This document shows, piece by piece, positions 1-64,000 of a stretch of DNA of 64,000 nt (position 1 is its first letter; each line of letters begins with the position of its first letter). The notes beneath the pieces were generated by a model, which was given only the letters and a program-made list of their open reading frames with translations, did no database searches and was not told the DNA's origin. The stretch is from positions 14,124,275 through 14,188,274 of the forward strand of contig NC_134032.1 of the NCBI RefSeq assembly GCF_964204645.1, read 5' to 3'. The stretch is from Tubulanus polymorphus. Its lineage: Eukaryota; Animalia; Nemertea. Position numbers and translations under genes: made by a program.

Positions 1-3000
1 GCAAAGCAAAAAGCAATTTTTCGGTGAAGTTTTATTTAGACGCGACGCATCGGGAAAAATCCGTCATATCCATCCAATCAGAAATCACATATCATTGCTC
101 ATTTGAATACCAGTTTCGAAACCGACCAATCAGGGAACAATTGCATAACTGCCCGAATTCAGGGAAGCCATTTATTAATAGTAACCACGGATACCTCTTT
201 AATACCACTTCAAACCACAAGGTGTCGCCACCAACCACCAATCGATGGCTCTGGCTAAGTGAGATTTAATTTTAGCCAATCAGAACTGTTTTTGCTCAAT
301 CGGTCATTCATGATTAGATCATTCCAAACTCCTCCCATTCTTTATCCAACCAATAAGAGATCAGTTATATATTAAACAACCAATCGGATCGCTGCTGTTT
401 CTACAATTACCAGTAACATTTTTATTCCGAACTGAAATCACACTGAAACCAACATGACTGATACCAAGTCGTAGGTCACATGACTCCTGTTGCGTCGTGT
501 CAAATAAACCTCCACTCGCTTTTTACCCGGGCCTCGTCATGGGACCATCGTAGTCATGACGATGGACTGATGATCATACCCATTGTTGTATTGTTGTTTG
601 TATTATATTGTGTTTTTAACGCTGCGGTAACCATTTTAAACAAATTATGACGATCAATATATTCTCAATTATTAGTCAATTAACGACAGCTGAGTGTGCC
701 TGACTGCTCATAGGTGGCACCCTAGTCAACTACATTAGATCAATATATTATCACTGTGTACACTATAACTACGTTGTCGAGGAAACGCGTGTTAAATATC
801 TCTAATTTATTATTATTAATAAAAATGATAATTGAAACGACTATTTTTATTTTGAAATGATATTTATGCTAATTCAATAATTGAGATAGTTAAATTGCAA
901 ATAATATGATGTGTAAATTAGATTAAATTAAATTTTTTTTCAATGCCTAAAACTAATAATGTATTGATGATGATGAAAATGATGTATAATTCTTGCTCGA
1001 AAGGTATTTATTTTTAGAAGAGGCTCGAACCTCTGTGTTATAAACTGATCCTTCAATTACCGATCAACGTAGCAACCCGAAACAGGCGTCCTTTCTATTA
1101 AGTTTTGAATTATTCGAAAAGCTTTGATGATAAACTTTTTTTTGCGGACAGTCTGTTACGCGTGCATGAAGTCAGGGGTCAGAAATATTTATTTAATAAT
1201 AACAATTAACGGCTGTGTCATTTTCCTCCCCCCGAATAAAATAAATTTGGTGGTAGTTTTCAAATTTAATTCATTGTGTAGTATATAATACGTATATATT
1301 ATATAAATATATATATGGACAAATAAAGTCTGCTACTTTTATGACATTCAAAATCAAGTGTTTCATTATATTTCATTTTTTTAAACAATTTTGCTGATCT
1401 TGAAATGGAAATTGTCCCTCTACTAATCAGGTGCGGATCCACGGGTCTTGTTATTCAAATGCTGGTGGTTAATTAGCCACAACATGCCTATTTATTTTCC
1501 CGTAATTCGTCAAAATCTTGTAGAAAATTAAACATTCTAAATTTATATTCGCGAACATTTCGTTTGATAGTTTCCATCCGGCGCATTTACCGAAAGTATG
1601 AACCGTCAGGTGCTGCCACCGTGTCACCGAAGCTCGAACTAATTTTTAGACTGGTTGCCTGACAATGACCAGCAACCAGTCTAAACTGTATAGTGCTGTC
1701 GTCTAGTAACTATAAAGCGAACTATTTGGTGAAAAAGAAGTTCTCAAATCACATATCGGAATCAACTAAATTATTACGCGTATGAACCCTGCCGCATCAG
1801 TTCTAATCGTTCGACGAGAAAACATTTTGATCAAGTCTTATTTATTCGTTAAGATAATCAATTGAAAATTAAACCGGTCAAAACGAATTTGCGCTCGGTG
1901 TTTGGGAGGAACTATTTGCCAGATCGTAGTGTGACCCTCTTTTAAAGCGTGGTGAAGTAGCACAGACATGAGGTCAGTAAAATCCCGTTTTAATCTTCGT
2001 TTTTTCACTTTATAAATCATAGAACCCGACCTAATAAACATCTGTTGAGAACATTTAAATGCATATTTTGAGATGATGTAGTTTTTCGAGCCGGTAAATT
2101 TATAGAATTCACAAAAATTGCGGTTTTTCGCGAACGATATTCTGATATGTTGGCCTGTGCTGAACTTCCGGTTCGTACAGGGATTTGCACAACTTCGATG
2201 CTAGTCAGTAACCTGTCTGTGGTTTAGTTTCACAATCGGATATTTTCACAAACCACAGTCAGGAATGGGAAGGTCATTTTTGTATGAAATCTTCGTCAGC
2301 CAATTTGACTGACGAGTAATTTGCCTGGCATTTCATTGTCTCTTAAGATATCTGTCTCATTTTTGTTGTAATCGACGCACAACAGATTCGTAGTTTGTCT
2401 GATACCTATAACACCTCACCTGACGATCTTAATCCATGTGCAAATCGGCCGTAAAGTGAGAGTAAATTTCCGTCCAGTCAACAGCTGCCATTTTAAAAAT
2501 TACTGGAGGTGCTGGCACCTGTGGACTGAGGCCAGGACAACAGCACAAACTAACAAAGCGAAACGACGAAGTTTAAAAAAATTAAAAAATCAACACTTAT
2601 TCACATTTTTCTTTTACCAGAAATTTATTATTTCATTATTTATTATGGAAAACACGAAGACTTGAAATAAAAGTTGGAAAACCATCAAAAATAAAAATTG
2701 TCGTTTCGTCTTGAAAGTTTTATATAAATCCTTGTAGGTCCCCTTGTCTTATCATGCCACATGTGCAATACAGAGAAATGGCGGCCAATGGCGAAATTTG
2801 TGGAGAAATTAATTAATTTCTCAAAATAATGTTGATTAATCACTCGAAACGTACATAAAATTGGATTATTTCGAAAGGTACCTGTGTTAGTTTGTGAATT
2901 AAGCCATTAATTGTGGACTGAAGTGAATAGAAAGTATATTTTTGAAGTGTTACTTTTTTCAACCGTGTTTTGGTCCTTGTCATCCCTAACGTTGGTATAA

Positions 3001-3134
3001 GCCCATCCGATTATAAAAAGCTTACCACCAACGATTAGGTAACTAACTACTTCGATGCAATAGTACTAGTTAGAAATATTAGGCTAAGATCAAGTCATAA
3101 GAAGCGTGTTTGTTGTTTGTGCATTTAATAAAGA

Positions 3135-6100
3135 ATGAGGTAGGCTTGTATTCGCTGCTTGCCAGAGTAACTTTCTCAAAAAATTGTTGGAATCTGTCCT
3201 GAGCTGAGGCACACACTTCAATTGTAATCCACCCACGGTTAAGTAGTTTCACTAAATGATTAGTTGTAAAATTAATCGCGTTTAAGATGAACAGAATTTA
3301 TAGGAATTTAATTGAGTGTGTTTGTGTTGAATCTGACTATCAGTCATTTTCTTTGGTAGTCTGATGCAGTCGGGGCCCAGGGTCGGTTGGGGAGGGATGT
3401 CAAGATTCATTACGCAGTTTAAGGTGTTTTAAAGACATCATTGGTCCAGCTTTGGCGATCATTAATAACTTTTTCAAGTGATGCCTTGCACTTTAAGTGA
3501 ACTGGTGCAGAGCCAGAGGACGTGGAAATATTAGGCATTCGGCAAAATCCAGAAAAAGATCCAGGCAAAACTTAGGAATAAATTTCTCTGATTCACTCGG
3601 TATTTAATTTAGTAAATTGCTGTTTATTAATATGAAATTTTCTGTATTTGTTTTGTAGCACGTTAAGGCTACAGAAGCGGTTAGCCGCTGCCGTCTTGAA
3701 GTGCGGTAAAAATAAAGTATGGTTAGATCCGAATGAGACGAACGAGATCGCCAACGCCAACTCGAGACAGAACGTCAGGAAACTGATTAAAGACGGTTTG
3801 ATCATCCGTAAACCGGTCGCCGTTCATTCTTACGCTCGTACGAGGAAAAATGCCGAGGCTCGTCGCAAAGGACGACACACCGGAACAGGTAAATATCGAT
3901 AACTCCTTCCCTGACGGTTCACCGGGAAACTGGCAAGTTAGGTGTCCATGCAGCCAAAACAAGGGTCTTGCTGCATTTTTCATATAGTTTCTAGGCACTT
4001 TTGGGAGACTCAAGAGAATATAAGCTAAATCTTGTGATGCTGACTTCTGTCTTATTAGTGGTCGGTGAAAAAAGTGCCCTGAAAAATATTGCCATCCTAT
4101 TTTAAAAAGGGCGCGTGGAAATTGCGATAACTTTGTAAAAGAAAAAAAGTAAAGGCAATGATCATTTAGATTGCGTGTATATTCAACCAGTTTGTCATTT
4201 ATGTCTTGTGTTAATGTTAATTGATTGGATTTTTAGCAGATCAAATCTGTGAAAACAACTTGTATGTCAGGGGAAAAAAGACCGGCCTGTTTATCTAGTA
4301 AACCTCCCCTCCTGTCATAAATGCTTGATTTTAGTGGCTATTTATGTTCACATGGGGAGAATATAAAACAGAAATTACTCTCTTCGGTTTCGGAACGAAT
4401 TTTAAATGTTCTTCAAGCCATGTTCAGTATTTCTACACTCAACGTTTGATATTCAAAAATATTTCTCGAAACATATCATATTTCTCTGATAATGTTAAGC
4501 AGGTTTCATGTAAAAAAGTTTAGTTTGAAATGGTTCAGTTTGAATTGCTGAGTCACCTAGCAAGACCAATTAAATTACGAATTAGGAGTTTCGTGAAACG
4601 GTACTCTGTGTACAAGGGATGAGTCACTGTAATTCTGAACTAATTAATTGATGTTCGCAAACAACAAATGTCTGAACTTCTGATGTGCACGTAATATCGA
4701 TCTTTCATTTTTCTGAAAAGAAAAAAATTAAATTTTTCCTATGAAGAAAATGTTTTAAATATTTGGAAGCTCTTGTTCTGTCGTGACTCGCTAGAAAAAG
4801 TGGCGTTTCGCGATTTATTTCTGGAGCAAAATCAAACGGCAATCAGTCTTCGGTCGTTGAATTAAACTAAAGTTTCATTCGACCACTTTAGAATTTCGAC
4901 ATAAACTCATCGCGAGATATCGGACACCGTTTGATATCGATATTGTGAGATTAATAAACAATGTTTTATTTCACGCGCAGGTAAAAGGAAGGGTACGGCT
5001 AACGCACGTATGCCGCAGAAGATCATCTGGATTCGACGTATGAGGGTCTTACGACGACTGTTGAAAAAATATAGAGAAGCGAAGAAAATTGACAAGCACC
5101 TGTAAGTTTCAATCGCCCCTAGAATCCCTCTCGCTGTCCTTCACCCTCTCCCCCTCCTTCTGTTCTTTTCTGTGGGGTCTCAATCAGCACACAAATATTA
5201 TTCGTAAGGCTCCTAGGGTTTGGATTATTTGAGAGTCGACTATTCGAGCCAAAATGTGAACTTCTCTCATCAGCTGGAGAGTCGTCGCCCCTCAATAAGA
5301 ATTGTGAACTCAGTGGTGCGTGTGCAGAGGATGAATCGATTTGAAACTGAACAAGTTGTTGATGTTTTTCAAAAATATCAAATGTCTGAACTTCTGATGT
5401 GCACGAGTCATTCTCTATATTTTAACCTTAATTTAATGTTGATGATATAAATAGATGCTGTTATACATGTATTAGTTTTGAATTTGTATTAGTACAGAGG
5501 ATGAAAAAGTTTTTCTGAACATAATATTGATGTTCAACAAACTACAAATGTCTGAACTTCTGATGTACAATACTCAATTTCGGAACCCTCCCACCCTAAC
5601 CCCTCAGATCAAAATCTTTTATATTTTACCATGGAATTATTTGGTACGAAGGATGAAATGGATTTTCTCAACAAAATTTGATGTACAATACTCAATTTCG
5701 GAACCCTCCCACCCTAACCCCTCAGATCAAAATCTTTTATTTTAACATGGAATTATTTGGTACAAAGGATGAAATGGATTTTCTGAACAAAATTTTGATG
5801 TTCAACAAACTACAAATGTCTGAACTTCTGATGTACCTAATTGATATGTAATGATTAATTCTGTAACGTGTTGATATCGGAGGCTGGAGTTATTGATTCA
5901 ATACGTCGGTGTATATTTTTCAGGTATCACTCTCTGTATCTGAGGTGTAAGGGTAACGTGTTTAAGAACAAGCGAGTTCTCATGGAATACATTCACAAGA
6001 AGAAGGCAGAAAACGCTCGAACCAAACTCCTCAGGTTTGTAGTCAACTGTTATAAATCTGTAGACTGGGTTCGCTACATAGTGGATTTATTGGTATTTTA

Positions 6101-6624
6101 CTAACCAAGGATTCTGTCCCAATTTAGAATCTTACATAATATAATGGGATATCAGTTACAACGAACAGATTTTCTGATCTCCTGAAGTTCGTTGTAACGA
6201 GGTTCCACTGTATAACACACACTTGGAATTCATAAGTTGTCCTGGATTATTGCTAGGACATAAGATATTCTCAATTTTCCTTTTTGCAATTGATGTTCAC
6301 TTCTGCTGCATCTGATGAATCAGATGCATCTGATGATGATCAGAATTCTTTTTGAGAGGGGAGGGTTAGATTGTTTCATGGGAATTAAATGGACCGGTCA
6401 ATTTTATGATCAGATTCTGATAACATCTTTGAATCGCGTTTACCATAATTTTGACGGGATAAAAATGATTGTATCGTATTATTGTTTGTTTCTATAGCGA
6501 CCAAGCCGAAGCCAGACGTACGAAGGTACGAGAAGCGCGTAAGAGACGCGAGGATCGTATCGCTCTCAAACGAGCCGAACTTCAGAAATCTTACGCTAAA
6601 GAGGAAGAGGCAGCGAAGAAATAA
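3135..6624 (+). CDS. RPL19: 60S ribosomal protein L19 (eL19), 5 coding exons, ~197 aa
   Basis: Exons 3135-3139 (ATGAG|gtaggc), 3659-3888, 4981-5101, 5924-6034, 6498-6624 splice in frame to [28 protein letters not shown]...[13 protein letters not shown]...[29 protein letters not shown]...DQAEARR. AATAAA at 6674-6679. The tiny first exon is the least certain. Confidence 0.96.
4608..4690 (+). ncRNA. Box C/D snoRNA copy 1 (RPL19 intron 2), predicted 28S rRNA 2'-O-methylation guide
   Basis: Terminal stem gtgtaca/tgtgcac; box C-like GGGATGA 4616-4622; D' CTGA; C' TTGATGT; guide CAAATGTCTGAACT; box D CTGA 4680-4683. The guide is complementary to the conserved 28S segment GGUUCAGACAUUUG. Confidence 0.85.
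5319..5405 (+). ncRNA. Box C/D snoRNA copy 2 (RPL19 intron 3)
   Basis: Stem cgtgtgca/tgtgcacg; AGGATGA 5328-5334; internal CTGA and TGATGT; same guide CAAATGTCTGAACTT; CTGA 5394-5397. Confidence 0.85.
5486..5573 (+). ncRNA. Box C/D snoRNA copy 3 (RPL19 intron 3)
   Basis: Stem gtaca/tgtac; AGGATGA 5498-5504; CTGA and TGATGT internal boxes; identical guide; CTGA 5560-5563. Confidence 0.82.
5644..5690 (+). pseudogene. Internally deleted snoRNA copy
   Basis: AGGATGA 5650-5656, D' mutated to CTCA, then C' TGATGT joined directly to the post-box-D flank (acaatactc); guide and box D are missing. Confidence 0.7.
5757..5840 (+). ncRNA. Box C/D snoRNA copy 4 (RPL19 intron 3)
   Basis: Stem ggtaca/tgtacc; AGGATGA 5766-5772; identical guide; CTGA 5828-5831, about 90 nt upstream of the 3' splice site, a typical position for intronic C/D snoRNAs. 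Confidence 0.85.
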
Positions 6625-7126
6625 ATTATCGAATTTCTTTGTGTAGATTTGATGATTAGTCGTCGTCGTGTAAAATAAACATCAGAAAAAAAAACTAATT
6701 TAAGGATAATTTTTGTGAACTTTCTGTGTTCTTTTATTACGAGGAAGGACTTTTGATCTTAGTATGCGAGACCCCTCAGGATTTCTTTGGACTGTCAAAG
6801 GTGATGCATGGATTGGATTTCTGAGATTTAGACCTGTATGGTGGAAATAGTCAATCTTTGTGGGCCATTCTTGAATGTTTAAGGGATTTCGTTTGGATCC
6901 TCATGAGAATAAGCACCCTTCAAAGGATTGAGAAGAAAGTCAAACCCAGAGGCCTTTTGACCGTCAGGTGCTGCCACGGCTACTGCGCGGCAGATCGTGA
7001 AACCAACGCGGAAGTGACTTTGAACAAGGTGAAAGAAAGAGGGAACTTCTTATTAAAGCATCCCCCTCTCTGCTCTCACCGTCTATAGATAAAAAAACTG
7101 AGCTATATTTAACCTCGGTCGGTGCG

Positions 7127-16453
<9,327 letters not shown>

Positions 16454-18339
16454 CTCCACCTATTGTCTAAACCTGGATTTATTTATATGTATTTATAATG
16501 TAATATTATCATTTTGTTACTCTAACGACTAAATTATATTCTTACGTTTGTTTTAAAGGTATAGTTAGTTCGTTATATTATCAATAGATGGCGTATCTGT
16601 CTCTAGAAAATTAGGAAATCAAGTTTGCATTGTTGAGAAGTTTGAATGTATTGCAAGCAAATAACGGAATTTGTCCTTGGAACAATGGATTGTTGAAAAT
16701 TGTTGTCACGTGTTACAAACACTGTAAGAACTAGGTCAATTGAAGAAAATGTTACAAATACTGTAAGAACTAGGTCAAGTGAAGAAAATGTTACAAATAC
16801 TGTAAGAATTAGGTCAATTGAAGAAAATGTTCAGACCGTTAGGAATAGTTTCTGGTGAAATAAACATCAAATTGTGGTGGTCATTTGTAGCTACTTCTTA
16901 CCGGTATTTTACCGGGCGTCACTAAGAAAGTATCTCTAAAAAAAATTTTCTTGAAATTCATATCACTATCTATGATGAAACTAAACTCTAAAAGTCCAGG
17001 ACTCGAGTTTAGATTTGACTCAAGAGTTATAAACTCATTGAAAATGAACTGATTTCAACTCACTCAGAGTTAACTCTTAACTCACAACTGTTGAACTGTA
17101 TCCTGGATTCCGAGTTAACTAAAACTTACAATTGTGAAACTGAATCCATTAACTTTGCCTAACCTAACTGGTCCGTCTGCCAGTTGGGTTAGGTTCTAAG
17201 TTCTTGATTAGGTTTACTGTAGTTTACTGTAGAAATACATCATGATATTGTCATTATACCTAACATTAGTTGTTACACAAGAAAATTAGTTTCAAAGAGA
17301 TCGATCTCCTAGCAAAAAGACTTTCCTAGATAAATCCAGATTTATATTAATTGTCAATTAGCAATGTTTCTTAGTGTTTAGTATTGTGGCTTATGTTAAT
17401 TGCTTATAATGGAAATGAAGTGTTAGCAGCTGCCTAAAAGTTCCATGGGGACTGAGTCTTCATAATGTCCCTACTTAAGATCCTTTGCACTCTTTTATAT
17501 TTTGTAATGTGGCCCCGCTCAGAGGTGCTGTTTTGCGAAAAGCGAATCAAATTGTGGAGAGCTTTTTTTGTTTTTTGTGATGTTTCTTTTTCTTTTCTTT
17601 TTTACATTTAGAAACTTGTGAAGTTTAAAAAACGAGGAATGATTGAATAGAGCCTTTAATGATAACATTTGAATCTAAAATGATCTATCTGTTGTGTAGT
17701 TACCCTAGTTGATAGATTGTGTACATTGTATCAACAATTTGTTTGTGATAAATGTAGCTGAATTATTACTTATTTGTGCTATTTGTAATTAATCTGTGAT
17801 GATCACACCTGGCTTAAGTTAAACCCCCAGAACCCGCCAGTGGAGTCATTTATTCCAGGGACTATGACACAGTATGTTTAGTTATTTTGTTTTTTTTGGT
17901 GCTTTAAAAAATTGTTATAAAATCTTCCTCAATTGATCGAATAAACCATTGTGAGAAATCATGTTCAAATGTCTCTTTATTTCATGGGGTTTACTATATT
18001 CAGGTTTCTGGAAAACCTTTTGATTTACGGTAGGTATCAATACTAATGGGAATATGAAGGACCAGTTAAGTTATTAATTAATTAAGCTATCAATTGTAAG
18101 TGAAGTATTGAATAGACACAAGTGCTCAAGGACCGTCGTAAGTGGACCATTGATTTGGAGATAGGGGTGGTCAGGTGTTGAGTCTGCATTTTAAGAAATC
18201 CATGAAGGGCAAATTAATACAATTCTCTGGTACAATGATTGGATTTCTATCATCAAAGCACAAAGAAATGACGAGGAATATTCAGATTTTGACGGGAGAT
18301 GATAATTATGATCTTACCCCACTTTCCCTTCGCAACATT

Positions 18340-18530
18340 CAGTCGTCCATGACGTCATCGTGAATTGTGAGCATTTCCACGGAAATGCCCGAACTAGGGT
18401 TACGGAGATAGCCGAACTAGGGTTTGACTGGTTACGGAGATTCCCGAGCGTGGGTCACGGAACTAGCGTTAGGCTTACGGAGATTCCCGAAGGAGCCGAT
18501 TTGTAAACAAAATGGCAGCGGTCAGAAGAG
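18340..18530 (+). promoter_or_regulatory. Putative FBXO9 promoter
   Basis: CRE palindrome TGACGTCA 18351-18358, ETS-like CGGAAAT, three repeated ttacggagat elements, YY1-like AAAATGGC around the candidate start; CpG-rich. Confidence 0.45.
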
Positions 18531-21500
18531 GAAAATTACGTCTTTGCGACCAAGTTATTTGTTTCTCCTTCCGCGATATTTGAGCGCATTCACCCTCGAG
18601 CAGGGTAAACAGATACTATGGTAGGTCTACAATCAGAATATTGTAAGACGTACGAATGACATTTTGTATTTATCGAGTATTTGTAGCGAACATTTTGACA
18701 TTCGGTTTGAAAACTGGTAATGATTAACAACAACACAAAATGGCTGTCGTCGCCGATTCCCAGGCACTTGGATACGTGTTTACGTGTTTTAATCCAAGGC
18801 TACGTTAAAAAAAAAATAATTAAAATTGTGTTGGTTTCTCTGGTGTGATTGTCACTTACTGAATGAAGTCAAGGACCGTTTGCCAAAAAAGCCAGATCGG
18901 ATGACTAAAGACAAAAGTGCCGTATTATTGCTATTTATTTTTAGGCGTGAATATCCAATATTTTTATTGAATTACCTTGAACTGTTTACCGACCAGGTTT
19001 GGGTTTCATAGATGTGGAAGAAAAATAGTCCCTGGGAATATTTTGAAGTTCGTCGTTTTTTTAGGCCTATAACCAGGACAGGTTTCTCATTGTTACTATG
19101 GTAGTTGTCACCCGTCCCAGATTGAGGATTTACCCGTAGGGATAACTTTGAAACTCAGGCTATGAAACCGGGCCCAGGATTTTATGAGTTGTGTGAGAAT
19201 GAATTCGAGTTGATATCAGTTGATTTTCTATGAGTTTACTCTGAAGGCAAATCCTAAACTTGCATCGCTGTAACATCAGTCTGGGGCCCGCTGCAGTTGC
19301 TGAAAGGTTGGTTAACGATAAGAAGGGTGTTCGTTGGAGGCAATTTTTGATTGCCGCGGCCAATTGCCGATTTTTCCATAGGTTCTAATATTGCAGCGGC
19401 GAATTTACTTCAATTTCATCAAAAATATAGTATAGAAAAAAAAAAACGTCTTTTAGTAAATTATTGCCACGGTAGTTGCTATGGTTCCAACGCCACTGGA
19501 TAATGTGGCGGATAATTACCATAGTCAGTGTGGGATTTAGGGTACCACATGTTCAAATGTCTTATCAGGCAAAATTTCTTGAGAGTTTGATCGCCTCAAA
19601 CAATTGTTTCCTTGGGATCCTGAATGCTGTTTAGGATATTCAATTGTACGCATTGAGTATTTTCTGGAAAATTTTTTCGAAAAAATTGCCCTTTTTTCTT
19701 TGAAGAGAAATGGGACCCTGGATCCGCCCCTGATAGTAAAAATGAAGTTTTGAATGTCACTTTGTCAACTATCCACTGGTTAACGATAACCAACTTTTCA
19801 GCGACTGGCCGCTGATTTACCTGTTGCCAAGAAGACAGTAAAAAGAAGGGTCTTTGATATGAATCTATTTTCAGGATGGTGCCGGAGGAATGGACCTGGA
19901 TGGAGGAGGGGATGACGAATCTTCTTCTTCCTACTGCGTCGCCACGGCGACAGCGGAGATGCCGACTAGTTTAGACGGGCAGTTGGAACAGTTCAGAACG
20001 AAATGGAAGGAAGAGATCAGAGGAGGATGTAGTTCTGCTAGTAGGACACCAGGTGGCGAACTAGTCAACTCTAAGAGTGACGAATCTTCGAAGGAAGCCC
20101 GGGTAAAAAATGTATTCATAATCTTATAAAGAATAAAGTCAATTAATAATTAATTAGGTTGATTAGATTTTTTTGAGCTAAGATTTTTTCTGGAGCTAAA
20201 ATGCAACTAAGGCCGCAAGAAAAACCTGTTATCGCTGCCTTCTATATTGAAGATATAAAATTTCAGGCAAAGGAGTTTTTTCTACAAGGCGTTCAAGCGG
20301 AAATGATTGGATCCATGAATGAAGGTTCGATTAATCAATGATTGTAACAATTCAATAAATATTTGTTACAATTCAATCAATTGTTACAATTCGTTTATAC
20401 ATTTTGAAACGTGATACATTTATTGATGTTTTGATGCAATTATTGAAGTTTTGATGAATCTCTTTATATTTCAGCTATCAACTTTTACCGCAAAGCGATC
20501 ATGCTTGTACCTGATATTGAATCGAAGATCGAAGATTTTATGCCGGACAGAAACAGGGGTAAGATGAACTATTTAACTACGATATCAACTCATGATAGAA
20601 ATCCTGAGAAAATCCTAAAATCTAATTTGCCAAATATCCTGGAATATTTAGAGGATTTATAAGGAAGAAAAATAATTTGCAGCATCATGGTCAAACAACA
20701 AGAATAATTGATTAAATTTTAACGAAACAGCGTATTATTATAAAATGATATATGAGAGCATCTTATGAAAAAAGTAAAAGTTATTTTGATGGAAAAACTA
20801 CTTTATTCATTCGTCATATATTGTTTACAACACTCAATTTTCATATAAACATGTATTAAAAAAACTGCCCTGACCAAGTTTTTCCCTTTGAAAAAATGAT
20901 CCTCACCTTTGGCCTCGCACATATTTTTGAAATTCACTCGATACTTTTGCCGCCCACAGCGAGACAGGAGAGCGAGAGTTCAGCGTCTGGAAGCGATATA
21001 TCGTCGACGACCGAGTTCGAAGAAGTATCGAATATCGTCGAACCGGACGAGGATGATTTCGATATCGATAATTTAGTCTCGAGATTTCATCGTTTAGGAG
21101 TCACCGATAAAAACTTCTGTTCGCCCGAATACGAACCAACTGTAAGTTAATAACAGAATTCAGGGTTCTCAATACTGATCATGGAAAATCTAGGAATTTT
21201 GGATTTACTTTTCCCTCCAGGGAACCTAAACTCTTTTTCTCATGAAAATCTTTGAAAGTGGGAAATTTGAATGCTTGGTGCCTTGTTGTTCCCTTTCTTG
21301 AAAGTTGGGGATTTTGAGTTATTCACGTCTAGTTGTTCTTGATGACAAGTGATACAAGGAACCTCTTGATATGAAACATACCTCACTGAGGATATCTAAT
21401 AGTTTAATCTGGGAATTTGAATTTTTGGTGCCTAGTTGTTCTTGCTGGTGACGAGTGTCACAAGGAACCTCTTGATATGAAACAGACCTTACTGATGATA

Positions 21501-24413
21501 TCTTATAATTTAATCTGGGAATTTTTGGTCAAGGGTCAGGAAACTCAGATTCCCTGATCTGTAAGAATCCTGGGATTATTGATCAAGAGAATATTGATAA
21601 TCCATTAAACATCCTGGATTATACCTGGATTTTTCCTGGGATATACGTGAATTATATTTGGATTTTCTGTATTTCAGGGAGCTCATATCTCAGATTTACC
21701 GATTGAAGTTTTAATGTACATAATCAAGTGGGTCGTTTCTGATGAGTTGGATATGAGGATGTTAGAACAACTCGCCAAGGTAAGTGATTCGTACCCTTTC
21801 TAAAAACATCCGAGGTAATGTAAGTCTCTGGCTATAGTAAAGCCTTTCACTTACTTTTGCGACGTAAACCAATTTCAGGCGTGGATCCAGAATTTTTTCC
21901 AGGAGTGGGTTCATAAAAAGTGTAAACGTTAATCTGCCGACTAAAATCTCTTATGATAGGGGGCCTGTACGGCATATTGTTTGGCCAAACGTAAGATGAA
22001 ATAATACCGATTATGTGGTGCTGTCCGTCCGCTTTGTCTTGAGTACATTCCTTCAAGAAAACGAATGATTAAAAAATTGTTTTGGTAGCTGAGCACGACC
22101 CCTGAAACCCCTCCTCTGGTTTTGCGCCTGAATTTGGTCAATAATTTTGATATATTGATCATTGATTTTCTTAACAGGTGTCGAGAGGATTTTATTTGTT
22201 TGCAAGAGATGAACATCTGTGGATGAGAGCCTGTAAGCGGTAAGGATCAATCTCTACTCTCCCCCTCCCCATTCCCCTCCCCCTCAGAAGTCGGGGACAA
22301 GTCAGGCAAACATGCTGAGATTGCTTGATGCGTATGAAATCAAACAGTTTCCGACTATGTCTTACGTATTTGACTCCATTAATTGTTTGGACTCTTAGCA
22401 GTTCAAGTCAGGGAAAACAATGTAAATGTCAGGGAATAGTTGGGGAAAAACATATCACATAAAAGTGTCCACCCTACAAATCGATATCTGTATGATTATA
22501 TCGTATCTCTTGAAATTGAATTGATGATATTTTAAATTGTGTTCTAGAATTTGGGGAGTGAATTGCGGGCGACCAAGAGAATTTGGAAGTTACAGATCGA
22601 TGTATATATGCCGACCGCATGTTCACTGTAACGGTAAGTCAGGTTACCGTCCGCTCCCCGAGGTGATGTTTATTTTATATATTGTAAGTTGTAAGTTGTA
22701 TATTGTATAGGTGTATACATCAATCGGATGACATACATCAGACACGGTGAACAGGGATTAGAACCCGGATATCAACCAGTTTATCTTATTGAATACTTCA
22801 GATTCTTCCGGTTTTTTGCCAACGGTAAGTTTTAGATTATCTACTCCGGTAGTTGTTAATGTCCTACTGCACACTAGCGACATCTGGTGGATCCTTACTT
22901 GCCACAAGTGAAATCGTCTATTGCCGCTGTAGTTGATGCCTTACTGCACACTAGCAACATCTGGTGGATCCTCACTTGCCAGTCAAATGTAGAATCCTCC
23001 ATGGATGTGAAGTAGTGTGTTTCATCAGGTCGACTAAACAGGTTTCCCCAGAAAATGTAGGGTCTTCATTCCATTATTGATAGATCGCCCCCTGGTGGTT
23101 GGTATTTCTAACAAATAATGTATGATTATTGTTGTAGGCGCGTGTTTGATGATCACGTCTGCTGATGAACCGTCGGTAACCGTTCAAAAACTGAGGAATT
23201 ATAGTTTAAACGATCGTATCCAAGGATTAATGTTCGGACATTATAAACTAGCGGGAGACACGGTAATTAATCCAACAATCGATTTGCCAACAATTAAATG
23301 AAAAAACTTGTTCAATATTCTCGTTAGTAACGTTTTAATCGGTTGCTAGGTTACCATCGTTTTGAAACGTCACAAAGATCGGCAGTTGAACGCCAACAAT
23401 CGATATCGTCGTTTCCGTAGAGACAACAATCAAGATGAATCGGAACAAATATTTCACATCGTATGTATTCATAAAATCCGTCTGTTACCGTGGTTACTCA
23501 CTGTTGCTATGGTTACTCATTATATGTACATTGTCGTATAATTTAAGGAGTTAACGATAAGCAGTAGAAATAGTAAACATCAGCACACTTGTCTTATCTG
23601 GAACCATTATTCTGTACAGACTATAAACAAGTAAGTCTACTGGATGCCTGTTAAGTGGTCTCTCCTACAAATTCTCGGTCCAGTTGCGCCACTTAGGTTC
23701 AAACTAAGATCTATAACCAATCTAACAACTTAAGACCAGTCTTAGAATTTAAGACCATTTTTGGACGTTAAGTCTCAACTGAGGAACCGGCCCCTGATCA
23801 TTAATCGTAAGACTGGTCTTAACTTGTTTGATTGACTATAGAAATAAGTTGGTCTAAGACTGGTCTTAAGTTTAGGCCGTGACTATGAAACTGGCTCTAG
23901 AGGATTGTCCAGTTGGTCATCTAAGGTTTCGATTGGTCTCTACCGAATCCGGAATTCTCTTTTGGTGTGTCAGTTTCGACTACTAAGCGCTCAACCTATC
24001 CTGAAATAGTGTAATCGGTAAACCTGATAGAAGCGGCCAGTACAGAATTGAATGGAATGCATTCATCAATTGAAACCTGAGGTCAGTTGCACAGTCGTGA
24101 CTTAAGTCCAAAAGTGGTCGTAAATCTTAAGACTGGTCTCAAGTTGTTAGATTGTTGGTCTTAGACTGGTCTCAAGTCTAAGCCATGACTATGAAACTGG
24201 CCCCCGAGGTCTGTGGGGTATAATAAATAGGTCTCCTGTTCTAACGCAAAACTGTCCGAATTTTTTCAACGTGTTGCATCGTTCGTTTATGTTTCTAGGA
24301 CGACTGGTCAAGAAACAATGTCCGAATTCGAATTGAAACCAGAGACGTATCCAATGATGTATTTCTCGCGTGTGAAGAGTTATACAGCTACAACAAACAG
24401 CATTCTCGATTAA
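18512..24413 (+). CDS. FBXO9: F-box only protein 9 (TPR + F-box)
   Basis: Tentative first exon 18512-18520 (ATGGCAGCG|gtcaga; uncertain, in-frame ATG also at 19890); exons 19875-20102, 20267-20324, 20475-20558, 20960-21141, 21678-21779, 22178-22239, 22548-22633, 22711-22824, 23138-23262, 23350-23460, 23548-23630, 24299-24413. Motifs: [69 protein letters not shown]....[13 protein letters not shown]. Confidence 0.93.
21160..21572. mobile_element. Non-autonomous DNA element family F (CAGGGTT...ATCCTG termini, hAT-like)
   Basis: Shared core ctggtgacgagtgacacaaggaacctcttgata...ctcactgaggatatct also at ~8750-9006, ~30728-31035 and ~51010-51248. No clear target-site duplication. Confidence 0.55.
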
Positions 24414-24672
24414 CCCTTTACAACCTACACCCTACTCAACAGTCCGGTGAAAACACGATTAACCCCTTACACCCCACAGTCCAGTGAGAATGTGATTACC
24501 CCCTTACACCCAACACTACAGTCCGGTGAGAACACGATTAACCCCTTACACCCCCCAGTCCAGTGTGAACATAATTAACCCCTTACACCCCAGTCCGGTG
24601 TGAACATGATTAACCCCTTACACCCCAGTCCGGTGTGAACATAATTAACCCCTTACACCCCGCAGTCCGGTG
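24408..24672. repeat. ~38-45-bp minisatellite (gattaaccccttacaccccagtccggtgtgaacat), ~7 units
   Basis: Tandem units that begin at the FBXO9 stop codon. Confidence 0.88.
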
Positions 24673-25279
24673 ATCAGCCACTATATTTTAACGGAAATGC
24701 AGCTTATTTGGTATTGATTTTATGCAATTATATATCAACGCGTATGTTTTAAACTTGTTATTTTTCTGAGATTTTTGTTTGCGTTAAAAAATGGATTGTT
24801 TGAGAGGGTTTTGGTATCGCGCTGCAAAAGGTGAACCGTGGGTCGAGCGTAAAATGAAAAACTTGTATTTTATTTTTCTACCTGCTTTCCGTAGACTTGA
24901 GTGAATTTATGGTTTTCACTTTATTTTGCTTGTAAATATTCCGATAGTGGCTAAGGGTTTATTTATTATTACTATGTATCTTTAGTTTTGACTTCACAGA
25001 AAATGTTTTCCATTGTTGTATACATTTTAATGAGGTTCTAATTATTCACGCGCTAAAATCTACGTTTATTGTAACAGAACAGAAAAATAAACATTGATAT
25101 CATTGTAATTAACGTTATTTGAATTACGAGTTTCTTGGTTTTATTCGTCGATCGTGAAGCGTACAGAATTTTCGGAGGATTTTTTTTACGGGGAGGAAAT
25201 CGCGCGAATTGAGATTTCGCTCCATCTTGAGGAGATAGTTCCGGGTTTAACTACGAGGGGGCGCTGTCGTCACTCGCTT

Positions 25280-26710
25280 TCAATCGGCTGGTACATCTAT
25301 TCCGCAGTCCGCGTCCTGCTGCGTCGTATCCATGGCAACCTCTTCTTCGATCGTATCGAGACTTTCACATTGTCTTTTGACGAATTTCATGGCGTCTGCC
25401 GGGACTGTTCCCTGATCAAGTTTCTGACACCATTTTTTGTACTGTTACGAATGAGATGAATAAGTTAAGAATTTAATCACTTACAATTTTTGGACGCAAA
25501 ACCATAAAACTAGATCTTTGGAGTAAATCATTTAACAAATCATTGGTCGAATGATTTCTCCAAGATAAGATACATTTTACATTACAATACTGATCCAATA
25601 ACTTTTTCGATCACATTTCACGCCTATTTATCTTAATCAAAAAGGGGATGAAATGGTTGAACTATATACTTCTAGTCGGACGCTAGAACAAGTTCAAAGC
25701 TAGAGGCTTGGATTTATCAGCTAAAACAAGTTCAAATTAACCCCAATTTGTAAGTCGATCCTGCTTCAAATACACTACGGTAGCCAATACACTAATATCT
25801 AGCTACATCTATCTGCAGTTTGTAACTGATAATGAATTTTAATCAACAACCTTTCTCGCATTTTCACCCAAAAAAAATTAGGCCTACATTTAAATACATT
25901 TGACAATTGTGCAACAATTCCAGGGGTCAGTTGCTCAAAAGTTAGGTGGACAAATACCATAGTAACAATGAAATTTCAATTGTCACTTTGTCAACTATCC
26001 ACTGGTTTTACTTTTACCAACTTTTGAGCAACTGACCTTTGGAATTGTTGCACAATTGTTAAATATATTTAAATGAAGGCCTAATTTTTTTGGGCTGAAA
26101 ATGCGAGAAAGGTTACGTTAATCAAAATTCAGATCGTTAAATACTTACCATTTCTAGTTCATTTCTCAAAGCTAGAATAGCTTTCTCACGCGTGGACACA
26201 AGATCTTCAACGTATTGATAGCGTAGTTTTTTACGGGCTCGACACTCGCGGGCCGACTGACGACTTCGCTCTAATTTCGTCTTGACGTCGATTTTAGAAG
26301 GTTTCCGCCCCCGACGACTTTTCTTCACCGGAGCACTGGCCGGGGCAGCTGTCGTAACGGGGCATGGAGCAGATTGGGCTTCCTGTGTGGAAAACAAGAA
26401 AAACTATCAACAATTTAATAAAAACATTTAATAATCCAAAAAATTCAAAAATCTTTTCCTTCTTAATCATATCAAAAGTAACCTTACAATAAGTGAAATT
26501 CAATAAGTGAAACTCTAAATACTTATATTTTTGTGAATCAGATAGTTTAAAGGATCTAAGGAACCAACTTGTCAAAATTCATGTAAACAAAAACAAATGC
26601 ACATGGGGGATAGTCCTGCTACGATCAATAACTCTATTTTTACTCACCTTCCCGGAATCGACAGTCAATTCCACGAATGCTTGTTGGTTTATTGTAATCA
26701 TCTGATCCAT
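25280..26710 (-). CDS. CREBL2: CREB-like 2 / REPTOR-BP-like small bZIP factor, ~152 aa
   Basis: Exons 26710-26648 (MDQMITINQQAFVELTVDSGK|gtgagt), 26382-26149 (RRGRKPSKIDVKTKLERSRQSARECRARKKLRYQYVEDLVSTREKAILALRNELEM), 25441-25280 (YKKWCQKLDQGTVP...); all phase 0. Confidence 0.92.
25834..26131. repeat. ~300-bp fold-back (inverted repeat) with a family-B MITE at its centre
   Basis: aacctttctcgcattttca...gcaacaattcca is mirrored by tggaattgttgc...tgaaaatgcgagaaaggtt. The central element (ggtcagttgctcaaaagtt...aacttttgagcaactgacc) also occurs at ~45929-46070, ~47999-48127 and ~19745-19812. Confidence 0.85.
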
Positions 26711-27187
26711 TTTCAGTTATTTGTAAGATTTGACTTTATTTCGATGAGGAAATATTCCAAGTTAAGAAATAGGTCTTCTTTTTTCTGTCAGTGTGTTTTG
26801 ACAATATGGTGCGCGCAAATAGTTCGTTATGTAAATAAACAAATGACGTCATTATCATGTGACGACTGACAAAGATTGTGAATAATTTGCATATAATGGA
26901 ACTTTTGTATTTTAAATGATTACATTCTCGGTAGAATCATAAAAATTTTGTATAGATTTTCATATTCATGGGGACAAAATCCATATTGATCTTCTAACTA
27001 TTTCACGAGCGTACGAATCGCAATATCGAATCACGCGACCTCGCGTATGGATTCCGTAGGAATTCCCGAATGACATCAATGGGTAATCCAGGAAGTGAAC
27101 TGGTGGCGTTCACTGGTGACAAAATGATAACTTTTTCCGCTTTTTCCACCTTTTACTGTCGATTTTCAGCCCTATAAAAGTAGCGAA
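26711..27187. promoter_or_regulatory. Bidirectional promoter CREBL2 / SARA-like gene
   Basis: 477 bp between divergent ATGs; perfect CRE ATGACGTCAT 26843-26852; ETS core CAGGAAGTG near 27090. Confidence 0.6.
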
Positions 27188-30100
27188 ATGGGAAATTGGT
27201 AAGCGTAACTCGAGGTCGAATCATTTCCGTTAAATATTCGTTTAAACTTTTCGGCGTTGAAATCAAAATTCTCAGTTTTAGGGCGTGATACTGACCCCAT
27301 CAAGTCTAATCAAAATCAAGATTTATTGTGACATTTTCAGAAAATGGAAAATCATATCATTTAATTTAACAACAATCACATAATTTCAGTTGTCCCGGTG
27401 ACAGTACCCGTGGCGATGATCAGCAGACGCTGTCTCGATATTCGGCACAGATGGCGGTCGATCCGATTGGTTCAACGACTGCCAATCAGGCTGGTGTTCA
27501 GGCGGATTCGAGTACTCAAGATCGCCCTCGGTTACGGCCTTTCTGCATCGTGAGACCTGATGACAGTATCCCTGGTAACTCATCAGTTTATCTAGTATTT
27601 ATTTGTATTTACAGGAACAGGGTTCTTACGAGTTTTTGGAAAATGGGATTTATTCAAGCAGATCCTGGAAATGCTATGTAGATTTGATTTTCCTATTATA
27701 GCTATGGAAAATCTGAAAATGGTCCCTAAATCAAATTTTCCTTCTATTTAATGACTGCATGCATATTTGTATTACAATTTTGGCTGACACTTTGTCAATG
27801 GTATTGATAGTTGGCACTTAATTACTTGGAATGGGACTGTTCTCATTGGTGATTTAGGGGTATAGAAAGTTTGTAATCTGGGTATGGAAAAGTTGTGGAA
27901 ACCTGTAAGAACCGCGCTTGAAGTTATTTTCGAGAAGAACATATTTTTGTTTCATCAACATCTGTATTGTATATTTCTAGGTAAGGTGGTCGTGGCTGAC
28001 GTTCTAGAAACTGAACAGCAAACTTCACATCTTATGCCACAAGTCGTCGGTAAATAAACATCGATATTTGAGCCACAAGTTCAGTCAGAAAATTTGGTAG
28101 ATTTTGAAAAATTTTCAAATATTTATTTTCAGACTCGGATAAAGATCCGCTAAGCGTGATGGTTCTATTCGACGGTGGGATGATACTCGTCAAAATCAAA
28201 ATCGTTTTTTGTAAGTTTTTTCTTTCACATACCCTGGGGCCGGTTCCATAGTCATGGCTTAGACTTAAGACCAGTCTAAGACTATCTTATTTCTATAGCT
28301 AATCTAACAGCTTAAGACCAGTCTTAAGATTTAAGACCAATATCGGACTTAAGTTGCGACTATGGAACCGGCCCCTGAAGATATAGCAGGAAAACCGATC
28401 GATTTAACTAACCCTGGATTGATTTCAGTGGAGTGTTGCGCTAAGACGTTAGTTTGGCGTTACTCGACGAACGGACTCGAAAAATACGGCCAACAGGAAG
28501 TCGTGTTTATAATGGAATACAACGAAAACGAGAAAACGATATCATTCGATATGTTAGAAATGTTTCAAAATATCGCCGTGCAAGCTAAACGAGGTACCGT
28601 TATATAACATCTCGATATATCATCTTCGTTATATCGATATATCGTAATATAATGTCTCAGTTAATGGCTATCGATATCTAGAGATTGAAGTTGAAAAAAC
28701 ATCTCATTTCCTGAAATGAGATATGTCGAATATCGAGATATGTGGCGAAAGATCGAGATAGTTATTGTTTCTCAGATGAGATATGAACAAGTGGAATGCA
28801 CTAGATATCTCGACCACGTCATTAGATATATCGAATTGAATTGATATTTTGGATCGATATTTTCAGGGAACACCGTTTCGAACATGGGTTTCACTCATTT
28901 CCTACCGTGTAACTTTCTAAAAAGTAATAATCATACCGGTTTCCTTTACGTCGCTCCATCCTTCCAGGTAATTCTAGTGTCTGAATTTGTAGTCTGGGGG
29001 AGCCACGTTACAGTCTAGATAAACCCGTCTGTCCCTGTTTCTATATTTCAGTGTATCAGACACCTCTTGGACGATGTCGACATTTTGAAAATTCCGTTAT
29101 TCATGATTTTGATTCATCAGATGGAGGTGCCGATGTTACGCAATATGCCAGTTCGTTTAATGACGCGTCTAGGTCACTCGGAAACCTGTAAGTGTGACTC
29201 CACCGGCATCAACCCCTGCATTCCTCATCACGTCAACCCAGGGGCGGATCCACGTGGTTTTATTAAACTCGCGTAAAACCCTAAAAAATTTTAAGTGCCC
29301 TTTTATTCAAAATCTTGTTGAAAAAAATCTGTCAACGTCAATTTCTGTAAAACTAAGGCACAATTTTTTCGAAAATGCTGGAAATATGTGAAAAGAGTGG
29401 TCAAAAAACGCTTGGATCTTTTCCCCTGGAATCCCTTAGGCGACACTATTTCAATCATACTACATTTTGAATGTATGTTTTCATCGATCTCCACTAGGTG
29501 GCATCGTTTGGGCCAGCGGGCCTAAACCTCCTGCCGATAGTCTTAATAAAAACCCAGGTATTAATCTTTATTCCTCTAGTTATTCACATTAATGTTATTA
29601 GACCTTAAATCTAATTCCTCCAGGGACCAGATGCACTGAGCCAAATTCAGCTATGACTGGTCTTAAGTTGGTTGACTGGTTATAGAACTAAGATGAGCTT
29701 AGACTGGTCTTAAGTTGTCTGTTGAACTAAGATGGTGTTAGGCTGGTCTTAAGTTTGGTAAGATGAGCTATAGAACCAAAATGAGCTTAGACTGGTCTTA
29801 AGTTGTTAGATTAGCTATAGAACTGAAATGAGTTAAGACTGGTCTTAAGTTCAGTTCTTAGATTGGTTATTTTGTAAGTTTTTGGTTATATAACCAACAA
29901 AAATGAGTTTAAACTGGTCTTAAGTTGTTACATTGGTAATAGAACTAAAAGAGCTTAGACTGATCTTAAGTTGTTAGATTGGCTATAGAACTAACATGAG
30001 CTTAGAGCGTTCTTAAGTTGTTACATTGACTATAGAACTTAAAAGCGGTGTGAATCTTAGCTATAGACCTATAGTTGGTCTTAGACTGGTCGTGCATTTG

Positions 30101-32332
30101 GTGCCTTGATTACAGTAAATGAGGGGGTTATTTTTCCGATTGCAAATTTCATTAATCAACATTTTATCCGCACATTTTAAATAATTGATGAATAAATTTT
30201 CCGTTGTTGATTCATTTCATGATTTTTGTTTTACAAGTTCTCCGATATTGCGTCGTAAGTTCTCGAATATTTCAAAGTTGATTTTCGTTGAATGATACGT
30301 ATTTTCAGGTTATCCGTGCGGCGTAGTGAATAAACGTAATCGGCCGCCGGTATTCGTAGGTGTTCCACAGAACAGTCTTCTTACTCAATTTGCAGTAAGT
30401 TTCACAAAAAGATTTTACAAACACTTTCGAAATCACTTTTCAACAATTTCGAGCAAATGATTTTTCAGCATTCGTGGTAACAAATTTGTATTTATGAAGT
30501 TCAAATCTGTCTTAAAACTTCAGAATATCAAAAACTTTGATTGAAAAATCAATTTTTTCGAAAAAGAATTGTTGGAAAATTTATGAATTTTAATCTTCAG
30601 GATTTCGAGCATTTCAAGTTCACGTTTCCACGGATCGAGAATTCACATATCATCATCAACGACGATTTGAAGGTTACCGTGACGATTCCCTACGACAAAC
30701 ACCAGCGGGTACGTACATCAATTCCCAACAGGGTTCGCAATAGATCACTGAAAATCCAGAAAAAATCTGACTCTTTCCTTGAAAAGTCGGGGAATTTTTA
30801 GCATTTAGTTGTTCTTGCTGGAGATGCTTGACACGAGGAATCTCTTGATAACAGCCCCCACTGAGGATATCTTAAAAATTTAATCATGTAATTTGAATTT
30901 TTGGTGTCTTGTTGTTCTTGCTGGTGACGAGTGACACAAGGAACCTCATGATAAGAAACAGCCCTCACTGAGGATATCTTATAATTCAATCAGCGAACTT
31001 TTGCTCAAAGTCCGGGTTCTCTGATCTGTAAGGGGGCACTGTACAGCGTTTATCAGTGGATGTTTTCTATTTTCGCGCAGGTCGGACAGATTTTAGATCA
31101 CTGGGGTTCCGGGAACGTATTCGTTATTGGGGGTGATTTCAGTTTATCGGTCGACACGTTTCTAACGGTTACGCAATCTTTAAACGGTTACCAAACGACG
31201 GGAATCACAAAATACGACAGTCAACGCTCAGGTGAACGTACAGGTAACAAAGTTGAATTTAAAAAGATTTTTTTTTTATTGATTTATATGGACCCTGTAT
31301 AATTTACCTGTATTTAACCCTCACTTATCGATGTAAACTCCGCTTTTGTATTGATTATTTCATTATCTTACCCCTTTCAGTGCGTCTACACCGCAGTGCA
31401 GTGTATTGATTTAATAAGTAATTACTAATTATCTCTCTTGAAAGATGGCAGCACCTGTCAAACATAGTGAAATATTAGTAACTAACGATACACCTCGCCG
31501 CGGTGTAGACACATTATAGTGATATACCCGTTATTCAACACACTAGGGTGGAATTTTTCAGAATTTTCAAATTATCTTCAGCACTATAGGGTATTAATTA
31601 GCCAGCACTGAAAGGGTTAGGTGAAAAATAAGATTATTATTATAATTAAGCTGATTTGTTGTAGGTATTGGTGCTAATTTTATAATATTTGCCGGAGCGT
31701 TGAAAGGAGAACCTAGCGTTAAATCAGCTCTACTCGAGGACGGAATTATGGTTATGATGAGACCGGAAATATTCCAAGATCTCGCCGAGGTAAACGCAAA
31801 AACGAATTCAAATTGTTGCTAGGCTATTTTGATAATGTTGTCCGCCATTAGTGGTAACTAGGTAACATAAATACAATGCTCGTTTAATACAATTCTAGAG
31901 AGCATCTTCTCGAGATACGAGATCCTCTGTTGTCAGTATCCTGCGTCAAAGTTTTGTCGTTTATTCCAGTTTTACTTTAAGTTTCATATCGTCTGTCATG
32001 TGGCAACTTGACAGCATCAAACTTTGCAACATTGCTACCAACAATGCCACCTTGGCAATGTTTATCATTCTGTTGTTTTTTGTTGCTAGGCGATGAGAAA
32101 TCGTAAAGGATTCACGATTCGAGCCGATGAGTTTCAGTCGCCGAGTGAAGCGTCGAACGGCGTTCATTCCGGGAAAGTGATTGAAATACAATGGGTTGAT
32201 CCGAAGCCGTATTTCGTGTCGTTGCTAGCGGCGATCGGATTGACTGTTGAACAAGTGAAAAATCGCGATCGCGCTCAATCGATAACGTTCGAGGCCGCGT
32301 CGCGATTGGCCGAACAGGGAATCGAATTCTAA
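27188..32332 (+). CDS. SARA/endofin (ZFYVE9/ZFYVE16) C-terminal-domain (DUF3480-like) protein without a FYVE domain, ~489 aa
   Basis: 12 exons with consistent phases: 27188-27198, 27390-27574, 27981-28049, 28133-28210, 28429-28593, 28867-28967, 29052-29187, 30309-30394, 30601-30708, 31081-31243, 31665-31789, 32090-32332. Collinear with the SARA C-terminus: WRYSTNGLEKYGQQEVV, GNTVSNMG, HTGFLYVAPSFQ, EVP...MPVRLMTRLG, YPC, ADFEHFKFTFP, NGYQT, GANFIIFAGALK, LLEDGIMV, IEIQWVD. Confidence 0.88.
28237..28374. mobile_element. Harbinger-like MITE family A, intact copy
   Basis: Long terminal inverted repeats gggccggttccatagtc/gactatggaaccggccc; CTG target duplication. Confidence 0.85.
29650..30090. 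repeat. Tandem array of the internal ~46-bp unit of MITE family A
   Basis: Repeating gactggtcttaagttgttagattggctatagaactaa(a/g)atgagctta; similar arrays at ~41570-41725 and ~48570-49130 in reverse orientation. Confidence 0.8.
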
Positions 32333-32478
32333 AACGTAGAAACGTAGCGGAATCGTCGAGCATGATACGATCGCGGAAACGTAACTCGGCTAATATTAAA
32401 CATGTGCAAGTATTGATTGAAACTACCATAGATATTCTAAAAATCACCTGCTATTTGAATGTATACTCCAGAAAGCTT

Positions 32479-32585
<107 letters not shown>

Positions 32586-33799
32586 ATTATTATTCATATT
32601 GATATGAATATATATTTATTTACATTATATTTAGATTATAGTATTATATACTGTGCCGTCTGCACCAAATTTCCAGCCGTTCACAGTCAAATAAAGTTCT
32701 CCCCATTTCGACAGTTGTGAAATTTGACTCCTGATTGGGGGGGGGGGTTTGTTGCGATAGACTGGACCCTTGCTTTCCTACTGAGGATGCACTTTTCGTC
32801 AATACAGAGATCAAAATCTGAAAATTTGACATTCATCCTATCCTAATTTGGATGTATTTCTTCTTTACACCAACGGGCGTTCCGCCCAGGGGCCTTGCGT
32901 GACTGCTTTATCTGAGAAATGCTTTTTCTTTTCTGCACCCCGACCTTCCAATTTACCTAGAATTCTGATGAAATTGTCGAAATGAACCCGGTTGGTTATG
33001 CAGTTCTTTGTTGCGAATATTTGACTTTTCAGTTGATAAACTTTGGAAATGAACTAATTAATCTCTCAACTCGACACGATCCAAATTTTAGGAAGCATCG
33101 TAGGAACAGGTCCTGCGTCGAAGCTTTATTGCTTTTATACTGTAAGAAATTAACTATTGTGAAAATTTCTGATTAGAAATAATAACGCGTTGTATGAATT
33201 GTAAATACAAAGATTTAACCGAGCCAAAAATTATTAGGGACCACTTTAGAATGCGTCGTCTGAAAAATGATCATGTTTTTGTTACTGTAATTGTATATAT
33301 ATATATATATATATATTAATAGTTTATTGAAACTCTCTCTTTGTAAGCGGAGAGATATTTTATATGGAAGTGATTAATGTGTGAGAGATGTGATTAATTA
33401 ATTTAGACATGAAATTGTTATTTGTTAAAAGAAGAAATGAGCAAAATAAAAGATAATGTTTACGAAAAGTTTGACAAGTTTCATTTTTTGAATTAGTCTA
33501 AAATTAGGAGTTTTCAGGATTTATCCCGAATTCGTAGGAATCCAAAAAGAAGTATTTGGGGGAAATTGGCAGCATTTGGCAACACAAAAACACGATAACT
33601 GAATGAGTTTAATAAATATAAACATTTTTTGGCCCAGAGGTATTTTGGGTGGCTGCAAACGTTCAAAAACTTGAAATACTGTAAATGAATATGAAATATT
33701 ATGATACGAATCACTGCTCAAAGTTAGTTTGTTGGGACTAGAGGAATGACGTATTTTGAAAGGAGTTTATTACAGCACTGAAACCTTTGTTGAAATTGA

Positions 33800-34010
33800 C
33801 AGAGCGATCAAATGAATAAACCGCCGGCCCGCTTGTCCGTGCTTTTCGTAACGCTGTCCCTATCATTCCGGTTCACAGTCCGCTTCAGCAGCGACGCCCC
33901 AGTTCGCTTTTCAAAATGGAGGATACGTTTTAGCGTTAGCGACGAATCGGGGCTCTTTAAAAGCCGCAATTAGACTCGTTTATACGGAGTTAACGCTGAA
34001 ATAAGGTAGG
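33800..34010 (+). promoter_or_regulatory. Probable PI4KB promoter and non-coding first exon
   Basis: CpG-rich patch, YY1-like AAAATGG, donor-like aataag|gtaggc near 34005; the next acceptor before the PI4KB ATG is at 39881-39882. Confidence 0.4.
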
Positions 34011-36180
34011 CTATTCGATACGGGATATAAACACACCATAGAACGGGTTGTTTAAACTAAAACCGGTGGAAATTAAGAAAGTTAACGCCGTTTTTAAATT
34101 GTAGTTTTCCATACGAATTTTTGAACCGAGGGTCGTCCTCAACTCTCAGCTGTCACCAGTATTTTGACTATTGTTACCATTGTCAAACACCGATGGACCA
34201 TTAATTAAACTAACCACTGATGCAGGTCACTAGATTTAGATAGCTTTATCTGGTAGTTTGGAATTTAGTTATTGTAAAAATGTCAGAAAAAAACTGTTAA
34301 GTTGTCACTTTATTTAACAATGATGAATTTGGTGATTCCTGAAAATTAAATAAATAGGATACTTTGTCTTTGATTGATACTGACGATTATGATACTATAA
34401 TTAATAAGAGATACTTATAATCGAATATGACCTTTTAAACCCTTAAAAATTAGTTCATCTCTGTTATTGTGGTATATGATGTAGGCCTGCTAAAACACTC
34501 TAATTTATGGCCCACTTTCTTTGCCTCCAATATGCGGATGTAACTGTTACAAATCCGGTTAACCAAATTCTCACTCACATAACTCTCTCTCTCTCTCTTC
34601 ATCCCTCTCTTTTTCAAACCTAGTTTTACAATAAAAGGATTAACTACAAATCAAAAATTTAGATAAACTGAAATCGAAGAAATTAATCCGATTGAGTAAG
34701 TTATAGGGCCTATGCCATGGATCCAGATGAAATGTATTTCATTTGTTTGCTTCTTTTGGGGGATGATCTGAAATACCTGTTCACATTGTCGCCTTTGGGT
34801 TCATATCGTTTTCTAAAATTATAGCTGTAGTTTTTACTACCTCACAAAAAAAGGCTAGCGAGTGTTTGATAGCCATAAATGATACACTGATGATAGCTAT
34901 TTTGTAGGCTTTGTAAAAAAAATCATGAATGATCTAATTAGGCCTTAAATCATAATCAATCCAATTAATACCAGACCTCGTTAAGAGGGGTGGTCTGTGT
35001 AGGGATGGTTTAGAAGTAGTTTATGGGTGAATTGGATTTTAATTGGTGGCAGAGCTCTGGTGTTAGGCGCCCCGTACAGGCTTCAAGCATTCCTAACCCT
35101 GATTCATACCACCAGCAATACCAATAAACAATCGGCTTATCATTGATAAACCCTACACTTCTTGACCATCAACTACAAAGGTTAGAACTGATAAACAGCA
35201 CTAAACTTATCCTTCCTTGTTTTAAATCGTTGCCAAAGTTCAAAGTTTCATTTTGGCCCGACTGCAGTTTCATTGGCTCGGTGCCAAGTCTCGTAGTTTG
35301 TTTGTGACTCGGGGGGGGGGGGGGGGGTTATTTCCTTAGTGAAAGAAAGAAAAAACGTAATCATGAGAAAAAATGTTGTTTGAATAAAAAAATTATTCAA
35401 GAAAAAATGATATGATTTCAAGGAAGTATTTCATTTTGCGTGGAAAGTATAATGTTACAATTGGATAGAATGAGTTGTGTGGTTTTCACAAGGGGGGATA
35501 TTGGACTCGATCGCGGGTGTTCGTAGAAATATCAGTGTACCTGTGTATGAGATAGAGTTATGAGTAATGATGATGTCAAGCGGTAGGGGGTGTTATAGGG
35601 GGTGGTTTTAATTGAACCTGTTAGTGAAAATATGTCTATTTACCTGTACGAATGAATTAGACCCTCATTTGAATTCTGTGAATAAATTTCAAACAGTTTA
35701 CTACAATAACCATTGATGAAACAGTATGTTCTGCATATATGCTTGAATATTTGAAAGGGGCTGCATTCGTTGTTAAGTGTATAACATGATGGCAGCTGAA
35801 GTAGCAAGGCTTTCAATACACCAAAAAATTCAGAATCTTTAAGCTTAACTTTGGTATAATCTTCTATTTCTGGTATAGGGGCAGCAGATGTATTATAAAG
35901 GGTGACTGATTTTCAGAGGGGTGGATGTACACAATGAGAGGGGGCATTGACAGTCAACATTGGGGCAAACCTTCATCAATGAGTGTTCTTACTTCAGCCA
36001 GAACCCCCCTCCACCCTAAGATACAAGACCCAATTCCACAGTTGTGAGTTAAGATTTGACTCACAGTTAACTTATTGGAAATGAACTGATTTTCACTTAC
36101 GGTTAACTCTAACTGATGACTGTGGAACAGGATCCTGACCTACGGGTGCTATTTGGCTGGAAGGGGAGAAGGGAGTTTTA

Positions 36181-36538
36181 AGCCTAGCGCACATCGACAC
36201 TGCGATTGGAGACAACTAGTTGCAAGGCAGTTTTCGGCGCATGAGAGGAACTGGCTGGATACGATCAGTTGCTCGAATGTGTCGATGCGAGCGAGCTTAC
36301 GATTGGTAAGCGTCGATCTATCTCCAGTTCCAGCCAGTCGCCCATGTTGTACTTTTGAGCAACTGGTTGTACTCAATCGCAGTCATATCCGTCGATGTGC
36401 GCGCTCTGGATCTCGACGATCGACACGCGTCATGCAGTTGCTGCAACTGACCGGTTGTAACTAGATTTCGTTGTGCGCGGGGTAATCGTTTGGTAGCAAC
36501 TAGTTGTCTCCAATCGCAGTGTCGATGTGCGCTAGGCT
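36181..36538. mobile_element. PIF/Harbinger-type MITE family E, 43-bp perfect TIRs, TTA target duplication
   Basis: agcctagcgcacatcgacactgcgattggagacaactagttgc and its reverse complement at the right end; tta on both flanks. Confidence 0.9.
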
Positions 36539-37805
36539 TTAGGCGAGATAATTTTCTAGTAGGCCTACCGGTATATGTAATTGGCGTAATGTTGTTATTG
36601 TTCAAAGTCCACCTGGCGTTCAATAGTCTCGTTGCTCCGTACAAGTGTACTATATTTCATTGCGCAATAGATACTGAAATATCAAACTAACGCTGCAAAA
36701 CGTCGCAGAGCTCCACCTAGTGTGCTCTAGTAGAGTTACAGGGCATAATTAGAGCTTCTGTTTACGATTGATTTGAAGGAGAGCGATGGTTTGTGAGATG
36801 GGTGGAGTGTTGATTCTATTTATAGCTGTTTCACTGATTCTGTGTTGTACGCTGATAAACACTGCGACTGCCTTCAATACCCTTTGTGGGCTGCACTGCC
36901 ACTTATGAGGACCAGGTCCGTAAAAGAAGAAGAGAGTAAACCGGGAGAACACGTCTTTACTGTATCAGCATCATAAGACAACTAACTTTATTTCCTTTAA
37001 TGTAAACTACACTAAAAGAGTACATGTGGTCAAGTAATTACATAGATCCATCATCTTGACAGCTGCGGTTCAAAGACTACTTCAAAGAATACTTCGGCTG
37101 TTGCCGACACCCTTTGCACTAACCACCACCCCCCTCTCTTCAACCAGTGCGTATCACATGTACCCCTGACATAAACCTCCAAAAAGTGATCAACTGTTCA
37201 ACCTCGTGTTGAGTGTGAACCTCTACTTTTCGATCACCAGCCCAAAATTCCTGACAGTAGAACCTTTACAAACCCTGATCGAACTCCCTGAATTGAAACC
37301 TGGCAGTCCCGGTTCCAACAGACAACAGATGTTGAAAGCTCTGGATTTATATAAATAAAGATTTTGCCGATCCTTATATTTAAACTATAGAAGGCGCCTA
37401 CATGACTATTACAGCTGTTCTACTAGCGGTATACAAGTATTAGTTTTATATGTTTATTGATGCTCCCAGAATATTGGAATGGGGGTGTAGGACGGTGGGG
37501 GGGGGGGTACAGGGGGTAACTTCAGCTGGTTGAAAGAGGGTTTATTACACCTCACACAATGAATACTAGTTTATAAAGTACAAGTTCTATAATGATGACA
37601 CAGTTGAGTCAATGGGGACTAGCCTTGATAAAGGGTTATTCCAAGCCGAGTTGCACGTGTACAATGAATGTTTAGTATGGCAGTACTGACTGTCACTATT
37701 CAATGTATGACTATAGCCAGCGAGGTGACCCTGTAAGGACAAGACCCGGTAATGAACCCTGTACGACCCCTATCGTCTACATCGTCCCACGTATTTTCTC
37801 TCTAT

Positions 37806-38270
37806 AGCCTAGCGCACATCGACACTGCGATTGGAGACAAATAGTTGCCGGGCAGTTTTCGGCGCATGAGAGGAACTGGCTGGATACGATCAGTTGCTTG
37901 AATGTGTCGATGTGAGCGAGCTTACGACTGGTTAACGTCCATCTATCTCCAGTTCTACCCAGTTGCTCATGTTCTACTTTTGAGCAACTAGTTGTACTCA
38001 GTTGCTCTCATATCTGTCGATGTGAGCGCTCCATAATCAACAACACATGGTTTTAACTGACTAAAACAAAGCTATTTGTCACGTGACTTGTGATGCCCTC
38101 AAGAATATTTGCTAAACCACATCTCAGTTGCTGTCGATGTGTGCGCTACGGACCTAGCGACCGGCATGAGCCACGCAGTTGCTGGTTTTTACTAAATTTT
38201 CGATCTGAGCGGGGTACTCGCTCACTAGCAACTAGTTGTCTCCAGTCGCTTTATCGATGTATGCTTGGCT
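37806..38270. mobile_element. MITE family E, second (longer, more diverged) copy
   Basis: First ~200 bp closely match 36181 onward; degenerate right TIR; tat on both flanks. Confidence 0.82.
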
Positions 38271-39626
38271 TATCTCTCTTGTTATTATTGCGAGTTGCAG
38301 GTTTTTTTAAGTCCAAGTTTGGTGTCAAATTATACGCAGTTATTGCGCTGTATATTAAATCTAGGTCTCACTATTGTTTATATTTAGAAGCTGTAATGGT
38401 GCAATATTGATTATAAATAGTCTAAATCAGCCGGGGAAAGTTTACAATAGTGTACACGGGTTTTTCGGGACACATAGTTTTCTAAATGAGTCATATAGGA
38501 TTCTATTGTTGTGTAGTCTCTGGGTAAGTAGTCTATCGCATAGCTACCCTTCCTAGTCCGGACTATTAGTTCGAATTATGCTAATCATTGGGCAGACCCT
38601 GGGCCCGGAGTTGTACGGTTGTGACTAAGTCCAAAAGTACTGTAGTCTTATATCTTATGAATGATCTTAAGTTGTTAGATTCGTTATAGAAGTAAGGTGC
38701 GCTATTCTATCTAAGCCATGACACTAAGGTTGTTTTGGTTTTAGAAAATAATCATCTTAGACGGGTCTAAGTGTGTGTTATTGCCATCAGACCCATAAGG
38801 ATGAAGAGCCCCTCGACTCTGGTTGGGTCGACTGGTTATTCAGTTTTGGTCGTAGCTATGAATTTTGATATTACGATGTATGTATTCGATATTAGGGAGT
38901 CTTATTCCAACCATTCCAAATCTTCTGACCTCTTCCACAAACAGGAGCACTCCAAATCCTCTGTAGCCAACAACCTCCCTCAATAATGTCTGGTACCATG
39001 GTAACTCGAATTTAGAACTATTTTTTTTTCGAAATATGGATGATTTGAGGCAATGGAAAAATGACTATAAAATGGTTTTGTATTTTCTAATCCCAAATTG
39101 AAGCCGGTTTTTAAAGATTTCCTATGAATTTACTGATGAAATATTTTGAGTGAGAGATGAGATTTTGGAGATATCGATATCATATGTAACTGACTGTATC
39201 AGTGGTATTGTGATTATGATGGCACAGCTGTGTAACACACTATAGTGCTATACCTAGTGAGGGTCCCTATGTGAGGAGTGATAGAGAGAGAACATGAGAG
39301 GCATGATGACTAGAGACAGCAGGAGATTAGATGAATCCCGCCGGGCTTTTATTGAGAAGGGGCGACTCAAGGGATGGTCAGAGGGTTTGGGATGCTAGGG
39401 CCGGTTCCATAGCCGAGACTTATGCCCGAAAGTAGTCTTAAATCTTAAGACTGGTCTTAAGTTGTTAGATTGGCTATAGAACTAAGATAGTTTTAGACTG
39501 GTTTTAAGTCTAAGCCATGACTATGCAACCAGCCCCAGAGGGGTTTTGCTAGGCAGAAGAGATGTTTAGTTGACTAATGTGGCTGCAGCACATACTGGAA
39601 TTGGGATGAGAGGGATCAGGATCCAG

Positions 39627-39764
39627 GGGCCGGTTCCTCAGTTGAGACTTAAGTCCAAAAATGGTCTTAAATTCGAGGACTGGTCTTAAGTTTTTAGATT
39701 GTTTATGGAACTAAGTTGGTCTTAGACTGGTCTTAAGTCTAAGCCATGACTATGCAACCGGCCC
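39627..39764. mobile_element. Harbinger-like MITE family A, intact copy
   Basis: gggccggttcc...gcaaccggccc with CAG/CAG target duplication. Confidence 0.85.
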
Positions 39765-39943
39765 CAGGGGGTTTATTTAGAGAGGTATGTAAGGGAGAGA
39801 GGGTGACTAATTGAGGGTACAACAGGTGATAATATATGTATCTATGACTCATCAAACTATGTGTGTGTATTATATATTACAGATAAACATGGCTAGTTGT
39901 AGACCTGTATAACGAACCCTCCAACCTCCGCAACCATCACAAA

Positions 39944-51854
<11,911 letters not shown>

Positions 51855-52189
51855 CACCGCCGTTGCCACCAGGGGGCGATACCGTCGATCAACCAGTACG
51901 ACCAGTGGCGCGTTGCCATGGATACCACACATCAGGAGTATTTAAACGCGAATTTATTTGATTTTCTACAAACAGATTGTCATGGTTACGAGTAGATAAA
52001 TCGTCACTGTTACCGACGAATTTCTTCAGTCATTGTTGTATTTAATTTCAAACGGATATTTTAAAAGATAACGGGAAAAAAGATCGATATTTTACTGTAT
52101 TTTAATACAATATGATTATTATTTCATGTTTATGAGAAAATTGAAAATGTCACCAAAGCCGGTTTGCTTTCGTAGCCAGTTCTCCAGGG

Positions 52190-52460
52190 TCCTGGGAGAT
52201 ATTTCCTGGAGAGAGGAGATAATTCCTATTTATAGCCAGGCCTCCTCCAGGAGAGAGGAGATTATTCCTCTTTATAGCCAGGCCTCCCCCAGAAGAGAGA
52301 TAGTTCCTCTTTATAGCCAGGCCTCTTCCAGGAGAGGGGAGATATTTCCTGTTTATAACCAGGCCTCCAGAAGAGATATTTCCTCATTATAGCCAGGCCT
52401 CCTCCAGGAAAGGGGAGATATTTCCTGTTTATAGCCAGGCCTCCTCCAGGAGAGGAGAGA
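52190..52460. repeat. ~39-bp minisatellite in the presumed PI4KB 3' UTR
   Basis: Repeating tttatagccaggcctcctccaggagagaggagat(a/t)ttcct, ~7 units. Confidence 0.88.
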
Positions 52461-53256
52461 TTTATTCAAACAAATGTAAAATATTATTTTAATTCAAATA
52501 TTGTGTAAATAAATGATGTACATTCATTCGATACACATGTATATATTGAAGAGCTCGTATAAGTAGATCAAAGCGCCACTGTGTGGCTAAAGAGCGAACT
52601 AATGATGATAATGTTGTCTGCTGCATTTATGGGTCAATCGCTCTAGCAGTGCCGATGTCAAGGTCGGTGTGATCGTTGTCCGATAATGAACGCTGTGTTA
52701 ATCTCACTTTCACCGAGGAATATATCCTTAATTTTATTACTTAGACGTTTGAATTCTTGCCGTTTGAACAACTCCGGACTGGTTTCTGGAATACCGGAAA
52801 CCAGTCCAATCATCTCTCTAGTCCATGACTCGAAAATTTAAATCGTGTTGCCTCTCGGAGATTTTTGTAAAAATCGACATCCACTGCATCGTTGTCAGGG
52901 GTAATAACAAGTCTAATTGTTGTTATCAATGAAGTTACCGTAGCGATATGAATGTGTAAATCTCGTGCAATGTATTTACGGTGACTCTCGACGTGAAGAA
53001 GAAATGTAAAAATTAATTTAAATTGAAAGTTTTTAAACGAATAAAAATCCTGTAAATGATTAAAAAAAAAAATTTGGCGAGTTTTTTTGGCGAATTTTCT
53101 TTGAGTTGTGTGCTTTATAGCTAGGGTCTGACGATCATTACGTTTACGACTAATCCTTATGATTACTTCCCGCTGGAGAAAAGGATGGCTCCAAATAATT
53201 CCAAACTGATCAAGAAAATAATTTAAAATGCAAAATATCTTTATTCATCATCGCTT

Positions 53257-54176
53257 TCACGCGTTGTCGTCTAAATCACTGCCGTTACTTTTTCCTCCCC
53301 CCGAAAAAATATTCCTCAAAAAGTCTTTATCGACAGCCGCGATCGACGGAGATGATTTCTTCGATTTTTTCCCAGAAGACGGCGCCTCCGTCTGCTGCTG
53401 CTGCGTTCGTTTGCGCTGTTTTCGACCCAGTATTTCCTCTTCCGTGTCCTTCTGTTCGAACGTCCATTCGCGCACCGCCAATTTCTCTCCGCTCTTCGCC
53501 GACTTTTTCTCGAGACGATTTTGTAGTTTGCTGCGTTCGAGATTTTGCGCGAAGTGATTCGCTTCGCGTTTCGCTTGCGTAATCTCGGTTCTCATTCGTT
53601 GCTGGTGAACGGCTTTCTCGTACGCGAGACGTTCGTTCAAATGACTCCACTTGAATTTCGGTAGATATTTTATATTCCAGATATCCCAGTACCATGGACT
53701 GCGTTTTTTACCCCCGATTTGAGTATTGTTCAACGATAACGCGACGCGTTTCGCGATTTTTTTGTCCAGAAATTCGATCCATCCTTCGGAGAAATCGCCG
53801 CGGTTTTTAGAACTCGTCGTTTTTCCCTGTCCTGCCTTCTTTTTCTTATTTTTAGCGGCTGAAAATAAAAAGGAAAAAGAAGAAGTTTCGAGTATATATT
53901 CGACCATTAACCGTATTGTTTTTATAGCGAGCGCAGTTCAGACAGACTACACGAACCTTCAGGTTGGAAGAATATTCGATCCAGCTGCCCGTATTGCTGG
54001 AATAAATGGCGACCCTTTTTGACGCTCATATGAGATGGAATTTTACTCAAATATATAATTCCCCTGTTTGATTCATTGCCGGTAGCTGTTAACAGAGTTT
54101 TCGATGCATTTTTGTCGACTTTTTCATCCTCAACTACGTCCTCGTTCTCCATTATGGTCGACGACGCATTGGCCAT
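53257..54176 (-). CDS. ABT1: Activator of basal transcription 1 (Esf2 homologue, RRM), ~273 aa
   Basis: Exons 54176-53957 and 53858-53257. Motifs: GIIYLSKIPSHM, YGQLDRIFFQPE, FSEGWIEFLDKKIAKRVALSLNNTQIGGKKRSPWYWDIWNIKYLPKFKWSHLNERLAYE. Confidence 0.95.
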
Positions 54177-54347
54177 CTATCGGAATTTGGCTGAACTAAC
54201 AAGAATCTATCGGGAATCAAGCGCGAGAACGATTTAGCGGCGAATGTTCGACTCGTGCGCCATCTATCAGATTTTCTACTCAGCTGAGGTCATCCTAAAT
54301 GCCGATTAAAACCGTCCGTCATTATTGTCAGAAAGGTAGCCGGTGTA

Positions 54348-57300
54348 ATGGACTTGAAGTTTTTTGTAGTGGTTTTATTTGTCGGTTTTCTGGAGTTGAC
54401 AGTCGATGTCACTGATGCCAGCAAGAAGAAAACGAAGAAAGAAAAGGTAGGGAGCGTCTGCCTTTTAGATGTCCAAATCTAAAATCCAAATCTTAAATCA
54501 CCTCTCTTTCTTTGCCCTTTTTTGGCTTTGGTTGGAACTATTGCTCTTAAACCATGACAACATTCTTTATAACCAAAAGGTCCACACTTACACTGACACC
54601 TTACATTAAAGGAACTGGGTAAAAGTGCAGATCCGCACCTCTCCGCGTAAACGGTTCAATCAATTACATTAAATATCATTGTTTTAGATTCAAAATGTCA
54701 TCAGCAATTCACAGTACATTGCCATTAGTTAATTTTAAATCTTCACTAGAAAGATTTTAGCCTGGATTCTGTCAATCAGTAGATTGCGTCAATCACGAGA
54801 GGTGCGGATCTGCACTTTTACCAATGACAAATTACAAGTCCTATTTCTTTCGATCTGTAGGTGTTTTTGAAGCAACTCGAATCTACACAAATCGAATCGT
54901 CTAGCGACGCACTTCAATGATTTGTTTGCCACATTTAACCACAAAGCCCCAACAAACGACTGGATCATCGCTCCTCCAGACGCTTTGATTTGATTTTTAA
55001 GATGGCGCTTATGATAGTAGCGTTCGGTGACGGTTCAGAAACAAAATGGCGTCCTTTTCAATTGCAGAAGATTCAAGTTCTGGTTCTAGAGAGTAGGGTC
55101 ATTTTTGTGATTCGATATTTATCACTTGATAGGTGATAGTAATCGATGGAGTAAGAAAGGATTTGATACGAGGTGCTTAAATAAAACGCCTTACTGCCCA
55201 AAAGGTTGCTGCTAAGCGGCCGTCAGTGTGTATTTAGCCAATCAGGATGCTTGTTTTTTAAAGGCACATTTGCTATGCACCTGATTGGCCTGTTATATAG
55301 ACTGGTAGCCACTCAGCTGCAACCAGTCCGCCCAAGAACCAAGAAACATTGAGCAATGAAGGGCTTGCATCCAGGGTTTGTGTTGGCGTCAGCAGGAGGC
55401 AATCAAACCCTGGCAAGCTAGGATATATTGTATATATTGTAAATTGAACTAATGGAAAATCTGTATCAATTTGTGTTATTGGTGCCAGTTGCCCCAGCGA
55501 TGCTTTCTCCGCCCCAGGGCCAAGGCCATGATGTCCACGGCTTGTTTTCTGAATTTATCATTAGTCAAACAATATATTAGAAAATTCACCGATGAATCTA
55601 AGATCGACAAAGCCAGACCTATTTTCCTCAAAACCATACCCTTGATGGGGATTTTTATATACCCCAAACCACGTATTCGTTCTAAAAATCCGACAACTTC
55701 ACAAATCAAATAGACGGCTACAACAGTGAGGACCATTCTCAAAACCCGGCCTTCACGATTCGATGAATTGTCTATGACGACACCCAGTTTGGAGCGTTTC
55801 ACAGTTTTACGTAAGACAACTGTCGTTATAAGGATAAAGTTTATCGCAAATAGACAACACAAAGGTGTCATTACGGTTAGATAAATAAACAAGTACCGGG
55901 AACTTATAGTGAAAGTCCATCGATCAAAAACCTTAGGTGGTAGAAATTCTGTGTACTTAGTAAGTTTCGTAACGTAAGGCCAACTTAATGGGCAATGTAT
56001 GATTTCAATAGTCCTCCGTGGAATAAAATAAACGAAATGTCCACCTGTTGCGACAAGTGAAATGACACCCATAGCGCTCAGAGAAATAGATTTTAGCTGC
56101 CACTTCCGAGATTTGATTGGAAACAATACGACGATTAACCGCTCTAGACTGAGCAGTACAGTGCACCAGTTACGAGTCGTCTGGAAGATATAGAAAAACG
56201 GCTGAGCAACAGTGATGAAAACTGCACCGAATATCCAGTCATCAACGCGGAATAGTACATCACCTAAAACAGCGTAGATGTACGCGGTTCGGAGCGGATA
56301 CAGAATAAACGTCGCTATCATAAACAATATGTCGTTAACGGCTAAAACTTTCACCAGGAAATAAACATCGCTTTTGAATTGACGTAAAACTAAAATCGTG
56401 AATATGTTTAACATGAGTCCGATAACGGAGGCCGGGAAATAAAACCCTAGATATATTAAAACGCTGAATTTAAAGTTCCATTTTATCGGGCGAGCTCGAA
56501 ATCGTTCACACAAATTGAGTGTCACCACTCGAATTGTACTTGTGTTCATCTTATTGCAATCTGAAATGAAGCAGATATCTCCTCAGTCGTTGTCCATTCC
56601 GTTTACGCAATTCAAATCTTGTAGGCCCTAATTTGACGTGTTTTGATGACAGAACGAGAGATATAAACCTTATACGGAAAATGTTGTAGTTTTATTCTAC
56701 TGATAAATTGAAAAGCCAACTTCACGTATTGTGTCACGTCCCGTCAAATTGAGTTCATGATTCTTCCCAATGTTCTATTCAGCATCACGATTAGAATTAT
56801 TGAGTTGCCGAACTCGACCACAATTCTGCTGCTGCTGCTGTTGTCCTCAAAGCCACATTTATTCATACCGTTCTTTCAGAATGTTCTATAGACTGATTAC
56901 ATTGTTTGTCAGTGAATAGTACTACATATTTTACATTCGTTTATAAACCTTTGTAGAAATATATTTTATTATTTAATTATCTTTTAGAAAACGTACATGG
57001 AATTCAAAATAGTTCTCGATTCATATTTTGCTGGCGCACATCAGTGCATGGCTAGCTTCTTTTGAAAAATATAATACTGACATTCTCAGGTTGGTCTCGT
57101 AAAAGTTGACCCAGTGTACGATAGTTCTCAAAATCAGTTCAGTTTATTTAACCCTAATGTAGTCAAAGGGTTGATATAAGAGTTAGGGCCTAAATCATGT
57201 TCAGTTCTCCACTGTTTTTATATTCCATCCTGATTTACAAATTAAACAAAACAACTATTAATTTGTAGAAATTCTTATTTTTTCAGCCGCTGAAATTATC

Positions 57301-64000: not shown

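Follow-up and report, generated by a model that had tools for sequence, protein, structure and literature searches.

A Tubulanus polymorphus gene on the plus strand of the 64-kb stretch of DNA analyzed here (64,000 nucleotides; hereafter the window) is a functional, nemertean-conserved paralog of SARA/endofin that derives from the canonical gene through duplication at the DNA level. The paralog has lost the long N-terminal half of its parent, with the FYVE finger, the Smad-binding domain, and apparently the HD-PTP motif region, together with the last ~125–150 residues. What is left is a ~85-residue polar, probably disordered N-terminus, a SARA_C core (approximately residues 90–450), and a short private tail. 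The protein is real and automatically annotated, an architectural variant, as yet undescribed, within a known family. We favor, with a probability of about 0.55, the interpretation that this duplicated, FYVE-less SARA paralog carries an acyl-anchored SARA_C core and serves as a scaffold in its own right or competes with canonical SARA.

The C-terminal domain of SARA and endofin is conserved across animals, and its structure has been solved (4BKW). Its function is, to our knowledge, poorly defined. We found no paper on structure 4BKW and none in the literature on FYVE-less SARA_C proteins of this kind.

Gene structure and domain content

The coding sequence starts at an ATG at 27188, in an exon 1 whose coding part is only 11 nt long (27188–27198; ATG GGA AAT TG, ATGGGAAATTG) and which ends at a gtaagc donor and a phase-2 intron. 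Exon 2 (27390–27574; acceptor ag at 27388–27389) completes Cys4 and encodes Cys5 and most of a polar, weakly conserved N-terminal linker, and its junction with exon 1 yields the N-terminus MGNCCPGDSTRGDD. The linker continues in exon 3 (27981–28049), and collinearity with the human ZFYVE9 structure 4BKW begins in exon 4 (28133–28210). Exon 5 (28429–28593; 165 nt), which served as a search query, and exon 6 (28867–28967; 101 nt) have the same sizes as their counterparts in Lineus longissimus. The Pfam SARA_C profile is then covered in order by exon 7 (29052–29187; profile positions 7–33), exon 8 (30309–30394; 38–57), exon 9 (30601–30708; 65–98), exon 10 (31081–31243; 110–148), and exon 11 (31665–31789; 151–191), the last of these being 125 nt long, again as in Lineus. 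In exon 12 (32090–32332) the SARA_C match ends (IEIQWVD) and is followed by a private tail of 43 residues and the stop codon TAA at 32330–32332.

As the original prediction had stated, all 12 exons are in frame and all have AG/GT borders. A scripted comparison found the translation of the joined coding sequence identical, letter for letter, to P0001, the 489-residue NCBI protein XP_074656422.1 ("ZFYVE9-like isoform X2", Tubulanus polymorphus). The gene is already automatically annotated: RefSeq holds exactly the same model under the name "zinc finger FYVE domain-containing protein 9-like", which misleads for genes without a zinc finger. Isoform X1 (509 residues) includes an alternative 60-nt cassette exon (29498–29557, plus strand; insert GIVWASGPKPPADSLNKNPG) that had been overlooked. 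Both RefSeq isoforms begin MGNCC, in agreement with the predicted splicing of the 11-nt coding exon to 27390. The start codon has a Kozak G at both −3 and +4, and no in-frame ATG lies upstream of 27188 before a stop codon at 27128–27130. We considered TATAAAAG, 8 nt upstream of the ATG, as a signal placing the start site inside intron 1 and rejected it, its frequency in the window being that of chance (5 found, 5.1 expected).

The upstream neighbor is a divergent bZIP gene on the minus strand with a CREBL2-type basic region. Its first coding exon spans 26648–26710, with the ATG at 26710, and the bZIP exon (bZIP_2, E = 9e-6) lies in a minus-strand open frame at 26137–26397, coordinates that are frame limits and not exon borders. 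The predicted distance of 477 bp between the ATGs of the two genes (26710 and 27188) is correct.

A Pfam scan of P0001 matched SARA_C (PF11979) at residues 219–451 (E = 2.5e-44; score 152 bits, cut-off 25) and no other family. When Pfam was run exon by exon, the SARA_C matches were collinear but weak, and exon 2 alone matched no family. The full-length match spans only profile positions 7–228 of 353, and both nemertean proteins lack the last third. Likewise, 4BKW aligns to residues 75–447 (E = 1.8e-45) and the match stops at chain position 377 of 531; we found no counterpart of SARA_C profile positions 229–353 or of 4BKW chain positions 378–531. IEIQWVD occupies residues 440–446, with 43 residues between it and the C-terminus. 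The original prediction had thus correctly described collinearity with the C-terminal region of SARA after an N-terminal stretch, an end ~40 residues past IEIQWVD, and the loss of the last ~100 or more residues of SARA.

The predicted lack of a FYVE domain was also confirmed. Profile searches of the 489-residue model returned SARA_C and no FYVE, and the window contains no FYVE profile match, the closest on the same contig lying ~1.8 Mb away. None of the window's six frames contains the R(R/K)HHCR signature; the canonical SARA gene served as a positive control. The Smad-binding domain (Pfam SARA, PF11409) gave no match at E ≤ 1 in P0001 or in its Lineus ortholog, which would leave the Tubulanus paralog unable to present Smads. 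Residues 1–90 are 66% polar and 18% identical to those of Lineus, and the linker is acidic (pI 4.4–4.8), without a basic patch that would aid membrane binding. In SARA, an N-terminal hydrophobic helix binds the Bro1 domain of HD-PTP (PMC5501724); an informal look at the polar N-terminus MGNCCPGDSTRGDD revealed no obvious counterpart.

Duplication origin and an ortholog in Lineus longissimus

The Tubulanus genome contains exactly two SARA_C loci. The second is a canonical SARA gene on another contig (G000:C2:19751848-19768624), with a FYVE exon ~13 kb upstream. Compared exon by exon, the FYVE-less gene is 30–55% identical to this gene, exon 6 reaching 55%. The two genes have in common the introns after SARA_C profile positions ~37, ~99, and ~149, and the borders of exon 5 match as well, which points to duplication and not retroposition. 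The presence of a gene without FYVE and Smad-binding domains beside a separate canonical SARA in one genome bears out the prediction of a divergent SARA/endofin paralog.

We identified an ortholog in Lineus longissimus, which belongs to a separate nemertean class from Tubulanus polymorphus. This protein (XP_064651837.1, P0006; automatically named "ZFYVE9-like") is truncated at both ends as the Tubulanus protein is, as judged by Pfam scan. Identity between the two is 41% overall, a level at which synonymous sites are saturated, 47% in the core, and 18% in the N-terminal 90 residues. All Lineus introns (8/8) fall at Tubulanus positions in the same phase, and three exons are of equal length. Exon 1 of the Lineus gene ends 14 nt after ATG-GGA-TGC, in phase 2, the equivalent in Tubulanus being 11 nt. 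Translation from this ATG, whose Kozak context is strong (A at −3, G at +4), would give MGCIQSC. The public Lineus model begins 39 codons further upstream, so numbered that the Met of MGC is Met40, at an in-frame ATG whose context is weak (T at −3, A at +4). The Lineus gene resembles the Tubulanus gene in architecture, its micro first coding exon included, but its motif reads MGCIQSC and begins the protein only if Met40 is the start.

The range of the subfamily so far is these two nemertean species. Exon 5 (54 residues) was used as a query against a 1.84-billion library and returned as true matches only P0001, the Lineus ortholog, and two short fragments. The query is too short for the canonical SARAs of other animals to reach significance, so this search says little about range. 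Word-index searches with the whole protein, an alignment, and the conserved region 185–275 returned only the query or canonical fragments; they also missed the Lineus ortholog and hence provide no evidence of absence. Neither approach found relatives outside Nemertea, at weak sensitivity, and the subfamily may be wider in Spiralia. Several candidate relatives were discarded as spurious: P0007 carries FG-GAP repeats, P0004 seems to be a comparable Asp/Gly-rich repeat protein, P0002 matches unrelated families only, and P0003 is automatically named a collagen. The fragments did not serve as orthologs: the Logan contigs P0008 and P0010 look like the canonical SARA of another organism, and the contig of P0005 stops right after the exon, with no upstream exons found on it.

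The N-terminal motif and alternative interpretations

In the N-terminal region, only Gly2 with a nearby Cys is conserved. Gly2 is present in Tubulanus (MGN...) and, if Met40 is the start, in Lineus; Cys residues fall within the first ~7 positions in both, at Cys4/Cys5 in Tubulanus and Cys3/Cys7 in Lineus, counted from Met40. In the interpretation we favor, these residues most likely constitute an acylation signal, directing N-myristoylation and/or S-palmitoylation. The acyl anchor would hold the SARA_C core at cytosolic membrane leaflets by way of the flexible linker, independently of PI3P, and the paralog would act there as a scaffold of its own or compete with canonical SARA. Its binding to partners is an extrapolation from vertebrate SARA, which shares just ~30% identity with the core.

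The original prediction called MGNCC a classic dual-acylation signal, which is too strong. Under the PROSITE myristoylation rule PS00008 (G-{EDRKHPFYW}-x(2)-[STAGCN]-{P}), the Pro at residue 6 disqualifies Tubulanus MGNCCPGD, and for the nearly identical N-terminus of a maize CDPK, MGNCCPGS, myristoylation is listed as not predicted (PMC3704972). Lineus MGCIQSC(T) passes. RNF11, itself a SARA partner, is doubly acylated at Gly2 (myristoyl) and Cys4 (palmitoyl) despite Lys at residue 6 (PMC7697665), indicating that the rule is not absolute. The lipid-anchor reading of the Tubulanus N-terminus is plausible but was overstated; the motif may be a lipid anchor, and the proposed re-targeting by lipidation and membrane adaptor subfamily are likewise conjectural.

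A possible alternative, which we hold more tentatively, is that this real and conserved FYVE-less SARA_C paralog is soluble: its N-terminus would not be acylated, the MG and Cys of the two species would reflect coincidence or another purpose, and the core would be a free cytosolic SUFU-like binding module. The PS00008 failure, the maize score, the acidic linker, and the annotated Lineus start upstream of MGC are all consistent with this possibility; that start, if used, would bury the motif. So is the structural comparison, in which SUFU chains were the next-best matches to an AlphaFold model, SUFU being a soluble regulator. However, Gly2 and a nearby Cys are alone conserved in a region of 18% identity, both species place them in a conserved micro-exon whose intron has an unchanged phase, and the acylation of RNF11 shows that departure at residue 6 can be tolerated.

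The AlphaFold model was built from a 9-row alignment and is poor (mean pLDDT 50), suitable for coarse matching only; the SUFU matches have rmsd >10 Å, and the Pfam scan gave no sequence-level match to SUFU. The SARA_C core may have a SUFU-like two-lobed fold suggestive of peptide clamping, which we regard as a lead only. That the protein is a SARA_C module minimized by nature, anchored by lipid, and equipped with a SUFU-like peptide clamp is a speculative and rather unlikely elaboration.

It is very improbable that the 5′ end is mis-modeled and that distant upstream FYVE and Smad-binding exons join on to give an ordinary SARA/endofin. Very short first coding exons are prone to mis-prediction, but there is no FYVE match or signature in the window, the nearest on the contig being 1.8 Mb away, and the divergent bZIP gene begins 477 bp upstream. 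Isoforms X1 and X2 share the MGNCC start, and a complete canonical SARA is present elsewhere in the genome. The Lineus ortholog, which has the same micro first coding exon and whose gene is preceded by 10 kb free of any FYVE signature, also argues against upstream FYVE exons. A decaying, non-functional partial duplicate (an unprocessed pseudogene) could account for truncation at both ends and for a divergence from the same-genome SARA (30–55% identity per exon) far above that usual between canonical SARAs, but it is scarcely credible given the intact reading frame, canonical splice sites at all 12–13 Tubulanus and 9/9 Lineus exons, retained exon sizes and intron phases, and a core identity of 47% between the two nemertean classes against 18% in the drifted N-terminal stretch.

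Significance and comparison with known systems

These genes encode a natural protein with the SARA_C core alone, in which the FYVE finger is swapped for a possible lipid anchor. It offers a compact handle on how SARA_C acts alone, on its partners, and on whether membrane identity matters. If the speculative reading of a minimized, anchored clamp is true, the poorly understood SARA/endofin C-terminal domain would be an autonomous unit, independent of PI3P, FYVE, and Smad binding, and might regulate TGF-beta/BMP receptor traffic at the plasma membrane or Golgi. The importance of the finding is limited by a known range of two ribbon worms.

The paralog shares with SARA (ZFYVE9) and endofin (ZFYVE16) a homologous C-terminal region and, with the canonical gene of its own genome, some intron positions. 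In contrast to these >1300-residue proteins, which have a FYVE finger, a Smad-binding domain, and a long N-terminal half, the 489-residue Tubulanus protein has none of these features; human residues ~1274–1425 (SARA_C 229–353) are replaced by the 43-residue tail, and the protein begins MG-x-C-C, unlike SARA or endofin. The SUFU likeness, if any, would concern the whole SARA_C family and not just the Tubulanus gene. Proteins with SH4-type dual acylation, such as RNF11, Src-family kinases, and plant CDPKs starting MGNCC, have Gly2, a Cys within the first 3–7 residues, and a flexible linker, as is the case here, whereas the Tubulanus motif has Pro at residue 6 and falls outside PS00008. The Lineus ortholog differs in having 9 exons against 12 and no known cassette exon, yet it places an MG-Cys motif at the end of exon 1 just as Tubulanus does, in the canonical SH4-like form MGCIQSC.

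Gene model and domain content

The start codon of the gene (27188–32332, +) was located at 27188–27190 by translating the three forward frames of 26400–32600; no further in-frame ATG lies 5′ of it, back to a stop at 27128–27130. The coding part of exon 1, ATGGGAAATTG (27188–27198), is followed by the donor gtaagc, and exon 2 begins at 27390, just after the acceptor ag at 27388–27389. The codon TG|T, split across intron 1, encodes Cys4 and the next codon Cys5, giving the protein start MGNCCPGDSTRGDD. We also considered TATAAAAG, 8 nt upstream of the ATG, as a signal but gave it no weight; its frequency is that of chance.

Exons were searched one at a time. The exon 5 query, run against a library of 1.84 billion proteins, retrieved a public 489-aa protein with 100% identity over that exon, XP_074656422.1 (isoform X2) from the palaeonemertean ribbon worm Tubulanus polymorphus. 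A scripted join of the 12 window exons (1470 nt of coding sequence, AG/GT borders throughout) translates to exactly this protein. The original prediction of an in-frame 12-exon model with canonical sites thus holds and coincides with existing automatic annotation. The join served only as an identity check, and the database protein was used for all full-length searches. Intron 7, however, contains a 60-nt cassette exon (29498–29557, +) that the prediction had overlooked. This exon encodes GIVWASGPKPPADSLNKNPG, the 20-residue insert that distinguishes the cluster mate XP_074656421.1 (isoform X1, 509 aa); the insert follows RLGHSETC and precedes YPCGV, close to SARA_C profile position 37, and has no counterpart in the public Lineus longissimus model. 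Both RefSeq isoforms carry the MGNCC start, which lends indirect support to the predicted 27198|27390 junction, transcription start, and expression.

A Pfam scan of the 489-aa protein matched a single family, SARA_C (PF11979; E 2.5e-44), at residues 219–451 and profile positions 7–228 of 353, and neither a FYVE nor a Smad-binding domain. In a search of solved structures, residues 75–447 align to chain positions 26–377 of 531 in 4BKW, a structure of the human ZFYVE9 C-terminal region (E 1.8e-45), so that collinearity with SARA opens close to the residue 90 first proposed. The predicted C-terminal truncation was likewise borne out: IEIQWVD occupies residues 440–446, 43 private residues follow (about 40 had been claimed), and about 125 final profile positions, or about 150 human residues, are missing where a loss of 100 or more had been expected. 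Residues 1–90 are acidic (pI 4.4) and 66% polar (S/T/Q/N/G/P/D/E/K/R), and match no Pfam family.

Origin and conservation of the architecture

Exactly two SARA_C loci were found in the 268-Mb assembly. The second, on another contig, matches the whole SARA_C profile (1–353), with a FYVE exon lying 13 kb 5′ of it; by this content it is identified as canonical SARA, the separate full-length gene that had been sought. No FYVE match occurs in the 64-kb window, nor does the R(R/K)HHCR signature in any frame; the nearest FYVE match on the same contig is about 1.8 Mb away. Identity to the canonical paralogue is 30–55%, exon by exon. Intron sites following positions ~37, ~99, and ~149 of the SARA_C profile, as well as the exon 5 borders, are common to both genes, which indicates a DNA-level duplication rather than retroposition, with both ends lost afterwards.

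The exon 5 search also recovered an orthologue, XP_064651837.1, from Lineus longissimus (Heteronemertea, a different class). Its identity to the Tubulanus protein is 41% overall, 47% in the core, and 18% in the first 90 residues, and its SARA_C coverage (7–227 of 353) is similar. When rebuilt on the genomic locus, the Lineus gene has nine exons; all eight introns lie at Tubulanus positions in equal phase, and three exons (165, 101, and 125 nt) are equal in length. The first coding exon ends ATG GGA TGC ATT CA|gtaaga, 14 nt from this internal ATG versus 11 nt in Tubulanus, in phase 2 in both. No FYVE signature is present in the 35-kb Lineus locus. The shared architecture, introns, and micro-exon indicate that the FYVE-less, doubly truncated form and its tiny first coding exon are older than the split of the two nemertean classes. 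This conservation argues strongly against FYVE exons hidden upstream, and equally against a pseudogene.

Word-index searches returned only the query and canonical fragments and are uninformative, because they missed even the Lineus orthologue; no weight is placed on absence there. The exon 5 query was too short to reach other phyla, and the remaining candidate fragments were uninformative or represent another organism's canonical SARA. With searches of this reach, the known range is two nemerteans. The literature searched contains no mention of DUF3480, PF11979, or FYVE-less SARA proteins. We rate the SARA_C-only protein as a new architecture within a known family, already publicly annotated under a misleading name. 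The proposal of an undescribed membrane adaptor subfamily may hold as regards publications but not databases, since the exact model is in RefSeq.

Neighboring features

As predicted, the minus strand carries a divergent bZIP gene with a CREBL2-type basic region, whose start lies 477 bp away from the ATG. The shared interval (26711–27187) contains a perfect CRE palindrome, TGACGTCA, at ~26845 with an adjoining second TGACG half-site, suggesting a bidirectional, possibly bZIP-regulated promoter.

A 47-nt tandem repeat forms two arrays in intron 7 (29738–29851 and 29896–30045), and intron 4 carries a MITE-like palindromic element of ~135 nt (ggccggttccatagtc...gactatggaaccggcc, ~28240–28375); the motif ttaagaccagtcttaag is found in the repeat and the palindrome alike. 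A (TA)n microsatellite of ~170 nt (32479–32650) starts ~150 nt past the stop codon, inside the likely 3′UTR or shortly after it. Farther downstream are a PI4KB/PIK1-like gene with a long first exon (39944–41017, +; Pfam PI4KB-PIK1_PIK, E 1e-28) and a 368-codon open frame of tandem ~33-residue repeats (43295–44401, −). GC and AT skew are strong around the latter (42–46 kb), which probably represents a minisatellite and not a gene.

Fold and N-terminal anchoring

An AlphaFold model built from a thin, 9-row alignment was poor (mean pLDDT 50). Foldseek with this model ranked 4BKW first (E 1e-16), with SUFU structures next as a group (E from 9e-4 upward); ESM feature searches placed SUFU at 0.75–0.76, under the trust threshold. 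These ranks suggest, as a lead only, that the retained part may be a complete SUFU-like two-lobed unit and the lost part an extra C-terminal domain. The literature search found no paper linking SARA_C to SUFU.

Beyond the observed architecture, we infer a protein in which an acylated N-terminus would be followed by a flexible linker and the SARA_C core. Independently of PI3P and Smads, the core could bind its partner on membranes, either a receptor or a trafficking protein, and the protein might compete with canonical SARA or serve as a scaffold of its own.

Gly2 with a nearby Cys is the sole conserved feature of the N-terminal region between Tubulanus and Lineus and the best argument for function. 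The public Lineus start is an in-frame ATG, 39 codons upstream of MGC, whose context is weak (T at −3, A at +4), whereas the MGC codon has a strong Kozak context (A at −3, G at +4) and gives MGCIQSC; the annotated N-terminus may thus be a 5′ over-extension (both starts lie in L013:10001-10131 of the Lineus locus, OU343010.1). A candidate MG-Cys start in a related taxon is found, but not at the annotated initiator. Calling the Tubulanus N-terminus a "classic" dual-acylation signal was too strong: MGCIQSC passes the PROSITE N-myristoylation rule PS00008, whereas MGNCCPGD fails it with Pro at residue 6. By our estimate, lipid anchoring is about as likely as not, or slightly more likely. A survey of maize CDPKs entered MGNCCPGS, as compared with MGNCCPGD here, as an N-terminus with no predicted myristoylation motif (PMC3704972). 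The rule is not absolute: RNF11, itself a SARA partner, carries myristate on Gly2 and palmitate on Cys4 although its residue 6 is Lys (PMC7697665).
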